Source of the DNA: Lytechinus pictus
Lineage: Eukaryota
Length of the DNA: 64,000 bases
Direction: 5' to 3'
NCBI RefSeq assembly: GCF_037042905.1
Contig: NC_087256.1
Coordinates: 3,968,001-4,032,000 of the forward strand
Part shown: positions 1 to 64,000 of the stretch, in pieces
How positions within the stretch are numbered: the stretch's first letter is position 1
Layout of the letters: each line of letters begins with the position of its first letter
Translations under genes and position numbers: made by a program
Notes under the pieces: model-generated
Databases searched by the model: none
Told to the model about the DNA's origin: nothing
Seen by the model: the letters and a program-made list of their open reading frames with translations, nothing else

Positions 1-53
1 AAGGTTAAAAAAAAGTGATGAATAAAGGAATAATTCCCCCTCTGTATATTTAC

Positions 54-2482
54 CTGCAGGGGCTGTGGAAGTTTATTCCACTTTTTGTAGCCGTGCTGAG
101 GCATGTCTATCTTCTTCTTCCCTCGTTCTTTCTTGCTCTTTTGATCTTTAGTTTTCTTCTTGCTCTCAGTGTGCCAAGATAAAGGATCTTGAGGGAAACT
201 CTTCCTTGTTGAGACCTGATACACGTTGCCAGAATCCAGGTAGAGATTTGAATCACCGGGCTGATGAATCAACTGTGCACCTGCGGTTTGGTGATGTAAT
301 AATGGGAATAGAATGGAGAGCATGTTATGTTTCAAAGTGAATATATTTAGACAGGATAAAATCATTCATGTTCTTCAATAGTCCACGGTTATGTGATTCC
401 TTTTATAAATTTATTTGTTATATGAATTTATGCCATCCTACGGTAACTTCTACGGAATCCTAGATAATAATTTCCAGTTAAACATTGTTATCATGAAAGG
501 TACCAATTGGCTGGCCGAGTAACTTTAATAGTAATTTCAATGAATGAAGTGAAGGTTTTTGAAATAAAATATGCAAGTATCACTCTGTAGCCTCTACTAC
601 ACATTGTCAAAAGTATACTGTCAGACCATAATACTTAACCTAATACATCTTACAAATGGTGCAGACATAAACTGAATCAATGAAAAGTTCTTCTCTATCT
701 TTCTTCTACTGTCCTAGTGTCCTACATTGCAAAAATTATCAAATGGTTAGAGTTTTTATTTATCCACAAACATAGAAATTTAAGAATGACTGTAAATGTA
801 ATATTTTTATCAAGTTGGACTCTCATCCTCATATGCAAAAACATATTTCAGTTTTAAAGGTGTGATGTAATCAGGGACTTCTAACACCGATAAACAGTAC
901 CTACCAAGCAACCATTCTTGCTCAAATTGGTTGTGTGTATCAAGCATCTTATCACCAATGGCTGGATTCATCACATCCTTGAGAGTAGGAGGTGGCTTGG
1001 GTTTACGACGGAATACTTGGATGTCTTGAGCAGTTGTGTTGATGGCACCTGCAAGAAAACATGCCATCATTAACCAATTTTTAATTCAATATAACGATGT
1101 ACTCAAATGTACAATTGCCCTGTATTTGTAATGACAATGACATAAAGGTTATCTTGATTATGAAATCCTATCTTATACAAACAAGATCATAGTGTCTGAA
1201 TTCCAAAAAAAAGATTGCATATTAGAAAGTTTGCATTCTTTGATCACAATTAGAAAAAGTTCAATGAAAAATAAGATTCTTGTTTCATCTTAAAATATAT
1301 GTAACAAGCAAAATGTGATTGTGGCTGACGTTTGGTGAATAGTAATCAGGAAGCAGGAACAGACAGTATCTTGATTTACACTAATTTACTCGAAAGGTAC
1401 ATAATAAAAATGTCAAGAGATTTAAGAGCTTTTTTTAATTCAATCTAAAAATTAAAAAAAAATTAATTAAATATGAGAGGATTACCGAGACTATCAATGG
1501 CAAGTTGTCTTTGTTTCCGTCTGACTCCACCAGGAAGACGATAGAATGATGCTAAAGGTTGTGTATTGATGTCTTCCTCATCATTTTCATCCTCACCACC
1601 TTCTCCTTCTTTCTTATCCTTGGCACTAGAACTTTTTCTACCCCCAGAAAGCACTGGTTTCTGTTTCTTTGAGGTTCTGCTATCTGCTCTTTGTTCTGTT
1701 GGCTCAGCTAGCCCAGTCTCACTCATGCTGGTGTCATCTCTGATAAGAGTATCAAGCTGTGAAGACTCTCCAAACTTCTCAACGAGAAGCTTGGTTAGTC
1801 TGTCCTTCTGTGGACCTTGAGGTGTTCGCTCGTTGACGATCCATCTAGCTGTCGCTTTGCTAAGGTTCATCAAGACATGAGAATCCCAATTCTGAGATTC
1901 TTTTGTTCTCGTCTTTGAATCATGCTGGGAATCTGTGTTGATCTCTACTTCCTCTTCTAATTCATTCTCTTGCTCTGTTTCAGTGAGGAATGCATTTTTC
2001 CCTTTGAGAACAGTTCCAGCTTCAGACACAATTTCATCATCTCTATCAGGAATTATCTTTTTCTTTTTGGGCTGGAGTGGCTTAAGCTTGTGTTCTGATA
2101 CGGTAGTGATGTGGCAAGGAGCATGTTTCTTTTCGTACCCACGCTGGTTATGCCTTCCAACAGTACCAATCTTTTTCAGTGGTTTCTTCTTCACAATTCC
2201 TTTGGAATCAAAAGTTCCTTTCAGATCTACCTTGTTGTATGGAAGTGTATGAGCTGCATGTTTGCGAATTACGGCTTCACTGAAGAGGAGATCAGCGCTT
2301 ATCTTCTTCACATAGTCATGATGGATTTTACCCTGTGCATCTTGGGTACGAGTTGGAGGTAAACTTTGTGACAGGAAGGAGAATTGGCTTTTGAGTTTTG
2401 ATTCATCAGACCCAACCTGTGGTACCTTTACTCTATCGGCACAGGGGAAGAGAAGTGGCCGAGACAGGCTGTCAGTCTCCAT
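54..2482 (-). CDS. HEATR4: HEAT repeat-containing protein 4-like, N-terminal exons (gene continues beyond the left edge)
   Basis: Exons 2510-1486 (ATG at 2482), 1048-905 and 280-54, all GT-AG and phase-compatible (phase 1). The peptides WDSHVLMNLSKATARWIV, PLASFYRLP, HNQFEQEWLLGAQLIHQPG and GYKKWNKLPQP recall, in the same order, the N-terminal region of vertebrate HEATR4 (recognised from memory, not searched). Confidence 0.75.
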
Positions 2483-4228
2483 CACCAATCCTCAAGCTTT
2501 ACCAAGACTTCTAGATAAAGAAAAGAAAAGCAAATAAGTATTTATAAGTAAAACCATAAACAGTATTTGACCTTTCTTGCACTCAAACCTTTTACTAGTT
2601 TACTGCAGGAATTAACAATACAATAAAAACTAAACTTACAATTTTAGTGAAAACCTGAATTTCATGAGAACAAGGATAACCAAGGATACCAAGAAAAAAT
2701 ATCAAAGAAAAGCGGGTAAAAACAGCAAAAGATAAAGAAAGAAGACAAAAAGAAAAGACAAGGTCAGGGAAGAAAAAAAATAAAATAAAATACAGATCTT
2801 GTTATAGAAAAACAATGCCACCATTTCTGGGGTCTACATGTATATGATAAGTTGCCCAAAGTCTGCACATACACGTATCTGCGCCATTCTAATAAAAGAA
2901 GATACACAATGATTGCAAACTTTACACCTGAAATACATACAGATATTCATTAAAAAATCTGACTCAAAATGGTGGAGAAATATTGAATTTCAGGCATATC
3001 ATGTGACGGCCTCAAATTGCAGCTTTTCTCATTGAAAACCCTGAATCATGGGGCATCATCTTTTTGTTCAATCTGAAAATGACTAGCCAAAATATTTTCT
3101 TTGAAAATCGTATATTTCTCTCAACTTTTTATGACATTTTTTGCACACTTACTCATAAGAATATAAAGAACATTAATTGAAAATTTTTGTGGAATAAAAA
3201 ATAAATTCATGTTTAATCTTAAGTTAAATTTTGGTGCACAAACCTAACTTTAACTTTGCCCCCCCCCCCTTTATACAGTATTGATATTTTTTTAATCAGT
3301 TGAATTACACATAAATTAAAACAAAAGTCAAAGAAATAAAAGAAAAGATTGTGTAATTGTAAATTAGAATAGATCTAATTTCCTGCAGCCTTCAATCTAG
3401 CAACAAGCTGAACACCAACGAAACGTCAACTTCAAATCTTCACAACCAATGCCATGGAAAATAAGTGGATGAACAATTGAATGATGAATGAATGAGAAAA
3501 GTTAGTATTAAAGACTCAAAAGTCAAATCCACTAACATTAATATTTAATAACAGCTGCACCTTCTACTTTTTTGCATTGCATTAGACTAGCCTAGGGCCT
3601 AGACAAAACACTAATCTATACGTAGGGTGTCTGAAGCCACACTGAAAAGTGTCGGCATAAAACAGGCTGATTTAGGGGAAAATATGGCACATTTTTTCGG
3701 GGAAGTTCAGGCTACTAGAAAAATGTGATCTGAATTGATTATCAACTTGTGTTTGGCATGTATGGAAAGAGAAAATTCAGGGGCTTCTTTTGACAGTAAG
3801 GACAAGTTTATATGATCATTTTAAATAAGGATTTAGAGATAAATTGCAAACCCTTATTTTTGTGTGTGGTGAGATTGCCATTTCTCCATGCGTTTTCTAT
3901 GGGAAAATGAAATTTCTGTTTTGCACAATTTTTTCACTTTGTCGCAATTTTTCATTGTGATCTGGTTTCCAAATCTTTATAAAAATCATACCATCAGATA
4001 GAGCATAAAAACTCCTATTGGACTCTTTATGGACAAGTTTTTGGCATTAATAATAAATTTATAACAGCTCTCGGAAGCTAAAAATTTGGATTTGTGTGTG
4101 TCCATTTCTTAACTAGGGCCTACAGTCTATGGCAGAGAAATGCTGAAAATTGACCTAATTTCATTCTTCTTTTTTGCAGCCAATAATTGGATTTTTTTCA
4201 AAAATGTTACATTTCTGTCAGTCTGAAG

Positions 4229-5107
4229 CACTCCTAGTACCAATGAGGTCCAAACATTAACATGTATGGACCTCATAGGCGACAATGCGTTAAAAACAGG
4301 TTAGAACTTCTAAACGTACTGTTTCCTGCACCCAAGTATGATATTACTCCCAAAATATGAGTTTTGTCCTCGTTTGTTTATCATTTATTAAAAGATTGCC
4401 CATTAAATATATTCCTATTCCTAATTTGAATTTAATAAAATAAAGGGAAACTTACATTTGAGTCATTTTTCGATCTTTTTTTGGCAGTCAGTCCGGTCAC
4501 CGTCGAGTGCGATCAAAGCGGTATGAAGCTGATTTTCAGATCACGTGATACGTGTGGTCATCACCTGATCAATCGACTATCCTTTTTTAAAGACCGCAAC
4601 AATTATAAATTTTATTATAAAATATATATAGAATGAATAATTGCATGATATTATATATATTTCTACAATTAAAAATATTTTGTGATATGAATTTAATATT
4701 TGACGTAAAAATCGCTATTTAACAAAATATTTATTTAAAATAAAAAATCAAACAAAATAAAAACGCCTTGGACACAGTGCAAAAAACCTAACAATTTGGC
4801 CGCGTTCTTAACAACTATCGTAAGGGGCGCTCTATTTATAAATAAAGTTGCATATGTAGTTGTCTACCGCGACAGGAACAGCCGCAGAATTGAAGCCAGA
4901 AGCGTGGGAAATTGCCAGAAAATTCAAGAAAAGAACCGGTGAGTACCGATTTAACAGTACTAATTTATTAAGTAACATTTATTGAATCATTACAAGATTT
5001 ATTTTTTAGTAAAACAAAGCTTAGTTCTAAGCTAGGGCGGCCCAAATGCGCGTGAGTGGAGTCCCAGTTTATTAGCACGGGTAAGTATTGGGGTGTCGCC
5101 TAGAGTG
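4229..5107 (+). mobile_element. 879-bp non-autonomous element, copy A (CACTC...GAGTG ends, 8-bp TSD)
   Basis: TSD GTCTGAAG at 4221-4228 and 5108-5115; homologous along its length to copy B. Confidence 0.85.
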
Positions 5108-5156
5108 GTCTGAAGGTCGTTTCTCTTCAAATTCAGAAAGAAAATGTGATATTTTC

Positions 5157-6033
5157 CACTCTAGGCGACACCCCAATACTTACCCGTGCTAATAAACTGG
5201 GACTCCACTCACGCGCGTTTGGGCCTCCCTAGCTTAGAACTAAGCACTAATTTCACCTTAAAAACTAAATCTACAAGGTATGTATAATCTATTTATAAAT
5301 TTAATAATGTTTAATCGGTACTCACCGGTTCTTTTGTTGCATTTTCAGACCATTTCTCACAATTCTTCGTAAATATTTGCGGCAAATTTTGTCGCCATAG
5401 ACAGCTTAGCGTCCATCTTTATTGATAAATGGAGCGCCCTTTACGATAGTTGTTAATGCCGCGGAGAAATCGTTAGGCATTTTGGCCTGTGTTCAAGGCG
5501 TTCTTTCTGTTTTATTTTTATATTGAAGATTGTGCATTTGTTGAATAGCGCCGTCTACGTCAGGTATGAGATCGAATGTATAAATACACTCTTCCAAAAT
5601 AATTATGATTCCGACCTGGCGCTGTTTAACTTCAATCTCTTTCACCTAAATTAGCGATGAATGCTAGCATTATAAAATATATATTATTAACGTCTGACGA
5701 AAAGAATAACCAACCGATCAGCTGACGAGAACGCGAATCACGTGATCTTCATATCAGCTTCGATCGCGAGTCAGAAGAGAGGAGCAGTTGCCCAGAAAAT
5801 CAGGAAAAAGCCGTGAAAATGTAAGTTCCCCTTCATTTCTTTCAATTTTTTTTATTGCTAACAATGTATTCAATTAGTGAGATCGAAATGTAATGATTAG
5901 ACAGTACGATAGCTTGTAGTTTTGATAAAATACAAAAATAATCATCTTCACAAAGATTTCTGACACAAAATACTACTGATGTCGCCTATGAGGTCCATAC
6001 ATGTAATGTTGGACCTCATTGGTACTAGGAGTG
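5157..6033 (-). mobile_element. 877-bp non-autonomous element, copy B (diverged relative of copy A, opposite orientation)
   Basis: TSD ATATTTTC at 5149-5156 and 6034-6041; ends near-identical to copy A. Confidence 0.85.
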
Positions 6034-6541
6034 ATATTTTCTTGAAATAAGAAAAAAAAAAATTTCTCCAGACACCCTACTATACGCCCGAATTGGGCGA
6101 GGTGATTACACAGGCATGCCCGCACTAACACACTACCGTCGGTGAATGGGGATTATAGTAAAGAATTTTCAGAATGTCACTTATTGTCAGAAATTGTTAA
6201 ATAAATCCCCAGAAACGACGGTTATCCGAACCCTTTTCACTCCTAACATCATTCTGAATGTGTGGGACTCGGCAAATCAGGACGCTGACAGTGACAGTGA
6301 TGCAGACAAATGCAACATTTTAACGCGTGTGAAAACCTATTGATGAATAGATCGACAGAATACTACAAACTCTACCATTAATTTCCCATCCTGATTAGAT
6401 ATTACCGATATGATACCGAGAAATTCATAAATAAACTCACCGAATTATGTCTGTTTGCGTCTTGTTTCCATGGACAAATTTTGAATGTAGGAGAAAGAAA
6501 TACCGTGATTTGAGACCGATAGTACGGTATCTCTGAGGTAT

Positions 6542-7124
6542 AGACCTTATCGCAAATAGCGTCTGTCGCGTGAGGGCGTCTGTCATCGCAGAGGATCACG
6601 GGATGCGAAAGGGGGCAAACGCGGAATCGGCTTTCGGGAAGCCATACAACGCCATATGTTTTGTGTAGTGTCACTCAAAATCCAGGCTTTTTTTAAGTCT
6701 GATTTCTTCGTATTTAAATTATTTTGGATACTTGAATGTAGATTTATAGAACAATCTTTGTATCATGATTGCCCAGTGAAAGTATGAACTCAATACTCAC
6801 CGTATTTTCGAAGTTTTCTGGGGCTAAACTTGGGAAGATTTTGTGGGAAAAGTGAGACGGTGATTGCGGGTCATTGCCGATCGTCTTTAGAAAAGAGCAC
6901 GTCGATCGGTGATCCAAATTAGATAGCATATTTTTCCATTAAAGAATATTCATGAGAAACATAATGTAGACCATATATCTCCATATAAATTTAGCTAGCC
7001 AAGTTTTTTGTTATTTTGGGGGAAATATAGTCCTTTTTTTGCAAGTCGGGCTGTTTAGTTTGATCATACAATTTCTATATAGGGGCCGGGTGCATGAGAC
7101 AAATCTAAAGCCAAAAATAAGCTA

Positions 7125-7206
<82 letters not shown>

Positions 7207-8282
7207 CATAATAATAGGCCTATGACATGCAGAATACTATAAATCTGAATTTATTTAAATTTAAAACATTTTAAGTTTTAATAAAATTAAAAACATTTTA
7301 TGATCCCGTATAGGCCCTATCCCTCAAACCTCTGTAATTTTATTTTGTCTGAAACTGGATATTTAATTCATATAAATGATATATATTCCATTCATTTGAA
7401 ATAAATCTTATTTCAACATTTACATATTCAATTAATTTCATCGCATTCAGTCATTTCTCTTTCAGATCACCTTCCTCATTAAATTCTTTTTTCTTTTTTT
7501 TGTGCTTATTTTTCTATCAATATACTTTCATCTATTCTCATTTTTTTGTTATATTTCATTCATTATTTTGTCTATGCATGCCACTTATAAAACTTCAGAA
7601 TGTCCGACCACGATCCTGAATAATTTGCAATAATATTATGTAGCCTATCTGTGGAGAGAAAAAGAAAACACAGCTCGGTTTATAGGCCTACTCTGAATAA
7701 AATCATGATTGAGATAATTATTTATGAAACATGTATTCTTGACTATCGATTGATATTACAAAAATATAACACTAGAATAAAGTAATAAAATCTACTGCAG
7801 AGTTTGTTTTATTGATCATCATTTTATTATTGCTTGGAATTCTGGGACCAGTTTCCTCCACTGCCTCGCCGACGTACCCCTTGGGCGAGAGTGCATGCCC
7901 GCTGTCCGTGCATACAATTCAAAGCACACAGCAGCTGCACAGCTCAAAATACGCACAGACAGTGCGCGAAAATGAAAGAAAATTGCACTTGTTTTCATAA
8001 AATCTGTGGTAATTCTTGCAGCTATAGACGGCACATATATCTCTGCCACCTATGATTAAGAAGAAAAGTAATGTTAGACTCTGGAACAAATATGACGAGG
8101 CGTTTACTGGAAGTTAGCTAAATGTTGGCTGCGGGCGTCGATCGTATTTTGATACACTATGGAAATCGTACACTTTATTGTCGGCTGCTTGCGCTCGCAT
8201 GGTCGCATCCGGACAACAGCGGCGCTATTGCCCCCTTTGCGATCCCATGATCCTTTGCGTGAATCTATTTGCGATAAGGTCT
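6542..8282. mobile_element. Non-autonomous DNA transposon, AGACC...GGTCT TIRs, AT TSD (ISL2EU/PHIS-like)
   Basis: AGACCTTATCGCAAATAG at 6542 and CTATTTGCGATAAGGTCT ending at 8282; subterminal inverted match (GGATCACGGGATGCGAAAGGGGGCAA versus TTGCCCCCTTTGCGATCCCATGATCC); AT on both flanks. No transposase ORF seen. Confidence 0.7.
7126..7205. repeat. (TA)n microsatellite
   Basis: Direct read. Confidence 0.95.
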
Positions 8283-8557
8283 ATCAAACAAATTTCGACA
8301 AAATGATTTCAAGTAAACATGTGGGTAAGGTGCGTGGAGAGTAGTCTGCAGGCACAGACCCTGATTGGAACTTTGATCATCAAGTGTGCCTCCACGCAAA
8401 GACTAGCACATACAAAACTTGCTGTTCCAATACAGCGAGAGAGCCTTCAGTACACAAGGCATAAGTAGGCTGCACATTCAGACCCTAAAACTCCAGTGAA
8501 ATTGGGTTTGCCCAGCAGACTACGTGGAGAGTGCATGCTTTCTTTTTATATTATAAC

Positions 8558-9094
8558 CCCGGGGGGGGGCACTCGACCAAAAAAGTGGTAGGGGTGTGCC
8601 GCGGGCGAGGCAAAAAACGGGGGCCTTGGAGCGGGCTTATTTTAAAAAGGAGGGTCCTCGGAACGGGCTTCGGAACTACAAATGTTTGTGAAAACGGGGG
8701 TCCTCGGAACGGATCTCCGTATCTCTGTGAGTGCGTATGCATCCCTATGGAACGGGCAATCGTGCATAACGCAGCTAGTGCGGCCTCCGCCGGGTGCGCT
8801 CGCGCTCAGGCGATGGTCGAAAAGCGCTCTACGGCCGCTTTTCACCAAAATTGTAGCAGATCAATGCGACCGGAACGGCGTAACGAAAAATATGCGAAGC
8901 TTTGGAACGGATTTCTTTCTTCTTTTTTTCTCGATAAGAAGGAAATGCTATGCCTTGGAGCGGCTTTCTTTGTTCTTTTTCTCAATAAGACAAAAATGCT
9001 ATGCCTTGGAACGGAAATTTGAGTGTAAAAATGGGGGTCCCCTCCGCGGCACATACCCACTATGCATTATATACTGAGTGCCCCCCCCCCCGGG
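8558..9094. mobile_element. MITE with CCCGGG(G)nCACTC TIRs
   Basis: CCCG(G)nCACTC ... GAGTG(C)nGGG; inner inverted match TGTGCCGCGG/CCGCGGCACA; internal GGAACGG repeats. Confidence 0.75.
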
Positions 9095-9251
9095 ATTATA
9101 ACTTTCATTCAGTTCCATTAATCACTTTGAGCAATGGCATATGATTTTGGGGGTTTACATAACTAGTGAAACATACCTTTGTGAATATTGGTTGGTTTAA
9201 TTGGCTTTTTTTACATTTTATGAATGAATATCCGCCTGTACTATGAATATG

Positions 9252-9851
9252 CGGGACAAGTCCACCCTAACAAAAAGTTGACTTGAATAAAAAGAAAAAA
9301 AAAATCCAACCTGGATAACGCAAAAAAAAATCATCAAAATCAGATGTAAAATAAGTTTTTAGTTTTAGCTTAACTTCACAAAACAGTTAGGCTATATGCA
9401 AATGAGGGGACTGATGACATCACTCACGACTCTATTTCTTTTGTATTTTATTATACGAAATATGAAATATTCTAATTTTCTGCTCATTGTCCTGTAAAAC
9501 AAACTTTTATTTCTTACTAAACATGATGTGGCATTACCATCATTTAACATGTTATGGTTCAGTCAAGTTGGTACTTATTGCCTAACATGTAAAAATTGAA
9601 ATATTGTATAATTCAAACAATTAAAAAAAAAAAAATAGTGAGTGAGTGAGAGACATAATTGGTTATCTCATTTGCATGCATGAGTTGTGACTAAAATGTG
9701 CATATAACTATTTTGTGAAAATAAGCGAAACTTAAAAATGTCATAACTTTCTTATTTTACATCCGATTTTCATGAAATTTGGCAGCATTATGCATTTGAT
9801 TTTTCTCTATTTATTCAAATCAACATTTTTTGGAGGTGGACTTGACCTTAA
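9252..9851. mobile_element. Kolobok-like MITE (GGACAAGTCCACCC family), degenerate left end
   Basis: Same sequence family as 14046-14649 and 37319-37918. Confidence 0.75.
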
Positions 9852-10589
9852 AATACGATGATTTCTGTACAACTTTCTGTCTTATGATCAGTCTTTATAA
9901 ATGGTATTTTGTTTGATTTATTTCATAACATTTGCAATGTACCATCATTTGCATGTCGCTTGTATGATTTGAACTAAATGGATTTACTAAATACTATTTT
10001 TCATATTTGTGTATATTTATTGTTAAAGCCATTGGAAACCAAATTTTCGGGACAGCTGTGACCAATAAAAGAATCTTACAAAACAAAAAAGTAAACGTCG
10101 ACCAAGGGGTGGTAAAAGGGTGATTTTTTTATAGGGGGCTATTTCAATTTCAATTTACTTTATTTCATTTTCAACAGAACAAAGTAATGTGGTCGAAATA
10201 ATTACAATGAACTTATACAGACAAAATAAATTGAGGCATGTACAAAATATGATATTTATCTATAAGTAAAAGTAAAACAAAAGAGAGTATTATATATAAG
10301 CAAAATATCAGAAACATTATAAAATGAAATTCTGAGAAAATGAGGGATCCACTAAAAAGCAGTGCTTGTATTGTGTGACCCCTCAAAGGCTAGACGCCTC
10401 AAAGATGACGACATTGAATTGCCAGGCCCACCATACATCTCTCTTTTCTTCCCCTCGAGCTAGCCCATTTCTTTTTTTTTTTGTTCTCTGTTATTCTTTT
10501 ATTAATTGAAAAGTTATAGGCGAGACGGTCACCATTAGCTGTCCCAGTGTAGCGCCCGCCGCCCACGATGATGAGTGGAAGATAGTCTC

Positions 10590-10848
10590 CCAGGGGGGGG
10601 GGGGGCAGTCAAATATATTGCTGTACACACGCGTGACCAAAAAAAAAACGCGTTAAGGGTATCAAAAACACCGATTTTTTTTTTTTAAAGGGGTAGTTTT
10701 GAAAGACTGGTCAATGGTCAATCGCAGGGTCAAACGTATTTAGGGTATGTTTTTTCCCAAGCTTTCGTTAAAGGGGGTGTTTTGAAATAATTTGGCCACG
10801 CGTGTGTATATACAGCAATTTGACTGCCTTCCCCCCGGCCCCTCCGGG
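10590..10848. mobile_element. MITE with (G)nCAGTCAAAT TIRs
   Basis: GGCAGTCAAATATATTGCTGTACACACGCGTGACCAA inverted to TTGGCCACGCGTGTGTATATACAGCAATTTGACTGCC. Confidence 0.7.
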
Positions 10849-11387
10849 ATAGTCTAATGATCACGAATTGTTTGATGCAGGCGTAATACTTATCCTTAAT
10901 TCAATTAGCATCAATGTTTAAAAAGGGGTAGTTTTGAAAGACTGGTCAATGGTCAATCGCAGGGTCAAACGTATTTAGGGTATGTTTTTTCCCAAGCTTT
11001 CGTTAAAGGGGGTGTTTTGAAATAATTTGGCCACGCGTGTGTATATACAGCAATTTGACTGCCTTCCCCCCGGCCCCTCCGGGATAGTCTAATGATCACG
11101 AATTGTTTGATGCAGGCGTAATACTTATCCTTAATTCAATTAGCATCAATGTTTAAAAAGGGGTAGTTTTGAAAGACTGGTCAATGGTCAATCGCAGGGT
11201 CAAACGTATTTAGGGTATGTTTTTTCCCAAGCTTTCGTTAAAGGGGGTGTTTTGAAATAATTTGGCCACGCGTGTGTATATACAGCAATTTGACTGCCTT
11301 CCCCCCGGCCCCTCCGGGATAGTCTAATGATCACGAATTGTTTGATGCAGGCGTAATACTTATCCTTAATTCAATTAGCATCAATGT
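10685..11387. repeat. Tandem triplication, 235-bp unit
   Basis: GGGTAGTTTTGAAAGACTGG at 10691, 10926 and 11161; units appear identical. Confidence 0.9.
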
Positions 11388-11465
11388 AGAGGGATGACTT
11401 TACCTCATTATATAAAGCAGTCGTTTAACTCTATTTTTATAGTGATTACCCAAAACAACTAAGGC

Positions 11466-11600
11466 CAGTGGCGTACCTAGGATTTTCCACAGGGGGGGCA
11501 AAATCGGCCGCCAAAAAATTTGACAAGCAAAAAAAAAAAAAAAAAAAAAAAAAGGTCTTCAATAAAAATATAGGTTTTCGTTCCAAAAAAAGATTTGACA

Positions 11601-11634
<34 letters not shown>

Positions 11635-11782
11635 TCTTCAAGCTTCAAGCTCATCAGGGGGGGGGGGGGCAAAAGAGGTCTTTTGTGCTCGTCAGGGGGG
11701 GCAGGTATATGTCTTTTGTATGGGTTGTGGCTCGTCAGGGGGGGCAGAGTGCCCCCCCTGCCCCCCCGTAGGTACGCTAGTG
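11466..11782. mobile_element. hAT-type MITE (CAGTGGCGTACCTA TIR)
   Basis: 8-bp TSD ACTAAGGC at 11458-11465 and 11783-11790. Confidence 0.85.
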
Positions 11783-11806
11783 ACTAAGGCCTAAACAGAT
11801 AGTGCA

Positions 11807-12107
11807 AGCGCCGTGGTGATATAGCGGTAGGCCTACTGACTCTCTCAGAGGGTCGTGAGTTCGAATCCCACCACGGCCTAGCATCCTTTGGCAAGGCGTC
11901 AATCTACACTTTGCCACTCTCACTCAGGTCCTAATTGGGTACCGGAAGGAAACAACCGTCATTGTGGTTGGTTTAGTAAGTGTGCGCCTAACAGGCTGCT
12001 TGAAATGCTATGATATGAATCCAGTGACCGGGTTATAATTATTGTGAAGCGCTTTGAGCAATCGTAGATTGATAAAGCGCTATATAAATGCCAATTATTA
12101 TTATTAT
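11807..12107 (+). mobile_element. tRNA-derived SINE with CORE-like body and L2-like tail
   Basis: A-box-like GTGGTGATATAGCGG, B-box GAGTTCGAATCCC, body CTTTGGCAAGGC...GGGTACC, 3' end TGTGAAGCGCTTTGAG...AAGCGCTATATAAAT(TAT)n similar to the LINE tail at ~20685-20752. Confidence 0.85.
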
Positions 12108-13038
12108 AGTACAGCGATCCCGGTGGTATCCAGCATCAAAGAAATGTGCATGCACAAGCATATAATAATATCATAGAGCCATAGTATTGTCCCCAGACAA
12201 CTACATTGGGCCCATGAAATGCTGATGCTGCATACGCGCCAATAGTATGCACCTTTACCTCGTTAGAACTTTTATTTTCTGCCTCCTACCCCCCCCCCCC
12301 CCGAAAAATAATTATCATGCATGCACGACAATTAAATGTTTCACTTTAAGTTTGAATACGTTTATTAAGTAATGAAGTATTTGTATTTTTAAAACAGTTT
12401 AAAAATATGATGGATGGCTGCATAAAATAGAACACAGCTATTTAGGCCTATACATGCAAGACACATCTTTGATTCTTATACCCTATGATATCACATGATT
12501 AAAGAAAATAATAATCAACAAATTTAGATCATCAATGCCTTGAGAATTTCCTTATGACAAGAACTGGTACACGTACATTCGGGCATCCACTTTAATTGGT
12601 TGAAAATTATCACCCGGCAGTGGTTTGTTATGTGTCTTCTGTTCTAATCTGAGAAACGTAAAGACCGGGCGTAAAGAAAAGAATGCAGGGATGGCGCCAA
12701 TGTAAAAGATTGGCAAGACTACCTGAATATTTTTCTCGATTGAATCGAAAAAGTAATACAACTCTCTATGATGCATTTCTTCATTATACCCATAGAGTAG
12801 CAAGCTAGTAATACATCTATGATATACCCCACCTACTCGCTCTGGCCAGATGTTTATTATCGCGTTTGCAGCTTTGGAGACACCATATTTGTAAAAAAAA
12901 AATTATTTAAGGTCGGTAATTTCATAAAAACTAGTATGTTGCACAACAGCGGAGATTTTGAGTAACGTGAGCCGAGCTGAGCTTCGAATGTTATATAGCA
13001 ATTAATCAACCGTCTGAAAAAACATAACCAAAGCAACA

Positions 13039-16000
13039 ATGTTTCTCCTAAGGCCTCAGTGTTTTCGAGTGTCTTCCAGTGTCAGGGATGGAGTACAAAA
13101 GGTATGGTTTAATAATTCTCCCCGGTCGTTTTTTGTTTGTTTTCTTTTTTATTTTAGCTTGAACTTTTTTGAAGTTGAATTTGATTTGAGGTACGGTAGT
13201 GATACACAACAAGACCGGGATGAGCTGCGTGAGACGACTGAGTCAGTGCGAGAGCCGAGAGCAGAGCTGAGGCAGAGAGGCCAGAGCTGAGTCGAGGCCG
13301 TGTATGAGTGCACGATATCGTAAGCTGAAGGAGCTCCGCAATGCAACCAAACTCGAGTCTATCATGTCTATCTATGAATCAAAGCATTGCAAAGAGAAGG
13401 GGGATTAAAAAAAGAGAAGTACCGGTACACCCCGAACTTTATAATGCATGTCATAAAGACAAGTTTATTGTTAAAAATAAAATAGCAGAAAAATCGGAAT
13501 ATATATTGGTGAACAGGTGAGGTTTTTGTGACTGAGGAAAATCCATCAAATACAAAGTCAAGATTATCTGATTAGATTAGAAAGTAAATATAAGGCCCAA
13601 CGTCAGTATTTAATTTTTTTATTTGTGACGTTACAGCATGCAGCTCACCCATATCGTGTAGAAGTAGTAACTAGTATAAACAAAATCAATAAAATCTAAT
13701 TTTCTCAAATTTTGTAAATTTTCTTTATTTTATCTTCAGTAATAATATATAAACTGTTAAATCATTTCACACCCACTATCACTTATCAGAACAGGAGAGA
13801 CAATTTGTTTTGTCATCAACCATTAAAATTTTAAACAAAATCAAAATGGGCAGCTGCTTGCATGATGTAAAAAATCAAAATACCTTTCTTATTCTTTGAT
13901 GAATTTTCCTCAAACCTTCACCAATACTTTTTACTATGTTTTTCTGGTATTTTACACAAAAAAAACTATTCTACCAATCGGTATTAACTCCGCCCATGTT
14001 CCAGAGTGCAAAGGGTCTTGCATCAGGGTATACTTCCCCTTTAACTTAAAGGACAAGTCCACCCCAACAAAAAGTTGATTTGAATAAAAAGAGGAAAATC
14101 CAACAAGCAAAAAACTGAAAATTTCATCAAAATCGGATGTAAAATAAGAAAGTTATGACATTTTAAAGTTTTGCTTTATTTCACTAAACAGTTATATGCA
14201 CATACTGTTGGTATGCAAATGAGGGAACTGATGACATCACTCACTCACTTTTTCTTTTGTATTTTGTTATATGAAATATTCTAATTTTCTCCCCATTGTT
14301 CTGTGAAACAAAGTTTTATTTCTCCCTGAACATATGGAATTACCATTGTTTAACATTTTATGGTTCTGTCAAGTTTGTCCTTATTGTCAAATCTGTGAAA
14401 ATTGAAATAGTGTATAATTCAAACAATAAAAAACAAGAAATAGTGAGGGACGTCATCAATTCTCTCATTTGCACATGACTATTAAAAGTAGTGCATATAA
14501 CTATTTTGTAAAAAATAAGCGAAACTTCAAAATGTCATAACTTTCTTATTTTACATCCGATTTTGATGAAATTTTCAGCATTGATGCTTGTCTGATTTTT
14601 TCTCTATTGATTCAAATCAGCATTTTTCTGAGGTGGACTTGACCTTTAATACCAGGGGGACAGGAGAATCTAACATTTGACTAGTGATTTCATTTTTTTG
14701 GTTTTGGATGGTGTTGGTGTTGGGTTTTGATGCTGAAAGTGTGAAAATTATTATTAGACTTAAACTCATGATGTCATGCCTTTTATGTGCCGATCGTCTC
14801 AACTTCACGTGAGAAGTCTCGTCACTTTTCAGACAGCAATGACTGCCAGAAATATGTAATATTTTCAATCAATTTTTAATTTCAATCCAACACCAGCCTC
14901 ATTTCAAGTACTGTGTTGTGGATGGTTTTGATATTGCTACAGCACCAACACCAGACTTCAACAATACTTGAAATCACCCTATTCTATACTTCATACAAAA
15001 ATGCATTCTCTATTCTGTTATGTCTTATGAGGGGGTCAGGGAGAGAGTCTCCAATATTAAAGACCTTAACAACATCCAAGCTAGACTTTGTGAATATTAA
15101 TTTGGAGCAGATTTTCTTGATAGTTCTGTCATCAAGAGTGGCATAAATCCAAACTGAATGAGCCAAACCAATACATGTATGAGAGAGAATGACATGGCTT
15201 ATGGGGCATACTTTTAAAGAAGTCTAGATCAAGTAAAACTTTTGGAGATGTTTTGAAATAAAATAAAATTTGGTGATGGATTGTGACATAGCAATAATAT
15301 TCCATTACATGCAGCCCCCCCCCCCCCCTGTAAGATAGACTTTTTTCATTACTGTACAGTTTTTAATTTGTATTTGAGTCTTCTTTTTTAATTTATGGAA
15401 ATATATTGAAAATGTCTTCATATCTTTTTTTTTCTCAGAGTTTTCAATCCATCCAGAGAAATTCATGTTCTCGCTGTTTGCATCAGCAACAGAAAACTGT
15501 GACATGTAGAGCTGGAAGTCTATCTTTGTTAAGAGGCTCTGTGCAGTTTCTGAAACCAAAGGTACGGTATGTCTTTTAGAAAACCTACTAAGTGTATGTC
15601 TCATGTCACTGTTCCTCAAACTGTTAGCAATCTTGTACTTGTTCTTTGTACTATTCATATTTTGATATTGGTCAGAAAAGTGAGATGCCCAGGAATACAT
15701 CTGATCATCTCAATTGATACATAAAAGGTTCTAAATTTTTGTGATCTTCTTCAAGGTTTTCTGTTACTAAATGAGAAAGTTACTCATTTAAAAACATCTA
15801 TGTGCCAAAATAAGCATATGTAGTGTAAGCAGATGTAAAATCTAATCCGAACAATTAATATACTGTAACACTTCCAAGCTGCTGTAATGTAATTATACAT
15901 GTAGCTATGTTTTGGCTAATTACATAAATGTATGTTCTTGCCAACAGGTTCAGTTGGTACTGAAACCTAGCCGGGTTCAAACCACAGTCGCTGCAAGTGT

Positions 16001-19000
16001 GAATGCAATCTCCCCCAGGGCAGAGAAGATCGTCGGAGCATGGCTGCTGTCTTGCTGTGGGATGATCGCAGGTACGGTCGTGCTCGGAGGTGTCACAAGG
16101 CTTACCGAATCCGGCCTCTCCATGACGGACTGGCATCTCATCAAAGGTATGAGGCCTCCAACGTCTCAAGAACAATGGGAAGCAGAGTTTGAAAGGTACA
16201 AGCAGTTCCCGGAGTACAAGTATGTCCATACCGAGATAACCCTGCAACAGTTCAAGTTTATTTGGATGATGGAGTATAGTCATAGGATGTGGGGTAGGGC
16301 CATTGGTCTGGCTTTCTTCATTCCAGCTGCTATCTTCTGGAAGAAAGGGTGGATCAGTAAAGCCCTCAAACCAAGGCTGGCCATCTATGGCTCCCTTCTT
16401 GTCTTTCAAGTAAGACCTGTTTTTTATTAAGGTATTCACATAAACAATGAAATAAAATGAATTAATGTAAGTATTTATAAGTAGGCCTACTCACAAGGGG
16501 AATGATTTAATGTAGTGATAATGATTAGGTTTTCGTGATATCGTATATACTCTCCTGTTGTATAAAGTTGCTGTTATGTCAATTTTGTCTTTCAGTGGTA
16601 ATTAGTATGATAACAAGGTTCAGTAGCCAATCAGAATCAAGGATTTCATAGTGTTACCATTGGATGTCAAGGTAACTAATGCAAGAAGGCTCTGGTTAGG
16701 TTTGAATATTGATATTATTTATTAAATTGGTACCAATATGGGGACCTGTATTTGCTGGTTAACATGCACATATGCAGTATATTAAGCAGAGGGTTTTTTT
16801 AGTTATGGAAGTAACTAAGTATGTAAAGTAATTAAACCATCAAAGTTTAAGAGAGTGAAAGTTTCAGCATTGATTTTTTAAAATGCCCCAAAAAGCATTG
16901 ATTGGTTTGTAAAATCATATCATATTTTCCCTGTTGAATCAGCAATACAATCATATTGTTCAGAGTTTGACTTATGAGATTCTTCTTCAAGTTTGACTTC
17001 ATACAAGGGTAACATTCTACAATTTGTTTGTTTCATTTGCAGGGTTTGTTGGGTTGGTTTATGGTGAAGAGTGGTCTAGAAGAACCAGCTAAGCACGACA
17101 TTCCGAGGGTCAGTCAGTATCGCCTAGCAGCTCATCTTGGTTCTGCTTTTGTTCTTTACTCCCTGATGCTATGGGGAGGCCTCTCCCAGATTCTCAAACC
17201 ACTCACAGTACGTCTCTTTCACTTCATCCTTTTATCGACTGGTGTCAATAAGTCATGTGCTGCCTTGCCATGTAGATAATTATTTAGTTAGGTCATATAC
17301 TTCAATTTAATGCCCTTTTGCCCATTTGTAAGACAGTAGGCCTATAGCTTTTATTTGGTAAAGTGATGATAGTCCAGTATCAAATCAAATGTAGATTCAT
17401 TAATGCATTGATGTGCCATCCATTTATTGCCAATTCCAGGGGGATTTAATGTCAGCAAGCTATAGTAAAAAAAACAAAAACGAAAAAATACAAATAAGAT
17501 GGGTCAGAAAGCACAGAACGATAATTCAAACATGAGCATTCATATTTTTAAAATGAGAATGATTGTATATAACTCTCCATTAGTAATATGATTTGTTGCA
17601 TTTTCTTTATCATATAGATAGCAAACAGCAAGAATCTTTCACTGTTGAGAAAGTGTGCTCATGGGTCCATGGCTGTTATCTTTACAACCGCATTGTCAGG
17701 TAGGTTATCCATTCATTCATCACCAGCTTCTGTTTTCTTGATTAGATTTGAAAGATATAACTTAAAGGGATGGTCCGGGCTGAAAATATTTATATTTAAA
17801 TAAATAGGGTAAAATTCACAGAGCAAAATGCTTAAAATTTCATCAAAATCGGTTAACAAATAACGAAATTATTGAATTTTAAAGTTTATCAATATTTTGT
17901 GAAAACAGTTATATGCACATCATCATGAATATTTTCATTAAGTGGGCTGATGATGTCACATCCTTACTTTCCTTTTTATTATGTTATTAGTTTATTGTTA
18001 CATGAAATCATAAATGTTTAATTTTGTCATACATTTGTAAATGATGTGTCTCCATTATGATGAAATAAGTTGTGGCAGTAAATAACTGATGCACCTAATC
18101 ACTTGTCCATCCAATTTTCCTATGAATATTCACAAAGACATGCCTAGAACTGTTTCATTGGAATAATGCAAATCTTTAAAATCCAATAACTTCGTTATTT
18201 GTTATCCGATTTTGATCAAATTTTCAGCATTTTGCTTTGTGAATTTTACTCTATTTATTGAGATATAAATATTTTCAGCCTGGACCATCCTTTTAAAGTA
18301 TAGCAGCGTAATTATGATGAAAATAAGTATGAACATGTCAAGTAAAACATAAAACCTCTTGTATGTGTGTACATATTATGTATCAAGAAACACTAGTTAG
18401 CAAACCAGGGTTTTATTTTGTATTTTTTATGATGCATAAAAAGTATATACCCAATGTATAAAACTGATTTCTTCTTACTTAGTGGAATGTGCAGATAAGC
18501 TGTGTGCTTAGCAAATAATCCAGTATGGCATATACTAAGAAAGCAACAGAATCTATACATGCAGTAACATCACAAACTTACATGTGGGAACATATATTTT
18601 TATTTTAAATACTACTAAAAATACCTTCCTAAAAATAAAAGATCATTCTACAACAAGCTTGTCCAATTGTTATTATGCTATTATATTGTTATATGACTTG
18701 TTATGTTGTAGTATTAATTATTTAATCATTGTTCTGCATCCTGTTCAGGCGCGTTTGTAGCAGGTTTGGATGCTGGTTTGGTGTACAATTCATTCCCTAA
18801 GATGGGTGACAAGTGGATTCCAGAAGACATCATGGCCCATGATCCCAAGTACAAGAATGTTTTTGAAAACCCCACGACGGTCCAGTTTGATCACAGAATT
18901 CTAGTGAGTTCCTCTAATAACGCTTCACAGTACATAAAGTTACATGAATGTCTTTGTACATCCCACTACGATCCAGTTTGATCACAAAATCGTGGTTGGT

Positions 19001-20959
19001 TCTTAAATAACCCTGCACAGTACATTAAGTTACCTTAAGTATAAGAATGTCTTTGAAACCCTGCAACAGTTTCAGTTTGATGAAAGAATCTTGGTGAGTT
19101 CCTTAAATAACTTTTTTTTTTAATTGTTACAGCCAGGTAGTCCCTGTTTCATGGTTACATTTAAAGTGCATTTAGGTTAACTTTTGCATGATTCCAGGGT
19201 GAAATGTTCTTGGAGAATCATATCTCTTTGGTATACCTTGATAACTCTTGAGTGACTTTGCACTCTAAAAGACACATAAGGTGACTCCCAGGTAAAATCT
19301 AGTAAATCAGATAAGCACGAGCGTCTAAAATAAGGTATTTGTGTCTGTACTGTATGATAATTTAAGAACAAGGTCATGCTAGGCAAAGACAGCAGAATAG
19401 TCTTTGATTGCTTTAGCTACTCTGGTATTCTTACTTTTTTAATACATTTGTTCTTCCTTTCTGATAGGGTACAACAACTGGAGCGACAGTAGCAGGCCTC
19501 TGGATGTTAGCACGTCGGGTACCATTACCAAGCAGAGCTAGGCTGGCAGCGAACTGCATGCTGGGAATGGTTGGCATTCAGGTATGTCATTCATAGTGTA
19601 AATATCAGTGAGAGTAGAATTCCATGTAGGACACAATCTAAGGGTTCTGTGGAATAAACACTTTTGCACATTTGAATTTTTGTGCTTGGTTGATGTTTTC
19701 TGAAATTGTTTGATATTTATGAAGACAATATTATAATATTAGTATTTTTTGTTGCTCTTTTCATTTTTTTATAAAAGTGCTTTGAATTGTTGATGCAATT
19801 AAATGAATCACAGAAAAAAATGATAAAAAGATATTTACATATTTCTTTGACTTACTTCTTTGGGTAAGTCAGGATAATGTTTGATAATTTAGATTCTCCT
19901 ACTGTCAATTGGAATTTAGGTGATCTATTTACTTATATAAATGCATACAGGTCTTACTTTATAACTTTTGTAACGCTAACTTGAGGTGCATATATTTGAC
20001 CAAATATTAAATTTGCTAAAAGCAGAGCAGTCCTCATATCAACATTATCTTGTGTTCAATTGTTGATATGTAATTTTAGTTTATCTTTTTGATTACTAAA
20101 TCTGATTTAAATTTGATGGGAAATATGGTTACCTTTGAGTACTTAAGCTATTAATGTATGAATGGGAGTGGATTCCCATATTTTTGATAACATATTTCTA
20201 AGCTGCAGAGAATTCAAAACTCTGCAGCCCATCTAGTTTCCCTCACTAAAAAACATGACCATGTAACACCTACTCTTAAACAATTACACTGGCTCCCTGT
20301 CAAATTTTGTAAACAATTCAAAATTCTACTCTTTACATTTAAATCTCTTCATGGACATGCTCCAAAATATCTTACTGAATTAATCCAGGCATATACTCCC
20401 AGTAGGTCCCTTCGTTCTGCAAATCAAAATTTCTTAACAGTCAAAAAAGCAAAAACTAAACTTTTTGGTGATAGGTCCTTTTCAAGCTCTGCCCCACATC
20501 TTTGGAACACTCTTCCAGCTTCCCTCCATTGTATTCAAAATATCACATCGTTTCGATCCAATTTAAAGACGTACCTCATGAAGGAAGCATATTCAACATA
20601 GCCTCATTTACAGTGTCCTTGATATTTTTTAATTATATGATTTCTAATTTCACTTTTGTTTGTATATTTCGTATGTTCTACATTGTTAAGCGCTTTGATA
20701 TGGATTTCATAAAAAGTGCTATATAAGACTAAGTTATTATTATTATTATTATCAACATACTATTTCTGCATGTCACAGTTTTTATTTGTAAACATATACT
20801 AACTTTGTTTGTTTTTGTCTTTGACAGATCACACTTGGAATCACCACACTTCTCATGTATGTACCTACCAGTCTTGCAGCTGCTCACCAGTCTGGGTCAC
20901 TTACACTCCTATCGCTAGCCATTTGGTTTGCTCATGAGTTACGCAAGATCCCAAAATGA
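13039..20959 (+). CDS. COX15: Cytochrome c oxidase assembly protein COX15 (heme A synthase), ~413 aa
   Basis: Exons 13039-13101, 15493-15561, 15948-16409, 17043-17207, 17618-17699, 18749-18903, 19468-19581, 20828-20959, all GT-AG and in frame. Motifs [71 protein letters not shown]. The first two exons (targeting peptide) are less certain. Confidence 0.95.
13406..14044. mobile_element. Degenerate Kolobok-like element
   Basis: Right end GGGTATACTTCCCCTTTAA; the left end TTAA...GAGAAGTACCGGTACACCC matches only imperfectly. Confidence 0.45.
14046..14649. mobile_element. Kolobok-like MITE, TTAA TSD
   Basis: TTAA-AGGACAAGTCCACC ... GGTGGACTTGACCT-TTAA with long imperfect inverted arms. Confidence 0.85.
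17762..18296. mobile_element. Kolobok-like MITE, TTAA TSD (second family)
   Basis: TTAA-AGGGATGGTCCGGGCTGAAAATATT ... AATATTTTCAGCCTGGACCATCCTT-TTAA. Confidence 0.85.
20197..20752 (+). mobile_element. 5'-truncated L2/CR1-group LINE 3' end
   Basis: Translates [13 protein letters not shown]...[14 protein letters not shown]...RSLRS...[18 protein letters not shown]...FRSNLKTYL, the typical L2 ORF2 C-terminus, followed by a 3' UTR and (TTA)n tail. Confidence 0.9.
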
Positions 20960-23900
20960 ACATGCCATTATGCCATGAGATCACCGCTCCGATTTTCTTT
21001 GGAATATCAACGTATCTCTCTCAGGTACCAAGCTATCTTTCGGCTGACCATCTATCCGGTTTACTACTCATACCCCTCTCTCTAGCCTACTTGTGAGTTA
21101 CACAAGGCTCCAATATGGCTTCATTTTGTCTTTTCGGGGGAGCATTACGACATGAAAAATACCTGTTGCATGTTCTATCTGACAAAGTCTGTTTTATCTG
21201 ACAGTTACCATAGTAACAGTGCTCCTCATCAGATGCGATAACTTTACAGAGAACAAGTGTTGATGAAACACTCTTCGGAGATCCTTCTTGGAATCGCTTC
21301 TCTTCTGAATGAACTGAATGCTATTCAAATCTCACTCTGAGCTTTTTTAATACCCCTGAGCTTCAAAATAAACAAACGTTTCATAGCCAATACAGTAGAA
21401 GGAGGGGAAAAAGGTCTTCATCATAATATTATTAATTTTTTTCCATGCTTGTCAAGTTGGTAATATAAGTTATGGAGTTTGGCGTTGAAGTACAAGTCAA
21501 GACTAACTTTTTTTTGTCTGTTACCTCCAGCACTGAAGCACTTTATTATTGCTTATTCCCATGGAATATAAAATCATATTTACCTGTTGACATAGAATGA
21601 ATTTAATATTTTTTTGTTGGCTTTATACATGGACCAAGTGTCCTTGCGACCTGTTCCTGGATGGGGGTGGGGTGAGGGGAGGGAGAGGGGTTAGTAGTGG
21701 ATCACTGATTAGCCTCTCACGGGCAGCGGAACGGTTTACAAAGTGGGGGGGGGGGCTGACCATGCAAAAAATCACAATCATATGGTCATTTTACGTTTTT
21801 GGACTGCATACAGGTGGGATGATACACTTGGGCTTCCACCATACACTGGGTTTAATTATTGTTATTCTAGGGGAATTCCAGCTCTGGGATTTGTGATGCC
21901 ACTGGGCAACTTCTGAATGCTTAGAGTTAATTTCACCTGTTAAGTTCCTTAATTACTATAAAGGAAAGTTGTAATATAGATGGTTATTACATTTTTATTA
22001 TAAATTTTGTTATGACCTAATAGAATGTTGTTAGTCTGTATTTTCTAGATTGTTATGGTAGTTATATGATCATGATTGTAATTCTTGTCGGTTACTTTTT
22101 GCAAATAATTTTTTTTTATCTTCAATGAATTTGATTTAAATCTTGTTTTGTCACTTTCTGTTTGAATTGTTATACCAAATAATGCTAAGCATTTTCATAG
22201 ATATATTTGTCATATAGATGTACAGTATTACACTATTATGAAAGCGAAGCCAACATATTCATGTGGGTCATAGACCATTGTAAATGGTCCTCCATAAATT
22301 GTTAAAAACAAGTTTTGTACCGACATTTGTTTGAAGGACAATTTCTCTGTTATGTGCAGAGTTTTCAGGTTCATTTTTATGCAAATGTATAGTGTCTTTT
22401 GTAGATTTGAAAGTGAAAGTAATTTGTATTCCGGATAGGTGTTTTTGTGCTATTCAGAATGGAATTTAAAGGAAAGATGAAAATGATTTCAATCATTTTC
22501 ATTGTCTTCAAATAGCTTTTAAGTTGTTGTTTTCAAAGGAATAAGAAAAATGTATTTCAAAAGATCCTTTTAAAAGGTGTGTGATCATTCGTACGTTTCT
22601 CAGTGTACAATATTTGATAGAAATGTAATGAATTTCAAGTTGATTTGTTATCCTCGTATCTCATGCAGGCTACCATAGATTTATTATATAATCTAATACT
22701 CCAAGTAATTTGAGTATATCAGTTCACATTTAAATGTCATTATCTTTGCCTTGTTTTATAATAAAGCTGATATATTGATCATGATGCTGATATTTAAAGA
22801 TTCATCATACACAATAATCCATGCAATCAATCGTAGAAATCAGTCTCCTTGATCAATCGCTAAATTTCATGTTATGAAGCTCAGGACCCTTTCTCATAAA
22901 GAGTGATTAATTCAAACCGGCCACGACTATGGCAGGCCTGGCTATGGGAAGCCAATGACATTATGTGTCATCTGGAAGGCTTATGAAGGAGCCTAGTGCT
23001 CAAAAGAGATTTATACGTGATCAATTTGACCAGCCAGCACGCTTCTTTCTGTTTACAATGGGACATTGTTTCACATTTTAAGTAGACAAGTTATGTCATT
23101 CCTGGCTTTCCATTATTATGATTGATTTGAATCAAGTTAAGCTCTTTGTAAGACAGCGCCAAGAACTCCAGATTATATTCAAGGGCGCCACAGGTAAGCA
23201 GTAACACATAATAGTAGTGCAATAGCAAAAATCTGTCTTTAGGAGATAGATCGTCAAGAGATGCATGAAGTGGTTTTCATCAATATCATGAAACAAATTA
23301 AAGTTAATTGAACTATACTCGATTAAGCACTGACTAAAGCACACATTGACTTTGTTTTATCAAACGTAAGATTTGTTGTTTGTATCATACGAAAGCAAAT
23401 ATGATATCAGTCAATCAAAATGTGGAAGTTTCTGATGAAATAATTTGTTGTTATAGTAAGTTTTGTGAAACTGTCCCTTGATCAATCTTGGAAGTTTGAA
23501 TTTCTGTAGAAAGAATATTGTACAAATCTGATCATTTTGTGGAAATAAATGATGTGTTTATATACATGTACTATGGCAGTAGTTGGTCATATTTCCCTCT
23601 GCTCAAATGAAAATTATCAAACCATGATGGAAGTGTGTTATTTAGAAAGAGAAGTTGCTGAGTGGTGAAATGTTAAGAGAAAATAAATACATACACTCAA
23701 TTGAACCAGGTGCAAATATTTTTTTCTATAAAATACCTTTTATTAAAATCTTATGTCAAGGATAAAAACATTATTGTGGCATGATAAATTGAACAATCAT
23801 GAAACATATCATATTAAACTATACAGAATTCATGTATAAGAATGTTACAAAATAGACAAAATAAATATTTTTATATACTAATAGTGTAAGAGAGTACATG

Positions 23901-24020
23901 TAGTACAATATCATGTACTGAGTCTTCTCTTTGAAAATATCATTAGTAATGGTTGACATTATCACTTCCAATAAGTAAGGAGGACCAAGATAAAAAAAAG
24001 TAAATTTCTCAAAGCTTTCA

Positions 24021-24612
24021 TTAAAGGAGAATGAAACTCTTGGAGCAAGTTAGCTTTTGTGAAAGCAGAAAAATCAAAGAATAAGATCAACAAAAGTTTG
24101 AGTAAAATAGGACTAGCAATAGAAGAGTTATGAGCATTTGAATGTCGAGATCACTAATGCTATGGAAATCCTCCCATTGGCAATGCGACCAAGATCTTTG
24201 ATGTCACAGATGAACAACTCTCCCCTTTTGGACACTGAAAATATACCACAAAACATCTCTTTTTGCTCATTCTAATCATATGACAAACGATTCATCAATG
24301 ATATAATGTTGTGAAACCTCTGTGTTTGTCCTCTCATTAAGAGAACACCTCACCTTGTGATAGACTCTATAAAAGTGAGAATATAAGTGAAATAAGTACT
24401 AAAGTAATGAGGGAGTTGTACGTGTGTGACATCACAGATCTTGGTCGCATTGCCAATGGGAGGATCTACATGGCATTAGTGATCTCGACATTCAAATGCT
24501 CATAACTTTCTTATTATTCATTCAATCTTCTTCAAAGTTTCAACAATATGTTTCTTTGATTTTTCTCTTTGATGTGGATTCAGCTGGTTTCAAGGGTTTC
24601 ATTCTCCTTTAA
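24021..24612. mobile_element. Kolobok-like palindromic MITE, TTAA TSD (third family)
   Basis: TTAA-AGGAGAATGAAAC ... GTTTCATTCTCCT-TTAA; near-perfect inner arms at ~24125-24210 and ~24425-24507. Confidence 0.85.
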
Positions 24613-26343
24613 GAAAGCTTGACAGTATTTCATAAAAATCCATGAGACAGATTATATTGAGCGATAAGTTTGTATACCAACCGTATGTACAAGTAAAAGA
24701 AAGACGTCGGGGTGTTTAAGAGGGGACAAGCAAAACCTAAAAGTGACATAATTTCTTTGAATAGAGTAACAGAATCAAGACCTGCGTTTTTTATGTTTTC
24801 TCTTTCTTCCCTTTTTCAACTTTCCATCCTATTCTTTATCTCTTCATATGGGGCGGGATGATCGCTCCATGCCCCCTACAGAATCTCCCCTGAATATATA
24901 CGATATATATATAATCGTATTCAGCAAAAGCATTCATTCATTATCTAATTCTTTTTTTTTTCAAGAATATTAAGATACAAGTTATCAAGTTTTAATTTAC
25001 ACGATGGATTGGCTTTTACAGTAAGCTAACAATATCATAATTTATATTCATCAAGTGGTGATTTTATGATCTAATTACTTAATGTCAAATGGCAATTAGA
25101 CCAACGGGTAGGAAACAAATTGGTATAACCTCGTGTATACCATGATTGTGTTGGAAAATAGGCAAAATCAAATTTATCCCAATGGATTAATTGGTTAAAA
25201 AGGTTTATAATAAAATATTACAATTTAACTTCGATCTTTAGGTCATTATACAAATACATGTAAGAATTCTGGGGATATTAATATGTTTATCTAGATTTTC
25301 AACAAAAGAAAGGGAGAGAAAGAGAGAAGAAAATCCCGAACTTTCACTTACACAGAGATGAGAAGGCAAAATATCTCAAATTAAATGGAAGGGAAAAAGT
25401 CAACGAGCGGAAGAACAGTGTGTGTTATTGTCAACAAAACAAGCTATTACATCCTCTTTCAATATAACCCTCGCGGTTGAGAGCCGGGAAAAGTTTATTT
25501 CCGTTAAAAAGTGCGTTTTTTTATTAACTGTAGGATTTTCCTTTTTTTCGATGCTGACTGAGCAGCCTTGCCGATTTGATATTTAAAAATGATAATGCCA
25601 TGATCAGATAAGGTCATTATAACTTAATAAAATTATTTGTCTTTGTTTTGATGTAAAATTTATGCTAACGTCATGCTTTAACAAGAAGAACAGTATCAAA
25701 CCGATTGGCGATAAAATATTCCTTAGTTTGATCATTATTTCCCTTTTGAGATTCTTGAAAAAATAATATCCCCTTATATTATAAAGGTCACTTTTTTGCC
25801 CTAGTTCCATTAACAAAAAAATTGATTCAAGCGGGGGGGGGGGGTATTTGTGAAGGCAATCGACTAGCATTGTAAAAGATGACAGATGTATAGGACCTTA
25901 ACCGCTGATGTCTGTGACAGGCTGCAGGCAGTAGAATATGATGATGATGATGTTGGTGGTGATAGCGATGATCATGATGGTGATGGTGGTAAGGATGATT
26001 ATGATGACCATGATGAATTGGCGCTCTGAGCTCGTTATAATTATGATGACAATATATATAATAATCATATTCGAGCTGCTTTTCCTCTCGTTCGAATTTC
26101 TCATCCCTCCCCACCTTTTTCAGTTTTATCATGTTCTTTTTTTTTTTCTTCGAAGGGAAGAACAATTCCCCCCCCCCCCCCCGAGATTTACCGTTGCATA
26201 AACAATTGGACTGGAATCATAATTGTAACACTCAAATAAGAGGCAAGATCAAACATTCAATTCAATATGCAGACATAGAGAATGTAGAGGATTCTAGTAC
26301 ATTTACCCGGGACAGTTACTTATTAACGATTTATTGTTTGACC

Positions 26344-27882
26344 TCATAATCGGTACCCTTTGATTCTGTGATTGGCTCCGTCCACGACCAAGGCAGTTGC
26401 CTGGTCATCGTCGATGGCGATGCCCCGGATATAGTTGAATTCACAAAGTTCTCCAAAGTTTCCTAGGTAATCTCCTGACGCGCTGAACACCATAACCGTT
26501 TCTTTGTTATACATACACCACGAGTCTGTCCGCCTACAGGTCACGTAGATATTATCAAGACGATCCAGAGCAAGACCGCGACAGTGCCATCTCTTTCCAC
26601 AGAGATCTGGTGAGATTAAAAGAAGAGACTTTTTGGAATGTGGATCGAAGATTTGAATCCTACAGTTGTTCCTGTCCGCAACCACAAGGTTACCTTTAGA
26701 GTTGATCTTGATGAACCAGGGATAACTGACAGCACCATCTAGATTTCCAGGATAAGCAATGGTAAAGAGCTGTTGCGCGTGACGGTTGAAGACACGGACG
26801 TTGCTTTCTTTCGCGTCCGCAACGTAAACGTGTTCGATGTCGAGGGCGATCCCTGTCGGTGATGGCCCTACCTTCGCCCAGAGACGCAGTTTCGCCGTTG
26901 TCCTCACGAATTGCAGTACGCATTTATTTGCATCGTCTGTCACATAATATGCGCCTGGATCGCCCGCAATTGCAAACGGTCCGATTCTTTTCAGCCCTTT
27001 AGGTGGAGTTGAACCAAACTCCATTTGGACAACTCCTTCGCGATCGGTTACGATTATTCGGTGATTGCCCTTGTCAGTAATGACGTACTGGCCTCCTGTA
27101 AGGAATATGTCATGAGGGTTTTTAAATTTTGACATCCCTCGTAAATCAAACACTTTCCCGCCACTTGGTTTAACCAGGATGTAAGCAATGATGTGTTCTT
27201 TCGAGTTGTCCGAGACTGGAATATCAACCTCGTACTTACCAACGCTCTGTGGAACAAACACTTTCTCGAAGGAATGTGTGAGATCATTGATTCCTAACGA
27301 CTGTGGTCGATACGGGAGGAGCTCAATTTCCTTTAGCTCACCATCAGGAAATAGAATTGTTCCTCTGACGTATGTGTTGCTTTTCGGAATGATAATTTTC
27401 CCGTCCTGATCACATAGTCTGAGTGTGATGGTGACGCGTTTGTTGACCATGGGGTCGTTTGAGATGGTTAGCTTAGACGCATTCACATCAAGCTCCTTGT
27501 TGATCTTCATTGACTCCCGACGTCTGATAGGAGACAAAGCAGCGGTGCTTCCACCATGGCTGCTCAAACTGCTCGATCGGCTTCTCGGGTCATCGCTGAT
27601 GGAGGGACTTCTACTCAACTCACACCTTGATTCCGCCTTGAACTGTGCTTCCTCCAGTTCTTTCTGTTCTGGCTCAAACGGGGATGTCTTCTGACATACA
27701 GGGCAAGTGATGTGTGGCCTTCGGAACTTCCTGCTCGCTGTTGCAATGGCGTACAGACATTCATGACAAGCTGCATGGCCACATGGTAAATTGTAGGCAT
27801 CCTGGATCGTGTCAAGGTGCAGTGGACACCGGTCATCGGGGGTGTTACTGGCCAAAGAACTCTCCGTACTCAGCTTCCTCAT
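26344..27882 (-). CDS. Intronless RING - filamin-like - NHL repeat protein (TRIM-NHL related), 512 aa
   Basis: RING-like CPLH..LPCGHAACHEC..CPVC; filamin/Ig-like segment (ITLRLCDQDG...FVPQSVGKYEVDI); NHL repeats (FKNPHDI..VITDKGNHRI, YPWFIKINSKGNLVVADRNNCRIQIF, RGLALDRLDNIYV, VVDGANHRI). A probable 5' UTR acceptor lies at ~27909. Confidence 0.9.
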   Translation of the reverse strand: MRKLSTESSLASNTPDDRCPLHLDTIQDAYNLPCGHAACHECLYAIATASRKFRRPHITCPVCQKTSPFEPEQKELEEAQFKAESRCELSRSPSISDDPRSRSSSLSSHGGSTAALSPIRRRESMKINKELDVNASKLTISNDPMVNKRVTITLRLCDQDGKIIIPKSNTYVRGTILFPDGELKEIELLPYRPQSLGINDLTHSFEKVFVPQSVGKYEVDIPVSDNSKEHIIAYILVKPSGGKVFDLRGMSKFKNPHDIFLTGGQYVITDKGNHRIIVTDREGVVQMEFGSTPPKGLKRIGPFAIAGDPGAYYVTDDANKCVLQFVRTTAKLRLWAKVGPSPTGIALDIEHVYVADAKESNVRVFNRHAQQLFTIAYPGNLDGAVSYPWFIKINSKGNLVVADRNNCRIQIFDPHSKKSLLLISPDLCGKRWHCRGLALDRLDNIYVTCRRTDSWCMYNKETVMVFSASGDYLGNFGELCEFNYIRGIAIDDDQATALVVDGANHRIKGYRL

Positions 27883-28757
27883 TTTCGTTAGTGAAATTCA
27901 ATAAAGATCTGAGTAAAGGAAGGAACAAAGAAATTTTCATGTAAATTGATGAAGTGGAAACTGTAGCGCAAAAATCAGGAGAATCACCCATGTATTATTA
28001 GGCATATGGGCTACTTGAATCTAACTTGGAATAAACATCAGGTGGCCGCCGGTATCTTTCAGGAAAGACTTTAGAATCAGAAAAAAGTACACATTGATGC
28101 ATGTAGTATTAAATGTGCATGATCTCTACATCGAACTCTCTAACAATGCCAATGGAAGAATTATGATGAACTCCAAACTGTTTTTAATAATAAAGATCTG
28201 ATTTGTTCTCCTTAATCTGTAATTCAAACACCTGTAGGTAAAAGAAAATTTTTGAAATATAAGGATCAACGTATTCGAAGTACGTTATTGATAAAAAGTT
28301 TTCCAATCTACTATATTATATTCTATTTCTTTTTGGAATATCGGAAATAAATCCACCCTTCCCTTTTCAGTTATCATAACCATCGTAGCGTAAAAGTGTT
28401 TCATGGTAAGGCAAAAAAAGTCGCGATCGAGCCTGAATATTTTTTTATTAAAAAAAATTAACATATGGTAATATATATTTCCATATTATTTTGACAATTT
28501 TCCTTCCCTTTTTTCTTCATTTTACTTCTCTCGGTTATGTTACATTTGGAACCGCCATATTATGTTTACAATAAGAGAGAACTGGGTGGGAGGACGCTTA
28601 ACGAATTAAATGATGTTTCGAAAGTTTGCATGCAGTTACTGAAAGTAAAGATATGAGAATATTAGTCAATCATGAAGAGAATTAGAAGATACTATAGGCC
28701 TAACAATTAAACATGATTCAGCTAGAATAAAAAGTTAAAATGAAATCGGAGACTATA

Positions 28758-29878
28758 CAGTGTGTATAAAAAAAGTTTACACTTAGAAATAATATAAAAT
28801 TATATATTTTTAATATCCTGTAGCCTTTTCCACATTTAAATATTGGTTCAGATCTCCTTAAGAAATTGACTAATACCATGGTCACATTTGCTCTATACGG
28901 CGGCCGTACGGCGAGTCGAAAACAGCCGTTTCAACATTTTTTGTACCAACTACATATAAGTGGTTTGAATTAAATTAATAAAACGGCTGTTTTCGACTCG
29001 CCGTACGGCCGCCGTAGAGCAAATGTGACCAAGGTATAACTGTCGAAAATTCTTTCCGCTTAAGTGAGCACCACTTACTTTTGAAAAGTTCGTGAAAATG
29101 ATTTGCGCAGAACTTGGAAATAGTTATAGGAATAAAAGTAGATGTTAATCATGAAGAACACATGGAATTTAGCCAAAAAGATTAATTTGAATACAGTATA
29201 TATTTTACCTTTTTAATTTGTCTCCTTGCCCAAAACACTTCATGATTGCGCCCCGCCCCCCTCCCAACAATCCGAGGCCATTGTGGTGATATCTTTACGC
29301 AGAGTTGTGATTCAAATGAAATGGCTTCGGCTTGATTTTTCATTTTGTTAATCATTGTCAAGCTTGGAAAAAGTGTGGAGAAACAAGTATTTAATGAAAT
29401 ATAAAATGCAGTTCCACTTTAAATGATGAAAACTTAATAAAAGAATGCTGGAGATGTGAAATAAACTTTTGTTTACATTCAGTAATGTCATCTGATCTAT
29501 AGCTGGCACAAAAAGGGTAAAGGTTGTGCTTACTTAGGGTTAAAATGTTAATTTGGGTGGCAAAGCCGTTACAAAATGTTTAAATGTATCGTTTTATTTC
29601 AATTTGCTGAAAATGCAAAAGAAATGTTTGAGAAATGAACCGCACGGTCAAATTGTTTTTGCCTTATTTCGTTGACACAGCGTGAAAATGAGCATTTCTG
29701 CGCGCTTTACAGAAATAGACAATGCCCCCTCATGTGTAACATTGTGTCAAAATTGTTACTTTCCTCTGATAGATGAGACACAAACCCAAGAATATATGTG
29801 AACAAAATATTCCCATGTTGTATATTTTTCAATTCCTAGGACGTTTTAAAAGTGTAAACTTTTTGTTGATAAGCACTG
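28758..29878. mobile_element. Non-autonomous Tc1/mariner-like element, TA TSD
   Basis: TA-CAGTG...AAAAAGTTTACACTT and AAGTGTAAACTTTTT...CACTG-TA. Confidence 0.8.
28874..29036. mobile_element. PIF/Harbinger-type palindromic MITE, TAA TSD, nested in the Tc1-like element
   Basis: TAA-TACCATGGTCACATTTGCTCTA ... TAGAGCAAATGTGACCAAGGTA-TAA with ~57-bp arms. Confidence 0.85.
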
Positions 29879-32649
29879 TAGAGCAGCTAGAATACAACTT
29901 GAGCTGCCCCTTGTAATTAAATAATTGCAAGTACTTGCTTTGGTAATCTATATCTATAGTTGTAACCACAAAAATAAGTACATGAATACTAGAATCATCA
30001 GTGAAATAAAATTTAAACCTGAAGAAAATGACAGCTTCAAATGTTCAGTGTCTGAACATATGCCCCTCTGCGCTATGTCCTCATGATGATCCTAAATGTA
30101 TTATCGGAGCTGATTCTGTTATCTCGATAGATGGTATGACGGGGGTATGACGTACGTGGGACTACTTGAACTGAGTCAAATGAAATTATAGATCATTGAG
30201 TATACCAGGGGCATATAAACATTGCTCAGTCCATCGAGGTATAGTACAGTACACGGAAACAGACGTTAAAAAATAATGTTCCTTACATTATGGACACTCG
30301 ATCACCGCTGGAAAATCAATTCTACATGAACATACACCTGAGCAGAGCGACGGGAGTACAACACAATGGGGAATATCAGATTCATGTGGCAAGCAGTCAG
30401 TCAAACACAATACTGTATAGCTGTATAAAATATATAATACTCACCGTGAACTACTTATGCGACGGGACCGTAGCCATCATACGTGCATCGACTCAGATCA
30501 GGCATGCATAGACTCAGGAGAAGACTATGATCACAGAGAGATATATGTAGCACACCTATATAGACAGTACAATAATAATATAAATGATACAGCCAGGCCT
30601 TTGCACCTACATGAAAACGAAACTACATGTATTTTGTTTAAGTACCTCTATAAAGTACCATAGCTTGACACCGTCTATTCGTATTTGCGTGGGAGTAATA
30701 ACTTCCGTGTTGTTCCATGTCCACAATCCCTTTAACATGTAAACAGACCCGCAATGAATTTGCTGGAAGATATTATGAAGAGAGATCTTGCTTAAATTGG
30801 GAATACCCGATAAAGAATATACCTTGGAAAATGGGCTATAGGCAACGAAAAAATACATATCAGCATACCAGCTTACCATAAAAAAATAAAAGAAAGAAGA
30901 AATGGTATTAACACACGGTGTACGGGGGGGGGGGGGTCCAGCTCTATTGGCTTGTCTGTTGCTTAATTCCCTGCCAATTGCCCAATGCCCTATATTCCGG
31001 GCTCTTTCATTCTTATCTTGGCTTTTATATATAACATTTGCCCAGGCCTGCATTTGCCTCTATGCCTTTTCTTCTCTTACTTCATATGAATATTATTGTC
31101 CGAATCTACTGGCAATTATAAGAGAGAAATCCCGGAGAGAAATAAACTCTCGATCCGTACCGGCGGAAAAAACGGGGTATATAAAAGAGGCAATATATTG
31201 CCATTTTCCCGCGAAACTTCTTTCTTACTGCTACACCTGCTATGTGACTTCCCATGAATTCGCCTCTTTCGCTTTCTTCGTTCATAATAAATCAATCTGT
31301 TCCAAATTCACCTTTTGTTAGTTCTGGGATTTTTGTGAAGAGTTTGTATCCCATTTTCTTTACATTATATAGTGAGTTTGAATATAGAAGGCTATTTAAT
31401 TGCTGTCTGCATTTCATTAATTCAGGAAGTGATCTAACACAACACGTACCCTTTTCAGATGAGACAGCTTTATAGGTAAGGCGGGTAAACAGAGAGAATA
31501 CGAATAGATAAACGGAAATATATCGTGCTACTTAATAATAGGAGATATCCGTCATATAGGCCCGATATTGAAGTCTTTTAGCCTGGTAGCATGATAATGA
31601 CTCCCGTAATAACTTATTCAATTGTCATGTGTAATTGCTTTTGTATTGTTATATATTCATTAGGCTTACATCATACAAGATTTGAATTTAAATCTTGGAG
31701 ATCGAAAATACATCTGCAGGATTCAAATTCGATTCGATTGATCCCTAACTACGATTTGAATTTATTTTAAAACCCTTGCAATTTAGAGTCCTGTACTGAT
31801 ATGAGATTCGGGTAGAAATGAGTTCAATTTAGTAGCGTACGCAGGAATAATGAAAAGGGGGGGGGGGTTCAATTAAGCTGAATGAAATGTTGACACCCCC
31901 TCCCCCCAAAAAAAAGGGATCACCACAAATTTTAGGTCGTTTCTTACCCCAAGAAAATTTGACCAAAAAATAAAAAATAAAGTGACAAGCAAAAAAATAA
32001 TAATAATAAAAACAAATAAAAATAAAATCAATATATTTCATTAAAAGCACACAGGGAAGTGAATATTTTTTTTCACTTTACGTGATAATAATAATCAAAA
32101 TCATCTTTGATGCTTAATTGTAACAACCTGGTTACTATATTGTGCAGTAACTGTACTTTGATAGATAAATATTTCACTTTATAGATTGTAAATATATAAA
32201 AATAACATCGTGCAAATTTGCTGGCGATTAATATATTATCGTTGTATGATTGTGTATTTTTTAATACTTTATCCGAGATAAAGATTTAGATGTGTGTCTC
32301 GTAGAAAGGAGGGACCGAGGGGTGAGGTACATTCCAAACATGCTATTTTTTTTTACAATCTTCGATATTATTTCTGTTTGAACACCTGTACAAGTTTCCA
32401 CTCCACCGTATCATAGGAGTAGGATATATCTGATACAAGCTATAATGTATATACAAATTCAAGAGGATGTAAATAATGGTATATTTACATATCGCTGTTA
32501 TCTCACAAACGAATGCTAATTTCACATAATTAATCACGAAGGCGGAAAACAAATTATGAGATGTTGATTCGATTATACCGTAATAATAAAGTCGTTTTGG
32601 AAGACATCATCAGTATACCTTTATAACTGGCGAGACTAGGAAACTGAAA

Positions 32650-35600
32650 ATGTGGTATCTAGCGATTTTGTTTACTGCAACACTTGTTGCGGGTAAGTTG
32701 AATCTATAGTCATGATAATTGGATTAATGATTAAAATCAAAACTTTATTCAAAGGTCAAATCTACCCCAGACGAAAGTTGATTTGAATCAACAGAGAAAA
32801 ATCAAACAAGCAAAATACTGAAAATTTCATCGAAGTCGGACGTGACATAAGAAAGGTATGACATTTCGAGATTTCGCTTATTTTCATATAAATCTCAATG
32901 CCTATTATTCACTATACAGTTATTTTCACAACTAAATCATGATGGTGGTATGCAATTGATGTCGCTCATTTATTTTTCTGTTTTATTTCTTAATTTTCAT
33001 TGTGAATGATACAATATTTCAAAGTTTTAAGACATAACAATAATGACCTTCTTGATTGAACCTCAAAGGGTTGATATTGGAAAATGTAGTGAAGTATGGT
33101 AATGCCACATGTTCAGTGAAATATAAAACTTTTTTTTTCACTTCGCAATGATGAGAAAAATAAAATACATCATATTAAAAGAAACTGGATGGTTTTCCTC
33201 GGTTCCCACATGCCGATCAGAATGTGCATATTTTGTGAAATTCAACAAAATCTTATAATGTCATGAATTTCTTATTTTACATCCGAGATTGATGAAATTT
33301 TCAGCGTTTTACTCTTTTGATTATTTTTCTTTTTTTTCAAATCAACTTTTTGTTGGGATGGACTTCTCCTTCAATTTGGTAAACATACTTACATTATCGT
33401 TGCCACGGATCCTAACCCATCTTCTATTTATATACATGTAGGTCGAGAGGTATGTTATGAGCAAATCGGTTGCTTAGTGAGTGACGAGTATCCCTTCTAT
33501 CACGCCGAGGACCGCCCCGTGGACCATCTCCCCGAATCGCGCGCTGAGCTAGGGACCACCTTCAGGCTTCGAACCCGGGACCTGCATGGTGGCTATCAAG
33601 AACTCAGCACCTACGATGAAGACACTTTATATGCGTGAGTATAATTTTGAATGAACCTCACGATATATTTACATAAAATTTTATCTTGTCCAGTTTAAAT
33701 CTGCTTTGAACTGACGACCCTGTCCTCCGTCACGCCACCCTAGCGGTGGATCTACTTTTTTGCTTGACCCAATGTAACGATGAGCTGCGACGTAATGCGT
33801 CCTACACCCCCCCCCCCCCCCCCTGTAGATCCACCACTGTTCTGTTGCGCGGCTCGGGTAAACAGGGAAGGGCAGTATCAGAGTTTGATCACCGTGATAC
33901 ACTCCTTATCTGAAATGTTATTTTCAGAGAGTCCGCGGTGGGGGTTAACCCCTAACCCCCCTAGATCCGCCATTACTGACACCCATAAGCAGACCAACGC
34001 TTGTCATGCTTGTGCATCACCAATAATTCTCCCAAGACTTACCACAGAGTCATCCTCTCCGTTCTAGATCTGATTTCAAGCCATGGAAGAAAACCAAAGT
34101 CATCATCCACGGATTCGTGGCGGGATCCGATGTCGACTGGATGGATGAGATGACGAACGAAATCCTGATCGAAGGCGACTATAACGTGATCACCATCGAC
34201 TGGAGACCGGGTGTGATAAAGGATGATTACGATGTGGCAGTCGGGAATGTGAGGGTGGTCGGTGCTGAGATTGCTTACCTTCTCGATATGACTCAGGTAA
34301 CTTATAACACAACGTCATGCAGGTGGTAAAACCCCAAAGCGATGATGAACATAATATTATAACAGAAACAATCGTAACAATGGGCCCTACTTTGGCTGGA
34401 AATCATAACAAATATTAAAAACTTTGAACAAAATAATGAAACGTCAAATTGGATATTTCGAAAATTAAAAAGGATAAAAACAATCAAAAGAAAATGAAAA
34501 TATAAACAAATATGATATTTCAAATAATGATTTTCATATTCAATTCAAGAACTGATAATGAAGACATACTGGATGCAATTTTTGTTAATGGCCCTTTGTT
34601 AAGTTACACCGCATGTTCATTCAGGTTTTACAAACATCGTTTCGTGTACCGTAAAGAATGATAAACTTCTGAAATAGAAGAAAACAAATCGTAAAACCAA
34701 AAAAGAAGACGAAAACTCTGGCATCCAATTGACATGAAAACGTAGTTACGGAACAATCCTTTTCTATATATTTAATTGTATCAGCGATACATTTCATTTG
34801 TGACATCTGAACAACCACATAGCTTATCTATAATAATACACTGCTTGACGTTGCTCGGATAGTGATCTACACAAGATAGTGCCAAAATCGAGAGGGGGGC
34901 ACAACAAGATTTATGGGGCGAAATAATAAAAAAATCGCCAGCGAACGAAAGTTTTGATAATTTTGTAATCAAAATATAATTTTGTAATATATAGATTTGG
35001 AAATCATATTCAGAAGAGTTATACCTCACTTCACCCTTTTCCTTTCGTTTTCCATATTTTCTCTTTTTTCTATTTTTTTGGGGGGGTCTTGCTTGGAGCT
35101 TTTGGAGAGGGAGGGGGCAGTCTCCTTTTACGGACCTCCATTTTTATGCCAGTGTCAGATATCATTATTTTAACTATTGACAGTTTTATTTCTCCATGTT
35201 TGAAATGATCATTGTTTATACTAGAGAACCCAAGGGGTCGGACCAAATACGTTTCATATCATTGGCCACAGTCTTGGTGCACACGCTGCCGGTATAGCGG
35301 GCGCTATTGTTCCAAACATCGGTAGAATCACAGGTAAGAGGACAATTATTTTCGTTCTTCATGCATTAGATAAGAATCTTATTAAATAGTATCTTCACGC
35401 TTTTCATCGATCGTTTTCTTCCTGTTTACCTTTCCATTTTTATGTCCTGTTTGGTAAGTATATCACCGAAAACAAGAACATTGCAAAACATTGATAGTTG
35501 TAAGTCGATAACAAATAAAGCATAAATAAAACATACGTAGCTACTAAATGTTTATTCATTCCATTATGTACATTTTTAAGAAAGCTATCAATTCGAATAC

Positions 35601-38600
35601 CTACGCTGTAAACAAATAAATTATAGATTAGTTTGCCTTAATTTTCAAAAAGAGATTTTATTGTCACATCCATGTTAATTTTCATCCATAAATTTTCAAC
35701 TGAATTTATTAAGAATATGTGTATTTTTTCTACCTGGTCGCCTCTCTAGCTCTTTTCTTTTCCTCTCTCCTATTCCTTTCCCTTGTTTAGTCCTTTATGT
35801 TGTTAATTGTTGTTAAAGTTATATGTTACAGGCGTATCCCAGCATGCACAAGCGCCTGCTTTCCGGGTTTTTACGCCTTCTTCCATGTACATTAATACTG
35901 TATTTACATTCATTGTTTTATTACTACATTATTGATTTGTATATTTATATGATATTGGAAGAAATGTCAATCGGAAGAAAAAATGTTTCGTTAAATTGAA
36001 AAAAAAAATGAATATAATTGGTTTACTTAATTTAATTATTAGTTCTACGAAATACCCATATTCTTAATAAATTTAGTTGAAAATGCCCCCACCCCCCCCC
36101 TCTCTCTCTCTCCCAGGTCTTGACCCTGCCGGTCCATATTTTGAAGACTGTGATCCTAGGGTTCGACTTGATGCTTCTGATGCTGACTTTGTTGACGTCA
36201 TCCATACCGATACAGACCCGCTCTATAAACTGGGTAAATTAATCGACATTGACCTTTGACACAGTGATGAAAGTCTACGATCTGGGAGATAGAAAACGAA
36301 AAAACAATATGGAGTCTCCTGTCGTAGCCTTAGTTGGTTGGTCTGCTACTGATCTACTGAAATAAAATTTGGTTTTATGAAGTATTAATAACTGTCGACA
36401 CTCTGTCTGTTATAGGCATAACACTTACCTAATGTCGACACCTAATGTCGACAATTCTTTACTTGGTATTGGGATATATAACACTACAGCCCAAAATGTT
36501 GACATTCTGTCTTTGTATTACAATACTAGTAACCCGATCTCGACATTCTGTCTGTTATAAGTATAACACTAACCCAACGTCGACAATTCTTTATGTTATA
36601 ATTACAAGGATATATGACTTTTACCAGATGTCGACATTATATATTAAACCCAATGTCGGCTTTTGTCTGTTAAAGGTATAACACTATGTTGACAACTCTG
36701 TAGGTTATAGGTATGGGAATGCGAGTAGGCCTGTAACACTTAACCCGATGTCGACTTTCTGTCTGTTATAGGTATAACATTAACCGATATATTGACATTC
36801 TGTGTGTATAAATATGGGGATGTATTACAGCACTAACCTAGTGTCGACAATTCTTTCTGTTATAGGTTTGGGAATGTACAGCTCGACGGGTCATGTCGAT
36901 TTCTATCCGAACAGTGGTCGAGCTCAACCTGGTTGTGATATTCGTATCATTGGTTCAATCTTCGCTAATGGAAGAATCTGGGGTGGTGAGCTATCTCTTC
37001 TTATTCTCCACGTATTTTCATGCTTATTTTCTTAATAATTAATTATTGTCATTATTAATTTATACAGTTTTATTGATTTTGCACAATAATTTTGTTTATA
37101 CTCATAGAAATTGTATTCATCCATCTATCTATCTATCTTTTTACCAGTCCTTTTATCATTAGTTTATTCATGAATCGAGTTTTTTTTTATCAAGCCATCG
37201 ATGCATTATGCTAGCGATGGGGCTAGCGATGAGAATTAAGAAAGGCCAAAGTAACACTCGACAATGAAATTAGACTAATATGACATGGTATATGTTAGAC
37301 CCGACGTTATTTTGTAATTTAAAGGACAAGTCCACCCCAATGAAGAGTTGATTTGAATAAAAAGAGAAGAATCCAACAAGAATAACACTGAAATTTCATC
37401 AAAATCGGATGTAAAATAAGAAAGTTATGACATTCTTAAGTTTCGCTTAATTTCTAAAAAAAGTTATATGCAAATCCTGGTCGGTATGCAAATGAGGAGA
37501 CCGATGACGTCATCCACTCACTATTTCTTTGTATTTTATGATGAAATATGAAATATTCTATTTTTCTCCTAATTGTCAAGTGAAACAACGATTAATTCCT
37601 CTCTGAACACGTGGAATTAGTATTGTTTAATGTTATGGTTCGGTCAAGTTGGTCCTTATTGTCAAATCTGTAAAGATGAAATTGTATAATTAAAACAATA
37701 AAAACAAAAGAAATAGTGAGTGAGGGCATCATCGACCGTCTCATTTGCATATCACTAAGTCGTGCATATAACTGTTTTGTGAAAAATAAGCGAAACTTTA
37801 AAATGGCATAACTTTCTTATTTTACATCCGATTTTGATGAAATTTTCAGCGTTATGCTAGTTTGATTTTTCTCTTTTTAGTCAAACCAACATTTTTCAAG
37901 GGTGGACTTGACCTTTAAAGATTTTTTTCTCCTTCCACTTTTTAGGAGTGATTGATTACATTGCTTGCAATCATATCAGGGCCGTCTATCTCTTCATGGA
38001 CTCGATCAACCCAGGAGAGCGGGAGTGCCCTTACCTGGCATTTGAATGCACCCGTGAATGGTCGGATTATAATGAAGGACTCTGCTTCGAAGACACACCC
38101 AGTGCCCAGATGGGATGGATGGCCGACCAGTACGTCCCCGAGGAAGGGGTGCAGGAATTGGTGTATCAGGAGAATACCCTGGCCGAAGATCCTTATTGCG
38201 GTATGATTTACGGAACGTGATGATGATGATGGTGGTGATGATGATGATGGCGATGATGATGATGATGACGATGATGATGACGATGATGATGGTGATGATG
38301 ACGATGATGTACGTGATAATGGTGGTGCTGATGATGATTATGATGGTGGTGGTGATGATGATGATGATGGTGATGGTGATGGTGATGAGGATGATGATGA
38401 AGATGATGATGGTGACGATGATGTATACGTGGTGGTGATGGTGGTGCTGATGATTATGATAATGGTGGTGTATGTTACAGTGTTGGTATACGATGACTAT
38501 CTGTGGTGATTTCTGGTAATGGTACTGCTGGATAAAGAAGCAAGAGGCCACCAGGCCTCATCTGGCGCAGTTGAGAACACCAATAGTTGATGCAATTTAA

Positions 38601-40539
38601 TTTATACAATTCTATACTTTTTTGTTACTTAAGATTTATATTTATATTTTATTTCTGACAATTGTAAGCGCTATGATACTTTTTGTGTATAGCGCATATA
38701 AATATTCGTTATTATTATTATTATTAAGAAAAGATGGTGAAGGTGATGGTAGAGACAATGGTACTGATGATGATGATGATGATGATGATAATGATGAATG
38801 TTACGTGGTAGGTATGAAGATGAATCATTGATGATAAATGATTTTAATACTCAACGATTTTGACAGGATTTCAGTATCGTTTTGGAGTATACATTGATGA
38901 TGGAAGAAAAGCTGAGAAGTTCAAGGGGATGATCACCATATCTCTAGTCGGTGACAATGGACAAACTGAAGATATCACACTCTCACCGTGAGTTTCACTT
39001 TAAATAATACATTCTTCTCTAGGCCATAGGATCTCAGTTTCAGAAAGTCTCAAATGAAAATGATGTCCTATATAGAGCGAGGACATTTTTATCATGTTCA
39101 TTGCAAATAATACTCAATTCCAGTGCCATTCAAAATAATATGTTCGTTCGAACAAGGTGGACTACATGGGGTTGGCAGCCAATCCTGGATGCAGAAAAAT
39201 CAAATGGCATCTCGGTTAATCTCAAAGAAAAAATAACCTAAAAATACACCTGTCACTTTTTTTTTTTTGGGGGGGGGGTGTGGCGTAGCCCCTGAAGACT
39301 TGCAGACAGACCATCAAAATCTCGGATCAAAAGATATAGGAGTGGTACAGTTTTATTACAGGACTTTTTGGCATTAACTTTAGTCTCTTGATTCGTAGTT
39401 GTCAACTTGTCGGCCGTCAGCCGTGAAAGCTATGTAAGCAATCATTATGAAAGACAATAATTATTATATAGGTCACATCTAAGCAACAAGCATGCTCAAC
39501 TGTGCCTACCATGCCTACTATGAGTTAGCTATACACTTGAAATGCTCATAAACCTACTTAAAGAAACTGCTCAATGTGTTCTTGAAATTACAAATAATTC
39601 AATACATGCACATGAATTAAGCCAAATATTTTAAACCTTTATTCCCAGAAAGCTGGCAATGCTGTTAAACCAAATGTCTGTTCATATCATTCATACCTCC
39701 CTATTAATTCAGTAGAATTAAGATGTTAAATCCACGTCCAAATAAAATACTTCGGACATATAGTTTAAGGGGTTTTTAAAAAATGTCAGTGAGCAAGTCA
39801 AACTATAATTATTCTTGTCTTGAACACAGTGACTACCGGTTCTACGATCCACTAACCAAGTATCTTCACGTGGGCGTGTCATCACATCACGTGATAAATC
39901 CTAGTCATCTTTATCTCGAGTGGGAATACGATGCTGCCTTCTATGCCCCGTGGAAGTGGGAGTTCATTGAGCGACCAGAGCTCTACATTCATAGGATCGA
40001 AGTTGATTCCGCCGAAAGCGAAGAAAGGTAGCTTTTGTATATATTTAGAAAGAATGCAGTATATTGAGATATCATTTAAGAAGCGAAAATGAAAACTTAA
40101 TAAAATGTAGTTAATTTCGAGATTGAAAAAAAAAAATCTTCACTTAGTTTTCTTAAAACGTGATTGATATCGAGAAACAACTATATACTGCATATACAAT
40201 TATTTGTTTTTATTATTGATAGTTAATTCAATTTGTTATTGATTATGGATAATCCCTCCGCCACCGCCAATAAGGTCGCATATAAATTAAGGCCCAAATC
40301 TATTTTTAAGGAATCATAAATTTATCAATTTTCATTTTCTTGGCGGCTGACCGTCGCTAGGAAAAAAAAAAACATCGAAGTAAACGGTATCAATCCCAAG
40401 CATGAACATGGTTAAAGTTTTCTCAAGTGTTTTTATTAATATTTCTGTCTTTCTTTGTAGTTATCTGATGTGCGGTACGTACGACCCCATTGAACCTGAC
40501 GTCAAGCGTGCATTTTTCCGTGTCACAGTTTGTGATTGA
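32650..40539 (+). CDS. Pancreatic lipase-related protein, ~487 aa, secreted
   Basis: Exons 32650-32692, 33442-33634, 34068-34296, 35225-35333, 36117-36233, 36866-36985, 37946-38200, 38867-38987, 39830-40027, 40461-40539, all GT-AG and in frame. Signal peptide, IIHGF, GHSLG (Ser), ITGLDPAGP (Asp), [28 protein letters not shown] (His), C-terminal PLAT-like domain. Confidence 0.93.
32748..33374. mobile_element. Diverged Kolobok-like MITE (same family as 14046-14649)
   Basis: AAAGGTCAAATCTACCCC..AAGTTGATTTGAAT start and matching internal blocks. Confidence 0.7.
36390..36865 (+). repeat. Degenerate ~40-50 bp minisatellite (TGTCGACA..TGTTATAGGT) ending at the lipase exon 6 acceptor
   Basis: About 12 TGTCGAC/TGTTGAC-anchored units. 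Confidence 0.8.
37319..37918. mobile_element. Kolobok-like MITE, TTAA TSD (same family as 14046-14649)
   Basis: TTAA-AGGACAAGTCCACCC ... GGGTGGACTTGACCT-TTAA. Confidence 0.85.
38217..38470. repeat. (GAT/GGT)n microsatellite
   Basis: Direct read. Confidence 0.95.
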
Positions 40540-41174
40540 ATTGAAAAGGGAGTTATCAAACATACTTAAATTAATCAAGATCAGTTGAACCAAGAGTATA
40601 ACACGACAAACTGAGACGCATGCATTGCAAATATATTAATTTAAAGAAATCAGATAACAATTGAATAGAAAAAAATAATGACTTTGTGTGACCAAATGAT
40701 TAAGCATTAAAATATTGAAATATATTTTAAGTTTACTGGTTGTCTTTCTTCGCGATTGTTACTGAAACACATCCAACTCGATTTCTGAACAGGATGCTCA
40801 GGGAGGCAAACCAACCCAAATATATTCTCCGACTGGTGCTTATTTTTTCCTCACTCGCTGTGCTCGCTTGTATTGTACAGAATGGTTACAGAGAATGGCA
40901 CAGGATCAGAAAACCAGGTGCAAGACAAAATAAAAATATCCCATGAGCCCTAAATATGACACTGACAACATAGTGATCGTTGGTCATATGCTGTTGGCCT
41001 ACTGATAAAGTTTTTTCCCCTTTGGTATATTATCTTTCTTTCATATAAAAAATTAATAAATAAAAAATGAATCAGTGCTGGTGCCACAGAGGGCGGGAGG
41101 GACCACCACCGTTAATTTTGCAAATAGTGGAGAGGAGAAAATAGAGCTTCACTCGCTCTCAGTATTCTTTTATA

Positions 41175-41656
41175 AACAAGTGGAACGCCTCTGGCTGTCT
41201 CACCTGCATTACGCGATTCAATATAGCAACAGTGCTGACTTTGAAATCAGTTATTGAATACATATTTACAAAGGAAAACACTCATATGATGATAAAATAC
41301 TATGTCCATTGACCCAAAATGATCTTTGACCATAATCATGTGACATAATAGACGTGTGCAAAACATATACTCGATAATCCTTATGTCTATATTTCATGAA
41401 CTACATGTGTAGATCCATAAACTTTTTAAGTTATGCTGCCAATTCAACAAATACCCCAACACGGCTAAAGTTCATTGACCTTAAATGACCTTTGATCTTG
41501 GTCATGTGACCTGAAACGCTCACATGCAGAATATTCAGGGATACATGATTACTCTTAACCTTGGTTAAGATTTCAATGTTGACGACGCTGCCGCCGTCGC
41601 CGCTGCCGAAAAAGCGGCGCCTACAGTCTCGCTCTGCTATGCAGGCGAGACAAAAA
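41175..41656 (+). mobile_element. Helentron-associated (HINE/Tsp-like) element, short copy
   Basis: 5' AACAAGTGGAACGCCTCTGG..GTCTCACCTGCAT; 3' hairpin GTCTCGC..ATGCAGGCGAGAC-AAAAA inverted to the 5' subterminal motif; internal TGACCTTTGA repeats; same family as 55980-59385. Confidence 0.7.
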
Positions 41657-42287
41657 CGAATGTTTTTGTTTACACACGCAAACCAATACAAAAAGAAAAC
41701 AAAAGAAAAAATGGTGAAATAAAATATTATATTATGCAATATTTTGACAAAAATGTATCACATACTTAGATTTTTATTTTGAAAAGGGTAATTTTTTGCT
41801 AAATCGCTTAGCACGCTCGCAAATTTTATGAAATTTTTGCCCCGTTCGTGCCATGTACTGGACCACAAAATGTGTTGCTCATTTAACACACACCCACCAC
41901 TGCACAAATGCATCATCATGTAGTTATAGCGAACATACAATCGCCGCCCCCCTCCTTTCTCTCCCGGTAAGACTTATCTACCCAACTGCATTCAAGGAAT
42001 TGAAAAAAAATGCTTATGATGCAGAAAATCTTTTTTTTTTTTTTTTAATGTAATTTTGATTAGATTAAAAAATCTTAACTTAAAATAATGTCACCTTCTG
42101 CATTATGTGTTGTGTATACTAAATGCTAAGTTATATTCAATTTCTAGACATAGCTATCGTTTGTAGGTTCTTGGAAATAAGGAGTAAAAAGCTTAGTGGT
42201 ATTGGCGCTAGAATTCGGATAGTTCATTAATAGAAAGTATGCTGTGTAGTTGTTATGGTTAGTTGTTCTTTCTTTTCAGTTAAGTTG

Positions 42288-42449
42288 TAGGAGATAGCGC
42301 GAACGCAGATCTCCGCTACCATAAATTATACGCCCGAGTTCCCCACGTTTGGGGGAATCGCAAGGTTCAGCAAGCCGGAGTGCAATGGCAAGCCTCGCCC
42401 TGGGGGTGCATCCTTCTTGATCAATGCGACCCCTGCGCCAGGTAAGTAT
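42288..42449 (-). ncRNA. U1: U1 spliceosomal snRNA
   Basis: Minus strand reads ATACTTACCTGGCGCAGGGG...GATCAAGAAG (70K loop)...CCATTGCACTCCGG (U1A loop)...AATTTATGG (Sm site)...GGAGATCTGCGTTCGCGCTATCTCC (stem-loop IV); full length. Confidence 0.97.
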
Positions 42450-42751
42450 GCTCATCAGCTTAACCTCAGCCTACTCGTACATTTCCAATAACACACAATT
42501 AACAGTTAAGAGTTAACGACCATTCCCCTTAAAGTATCGAAAAAATATAGATTGTTCACAAGAAAACATCTTAGAGGAAAGTTTGAGGTAAAATAATAGT
42601 AAGATCAATCAAATAAAGAGTATATTTCATCAAAATAATCCAAACAGAAGCAAAAAATACAAATTATCTATAAATTTGTACACCGCCAGTACTGGATCTG
42701 GGAACAAAGCGTTTTTCCTGATGAATATTCATGTTCCGATCAATGACCTGA

Positions 42752-42759
42752 TGACGTCA
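42752..42759. promoter_or_regulatory. CRE palindrome TGACGTCA ~305 bp upstream of the U1 start; candidate distal sequence element
   Basis: Exact ATGACGTCAT; the position fits a distal snRNA enhancer. The same motif also occurs in MITEs in this window. Confidence 0.45.
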
Positions 42760-43016
42760 TTGCGATTGATATTTATTGCTATTGGTCATGCAGGCGAGCG
42801 CTCAATGAGAGCTGCGTGCGCTCATTGCAAAGCCGATCATGTATTGATCATGATACCTCCAATGCACTCAAAAATTTGGAGAGTGATATCACTCTCTAAA
42901 TTTGTGTATGTTCAAAGACAGTTTTTGGTATGATCAGGGAATTTAACAATTCCTGGTATGATCAATTTAGCAACATAGCCTCGTGTGTGGTTGGTGAGAA
43001 GAGAGGCATGAGGAAG

Positions 43017-43054
<38 letters not shown>

Positions 43055-43344
43055 ACGATCCGGATAACGATATTATATTCCGCGTGTTGGACACAGATGA
43101 GATAAAACAGGTAATGCATTGCAGTTCCAACAAATTTTATTTCCAAGTCCAAATTTTCGACGCAAACCTCACGTCTTCGTCAGGGATACAAATCTCACAA
43201 TATATATATATATATATGAAATTATGATGAAGCCCTATGGGCGAAAATTTGATCTAACTTTTCTCTCTACGGTTGTTTTATTCACCTTGTATTTTGCTTT
43301 ATACTACCACAACCGACGCAGGACCTTCAGTTTTTTTATTCTTA

Positions 43345-43355
43345 TATATATATAT

Positions 43356-43433
<78 letters not shown>

Positions 43434-43518
43434 TCATAGTAAAATAGAAATAGTCTGCTTCGGCATATGGAATAAAATAATCATAAATATTCATATATAT
43501 ATATATATATATATATAT
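43345..43518. repeat. (TA)n microsatellite cluster
   Basis: Direct read; further tracts at ~43020 and ~43200. Confidence 0.9.
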
Positions 43519-44208
43519 TTCTTCCCATGCCTCTCTTCTCACCAACCACACACACACACCATCATTGGCAAAAATGCATAGACCCAAATATAATGATATA
43601 TGTGTGAGTGTGTATACATTATTAATTATCTATATGTGTACATAATTATTATTATTATTATCATAATCATAGGAGATAAAAAGAGAAAGGAAGCAATACA
43701 AGACAAGCAAAAAAGAAGAGACAATGGAAAAGAGTTGGATAGAGAATGTGAAGAAAACATTGATAAAGCGGGAAAAGAAGGAGAGGGAAAGAAGGAGAAG
43801 AAGAGGAAGTATATCTGAAAAAAAAGTTAAAGAAGGAGAAAGAAGAACGAACGAGAAAGAGGAAAAACAGGGATATAAGTTAAGAAAGGGAAAGAAGGGA
43901 AACTACTATTCATTTCATGGTTTATTAATTTCGAAATACTCATGATGCAGATGAGTACAGAATATACATACTCTCTAAATGCAAAAAGGGCCAATCTGGT
44001 CCCTAATAACACTCTTCTCGGAGTGAGATGTGATTTTCGAATGAGATTTGCATCTTTATAGATTGGAATTTACCTCTTTTAGGAGTGAATGTGTTTGAAA
44101 AGATGCACAGTTCACTCCAGTAGAAACTGTAATTTACTCTGATTGAATTACAGTTCACTCCAAAGAGATTGGTCCCTACTATTACTCCAAGAGGGGAGTG
44201 ATTAGGAA

Positions 44209-44330
44209 CAGTAGCGTACCGTGAACCGGAGGAGACAAAGCATTGGGGGGGGGGCACTGCATTGTCTGTGAACAATGCTGTGCCCCCCCCCCCCAATGCT
44301 TTGTCTCCTCCGAGTCACGGTCCGCCACTG
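44209..44330. mobile_element. 122-bp palindromic hAT-type MITE
   Basis: CAGTAGCG ... CGCCACTG with 8-bp TSD ATTAGGAA (44201-44208, 44331-44338). Confidence 0.88.
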
Positions 44331-46113
44331 ATTAGGAATTACATCGCTCTTTTGCATTTCGAGTATTACTCAGCATAACAGTGGTCTGGTCTGGAAAGGG
44401 AAAATAGATCAATCACAAAGTTGAAGGATATCAACAACAGTTTTGTCATGTAAGTTAAATTTAAAATAACATTTGTTTAATCTAAAAGCTTGTTCATATG
44501 AATTTGAGAAAATAGTAATTTGAAATGAATTGGAATAAAGATAATTCAATTAATTATCCGTTATTGACAGCAAAATATTAGATTATTTGCCCAAGAAATT
44601 AAATAAAAAAACATAAATGTGTACAGCAAAATCATGATGTTAATTTTAGATGGCACTTTAATTAGGGCTCCATTTCCCAAGATCTTGAATTTCTATGTCA
44701 TTTATTTTTTTGTTGCTTGCCTTTAGCAGTATGATAATATACTATTTTTTTTACCACGGGCATATGAAGAACTTGCGAAATGGTGCCTATTAGCAGATTT
44801 AATAGGTTACGTTTTAAACTTGTTTTTAATATTCACAACAAACTCATGATGTGTGCGATTCTGTATCTGCGGGAATTTTTTTTATGTCAAAAGTCTACTC
44901 CGTGTTAGATCTCAATAGCCAATCAATTCGATCATTGTCAGTTTTGTCACGAATGATTTACTTTGACGTATATCGTTATAATACCGACAATCTCGGATAA
45001 TTACAAGCAGACTATACCCAACACAATAATATATTGTGTGTTAATGTCTGTCCACAGTAGAGTGAGGTATGGGTGATTCCGAGTGTGTAATAATACGCTG
45101 CGGTTTTTCTACTGTCTATATGGCCTGGCGCCTTTTGCTCTCGGCGCCTCGTTCTTGTTGTCATGCAAATTGCGTCCCACGTAACCCTCCGTACCGGCGA
45201 ACCTCTACTGTACATAATGCTATGCATTAATATCTTTCAACTGTATACCAGAGTGTACGCACGGCTATTGAACACTGGTATTTACTGGCGGGTGGAACTT
45301 GAAGTAAATAACATCATGACAATGGAGAATCCCGCGGGATATGACATGCATTAGCAGACGATATACTACCAAAACATATTTCCCCATTGGGTTCAAATAG
45401 AAATCTGAGGTAGCATACAACCAAAAGATCAGCTAAACTATAACTGGAGATTCATTAACAACAATGACCGGAGGAAAAGTGAGAATTTGAGCAAAGTATG
45501 CGGTGGAATAGGAGCAGTGTAAGACACTTATAATTGTGATCCGCGACATTAAGAAATCGATAATTCTACATACCAAGTTAAGACATCGCAGACGGCAATG
45601 GTGAAAGTGATCAGTTGTTGAGTTGGAGTACATAGTTTCTATATCGCTTCTCGCTACGATTAAAATCATTCTGGAAAGTGGAATACGCACCTGTATAGCA
45701 AATTCGTTATACTATCATGAAATTTGAGGTATCATTGATGTATCTACATACCATCACAAACCGGAGAGCCTTTAGGAGCGGTTAGGAGTAGGTAATGATA
45801 TACCCGTTTAACCACTATATTAAAGCAACATTGCTGGAGCAATCGCATATTTCTGAGATAAACCAAAACATATTCTGAGTGAAATTATTTTAATTCGCTT
45901 ATGATATATTTTGCAAACATTGACCTACATCCTCGACTATTAAGCCCTTCATCTCAATGTCATTGGGGAAGAGATCGATTAATCAATAGGGGACATAGTA
46001 AATGCAAAATTCAATGGCAGACAGTGGTTGTTCCCTTGTCGACATGAGAGTCATCACTTTGGTTTGCCAGTAATGGCTTTGTTAAAATGCAATAATTTTA
46101 TTGAGACATTACC

Positions 46114-48417
46114 ATGGACACGACGACTGAATCAACGACGGAAGTGTGGGGGAGTGGTGATAACGAAACAAGCACATTAATTGATGAAGGAAACTTTACA
46201 ACCATTAATGTGACGTTATGGAACGTAACGACCGTAACGGGTATTTCGTCGAATGTATCAAGTACGACGGTGACGCAATTTGTCACCCTGTCGACAACAG
46301 ATGAAGGGTTGAGTACGACCAAGTTGGATGCTCCGACTACTAGTGCGATCGTGCAACCGTCATCGGAAGCGTACACGGACAGTGATTTGAGGATCTTTGC
46401 TGGTGTCTTGATGATCATCATTACCGCCTTGGCTTTGATCGGAAACCTTGGAGTCATCGCTGGTTTACGACATAAATGCTTTCACGGTCGAGCACTTTAC
46501 ACCTTCTTGAACAACCTTGCCATCACAGTCCTGTGTGATTGCCTCTTCAATGCTCCTTTCATCATAGGAGCGATGCTCTCTGACGGTAGAGTATGGCTGG
46601 ATTCTACTTTTCTATGTAACGTTACTTCTTTCATCGGTAATTTGATACATACCCAGATTATCCTAAGTCTGATGCTACTAGTCTTGGACAGGATGCTGTC
46701 CTTGAAATACTCGGATAGTTACATCAGGAAGACTGTTGGGGTGAGAGCTAACTTGATATCTGGATACGCATGGGTCCATTCAATGGCTTTTACCCTGGCT
46801 ATCGTCGTCACGTCCGTTGAGAGTGACTATTTCGAAGACAGGTATCTTTGCTCTGTCGAGTACAAAAACAACTTAGCATACAACGTTATATATTCATTAT
46901 TATGCAACATAGCTCCTTGGGTGACAATAATGTGTTGCTATATCTACATTGTGGCATTAGCGTCTGAAGCAAACGCAAGGGATAATGTTTTAGCTGAAGC
47001 AGGGTATGGCGAACTGACTGGACCCATTGGACAAGCTACAGAACTTAATCACGCGAAACCAGTAGGTGTTTTGATATTTTTGTGGTGTTTGCTAATAGGG
47101 CCATTTCATATTTTAGGAATGATCTATGTGTACTCTGGGGTAACGATGATCCCTGGGGTGGTATGGACAATCTTCACATGCTTAAGATTTATCTATGATT
47201 TCTTGGTTCCGGTGGTCATTCTGGTCGCCTGGCCAGAATCCTGGAAAGAATGCAAACACTTTATCGCATGTCGTCGGGAAAATGCAATAACAGAGAACGG
47301 CCTTCGGAACCGTATCCCAGGAGTTCGTTCTTCATGGGCCGAAGGAAGTGATGGATCTGTAACCGATAGGTCAACACTTGACAGATCGACACTCAGCAGA
47401 TCGTTCAATGTTCCTGTACTGTTTCCAACGTCCAATGGGCTACAGCTTCAGGTCAGTTCTAGAGGAAGTAAGGATGGTGGAGACATCGAGGTTGCAGACT
47501 TCGCGTCTGAAGAAAAATTACGAGGCAGCAGGCGTCCTCCACCTTACCTCCCACCACTCTTTAGCGTCGTGCAAAGTAGCGAGGAAGATAGTTTTAATAC
47601 AGACAGTAGCATGCCTTTGAAAGGAGAAGACAATGGCCTGTTTGATCTTAATGAATCGGCCGATAGCAAAACTGCAATATCACAATTTCAGTTGTCTTTG
47701 GGGAGGGCGGAAGATTTTCATGCTCTGAAGTCTACGACGCCCGGAAGTGACGCGAAGGTGTCACCACGGAATGAACGGGAATTTGGAGAAGCGCATAAGG
47801 AATACTCCCCAAGACATTACCAAAAATATTCACAAGGAGATGGTAAAACCAACCCTAGTTTTACTAGCCCTGCTCCCCAGCAAGTTGGAAGGCAAAAGAA
47901 AAACAGTACTTCCAAAAGAGACCTTCCCTCGAATGAAATAAAACCTTCTGAGAAATCTTCAGATAGTAATTTGCAAGGAAGGGCGAGACGAGTGAGCAAA
48001 GGTGAAACTATTTCAACAAATACCTCATCACCGATCAGGGAACAAAACCAAATAACATCAAATGGAAAAGAGCGATCTAAGAAAGGAGCCGTTACTAGCG
48101 GAAACAACGCTAATAATATCACTGGTAGAGACGATGATGGACTCGGGGGCAACTCAAGAAGAGTATCATCAGAGAAAGGCGTTGCCGATGGGGACAAGGG
48201 AGGAGGAGGTGGAGGGGCAAACGGGACCAGCAGTAGCAAAGGAGGGCGGCGCGTCAGTAGTACAGGTAATGGAGTTGGACGTGGTCTTAGGAGCAGGGAG
48301 GAGTCAGAAAAGAGACAAAGACATTCCAGTGGGAAGAGTATACATAGTAATTCATCAAGTCCAAGAGATAATGGCTCATCTTCTAAGGCACAGGAGGGCT
48401 CAGGAAGATCGAAGTGA
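46114..48417 (+). CDS. Intronless orphan class A (rhodopsin-like) GPCR, 767 aa
   Basis: S/T-rich N-terminus with several N-x-S/T sites, seven hydrophobic segments, TM1 GN, TM3 Cys and DRM, TM4 Trp, ECL2 Cys, long low-complexity C-tail. Confidence 0.9.
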   Translation: MDTTTESTTEVWGSGDNETSTLIDEGNFTTINVTLWNVTTVTGISSNVSSTTVTQFVTLSTTDEGLSTTKLDAPTTSAIVQPSSEAYTDSDLRIFAGVLMIIITALALIGNLGVIAGLRHKCFHGRALYTFLNNLAITVLCDCLFNAPFIIGAMLSDGRVWLDSTFLCNVTSFIGNLIHTQIILSLMLLVLDRMLSLKYSDSYIRKTVGVRANLISGYAWVHSMAFTLAIVVTSVESDYFEDRYLCSVEYKNNLAYNVIYSLLCNIAPWVTIMCCYIYIVALASEANARDNVLAEAGYGELTGPIGQATELNHAKPVGVLIFLWCLLIGPFHILGMIYVYSGVTMIPGVVWTIFTCLRFIYDFLVPVVILVAWPESWKECKHFIACRRENAITENGLRNRIPGVRSSWAEGSDGSVTDRSTLDRSTLSRSFNVPVLFPTSNGLQLQVSSRGSKDGGDIEVADFASEEKLRGSRRPPPYLPPLFSVVQSSEEDSFNTDSSMPLKGEDNGLFDLNESADSKTAISQFQLSLGRAEDFHALKSTTPGSDAKVSPRNEREFGEAHKEYSPRHYQKYSQGDGKTNPSFTSPAPQQVGRQKKNSTSKRDLPSNEIKPSEKSSDSNLQGRARRVSKGETISTNTSSPIREQNQITSNGKERSKKGAVTSGNNANNITGRDDDGLGGNSRRVSSEKGVADGDKGGGGGGANGTSSSKGGRRVSSTGNGVGRGLRSREESEKRQRHSSGKSIHSNSSSPRDNGSSSKAQEGSGRSK

Positions 48418-49695
48418 TGTTATGGCATATAGACAAAGTAAGTAACAGTGTAACAATTTTGCTCAATTAAAAAGGTCCTTTTACTTCGATTCTTTGAAAA
48501 CTCGCATCTTTTAATAAGCCCGACATACTTATAATTTGCTTGATCTGTAAAAATAATGTGGTCTTTAAATGGCGTCCCATCTTAAATTTTAAAGTTTGGA
48601 GATCGACTGAAATGACATCAACCCACTTTTTGGTCAACAAGCTTGTATCGCTCTTTCACGTACTTCCATACTTATGATATAATACATTCAAATTTAACTC
48701 CCTTCAATAATTATGATGATGGTGATGATAGTTATGATGATGATAACTACTAAAGAAGGTGATATTATAATGATAGTAATGATGGTAATATTAAAGACAA
48801 TGATATTCGATAATAAAACTTATTTAAAAGATGATGATAATAATAATATCTATATTGATTTAACAGAAATGTTAATATCAGTATGAGTACATGTAATTTT
48901 GCTTAGTATGCACTTTTGATCAAAAATTGCAATAATGGTAGTAAAATATCGAACGTGGTACTGTCTCAAAGACTATTCGACAGTTCAGAAAATATGCTGC
49001 TATCATTATTTTCCTCTACCTTAATCATTTTTCAAGTCTAGAAGATCCCAACCTTCATCGTTTTATAGTCATAGCAAGTCTTATCTCGATCACAGTGATG
49101 TGGAATCTAAATTTAGTCTTCAATCGTTTCCCCAATTCTCAAGGCTATCTCTTATTTGCACGTATACGGAATGCACTTTCTCTTTCTTTATTCTCAAACG
49201 GTAGAGCTTTGAGAGACAAAAGGACAAAAACCCCTATTGTTCAACTAATCGATTGGTATCAAAAGTCTGACTTTATTCTGCTGTATTTGCTTGGAGCAAA
49301 AATTATCTCCGTGCATGTTCCGCAATGTTTTTGTACATATCTTTACGGAGAGAAATCTGGTACAATAAGCATGATAGTCTTTCGAAATAAAAATTAATCA
49401 TTGGTGCATTTAATTCTCTCTGTACACCAAGCGGAATATATTTCAAGGTTCATCGTAATTATTTACATCTAAATACAACTGATAATCATTTATAGAAGAC
49501 TGTCTTAATTTATGGATGGAGCTTATATTGTACCATCTAAATCCATGTTCACTATTATCATATTGAACGTATTATTATGGTGTATTGTATAAAAATGACT
49601 ATCCAGATAATTATCTATTGGATTCACTTACAAAGTATTTTTGTCATTTTTAATTCACATTCTGGCTTCTTTCATTTCAATCCAAAGCATGATCT

Positions 49696-49957
49696 GGGGC
49701 CCGTCTTACAAAGAGTTACGATTGATCCAATCAATCGTATCTCTATATATGGAAATCCATCAGGGTCATAATTTTTTCAAAAGGAAATTTGCAAAGTGTC
49801 CTTTGAAAACAAAGGAGAACACACCAATTTGTCAAGAAATCTATGAATTTCTGAATATACATCATATCTAGATTTTTTTTTAACAAACATGCATTTTATA
49901 TGTTGACTTTGTTGACTTTCTATATTATCATCCGCAACTCTTTGTAAGACGGGGCCC
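49696..49957. mobile_element. MITE with GGGCCCGTCTTACAAAGAGTT TIRs
   Basis: Inverted copy AACTCTTTGTAAGACGGGGCCC. Confidence 0.75.
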
Positions 49958-50926
49958 TATTATACTTCCATAAGTTTCTTCATATACAGATAATAAAACA
50001 TTTTTTTTTTTAATTCCAATTTATCTCTCACATTACTATCGTAATTTTTTTTATTATATCGTACTTATATGATTAAAAATACTTTGCAGTTACACTTTAT
50101 AGCTTTATGCAGCGATTTCCAATTGAATGTTACTGTCAGGAACAGTGAAATTTGCATAATGTTGCGGCAATCAATATTCTGATCATTATTTAATTATGAT
50201 AATTGTAGTAATACTGATAATTATTATATCAATATTCTTTTCATTATCAATATCATTGATTATTAGAATTATTTTTATCATTATTATTATTATTATCATT
50301 AGAATGTTATCATTATCCTGATTATTGTAATTGTAATTATGATTATTGTTATAATTACTTCTACTTCTACTACTGCTGCTACTACTACTACTACTACTAT
50401 CATTATTATGTAATCATCCTCATCATCATCATGTTGAAAATCCATATCTAAAATAGAAAGGTTTAACATGTAGCTGATTTGGGTTTTAATGTGCTTTGGC
50501 ATTGTATTGAAATGAGGCGAAATAATTACTTACAAAAACCTTTCAGATCCTTATTTTTATGTCAATACAATTTCATGTATAATTCAAGTTTTATATTAAT
50601 TCTATTGCTTCGAAAACTATTAATGTTTGTAACTATAGAGCCCTAGTAACTACATGCAGGTTCTAATGATTCAAATCGAGATCGTCAAACTGGATCAAAT
50701 TAATAAATTTGATGCTACCAGATACAAGCAGAATTTGATGCTGTAATGAAAAAAATGAATTATTCAAGTAACGTCTTGTGAAAAATTAAAATATATCAAT
50801 TTGATTGTCATTTAAAACCTCAAACAATAAAGCGATTTAGATGTTCGCCGCATCTGCTTGATATCAACATAACCATTTAGAACATCCCTTGTAAACATGT
50901 TCCTCTCCTTCTCTTTAAAGTCTTTA

Positions 50927-50931
<5 letters not shown>

Positions 50932-50968
<37 letters not shown>
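50932..50968. repeat. (CT)n microsatellite
   Basis: Direct read. Confidence 0.9.
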
Positions 50969-50973
<5 letters not shown>

Positions 50974-53900
50974 CTTGATTTTCTTTTTTTTGTACTTTTG
51001 TTGCAATTATTTGTTCTTTTCACCTTTTTAATTAATTCTGGGTTTCAGTATTTTTTGTCCATTTCTCGATTTATTTCGCTTTACTTTAATTTAATAGTCT
51101 TCTCATCTGACTCAATTCTACACAACCACATTCACTCGTGGAATGATACCAAAAACGTTCTTACCTATTGAGGACAAACCCATTACCGGATAGACTCTGT
51201 TCAAATCTATCCTCCGGACTTAGAAAACACATAAATGTGGCGCCTTATTCAGTAGATATCTGACAAAACCATTAACTTGGTGATTTCTTGAAGAAGAAAA
51301 AATCACAAACGATTCATCAGTTTTTGTGCGTGTTTATTATGGAACCTGTTTGTGTTTTATCATTACATGTAAATGATGTAAAGGCCTATCTACTACAATG
51401 ACAAAGGAATTTGACATTGTAATTTCCTCATGTGACTACATGTATACAAGTCTATTGGGGAAAATGAATCAGATATTTCAAATGGTTATTTTAGCATTCA
51501 CATTTTGTGTTATTTTTCTACCCTTTTCTCTCCAGGGCGAAATGCAGATTTGCTAGCTGGATACGGACCAAAATACCGCAATACTTGTAGATCAATGCTG
51601 ATTATTATCAGAGACACTATCCTTGAATCACCAAAGAAAATCATCACTCAGCTATAGCAGTGAGCCTTTAAAACGTATTTATGATAATTAGCATTAGTTG
51701 AGCGAGTCCTTGTCTCTATATACTTTCTGTTTTTAGCACGCTATTCATTATTCTTAGAAGCCATTTAGCTCTTTGTTTACTAAAAGTACTCTGTCAAATG
51801 CCAATTTCGAGCATGCTTATTGTTATTTTATTAGAGAGTTGTCCATATTTACAATGTAAAACGTTATCGGTCAAATCAATCAAACGTGCTCCGTAAAGCA
51901 CAGGCCTTATTTCATTTGTGATGTCGTATTTTGCCCATCGGACATGTTGGTTTATCAATCAAAATAATTAGCTTTGGAGACTGGTTACAACAAAGATTTG
52001 TGTTTGATTGCAATTTCATGTACATGTATAACTCAATCACAACTCAAATACGTCCCTCTGATTGGTTAAAAATCAGGTTTCATTTGATAACGTTTTCTGC
52101 AAAGACCCCTGAACAATTATCAAATATATATAGGTAACCTACGATCAATCATGAAGAATTTATCATGTACATTTACAGTGTATACTGAAATTATAATATT
52201 GGTGAACTTTTCGTTCTGAATGAATAACATTTTGCATGGCTTTGGTAAGTGTGACACGCTCTAATATAGTGTAACATCATTGAAGAAAAAAAAAAACAAT
52301 GCGACACGGTATATTAAACATCCACATGCTCTTTAGATGATTGATTTTCATAATTGATGTCGATTGAATGTAAATGGAAGTTGTAGATTACTGTCATCCC
52401 TGAAAAAAAATCCACGATCTATCAGTGTAATCACCACGCTTCTAGTGTAATGCATGTTCGCAGTTCCAGTGTTATCATGATCAGATCATTACATGTATAT
52501 GAAGCTTTATTTGTTCAAAATATTCTTTAAATCGATAGATAATCCAATAAAATGTCAAAACTTTTTTTTTTGTACGAGGCATATCTATGTTTAAGGCTTT
52601 CTATCTAGAATGCTGTTGCAGTGTTATGGTCGAATTGACTTTTTTATGATACGACAAAGTTCTCTTTTAATTTTTTTTTAACATTTGCTAATATTATTAT
52701 GTATACTTCCAAAGGCACTGGCGTCGTTTTTTTATACAAATATCTTCATGATAGTTATGTTAGAATAGTATGAGAAATTTATATACCATTGTCTTTCATA
52801 TTTGATTTTGTAGACTAATGTACTCCCGTAACCGCACAAATGTCTTTCATATTTATAGTCTTTCAACTGCTTTCCTGAGCTGCTTGATTTTTATGATAAT
52901 TTCAAAATTACACTGAAATATGCATTTTATTACATCGTGTACAAATAATGTTAACTTTTATTTGCATCTAATCTTTATCATGAAGCCTTAAAAACTTTTC
53001 TACTGACCAGGGGCAATAGTGCATAAAATCAAAGATTAAGGGTAGATGAAAACTCTGTAACCTAAAAAGTATTCTCAATCGCAGATCGTATCTCTGCCAG
53101 TGAAAATCTAAAAAAATCCAATCAAAACTTCTGTTAGAAAGAAAGAAAATATAGTAAGTAAGAAAGAAAGAAAGAAAAAAAGAAAGAAAGAAAATAATTT
53201 TAGCGCTGGACATGCTGGAATAGTTTTGAATTCGATTGCAAGTTTTAAGCAACGTGCCACAGGATATGGTTTTTTTTAATAAGATTTTGTTAAATTATAT
53301 TTTACATTCTACTGTTATAACAATGATTTCAGACTAGAGAAGATAGAATTTGACATACATTTCTAGGAAGATTCATCATGATATATTAGGCCTATCTTCA
53401 TCAATATAAACATTGTAATATGGGCATTAATTCTGTTATCCGCAGATAATAAGAAATCAGTGTAATAAATGAGCAGGTGAAAAACATCACTATTAGCAGA
53501 TTAGTTAATGTGATATTTGGAGTAATCAGATGTTATTTAAGGAATATATATAATTCGAATGTATTTTACATGATTTGATTTTGTCATCTGTACGTATAAT
53601 GTTATCCCATATTTCGTGATGTAATATAAGGTTTTTGGTATGAATGTAAATAAATTTGCTTCATGATTACCAAACGATCATTAAGGTGCCATTAATGGTG
53701 GACAAGTAGCCTCGTATGATGAAACCAAACGGCTCACCCAGCATGCCCAGTCAAACATCTGAAGTTTTTAGTATGAACTTGGCATGCACATACATGTACT
53801 CATATTTTCAGATTTTGATCAACTTTTACCATTGGAACATGATACAATAATTTCTATGGCCTTCGTTGAATTTTAAAATGAAATGTGAGTAATGGTTGTC

Positions 53901-55332
53901 AATGAACAGTGCTTTATTTTAGATCTGTGTAAGATACATACAGTATGTACAGCATAAAGTCATAAACTTGTGTTTTTGAAAAAAACCGTTCTTTGTAATT
54001 AAAATGTGACAAACCTGTCTTCATGCAACATGACACAAAACTTTGTGTTACAGTAGAACATGTTGTTTCTTGAGTATAATTTGGAGGTATGCACAGAGGC
54101 ATGAATTGATCCAAATTTATACAAAAAGAATAACATGTCATTTTCCCTTCTGTGTCCACTTTTATATTGAGTTTTCTTTCTTTTACTTTGCTTGATTGTT
54201 GTTAACGATTTTGAAGACAATTAAGACGACCAATTTCGGATTTATGAACTTTTTTTGTTCTCCTCTTTCACTTTAATTCGCTTGCTTTTAAAATAAAAAT
54301 ACAAACATGTGTCCTAAACCACTCGAGAACCCTGGACATGCCACTGAGCAATGTGAGGCAAATCGTGTATGTAATCTAAATGAGTTTGAATTAGTCAGTA
54401 AATGGGTCTATTTGTGTGTTTTTTTTTTAACCGCCATTTTGCTGTACAGACTGTACAGATTCGAATGTTGATTAATGTTTATATATTTCAGAATTACATA
54501 TATCTTATTTTCTAACTTAAATTATAAAGACAAACGAACCAAAGGCACGTAGTACTACTCGAAGCATGTTGTAAATACGTGAAAGATGTTCCAAATATTG
54601 TACATAAATGTATGTATTGACGGCTTTCATGGATAGGCTACATGTATATCTCAATTAGCGTACATTCTTTTTCATTACAGATTTTTTCATTTTACCACCC
54701 ACTCATTTTTATAAGATTTTTTAGAGCGAGTCTTGAAGCATTGCATTCAAATTATCTCAATATCATGTTTTTATGTACCAATGTAAAATGTAAATCTGTA
54801 AACTTTTCCACGATTTTGATCTCGCTTGAATTATATGTGACAAAGGCAGTTAAAAGATGAACATCTTTTTGATATTTGTGAATTAATAAAATTGCAATCG
54901 AACAAATATCACTGGTACCATTTTCTTTGTTTGAATATTTTCCAAAGCACACAATGTTTATCTGCCATCATCCGAGATGATGGCCAACTTCACTCTTTTT
55001 TAAACATTATTTTGATTTCACAATCTGTTTATGCTATCAAATGAGTTTATCCCGAGTGGAATTCATTTCTGCAGTCCCTACCCAATTAATATGTTAATAT
55101 CTCCTTTTCTCATAATCATTCCATCATCATCACCATCGTCGTCGTCGTCATTATCATTATAATAATAATAATGATAACAATAATTGTGATATCTTATTGA
55201 GCGCACACACCGTCCAGACGATCATGGTGCTATCCCAGCAACAGTTCATCATTATCATCACCACCATCATTATTATCATCTTCATCATCATCACCATCAT
55301 CATCTTCATAATCATCTTCATCATAATCATCT

Positions 55333-55507
55333 NNNNNNNNNNNNNNNNNNNNNNNNNNNNNNNNNNNNNNNNNNNNNNNNNNNNNNNNNNNNNNNNNNNN
55401 NNNNNNNNNNNNNNNNNNNNNNNNNNNNNNNNNNNNNNNNNNNNNNNNNNNNNNNNNNNNNNNNNNNNNNNNNNNNNNNNNNNNNNNNNNNNNNNNNNNN
55501 NNNNNNN
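55333..55507. other. N gap within a (CAT)n tract
   Basis: Run of N. Confidence 0.99.
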
Positions 55508-55979
55508 TTCATCATGTATAATTTGAAAATCTTTGGACCTCTTCTTTCATTTGATGCAATTCATACAAGCACTTCAAAAATGAGGGAACAAATACAATAT
55601 AAAGGAATGTCAAAAGTTATAAAAGGATAATTTGTAGAAAGTGATGTCTTCAAATATTGTTTATTGCTAGCTAAAATTTTCTGGTTCCTACTTAGTGTTT
55701 TCATTCATTCATGAATGAAAATGAATTATCAGAGAGAAGAGGACCCAAGTTTTACAGATTTCTAACATGTTTGTGAATGAAATGATTCCATGACATTTGC
55801 TCCTATGACAACTGCTCCCATGGAAAGTCTGCACATTAAGCCAAACATTAACTTAAAACCATAATCATATTCTGACATTTCATTCATTTTTAAAATAATA
55901 TTTTCACATTATGACGACCTTAATCTCCACTTTTATTCAGGAAATAAAACCAGAAGCAATGGGCACGGTGCAATTGTCA

Positions 55980-57523
55980 AAACAAGTGGAACGCCTCTGG
56001 CAGTCTCGCCTGCATTACGCGATTCAATATAGCAGCAGTGCTAACTTTGAAAACAGCTACTGGGCATTTTCACGGTAACTGACATTACACGGCACAATGT
56101 TTTCACACCTTTCATTGTGTGTATCTCTAAAACAACAAATGATGGGAGTTTGCTTTTGATATAGTTAATAAAGTGAACCTTGCTGTATACTCTGATACTA
56201 AGTTTTCCTATGAAACCACATTTTTTTACGCATCAGCAAGCAAAAATGTGTCGGTAACTGACATTACGCAAAAGGACATGCAATTTCAGGGTGTTCATTA
56301 AAATTGAAATATCTCATGTCCCTGAGTAGATAGAGTAATAAATTGAATATGTAAATATACCTCCGTTACTAGGTTAAGATGTGTCAAAATATTAAACAAT
56401 TCGTTTTTGTCTTTTGGGGGCTATGATAATTTTTCCACAACCATGCTGGTAACTGACATTACGGTAACTGACATTACACTTAATTTGCCATAGAGATAAC
56501 ACATGGAAGTCAAATGTGTGGAATCATTGCATTGTATCTTCTGTGCAGGGCTTCACATGAAAGTGAGCTTGATGTGGAAGTATACCCGAGTTTCTAGGAA
56601 CATTTCAATGAAAAAACTTTCTTTTTCTTTAATAATTCCTTTCTTTAATTTGAACATTTTTATCATTACTTCTCGGTAACTGACAATACACATTAACATT
56701 GACCAGTGCTATATGATTTTCAAAGGCATAATTTTCTTGGTACTTATATGTAAGGCTTTTTAAAATTATAAAAGTTTCATAATACTTCACATTTTTAATT
56801 ATCAAAAGATAAGAAATGTATGTTTTACTTACTCGGGGGGGGGGGGGAGGGGGGTGGGTCATAGCAGCTACATGTTTTCCTATACTAATTTAATATTGCA
56901 TTGACTGTACACATGGATTTTTCTGACTATGCACCCATAATATATTCATCAGTTTTATATTGACTTTTTAAACCTTTTCCTTCTCCAACCTCCCCCTCCC
57001 CTCAAAAAAGGCAAAATGAATAAGGGTCTCCTCCCCTAGCCTACACGTATCCCTCCCCCGAAGCTCATGCAGCCATGAAGTTTCATTGATTTCTATTCTG
57101 GTCAGTGCAAGCAATGCTTGTTCATATCTGTCGCATTTCAATTCTCTTCATAATTTGTTTAATCATTTTCTTTGCTAATTTCTTTTTTAAGCTGTCAACA
57201 AAAAATAAACTCCAGCTTCTAAACTGAAACTGAACTATTTGTAAATTAGAAGAAAAAAAAGTTTTAGTAGATCCATGCAACATTGATCAGAACTGTCAAA
57301 TTTCACTTTTCATCTATACTTGTAAACCAAAAACAAAATTGTATCACACATCCACACTACTAACAGGTATAAAAACCAGGAATTTACTTTTAGCAAGGCA
57401 ATGCTCAAAAGAATCCTAGAAACTAAAAAAGGGACCCTGGAAATCCCCTTCATCACAATGTTAAGCTTAAAAATGTTGCAGATTTAGGCAATAGGTTGGG
57501 AAAAGTACCCCCTACCCCCCCCC

Positions 57524-57555
<32 letters not shown>

Positions 57556-59385
57556 TCTGATACAAACAATTAGGTACTTGGTAAGTGCATGTACAAAACA
57601 ATTTCATAGTATTTTTTTTTTGCAATATGGGAATGCAACTTCCTTCATAATTTCATATAGTATTCCTTGTGAACTATACCTTTTAAAAGTCAATAGCAAG
57701 CTCCTTCTGGTGTGACTTTTTAAGTGAAAGACTTAAATAACAAGTATACAATATTTCTTCACCATAAAATTGACCACATATTTGCATTTCAACGTTTTAT
57801 CATGGTAACTGACATTACATCTTGGTAACTGACATTACATTTTCCACTTGGTAACTGACATTACATATATTTAATGGTACCCTATGGCTTCATTGTTAAT
57901 TGGTAATCTTTAATTTTGGTGTAGAAGGGAGGGGTGTTACCTAGAGAGGAAATCTACCAAGTTTCATGTAATATATCCTCTTTTCCAGGAAATGAGGAAA
58001 AAAAGTTCATGTTTTTGGTAACTGACATTTCATACCATATCACATACTTCATCAATGTTTTTTTATCAGATGAATGAATTACTGGTGTTTCTTTCTGTGG
58101 GATTTTAAAAAGTGTTATAATAGCAAGCTAAATCACATGTGAAAACATCATGATCAAACCTGTTCTTTAAAAATCTGTCAAAACAAAATATGTATCAATA
58201 TACTATTTTCAACACTAATTTGTATCCATACTTTGGCAGCCATTTTGAAATAAAAAATGGCTGCCAGAGTCGGAAAAAAATTTTGTCTCAGAAACTTCAG
58301 GTCTTGTTTTATTAAAAAACATAAAGCATTTGACATGAATATCAACTTGATTTTTTATCCTCTGTGTCCATCTGTGGTGAAAATGCCCTACTGTATAATT
58401 ATTAAAAAAAAACATTTGTATCATAATAAAATATTATGTCTATTGACCCAACATGACCTTTGACCATGATCCAGTGACCTAAGATGTGTGCAAAACAATC
58501 ATTCATACTCGATTACCCTTTGTCTATATTTTATGAACTATTGTGTAGATCCATAAAACTTTCTATTGTTATGCCAATTCAACAAATACCCCCAACATGG
58601 TCGAAGTTCATTGACCTTAAATGACCTTTAATCTTGGTCATGTGACCTGTAACATGCACAGGATATTCAGAAATACACGTTTACTCTTATGTCCAAGTTT
58701 CATATACTAGATCTATGTAAACTTTTAATCTATAAAATCTTAAAATGATGACATTTCCACATATACCCCAAATATTGTCAAAGTTCATTGACCCTAAATG
58801 ACCTTTTACTTTGTCATGTGACCTGAAACTCACACAGGATTTTCAGGGATACTTAATTGCTCTTATGTCCAAGTTTCATGAACTAGATCCATAAATTGTC
58901 AAAGTTATGATGACGATATCACAAATACCCCCAACATGGCCAAAGTTCGTTGAACCTAGGTGACCTTAATCATGTGACCTGAAACTCAGGCAAGACCTTC
59001 AGTGATACACTATCATCCTTACAGTGTATGTCCAATTTTCATGAACAAGGTCCATAAACATTCTAAGTTATGACGACATTTCAAAGACTTAACCTTGGTT
59101 AAGATTTCAATATTGATTCCCCCAACATGGTCTAAGTTCATTGACCCTAAATGACCTTTGACCTTGGTCATGTGAACTGAAACTCAGGCAGGATGTTCAG
59201 TTATACTTGATTACCATTATGTCCAAGTTTCATGAACTAGGTCCATATACTTCTTTCTAAGTTATGATGACATTTCAAAAACTTAACCTTGGTTAAGATT
59301 TCAATCTTGACGACGACGCCGCCATCGCCGACGTCGGAAAAGCGGCGCCTATAGTCTCGCACTGCTATGCAGGCGAGACAAAAAA
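55980..59385 (+). mobile_element. Helentron-associated (HINE/Tsp-like) element with internal tandem repeats, interrupted by a 2.3-kb insertion
   Basis: Same ends as 41175-41656; about five repeats of CCCCAACATGG..AAGTTCATTGACC..GGTCATGTGACCTGAAACTC at 58440-59300. Confidence 0.75.
56062..58388. mobile_element. Non-autonomous DNA transposon, 12-bp TIR GGGCATTTTCAC, 4-bp TSD (Sola-like)
   Basis: TACT-GGGCATTTTCAC ... GTGAAAATGCCC-TACT; the host element resumes after it. Confidence 0.85.
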
Positions 59386-61613
59386 TTGCAAGGTTGATTA
59401 ACAATGTGTTAAAAATATATTGCAAATTCTGATACTGAACAATTAGATTTGCATGAAAAGATGGAAGAAAAGAGAGGAGAGGGGGAAGGTGTGAGAAAGT
59501 GAGGAGGGGTAGAGACAAAAAGGAAATTAATTTATATCAGAGTGTGATAAAATCTGCAAATATAGTTCCATCCTAAATTAAAGTCAAACTTTTTTAGACA
59601 TGACAAAAGATACGATTCAATACCACTAACATTTTTATTATTAAGGATGACATCTTCCTATTTAATAGGCATACATAAAATCAAATATTCAAAATTACAT
59701 CACCTTTTTGGGGTTTCATTTATAAAAGTGTAATTATAAAATCATTAGAAATGAAAGAAAATAACTAAAAGCACAATTTTCATCATGATGTTATCCTTCA
59801 ATGCAAATAGATTGTATAATACTTGACAAACAACTCATTTGCATACCCTCCCTTACCATACATATGTTGTTTCATCTACACAAATAGTTGATTTTTGGTA
59901 AATGAATTTCCGTTGTTATTGCGGCATTCTATTCTGCATGATTCAAGTGTAGCTGTAATTTTGGTATTGAAAAATTCTTGACATGTCAATGAAATATATC
60001 TGATGAAAAGATCTCAAAACCATGAACCATAAAGGTAGATGGAAACTCACATCTTTCTGTATGTCTAAATTGTGTATTGTGTAATTCAATGTATAAAAGG
60101 GACATTATACACGTACATGTATATGACAAGTGAGAGTACATACATATTTTTATGCATATAAATATAGACTATTAACCTTGAGATTGTTTCTGAAGCAATT
60201 AGATCATTTTCTTTGTCATTACCACTTGATGGCCTATGAGCATATCATATGCATTCCAGGTATTGTTTTTTAATGGGGGTGGGGGTATTCATTAAATTGT
60301 TCTTGAAGGTATGGAAGGCCAAATGAGATGTTGAGAACATATCCTTATCTCTTCACAATGTGTAGCATTACTTTGAAATGCATGTGTACAATAAGTATGC
60401 TAATCTACACTAGTATATTTCAAATTTTTGCTGTGACTAAAAAAAATAATATTTGAATTACCCTAATTTTAGCTTACAATGTTGCCATTCATTCATAAAC
60501 ACATGCACATCTTTGTAAACATCTTTATTCTGCCCCCCCCCCCACTAGGTCCTGGCCATTGACAGTGTGATTGAAATGACATAATTTCTCAAATCAGTTT
60601 TTTCAATATCCATGATTGAAACCAGAATTGCTTTGCTCTAATTCTGAAGAAAAGCTTCCTTTCAATTAGGCGATTTTAGTCAAAATACACATTTTATCAT
60701 TCTTTCAAAATTTCATTTAAAAATTGTGTTAGCAGGACTAATCTGTATGTATTTCAAATTTTATTTTTATTATTTTGTTTCACATATTCCTTTTTTTTTA
60801 TTTGATTATTTCTACATAATTTGAAATGATTTAACTGAAACACTTTCAATTATGAATAAAACAAAAATATATCACATTTTATCAACTTAAAAAATGTTGA
60901 TGTCTCCACATTTGCATCAGCTCTGTTTGAACTTAAAAAAAAATCATCATGTGTGTAGCAGCTTGTCAAAAGTCTGTGTCATGCCTTTTAGCAGGAATCA
61001 TGCTATAATGATGCTATGCATCTATTTATTGCAGCATTGCTATGGTATCTGTGAGGAAAACCTGCTTGCAGGATTCCTGTGGCAGAGATAAAGCTCTTAC
61101 TTTTGACAAGGAACTTGACAACAAAATACACAAAAATAAAAATCCTTGATTCAGTCTCCACTTGCTTTTAAGTTTCACTAAAAAAAAAAAAAAAAAAAAA
61201 AAATCAATGTTTGGTTCAAGTTGATTCACAAAAGTTATCCATACCTTATGCCTTGCCCCATGGTGTCACAACACGTTTGATGCAAGATTCCAAAATAAGG
61301 AAGCTTGTGAGACTCAAGAAAAAATAATCCAAGGTTCAGTCAACTCTTGCTCTCAGAGTTTAAGCTCTAAAGAGCAGTTTTCAGATGACATCCTGTACTT
61401 GGTTGATTCCGAGAAAATGATCAAGTCTTACAAAACTGTCCACTGCGTCATTGCTGTCTGAGATTGAAACTTGATCCTTATTTTGAAAATAAGATAGAGA
61501 TCCCAAGACTCTGGGAAAAAAATACAAGAGTCCCCGATTCAGTCTCCTCTTGCTCTAAGAGATTAAATTAATTAAAGAAAAACAAAAGTCTTCTGAAATC
61601 TGGTATGGTTGAT

Positions 61614-62930
61614 TCATGGAAACTCATCAATTCCTTGTTCACCATGAGGTTGGAGTCCTCTCTCTAAAAGTTTCTTATTCCGTGTCTTCTCTTCCTCTTG
61701 ATTCTTTAGCTGTTCTGCTCTTTGTGCTTCAAGGATCTCATCAATAGAAACTTCCTCCAAATTGTGATTATTCTCATTCTCTGTATCCTGAAATATATGA
61801 ATAAAGGAATAAAATTTATGTTATAATTCATCATAACATCATCATCATAATCATGATCTCCAGTTCACCAACACTATCACCCCCCCCCCCAATCATCATG
61901 ACATCATCGCCAACATCATCATCACTTTGCCATTANNNNNNNNNNNNNNNNNNNNNNNNNNNNNNNNNNNNNNNNNNNNNNNNNNNNNNNNNNNNNNNNN
62001 NNNNNNNNNNNNNNNNNNNNNNNNNNNNNNNNNNNNNNNNNNNNNNNNNNNNNNNNNNNNNNNNNNNNNNNNNNNNNNNNNNNNNNNTACTGCCATTCAT
62101 CATGATTACCAGTCTCCATCACCACCACCACCACCATCATCACCATCATCATCATTATCATCATCATATGCATTATCATCAACAACGATATCACCAAATT
62201 TTGGTTTAAAAATAGTGAGATAACTTACTACTTCACCAAGAAGGACCACATTCTCTCCTCTGACAACAAAAACACCTCTTGGTATGTCTCCATACTGTTT
62301 GCCTACATGTATCCTCTCAATGGTACGATGTAACACAAGATTGGCTGCCAAGATAAGAAGAGATACCACAAAAGAAAGTTAATTTCAATGTGTATATGAT
62401 TTGAAAAATTGAAATGTCTAAGGCTATTTTCTTAGATGATAGTTTACTATTTTTTTTTAATTGAGAGTAGGAAAATGAAGAATGTAATAAAGTAGAGTTG
62501 AAGTAGAAAAATGAGAAGGTGGATGAGTAAACAAGGAGGGAGGAGAAGGAGGGTAAGAAAATGAGGAACCAAGGAGGGAAGGAAGGAGGGTAGAAGAAGA
62601 ATATTCTTCTACATATTATGCAGCAGGCATAATAATATTCTTCTTCATATTATGCAGCAGGTGAATGAGCAAAGTGGTTCAAAGTTACAAACATGTGGTA
62701 AAAGGGATCATGATAATGCACAAGATAGTTTCATAAACTATAAAAAGCATGAATACTTTGCAAACCAATCTTTACTTGACAGTTTATTAAAAAAATAAAA
62801 TGCCTTGATAATTGTATAAAATTATAAAGTCAGACGTCCACAAGAATTGACTTATACTTACCGAATTGATCAATACTTCTAAGAATACCTATCAGGGTCC
62901 TTCCATCTCTTAGGACAACCAGAAGCTTTT
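61614..62930 (-). CDS. LSM1: Sm-like protein LSm1, last three coding exons (first exon not found in the window)
   Basis: Exons 62930-62862 (KLLVVLRDGRTLIGILRSIDQF), 62344-62229 (ANLVLHRTIERIHVGKQYGDIPRGVFVVRGENVVLLGEV) and 61787-61614 (DTENE...VSIDEILEAQRAEQ...EFP*); phases fit. Confidence 0.95.
61936..62087. other. N gap within a (CAT/CAC)n tract in an LSM1 intron
   Basis: Run of N. Confidence 0.99.
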
Positions 62931-63027
62931 CTATAAAAAAAAGTCAATAACAACACAAAGAGAAGATGAATGGAAGGAAAGGAAGAATTTTGATATCATT
63001 GTGTATATTTTTAAATTATTGTGTATT

Positions 63028-63231
63028 ATTTGTGATATCGTCATCATAACTTTGACAATTTATGGATCTAGTTCATGAAACTTGGACATAAGAGCAATTA
63101 AGTATCCCTGAAAATCCTGTGTGAGTTTCAGGTCACATGACAAAGTAAAAGGTCATTTAGGGTCAATGAACTTTGACAATGTTTGTTTTTTATGTGGAAA
63201 TGTCATCATTTTAAGATTTTATAGATTAAAA
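63028..63231 (-). repeat. Inverted near-identical copy of 58723-58926
   Basis: 63028-63180 reads as the reverse complement of 58774-58926; the match resumes at 63191-63231. Confidence 0.85.
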
Positions 63232-64000
63232 TATAGATAGATTAAAAGAAATCACACACACCATAGTGGCTTCATGAAGTTCATTACTATCTTCACCCAT
63301 GGATATTTGTTGCAAGTACAGTAGGGTAGAGTCAAAATGTTTAACCACTGTATATGACCACATTAGCTGAAAGGCACAATCTTTTTGCCATTTTTATGTA
63401 TGGCAGTGTGTCCAAACTTTGTGCATGGCCGTTTTGTTTTTTTAAGTATTAAATATCTTGAAAATATGATATCGCCAACAAAAAAAAAGCAACTTAAAAT
63501 TACCTTGCAATATATTTTTTGGGGGGGAATGAGAATCATGAGATCAGCATTTTTTTTAATATTGACAAATTATCAGTAAATTTGTCACCAGTTAGCACTG
63601 GTTCCAAATACAGGAAATCACCAATTGTAAGCAGATATAAAAAAAAAAAATGAGAGTAAATGTGTAAATGACCAAATCTATAGCATTTTGATATCTATCT
63701 GATGTAAAAATCTCACCTTTTTGTGCTTAATTTTATTGTTTAAATGTTTTCGTGCATGAAATAAGGTTAGAACTACATTTTCAGAACTGTTTACTAACAC
63801 AGTGCAGTGCATACTCCTCGATTGACAAAGAATTTGTAGAATAACCGCAAAACCCCTTTACATTTTCGTCAATAAATTAGATCAGTCTACAATTTTCCCC
63901 AGCAATTTGGTAGCGATTAATTTAATTGGTTTTGTATAAAATAAGAATAAGTACCCTGCCAGAGTAGATTAAGAGAGCATTTTTTAATTTATGCGCACCG

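What the first reader, a model, noticed from the sequence alone, without database searches (positions are those of the whole stretch)
4221..6041. An apparent 1.8-kb palindrome is two independent, oppositely oriented insertions of an unclassified ~878-bp element
Seen: 4229-5107 is flanked by GTCTGAAG on both sides and 5157-6033 by ATATTTTC on both sides, so each arm has its own 8-bp TSD. The outer ~55 bp and inner ~90 bp are near-identical between copies, while the interiors match only in blocks. The lengths are still 879 and 877 bp. Inference: two old subfamilies of one non-autonomous family landed 49 bp apart. Length and motif conservation despite spacer turnover points to constraint on the element itself. 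An 8-bp TSD with only a 5-bp perfect TIR (CACTC) fits poorly with typical hAT, P or Merlin MITEs. Zisupton/KDZ is a candidate superfamily, but this is a guess.
Basis: partly seen in the sequence, partly recalled or inferred. Interest (0 to 1): 0.8.

Follow-up and report, generated by a model that had tools for sequence, protein, structure and literature searches.

The report
Twin transposon insertions in sea urchin
The 1.8-kb "palindrome" is two separate, recent insertions of related ~880-bp non-coding jumping genes, head-to-head inside an older jumping gene in the sea urchin Lytechinus pictus; this is an ordinary kind of event, from a family I could not assign to a known superfamily.

Summary
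Copy L (4229-5107, 879 bp) is flanked by GTCTGAAG twice. Copy R (5157-6033, 877 bp, inverted) is flanked by ATATTTTC twice. Of all CACTC...GAGTG pairs in the 64-kb window, only these two have matching 8-bp flanks. The copies are about 64-68% identical overall, but 51/56 at one end and 88/90 at the other.

The window is Lytechinus pictus chromosome CM073237.1. Both copies lie 33 bp apart inside an older ~685-bp hAT-like MITE (3623-6079). That MITE is CpG-depleted (o/e 0.32) while the two copies are not (1.26 and 1.23), so they are recent arrivals.

Best reading: two independent insertions of diverged subfamilies of one non-autonomous cut-and-paste family, moved in trans by a transposase that makes 8-bp staggered cuts. 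The superfamily is unresolved (P-like, hAT or KDZ). The closest described precedent is BuT5, a P-superfamily MITE of about 1 kb with 3-bp TIRs, 8-9-bp TSDs, conserved ends and size, and a ~67% identical interior.

Four conserved, outward-pointing GTRAGT motifs and TATA/AATAAA-like blocks allow a "mobile promoter/first-exon" reading. This is untested. No further copies, autonomous partner or empty site could be retrieved. The scan had noted CACTC elements elsewhere in this genome.

The parts
4229..5107 (+). Copy L of the CACTC element (879 bp), orientation End1 to End2. No ORF longer than 52 aa.
5157..6033 (-). Copy R of the CACTC element (877 bp), inverted relative to L. A different subfamily, about 64-68% identical overall.
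4221..4228 (.). Left copy of L's 8-bp target-site duplication GTCTGAAG; the right copy is at 5108-5115.
5108..5115 (.). Right copy of L's TSD GTCTGAAG.
5116..5148 (.). 33 bp of original target DNA, part of the outer MITE, between the two target sites.
5149..5156 (.). Left copy of R's 8-bp TSD ATATTTTC; the right copy is at 6034-6041.
6034..6041 (.). Right copy of R's TSD ATATTTTC.
4229..4284 (+). End1 (56 bp, 51/56 identical to R 6033-5980). It consists of the tip CACTC, an 18-bp-stem hairpin at 4240-4279 (DNA fold -13.9 kcal/mol, z -5.7), then TAGGCGACA at 4276-4284.
5019..5107 (+). End2 (about 90 bp, 98% identical to R 5245-5157). It holds a GCTTAG/CTAAGC mini-hairpin, GTGAGT at 5052-5057 and GTAAGT at 5081-5086. 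The terminal 14 nt, read from the tip, are CACTC+TAGGCGACA.
4939..4944 (+). Conserved GTGAGT inside the block AAAAGAACCGGTGAGTACCGATT. It could be a 5' splice-site-like motif or a transposase-site-like motif, and it points towards End2.
4450..4455 (-). Conserved GTAAGT on the minus strand inside the block AAATGTAAGTTYCCCTT, pointing towards End1.
4806..4847 (+). Most conserved interior block, TTAACAACTATCGTAAGGGGCGCTCTATTTATAAATAAAG. It is TATA-like and also contains AATAAA (4841-4846), so it is ambiguous between a promoter and a poly(A) signal.
4525..4570 (.). Conserved block (37/46) containing the perfect 10-bp palindrome ATCACGTGAT (E-box core) at 4540-4549.
3623..6079 (.). Older host element, about 685 bp once the two insertions are removed. 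Ends are TAGGGTGTCTGAAG and, on the reverse strand, TAGGGTGTCTGGAG. It is flanked by CTATACG on both sides and has CpG o/e 0.32.

Best explanation
These are two separate, recent insertions of two diverged subfamilies of one non-autonomous (non-coding) cut-and-paste DNA transposon family of Lytechinus pictus. They sit head-to-head (End2 facing End2), with target sites 33 bp apart, inside an older hAT-like MITE. That MITE probably lies in the 5' intron or promoter region of a minus-strand gene. Shown: each copy was integrated by a reaction that duplicated 8 bp of target. Inferred: the enzyme is a DDE/RNase-H-type transposase supplied in trans by an autonomous relative that shares the ~57-bp and ~90-bp asymmetric ends. 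Those ends carry a 5-bp TIR, CACTC, plus an inverted TAGGCGACA motif. The motif directly follows CACTC at End2 but lies 42 bp further in at End1, beyond a hairpin. The ends stay nearly identical because they are needed for recognition, while the interior drifts. The superfamily is unresolved; my rough odds are P-like 35%, hAT 35%, KDZ/Zisupton, MULE or other 30%. The palindrome is a by-product of the two insertions, not a unit.
For: Both copies have perfect 8-bp TSDs, and these are the only CACTC...GAGTG pairs in 64 kb with such flanks. The composite has no TSD. Removing each copy plus one TSD restores a continuous ~685-bp element with its own 14-bp TIR (13/14) and a 7-bp flanking repeat. The ends are 91-98% identical against an interior of about 57%, Fisher p = 5e-22. 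This excludes in-situ duplication followed by neutral decay. The conserved blocks are collinear. There is no ORF above 52 aa, no Rfam family other than a hairpin artefact, and no tRNA. CpG o/e is 1.26 and 1.23 in the copies against 0.32 in the host MITE and 0.26-0.5 in the flanks, so the copies are young insertions. A described precedent with the same architecture exists: BuT5 and its divergent P element (PMC3698922). An unchecked scan note reports other CACTC elements on another chromosome of this genome.
Against: Only two copies could be examined. No autonomous partner, empty site or copy-number estimate could be obtained. The 5-bp TIR is short. CACTC violates the hAT YARNG consensus, and the P 'CANRG' consensus as I recall it. 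Interior blocks, four conserved GTRAGT motifs and CpG o/e above 1 in both diverged copies suggest a constraint that a plain 'only the ends matter' MITE model does not predict. Two related elements landing 33 bp apart may need an insertion preference, such as homing or promoter-proximal targeting, which I could not test.
Confidence: 0.85

Rival explanations
1. The element is more than a passive MITE. Its interior is a mobile bidirectional promoter with two outward-facing first exons and splice donors, a natural promoter or exon-donating cassette kept by selection. It could create chimeric transcripts with host exons. This adds to the transposon reading rather than replacing it.
For: There are four GTRAGT hexamers per copy: L 4939, 5052 and 5081 on the plus strand, and 4455-4450 on the minus strand. 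All are conserved between copies that differ at about 36% of aligned columns, and all point away from the centre. The window background is 0.0005 per nt per strand, so about 0.9 are expected per element. AT-rich TATA-like blocks lie roughly 30 bp upstream of conserved blocks in both directions. The conservation pattern is high at the 'core promoter', low in the 'exon', high at the 'donor', low in the 'intron' and high at the end, on both sides. CpG o/e is above 1.2 in both diverged copies, as in unmethylated promoters. Two first-stage notes reached the same reading independently (s1-320082, s1-323457), but both are unchecked.
Against: There is no transcript evidence of any kind. GTRAGT could equally be the core of a subterminal transposase-binding motif: three sites lie in direct orientation within 170 bp of End2, two of them inside the terminal 55 bp that must serve transposition. 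The 'TATA' block also contains a conserved AATAAA, so it is ambiguous. The 'exons' have no conserved ORF. Only n = 2 copies, and the motifs were chosen post hoc. Invertebrate TEs are often unmethylated anyway.
Confidence: 0.12
2. The 1.8-kb structure is one unit. It is either a foldback transposon or an inverted duplication (palindrome) formed in place, with later gene conversion keeping parts of the arms identical.
For: The inner 90-bp arms are 98% complementary with a 47-nt loop, and palindrome centres are prone to arm-to-arm conversion. Foldback forms of other transposons exist in this genome according to a scan note (s1-306781).
Against: The pair has no common TSD, while each arm has its own perfect 8-bp TSD, one copy of each lying in the spacer. 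The outermost 56 bp, 1.7 kb apart, are also near-identical, with the identity stopping exactly at the element tips. Conversion from the palindrome centre does not explain that. The interiors are only about 57% identical.
Confidence: 0.03
3. The family belongs to Zisupton/KDZ.
For: Zisupton makes 8-bp TSDs. The KDZ member Kyakuja has CA..TG termini without TIRs and 7-bp TSDs (PMC12730594). The elements here have CA...TG termini, an 8-bp TSD and almost no TIR.
Against: The same features fit P (BuT5 and its master: 3-bp TIR, 8-9-bp TSD; PMC3698922) and, apart from the TIR consensus, hAT. No KDZ transposase was linked to these ends. Both P and hAT are, to my knowledge, commoner in animals.
Confidence: 0.12

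Closest known systems
BuT5 MITE and its divergent P-element master (Drosophila repleta group; PMC3698922)
   Same: A non-coding element of about 1 kb with a very short TIR (3 bp there, 5 bp here) plus an imperfect inner inverted motif. TSDs are 8-9 bp. Size is conserved. Terminal 32-65 bp are ~91% identical while overall identity between lineages is 67%; here the figures are 91-98% and about 64-68%.
   Different: No P-type master was found here. The Drosophila THAP-site 8-mers are not enriched: 2 within one mismatch per copy against about 2 expected, and only TGAGTGGA is conserved. End1 carries an 18-bp-stem hairpin. The host is an echinoderm.
hAT non-autonomous elements (Ds-like or hAT MITEs)
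   Same: An 8-bp TSD, short TIRs, asymmetric ends and nesting of elements within elements. L's TSD GTCTGAAG fits the Ac-type target pattern nTnnnnAn (pattern from my own knowledge).
   Different: The terminus CACTC does not fit the hAT YARNG consensus at positions 3 and 5. R's TSD fits only half of the target pattern. There are no arrays of subterminal short repeats.
Zisupton/KDZ transposons
   Same: An 8-bp TSD (Zisupton) and CA..TG termini without TIRs (Kyakuja) (PMC12730594).
   Different: The type Zisupton has long TIRs (from my own knowledge). No transposase evidence was found here.
Double insertions such as double-Ds in maize or the two inverted P elements of singed-weak in Drosophila (my own knowledge)
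   Same: Two related non-autonomous elements sit in inverted orientation at or next to the same site, forming a palindrome.
   Different: Here the two copies come from diverged subfamilies, with separate target sites 33 bp apart. No evidence of chromosome breakage or instability is available.

Membership tests
Cut-and-paste (TIR-order) DNA transposon, non-autonomous | Fixed-length target-site duplication flanking each copy | tested here: met
   Perfect 8-bp TSDs on both copies, unique among all CACTC/GAGTG pairs in the window.
Cut-and-paste (TIR-order) DNA transposon, non-autonomous | Terminal inverted repeats | tested here: inconclusive
   Only 5 bp are perfect (CACTC). An inverted 9-bp TAGGCGACA lies at unequal distances from the tips. 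The local alignment score of the ends is not above shuffles: 10 against 9.2 +/- 1.6.
Cut-and-paste (TIR-order) DNA transposon, non-autonomous | Multiple dispersed copies, and an autonomous relative with the same ends | not testable with these tools
   There are two copies in the window. No tool searches the sea urchin genome by DNA. Metagenome scans, ORF look-ups and protein searches were all empty. An unchecked scan note reports more copies.
hAT superfamily | 8-bp TSD | tested here: met
hAT superfamily | TIR starting with YARNG (consensus recalled from the literature) | tested here: not met
   CACTC has C instead of R at position 3 and C instead of G at position 5.
hAT superfamily | hAT transposase (BED, DDE and hATC dimerisation domains) in the autonomous copy | not testable with these tools
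   No autonomous copy was found.
P superfamily | 7-9-bp TSD | tested here: met
   8 bp. The range comes from PMC3698922.
P superfamily | THAP-domain binding sites near both ends | tested here: inconclusive
   Matches to the Drosophila sites TAAGTGTA, TAAGTGGA and TAAGGGTT are at chance level. One conserved near-match, TGAGTGGA, lies 46 bp from End2. THAP specificities differ between families.
P superfamily | THAP + DDE transposase in the autonomous copy | not testable with these tools
   No autonomous copy was found.
Zisupton/KDZ | 8-bp TSD | tested here: met
   PMC12730594.
Zisupton/KDZ | KDZ transposase in the autonomous copy | not testable with these tools
   No autonomous copy was found.
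CACTA/CMC and Transib (CAC... termini) | 2-5-bp TSD | tested here: not met
   The TSD is exactly 8 bp for L; the 9th base and the preceding base differ. The range comes from PMC12730594.
Foldback element or single palindromic unit | One TSD around the whole inverted pair | tested here: not met
   The outer flanks are GTCTGAAG and ATATTTTC.

The most novel reading that the evidence does not exclude
The CACTC family is a mobile bidirectional promoter and first-exon cassette. In this reading, a non-coding DNA transposon has kept its interior (TATA-like cores, an E-box/CRE-like centre and outward-facing 5' splice sites at both ends) under selection across old subfamilies. It would scatter ready-made alternative promoters and leader exons near sea urchin genes.
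Probability: 0.1. Interest if true: 0.7.

Novelty: new member of a known kind. Interest (0 to 1): 0.25.

Why it matters
As it stands, this is routine repeat annotation. It explains an eye-catching palindrome as nested transposon insertions and documents an uncatalogued short-TIR, 8-bp-TSD family in a sea urchin used for transgenesis. It would matter more in two cases. One is if the family proves young and active, which the perfect TSDs and undecayed CpGs hint at. The other is if its conserved interior really drives outward transcription and splicing. L. pictus would then offer an experimentally tractable case of a transposon spreading promoters and first exons.

Tried and rejected
- **More copies in the window.** Relaxed BLASTN of both copies found only AT-rich noise. 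End 23-mers with up to 3 mismatches matched only the two copies.
- **Metagenome scans with both ends.** The first returned nothing. The second returned one 20-mer hit with no similarity beyond the 20 bases, so it is a chance match.
- **Fetching copies through ORFs of the element.** Exact look-ups of the 36- and 33-aa ORFs found nothing on record. A word-indexed search with an alignment of the End2 peptides found no candidate. An exhaustive HMMER search of the 48-aa ORF against 1.84 billion representatives gave 0 hits.
- **Empty-site test through the neighbouring gene.** The 341- and 339-aa ORFs are not on record. Their best homologue, P0001 (76% identity), lies on an ENA contig whose DNA could not be delivered.
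- **Structured RNA or tRNA origin.** Rfam gave only a 'mir-16' hit at 5061-5203. It scores 38.3 bits, just above that family's 36.5-bit gathering score, but spans the End2/End2 hairpin and the spacer, so I treat it as a by-product of the palindrome. Aragorn found nothing.
- **Organism identification.** I first misread GCA_037042905.1 as Holothuria scabra from a paper's reference list. It is Lytechinus pictus. The H. scabra repeat figures are not used.
- **Other element classes rejected.** CACTA/Transib is rejected on TSD length. A solo LTR is rejected because the termini are CA..TG rather than TG..CA and the TSD is 8 bp. Helitron and IS200-like elements make no TSDs. Penelope is unlikely because no hammerhead ribozyme hit was found.
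- **Drosophila THAP sites.** They occur at chance level.
- **Zisupton termini.** The original Zisupton paper is not held in the library.
Full report
**What is there**

- Copy L spans 4229-5107 (879 bp). It begins CACTCCTAGTACC and ends GTCGCCTAGAGTG, and GTCTGAAG lies on both sides (4221-4228 and 5108-5115).
- Copy R spans 5157-6033 (877 bp). It is the same kind of element in inverted orientation, with ATATTTTC on both sides (5149-5156 and 6034-6041).
- As a control, I scanned every CACTC...GAGTG pair 60-12,000 bp apart in the 64-kb window. Only these two have identical 8-bp flanks, and none has a one-mismatch flank.
- For L the repeat is exactly 8 bp. For R a ninth base (G) is ambiguous between the element and the TSD.
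- 23-mers from either end occur nowhere else in the window, with 0 expected by chance.

**How alike the copies are**

- The two copies align collinearly over their whole length, at 576/906 columns and 67.6% by BLASTN.
- Identity is very uneven. End1 is 51/56 identical and End2 is 88/90 (98% complementary as an inverted repeat). The interior is about 57% identical, with short islands of conservation.
- Ends against interior differ with Fisher p = 5e-22.
- Distances between the conserved islands differ by -14, -10, -1, +24, -1 and 0 bp. The near-equal lengths therefore result from compensating indels. With two copies this cannot be called a length constraint.

**Organism and context**

- Two intact single-exon ORFs of the window are a GPCR (46114-48417) and a TRIM-NHL protein (26344-27882). 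Both are on record on CM073237.1 of assembly GCA_037042905.1.
- I first misattributed that accession to Holothuria scabra. The citing paper uses it for Lytechinus pictus. Follow-up notes of the scan also name L. pictus.
- The window corresponds to about 3,968,001-4,032,000 of that chromosome.
- Both copies lie inside an older element at 3623-6079. Its ends are TAGGGTGTCTGAAG and the reverse complement of TAGGGTGTCTGGAG, and CTATACG flanks it on both sides.
- Removing each CACTC copy plus one TSD leaves a continuous 685-bp hAT-like MITE. The two target sites were 33 bp apart.
- About 1.1 kb to the left of that MITE, a minus-strand coding exon starts behind a strong acceptor (...ctttatctag|AAGTC, ATG at 2482).
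- To the right, 6100-6900 is CpG-rich. The elements therefore probably lie in that gene's 5' intron or promoter region. This is an inference.

**Age**

CpG observed/expected is 1.26 in L and 1.23 in R. It is 0.32 in the host MITE, 0.26-0.5 in the left flank and 0.70 for the window. Together with the perfect TSDs and near-identical ends, this indicates that both copies arrived recently in a long CpG-depleted context. The alternative is that they are kept unmethylated.

**What it is**

- Neither copy has an ORF above 52 aa. There is no tRNA.
- There is no credible Rfam family. The 'mir-16' hit at 5061-5203 scores 38.3 bits, just above that family's 36.5-bit gathering score. It spans the hairpin made by the two facing End2 arms plus the spacer, so I read it as a by-product of the palindrome.
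- Each arm has its own TSD and the pair has none. This rules out a single foldback unit.
- Identity that is high at both the inner and the outermost ends, and that stops at the tips, rules out an in-situ inverted duplication with decay or centre-out gene conversion.
- The best reading is two independent insertions of two diverged subfamilies of a non-autonomous cut-and-paste family. It would be mobilised in trans by a transposase that makes 8-bp staggered cuts, with selection at the element level keeping the ends.

**Anatomy of the ends**

- The perfect TIR is only CACTC.
- End2's terminal 14 nt, read from the tip, are CACTC+TAGGCGACA. At End1 the tip is CACTC and TAGGCGACA follows 42 nt further in (4276-4284). 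Between them lies an 18-bp-stem hairpin (4240-4279; -13.9 kcal/mol, z = -5.7).
- No subterminal arrays of short repeats were found.

**Superfamily**

- The 8-bp TSD excludes CACTA/CMC and Transib despite the CAC terminus. It is compatible with hAT, P and Zisupton/KDZ (PMC12730594).
- CACTC does not fit the hAT YARNG consensus. That consensus is recalled from the literature, not tested against a database.
These have 3-bp TIRs plus imperfect sub-TIRs and 8-9-bp TSDs. BuT5 is about 1 kb with constant size, ~91% identical termini and 67.3% overall identity between species (PMC3698922). That is essentially the pattern seen here.
- Drosophila THAP-site 8-mers are not enriched, which is uninformative for a distant family.
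- Without an autonomous copy the superfamily stays open.

**The interior**

- Conserved islands include a block with the perfect palindrome ATCACGTGAT (4540-4549). Another is the block TTAACAACTATCGTAAGGGGCGCTCTATTTATAAATAAAG (4806-4847), which is TATA-like but also contains AATAAA.
- There are four GTRAGT hexamers: 4939, 5052 and 5081 on the plus strand and 4455-4450 on the minus strand. All are conserved in R and all point outward. About 0.9 are expected per element from the window frequency.
- Two first-stage notes read this as a mobile bidirectional promoter with outward first exons (s1-320082, s1-323457).
- That reading is possible, and the CpG richness of both diverged copies fits it.
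- The same hexamers could instead be cores of transposase-binding sites, since three lie within 170 bp of End2 and two of those inside the terminal 55 bp.
- There is no transcript evidence, the sample is two copies, and the motifs were picked after the fact. I give the reading about 10-12%.

**What could not be done**

- No tool searches the sea urchin genome by DNA.
- Metagenome scans, exact ORF look-ups, a word-indexed protein search and an exhaustive HMMER search yielded no further copy.
No empty site was seen.
- Copy number, TSD consensus, autonomous partner, clustering and transcription remain open.

**Verdict**

However, this is an ordinary nested-transposon situation with a good published precedent. 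It is a new, as yet unclassified family rather than a new kind of element.

Noticed in passing
window 3623-6079: An older ~685-bp MITE with hAT-like ends: TAGGGTGTCTGAAG and, on the reverse strand, TAGGGTGTCTGGAG (13/14). CTATACG flanks it on both sides (7 bp, or 8 bp with one mismatch). CpG o/e is 0.32. It is the landing site of both CACTC copies. No other copy is in the window.
   Followed up: partly
window 1466-2509 (-) and 6100-6900: A minus-strand coding exon of about 339 aa. The protein is low-complexity and K/E-rich, with no Pfam hit. It sits behind a strong splice acceptor. A CpG-rich block lies about 3.6 kb upstream, with minus-strand CGGTGAGT donor-like sites near 6441 and 6801. The elements probably lie in this gene's first intron or promoter region. 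The best homologue is P0001 (76% identity, ENA contig; DNA not available).
   Followed up: partly
window 42288-42449 (-): A full-length U1 spliceosomal snRNA gene (Rfam RF00003, 147 bits, E = 1.6e-37).
   Followed up: no
window 5061-5203: An Rfam 'mir-16' hit of 38.3 bits, just above that family's 36.5-bit gathering score. It spans the hairpin formed by the two facing End2 arms plus the 49-nt spacer, so it is not evidence for a miRNA. If transcribed, the 90-bp inverted arms could form a hairpin RNA.
   Followed up: partly
window 26344-27882 (-) and 46114-48417 (+): Intact single-exon genes: a RING/TRIM-NHL protein (512 aa) and a rhodopsin-family GPCR (767 aa). Both are on record in the L. pictus assembly.
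   Followed up: partly
window 7128-7200: A (TA)n microsatellite of about 70 bp.
   Followed up: no
window 55333-55507 and 61936-62087: Two runs of N (175 and 152 bases), left untouched.
   Followed up: no

What the first reader, a model, noticed from the sequence alone, without database searches (positions are those of the whole stretch)
4229..6033. The conserved blocks in the twin elements look like a mobile bidirectional promoter with outward-facing first exons
Seen in both copies: E-box GATCACGTGAT (4539, 5737), TGACGTA (4701, 5556), AACGCCTTG.ACACAG, AACAACTATCGTAA.GGGCGCTC.ATTTAT, and three consensus 5' splice sites. These are AAAT|GTAAGT pointing to one end (minus ~4454, plus 5821), and AAGAACCG|GTGAGT (plus 4939, minus ~5325) and GCACGG|GTAAGT (plus 5081, minus ~5183) pointing to the other. 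Two of the donors follow short GC-richer exon-like stretches and precede AT-rich intron-like DNA. Inference: a central divergent promoter fires toward both ends and leaves open donors that could splice into flanking genes. Three donors are in sense with, and upstream of, the HEATR4 acceptor at 2511. The two inward transcripts would be convergent and could form dsRNA.
Basis: partly seen in the sequence, partly recalled or inferred. Interest (0 to 1): 0.75.

Follow-up and report, generated by a model that had tools for sequence, protein, structure and literature searches.

The report
Transposon pair carrying its own promoter
The 1.8-kb "palindrome" is two separate copies of a small gene-less jumping element in an intron; the family carries its own promoter and a short leader exon whose splice donor is used in RNA, but not to feed the gene it sits in.

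Summary
The motifs are real. 4229-6033 is two independent, tail-to-tail insertions of one non-autonomous DNA-transposon family. Copy A is 4229-5107 (+) and copy B is 5157-6033 (-). Each has its own 8-bp target duplication, and they lie 33 bp apart. The copies are 63% identical overall, with perfect termini and eight perfect internal or terminal blocks. These blocks hold the E-box, the TATA-adjacent block and all four GTRAGT motifs; the CRE is conserved but outside them.

- In run X24, transcription diverges from the AT-rich core (4578-4711), which is itself almost unread.
- The E-box-side leader (4456 to about 4590, minus strand) is read 30:1 in sense.
- Twenty-three reads break exactly at its AAAT|GTAAGT donor and continue into an exon that is not in this window.
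- The mirror exon in copy B is also read in sense.

Three claims are not supported:
- No read joins any element donor to the gene's acceptor at 2511/2510.
- The 5081/5183 donors sit in the conserved terminal block, which explains their conservation.
- The dsRNA idea is untested.

Most likely this is a transposon-borne promoter, leader and donor module, of the same kind as HelibatN3. This scan earlier noted a similar module on other DNA of this genome (s1-320125) and read this same stretch as twin insertions (s1-320049).

The parts
4221..4228 (.). Target-site duplication of copy A, left (GTCTGAAG)
   Evidence: Identical 8-mer at 5108-5115. The joint 4220->5108 skips 887 nt, with 8 letters fitting both sides.
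4229..5107 (+). Copy A, an 879-bp non-autonomous TIR element (5' CACTCCTAG ... CTAGAGTG 3')
   Evidence: The borders are fixed by the TSD and by empty-form reads.
5108..5115 (.). Target-site duplication of copy A, right
5116..5148 (.). 33-bp piece of the pre-insertion host sequence between the two copies
   Evidence: Reads and an RNA contig join 4228 to 6031 with this spacer between them, differing at 2-3 positions (tables 5 and 5c).
5149..5156 (.). Target-site duplication of copy B, left (ATATTTTC)
   Evidence: Identical 8-mer at 6034-6041
5157..6033 (-). Copy B, an 877-bp member of a diverged subfamily, inverted
   Evidence: A run X9 contig ends at 6033 and continues into a different flank (table 7).
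6034..6041 (.). Target-site duplication of copy B, right
4229..4284 (+). Outer terminal block, perfect in both copies apart from the hairpin loop (mirror 5980-6033). It holds the hairpin ATGAGGTCCA...TGGACCTCAT and the motif TAGGCGACA, which recurs at the inner end.
4450..4455 (-). Donor GTAAGT of the E-box-side leader exon; the exon ends at 4456. This donor is used in RNA.
   Evidence: run X24 has 23 reads with about 99 loose letters immediately left of 4456. Two X1 RNA contigs span exactly 4456-4601.
4456..4590 (-). Non-coding leader exon of copy A. The upstream limit is approximate and the TSS is inferred. It contains the 12-nt palindromic E-box at 4538-4549.
   Evidence: the X24 bin 4444-4577 has depth 23.2 (minus-strand RNA) against 0.78. 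Neighbouring bins have 1.07 and 0.3. DNA contigs of X9 are flat across these bins (13-27).
4603..4622 (-). TATA-like stretch upstream of the leader exon, partly conserved in copy B (5668-5685)
   Evidence: Its function is inferred.
4578..4711 (.). AT-rich core from which transcription diverges; it holds the CRE-like TGACGTA at 4701-4707
   Evidence: X24 depth is 0.3/0 here. RNA is minus-strand to the left and plus-strand to the right (3.85 and 3.74 against 0). GC is 0.05-0.15.
4808..4840 (+). Conserved block TTAACAACTATCGTAA..GGGCGCTC plus the TATA-like TATTTATAAATA
   Evidence: Plus-strand reads already cover 4736 (table 3), so this TATA is not the only start.
4929..4951 (+). 23-nt perfect block holding the donor-like CCG|GTGAGT (4939-4944). 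The block is itself an inverted repeat.
   Evidence: Use as a donor was neither shown nor excluded.
5019..5107 (+). Inner terminal block, 98% identical between the copies. It holds GTGAGT at 5052 and GTAAGT at 5081.
   Evidence: The conservation is explained by its role as a transposon end.
5019..5245 (.). Near-perfect hairpin with a stem of about 89 bp, created by the two inner ends
   Evidence: -194 kcal/mol, z -26; 38.3 bits against Rfam mir-16 in sensitive mode only.
5690..5820 (+). Mirror leader exon of copy B (E-box at 5737-5747), followed by the donor GTAAGT at 5821-5826
   Evidence: X24 bins 5650-5783 and 5784-5917 have 8.0 and 6.25 (plus-strand RNA) against 1.1 and 0.02.
5320..5325 (-). 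Copy B counterpart of the GTGAGT donor-like site
   Evidence: There is no strand bias in RNA here.
2510..2511 (-). Acceptor of the host gene's large exon (the intron ends at 2511)
   Evidence: RNA contig and reads are on the minus strand only.

Best explanation
Two diverged members of one family of about 0.88-kb gene-less cut-and-paste transposons inserted independently, tail to tail and 33 bp apart. The family has an 8-bp target duplication and a 9-bp imperfect TIR, so it is hAT-like. The insertion site is an older repeat inside an intron of a minus-strand gene.

The family carries an internal RNA polymerase II promoter module. It consists of an AT-rich core with a CRE-like site and TATA-like stretches. 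The core is flanked on one side by a non-coding leader exon of about 120-145 nt, which contains a palindromic E-box and ends in AAAT|GTAAGT. On the other side is a weaker, oppositely directed transcribed stretch ending in CCG|GTGAGT.

Shown: mobility, block conservation, sense-biased transcription of the leader in both subfamilies, and use of the leader's donor.

Inferred: transcription starts inside the element. The module is the promoter, leader and first-intron boundary inherited from the autonomous parent, kept in the deletion derivatives. Spliced reads come from a master or another copy, not from this locus. At this locus the module does not feed the host gene.
For: Structure:
- Each copy has its own TSD, and a joined empty form exists.
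- Termini are perfect over 56 and 61 nt while the interior drops to 30-60% identity.

RNA, all:
- Strand control: the host exon 2300-2511 is read only by first-mate-on-plus reads, so that class marks minus-strand RNA.
- In X24 the leader bin has 23.2 against 0.78. The intron-side bin has 1.07 and the core 0.3. DNA contigs of X9 are flat (13-27) across the same bins, so the RNA profile is not a mapping artefact.
- 23 reads break exactly at the exon|GT border, at 4456.
- Two X1 RNA contigs, one with 0 and one with 6 mismatches, both span 4456-4601 at summed depth about 205, against about 40 for the neighbouring contigs.
- Reads carry at least three sequence versions (4465, 4480, 4556 and a 1-nt deletion at 4499), all in sense. 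This argues for an intrinsic promoter rather than read-through.
- The copy B mirror exon is read 7:1 or better in sense.
- None of the 17 substitutions and 6 indels listed inside the copies falls in a perfect block. These blocks cover 22% of the sequence.

Neither copy has a good acceptor at the leader's upstream edge.
Against: - No pile-up of read starts was reported (table 6), so the TSS is not demonstrated. An upstream acceptor near 4580 is not strictly excluded.
- Only one read-laying run was possible, and weaker loose ends (163 rows) were not shown. Use of the other donors is therefore unknown.
- Plus-strand RNA is weak (depth about 4) and already covers 4736, upstream of the predicted TATA at 4829.
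- Copy B shows no strand bias on its inner side.
- In X1 the copy-B-type sequence is covered evenly at about 200, including its 'promoter'. That looks like read-through or high copy number.
- No autonomous partner was seen, so 'inherited from the transposase gene' is inference.
- The splice partner is known only as a 30-nt consensus with 0.8 agreement.
Confidence: 0.55

Rival explanations
1. Captured host promoter. The interior of the family is a transduplicated head-to-head host promoter with both first exons. Most spliced reads come from the parental host gene, or from one copy that has become a gene's first exon.
For: - The conservation pattern looks like phylogenetic footprinting of a real promoter: transcription-factor sites, TATA and exon ends are kept while the UTR bodies drift.
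- The termini are perfect while the interior is diverged, as expected if ends and filling have different histories.
- The loose-end consensus is dominated by one partner (agreement 0.8) that starts with CTC ATG..., like an exon 2 carrying a start codon.
Against: - An X1 RNA contig matches copy A 146/146, and at least three versions are expressed, so the reads are not from a single parent locus.
- GC is low and there is no CpG-island character.
- No parental locus could be searched for.
Confidence: 0.17
2. The blocks are cis-acting transposition or protein-binding sites, and the donor-like hexamers are incidental. Four of the eight blocks are palindromes or hairpins, so they could be transposase or host-factor binding sites. 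The RNA would then be passive.
For: - The 12-nt E-box palindrome, the inverted-repeat block 4929-4951, GCTTAG..CTAAGC at 5019-5032 and the terminal hairpin.
- The 5052 and 5081 hexamers lie in the terminal block.
- Copy-B-type sequence is covered evenly in X1.
Against: - The break is exact at the exon|GTAAGT border in 23 stranded reads and two contigs.
- The sense bias is 30:1 across several source copies.
- The exon/core/intron depth contrast is absent from DNA contigs.
- The loose letters do not continue with the conserved AACTTAC block, so they are not unspliced variants.
Confidence: 0.13
3. The twin promoters fire outward and inward, their minus-strand donors splice into the host gene's acceptor at 2511/2510, and the convergent inward transcripts form regulatory dsRNA.
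For: - Three minus-strand donors are upstream of, and in sense with, a genuine strong acceptor.
- Any transcript crossing 5019-5245 would fold into a stem of about 89 bp.
- X23 shows low coverage on both strands there.
Against: - No joint from any element donor to 2510/2511 appears in two deep RNA runs or in the RNA contigs.
- The gene's contig continues into an upstream exon outside 2512-6300.
- Most leader reads differ from copy A at 3-4 positions, so they probably come from elsewhere.
- There are no small-RNA data.
Confidence: 0.05

Closest known systems
HelibatN3, a bat Helitron that captured the NUBPL promoter, a short first exon and its splice donor (PMC4778049; PMC4224331)
   Same: A gene-less mobile element carries a Pol II promoter and a short leader or first exon ending in a donor. 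This allows transcripts that start in the element and splice to a downstream acceptor. It was amplified as a family.
   Different: - Here the carrier is a cut-and-paste TIR element with 8-bp target duplications, not a rolling-circle Helitron.
- The module appears bidirectional.
- No parental host gene is known.
- Chimeras with host genes have not been shown, only a used donor.
Ds-type deletion derivatives of Ac and other hAT elements (from general knowledge; not tested here)
   Same: Non-autonomous copies keep both ends plus the parent's promoter and leader region. They have an 8-bp target duplication and short TIRs. Transposon-internal splice sites are used in RNA.
   Different: - No autonomous partner or transposase was found.
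- The TIR CACTCCTAG does not fit the usual hAT YARNG start.
- The donors point outward from a central core rather than helping to splice the element out.
Human L1 5'UTR sense and antisense promoter, which produces chimeric transcripts (from general knowledge)
   Same: An internal bidirectional promoter in a mobile element, whose transcripts splice from element-borne donors into other exons.
   Different: L1 is a retrotransposon whose promoter must travel with its RNA. A DNA transposon has no such need, which makes retention in non-autonomous copies less expected.
   Same: The same genome and the same idea: a gene-less element in which every copy carries a promoter, leader and donor module.
   Different: It lies on a different stretch, and I could not check whether it is the same family. 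That follow-up obtained no RNA evidence, whereas here a donor is seen in use.

Membership tests
hAT superfamily (non-autonomous member) | 8-bp target-site duplication | tested here: met
   GTCTGAAG flanks copy A and ATATTTTC flanks copy B. The joint has 8 ambiguous letters.
hAT superfamily (non-autonomous member) | Short TIRs with the usual YARNG start, and the nTnnnnAn target preference (consensus recalled from general knowledge) | tested here: inconclusive
   The TIR is only CACTC(C)TAG, 8-9 nt and imperfect, and CACTC does not fit YARNG. One TSD fits nTnnnnAn fully and the other at one of the two positions.
hAT superfamily (non-autonomous member) | Autonomous partner encoding a hAT transposase with matching ends | not testable with these tools
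   There is no other copy or transposase in the window, and the genome itself cannot be searched. Other 8-bp-TSD superfamilies (P, Zisupton, Merlin-like) are not excluded.
Single foldback / palindromic element | One insertion, with one target duplication flanking the whole palindrome | tested here: not met
   The outer flanks differ (GTCTGAAG against ATATTTTC). Each half has its own TSD, and 33 bp of host DNA lies between them.
Promoter-plus-donor-carrying transposon (exon-trap type, as HelibatN3) | Transcription in a fixed sense from inside the element | tested here: met
   30:1 strand bias on the leader and a near-silent core upstream, from several source copies. The exact TSS is not mapped.
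Promoter-plus-donor-carrying transposon (exon-trap type, as HelibatN3) | Element-borne splice donor used in RNA | tested here: met
   23 split reads and two contig ends exactly at 4456. The other donors are unknown.
Promoter-plus-donor-carrying transposon (exon-trap type, as HelibatN3) | Chimeric transcripts with host-gene exons | tested here: inconclusive
   The splice partner is not in the window, and there is no joint to the host acceptor at 2511/2510. The partner could be a host exon elsewhere or a transposase exon.
Promoter-plus-donor-carrying transposon (exon-trap type, as HelibatN3) | Identifiable parental host gene from which the promoter was captured | not testable with these tools
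   No access to the rest of the genome.
Bidirectional promoter | Divergent stranded transcripts from a shared core | tested here: inconclusive
   In X24, copy A shows a clean switch from minus to plus across 4578-4711, but the plus side is weak (about 4). Copy B shows only the outer side. X23 is mixed.
mir-16 microRNA precursor (Rfam RF00254) | Score above the gathering threshold with Rfam's own filters, and a conserved hairpin at a single gene locus | tested here: not met
   38.3 bits against 36.5 in sensitive mode only, and no hit in gathering mode. The hairpin exists only because two transposon ends happen to face each other.

The most novel reading that the evidence does not exclude
The family is a natural, transposase-spread bidirectional promoter and exon trap. 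Selection on master copies keeps an E-box/CRE-responsive core and outward-facing leader exons with open donors even in gene-less copies. New insertions can then give nearby sea-urchin genes new first exons in either orientation. Tail-to-tail pairs like this one create long hairpins that could seed small-RNA control of the family.
Probability: 0.18. Interest if true: 0.7.

Novelty: new member of a known kind. Interest (0 to 1): 0.42.

Why it matters
Mobile elements that carry a working promoter and an open splice donor can hand ready-made first exons to genes. The best-documented animal DNA-transposon case is the bat Helitron HelibatN3. A cut-and-paste family doing the same in a sea urchin, possibly in both directions, would give a tractable embryo system for measuring how often such insertions rewire genes. 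At this locus, however, the element is silent with respect to its host gene. The module may simply be the parent transposon's own promoter and leader, which would be ordinary.

Tried and rejected
1. A single foldback element: rejected, because each half has its own TSD.
2. Empty-form reads as proof of insertion polymorphism: withdrawn. The surrounding 3622-6185 sequence is itself a repeat with RNA contig depth 400-1000 against 17 for the gene exon. The empty form may therefore be a paralogue rather than an allele.
3. Splice partner in the window: not found with up to 3 mismatches or with blastn-short.
4. More family copies: none in the window. There were no exact matches in the metagenome collection (two blocks) or the viral collection. 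The earlier-findings search by sequence was blank.
5. Known RNA families: only the mir-16-like score on the accidental hairpin.
6. ORFs: nothing longer than 52 aa lies within the elements (the only longer ORF in the scanned span lies beyond copy B), and the leaders have no conserved ATG.
7. Pfam on the 341-aa host exon gave no family, so the name HEATR4 is unverified. The large protein search was not spent on it, because an exon-sized query cannot reach full-length relatives.
8. The bacterial promoter/terminator scan is irrelevant, except that it exposed the inverted repeat in the 4929-4951 block.
9. The literature search found no description of this family.

Full report
**1. What is there**

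The stretch 4229-6033 reads as a 1.8-kb inverted repeat, but it is not one element.

- Copy A runs 4229-5107 on the plus strand (879 bp). It is flanked by the direct 8-mer GTCTGAAG at 4221-4228 and 5108-5115.
- Copy B runs 5157-6033 on the minus strand (877 bp). It is flanked by ATATTTTC at 5149-5156 and 6034-6041.
- 33 bp of host sequence (5116-5148) lies between them.

Reads and an RNA contig join 4228 directly to 6031, with that spacer between them carrying 2-3 substitutions. A second joint, 4220->5108, has 8 letters that fit both sides. These are the uninterrupted form of the target. So two members of one family inserted independently, tail to tail. This agrees with the sibling note s1-320049.

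Each unit has a short imperfect TIR, CACTCCTAG at one end and CACTC-TAG at the other. The motif TAGGCGACA occurs near both ends, and the outer end holds a hairpin.

An 8-bp duplication with short TIRs points to a hAT-like cut-and-paste element. The TIR start does not fit the usual hAT consensus, and no transposase is available, so I do not file it firmly.

A DNA contig of another run ends exactly at 6033 and continues into a different flank (table 7). The family is therefore dispersed.

**2. Checking the observation**

The two copies are only 63% identical over all alignment columns, and about 30-47% in 4289-4430. They contain perfect runs of 25, 25, 11, 12, 16, 23, 19 and 61 nt. The E-box, the block next to the TATA-like stretch and all four GTRAGT hexamers per copy lie in these runs. 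TGACGTA is conserved but not in a run of 10 nt or more.

GTRAGT occurs four times per copy, where the rest of the window predicts about 0.8.

The exon-like stretches are 0.50-0.57 GC, next to stretches of 0.15-0.25.

None of the 17 substitutions and 6 indels that one search lists inside the copies falls in a perfect run, although the runs cover 22% of the sequence. This is weak support, because only the best-supported rows were shown.

The wording "twin elements" is right, and "palindrome" would be wrong.

**3. RNA evidence (one call allowed)**

Runs X23 and X24 are raw, stranded, rRNA-depleted RNA reads of the window's species label. X1 is a set of RNA contigs; its gene contig is spliced at 2511, so it is RNA. 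X9 is a set of DNA contigs under another label.

The host exon 2300-2511 is a minus-strand ORF with a strong acceptor, the intron ending at 2511. It is read only by first-mate-on-plus reads (27.8 against 0 in X24). That class therefore marks minus-strand RNA.

X24 depths across copy A, given as minus-strand RNA / plus-strand RNA:

| Bin | Depth (minus / plus) |
|---|---|
| 4310-4443 | 1.07 / 0 |
| 4444-4577 | 23.2 / 0.78 |
| 4578-4711 | 0.3 / 0 |
| 4712-4845 | 0 / 3.85 |
| 4846-4979 | 0 / 3.74 |

The X9 DNA contigs cover the same bins evenly (13-41). The RNA profile is therefore not a mapping artefact of family conservation.

- Twenty-three X24 reads align rightward from 4456 and carry about 99 loose letters to its left. 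Position 4456 is the last exon base before the minus-strand GTAAGT (4455-4450).
- The loose letters do not continue with the conserved AACTTAC block, so these are not unspliced variants.
- Two X1 contigs, one identical to copy A and one with six differences, both span exactly 4456-4601. Their summed depth is about 205, against about 40 for the neighbouring contigs.
- The reads carry at least three sequence versions (4465, 4480, 4556 and a 1-nt deletion at 4499), all in sense.
- The mirror exon of copy B (about 5690-5820) is read as plus-strand RNA at 8.0 and 6.25, against 1.1 and 0.02.

So the E-box-side leader exon is transcribed in a fixed sense in both subfamilies, from several source copies, and its donor is used.

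**4. What the RNA does not show**

- The joints table is complete. It holds no junction from 4456, 5184 or 5326 to 2510/2511, and none from any other proposed donor to a site inside 2300-6300.
- The gene's own contig has 101 further upstream letters that do not lie in 2512-6300. The pair therefore sits in an intron, and the gene uses another upstream exon.
- The partner of the 4456 donor has the consensus CTCATGCTCTGGTCTGGTGCCATAGGCTTG in sense. It is absent from the whole window.
- Most leader reads differ from copy A at three or four places. The spliced RNA therefore comes from another copy, a master element, or possibly a parental gene.
- No pile-up of read starts was reported, so the TSS is inferred. 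The inference rests on the sharp drop into the AT-rich core, on a TATA-like stretch conserved in both copies (4603-4622 and 5668-5685), and on the lack of a credible acceptor at the leader's upstream edge.
- The plus-strand side is weak and already covers 4736, upstream of the TATA-like 4829-4840.
- Copy B shows no strand bias on its inner side.
- Loose ends with fewer than about 20 reads were not listed. Use of 4938|4939, 5080|5081 and 5820|5821 is therefore unknown.

**5. Other reasons for conservation**

The 5052 and 5081 hexamers lie in the 61-nt perfect inner terminal block. The termini are perfect while the interior is not, which is what transposase recognition or recent end-sharing would give. 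These two "donors" need no splicing explanation.

The block around 4939 is an inverted repeat, and the E-box is a 12-nt palindrome. GCTTAG..CTAAGC and the terminal hairpin are also palindromic. A reading as protein-binding or hairpin sites therefore remains open for some blocks. It cannot explain the stranded, exactly bounded split reads at 4456.

**6. Mechanism I commit to (confidence 0.55)**

The family is a deletion derivative that kept its parent's Pol II promoter, its non-coding leader and the start of the first intron. The promoter shows some divergent activity.

Copies are transcribed from within, and the leader can splice to whatever acceptor follows. In the master element that would be the transposase exon. 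The partner's early ATG fits this, but it also fits a host exon 2.

Here, in an intron and 1.9 kb upstream of a strong acceptor in sense, no such splicing is detectable.

Rivals:
- Captured host head-to-head promoter: 0.17.
- Purely cis-acting or binding sites with incidental hexamers: 0.13.
- The remainder is unassigned.

**7. Comparison with known systems**

In function, the closest case is HelibatN3. This Helitron captured the NUBPL promoter, six codons and a donor, and drives spliced chimeric transcripts (PMC4778049). The L1 sense/antisense promoter and Ds-type derivatives are further analogues, cited from general knowledge.

This case differs in three ways: the carrier is a TIR element with an 8-bp TSD, the module appears bidirectional, and no parental gene is known.

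Sea-urchin repeats are widely transcribed in embryos, and young DNA transposons are reported there (PMC8615465). I found no description of this family.

That the genome is a sea urchin is taken from earlier notes, not tested here. The name HEATR4 is also unverified.

**8. Twin arrangement**

The facing inner ends make a stem of about 89 bp (-194 kcal/mol, z -26) in any transcript that crosses them, including the host pre-mRNA. Whether small RNAs arise from it could not be tested.

**Verdict**

This is a new member of a known kind, of moderate interest.

Noticed in passing
window 6185-6225: A 41-nt core is read at RNA depth of about 100. It has 250-400 loose ends on each side in X23 and X24, and 'goes back 41' joints with 20 letters between them. 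It looks like one unit of a tandem repeat of about 61 nt that is abundantly transcribed elsewhere in the genome.
   Followed up: no
window 3622-4228 and 6034-6185 (with spacer 5116-5148): The sequence that received both insertions is itself a transcribed repeat. RNA contig depth is 400-1000, against 17 for the gene exon. Loose ends at 3622 are heterogeneous, and all reads differ from the window at 3654, 3743 and 3869. The 'empty site' reads may therefore be paralogues rather than alleles.
   Followed up: partly
window 2939-3047: Another short repeat, transcribed on both strands, with sharp loose-end borders at 2939 and 3047 in all four runs.
   Followed up: no
window 5061-5203: The hairpin made by the two transposon inner ends scores 38.3 bits on Rfam mir-16 (gathering score 36.5) in sensitive mode. 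It gives nothing with Rfam's own filters. This is probably a chance resemblance on an accidental hairpin.
   Followed up: partly
window 5108-5156: Two insertions of the same family landed 33 bp apart in opposite orientation. This suggests a target hot spot or local hopping.
   Followed up: no
window 4229-4284 against 5094-5107: The outer end reads like the inner end (CACTC-TAGGCGACA) with about 42 extra nt inserted between CACTCC and TAGGCGACA, and this extra stretch contains the hairpin. It may be an old nested micro-insertion or an end duplication that became fixed in the family.
   Followed up: partly
window 55333-55507 and 61936-62087: Two runs of N.
   Followed up: no
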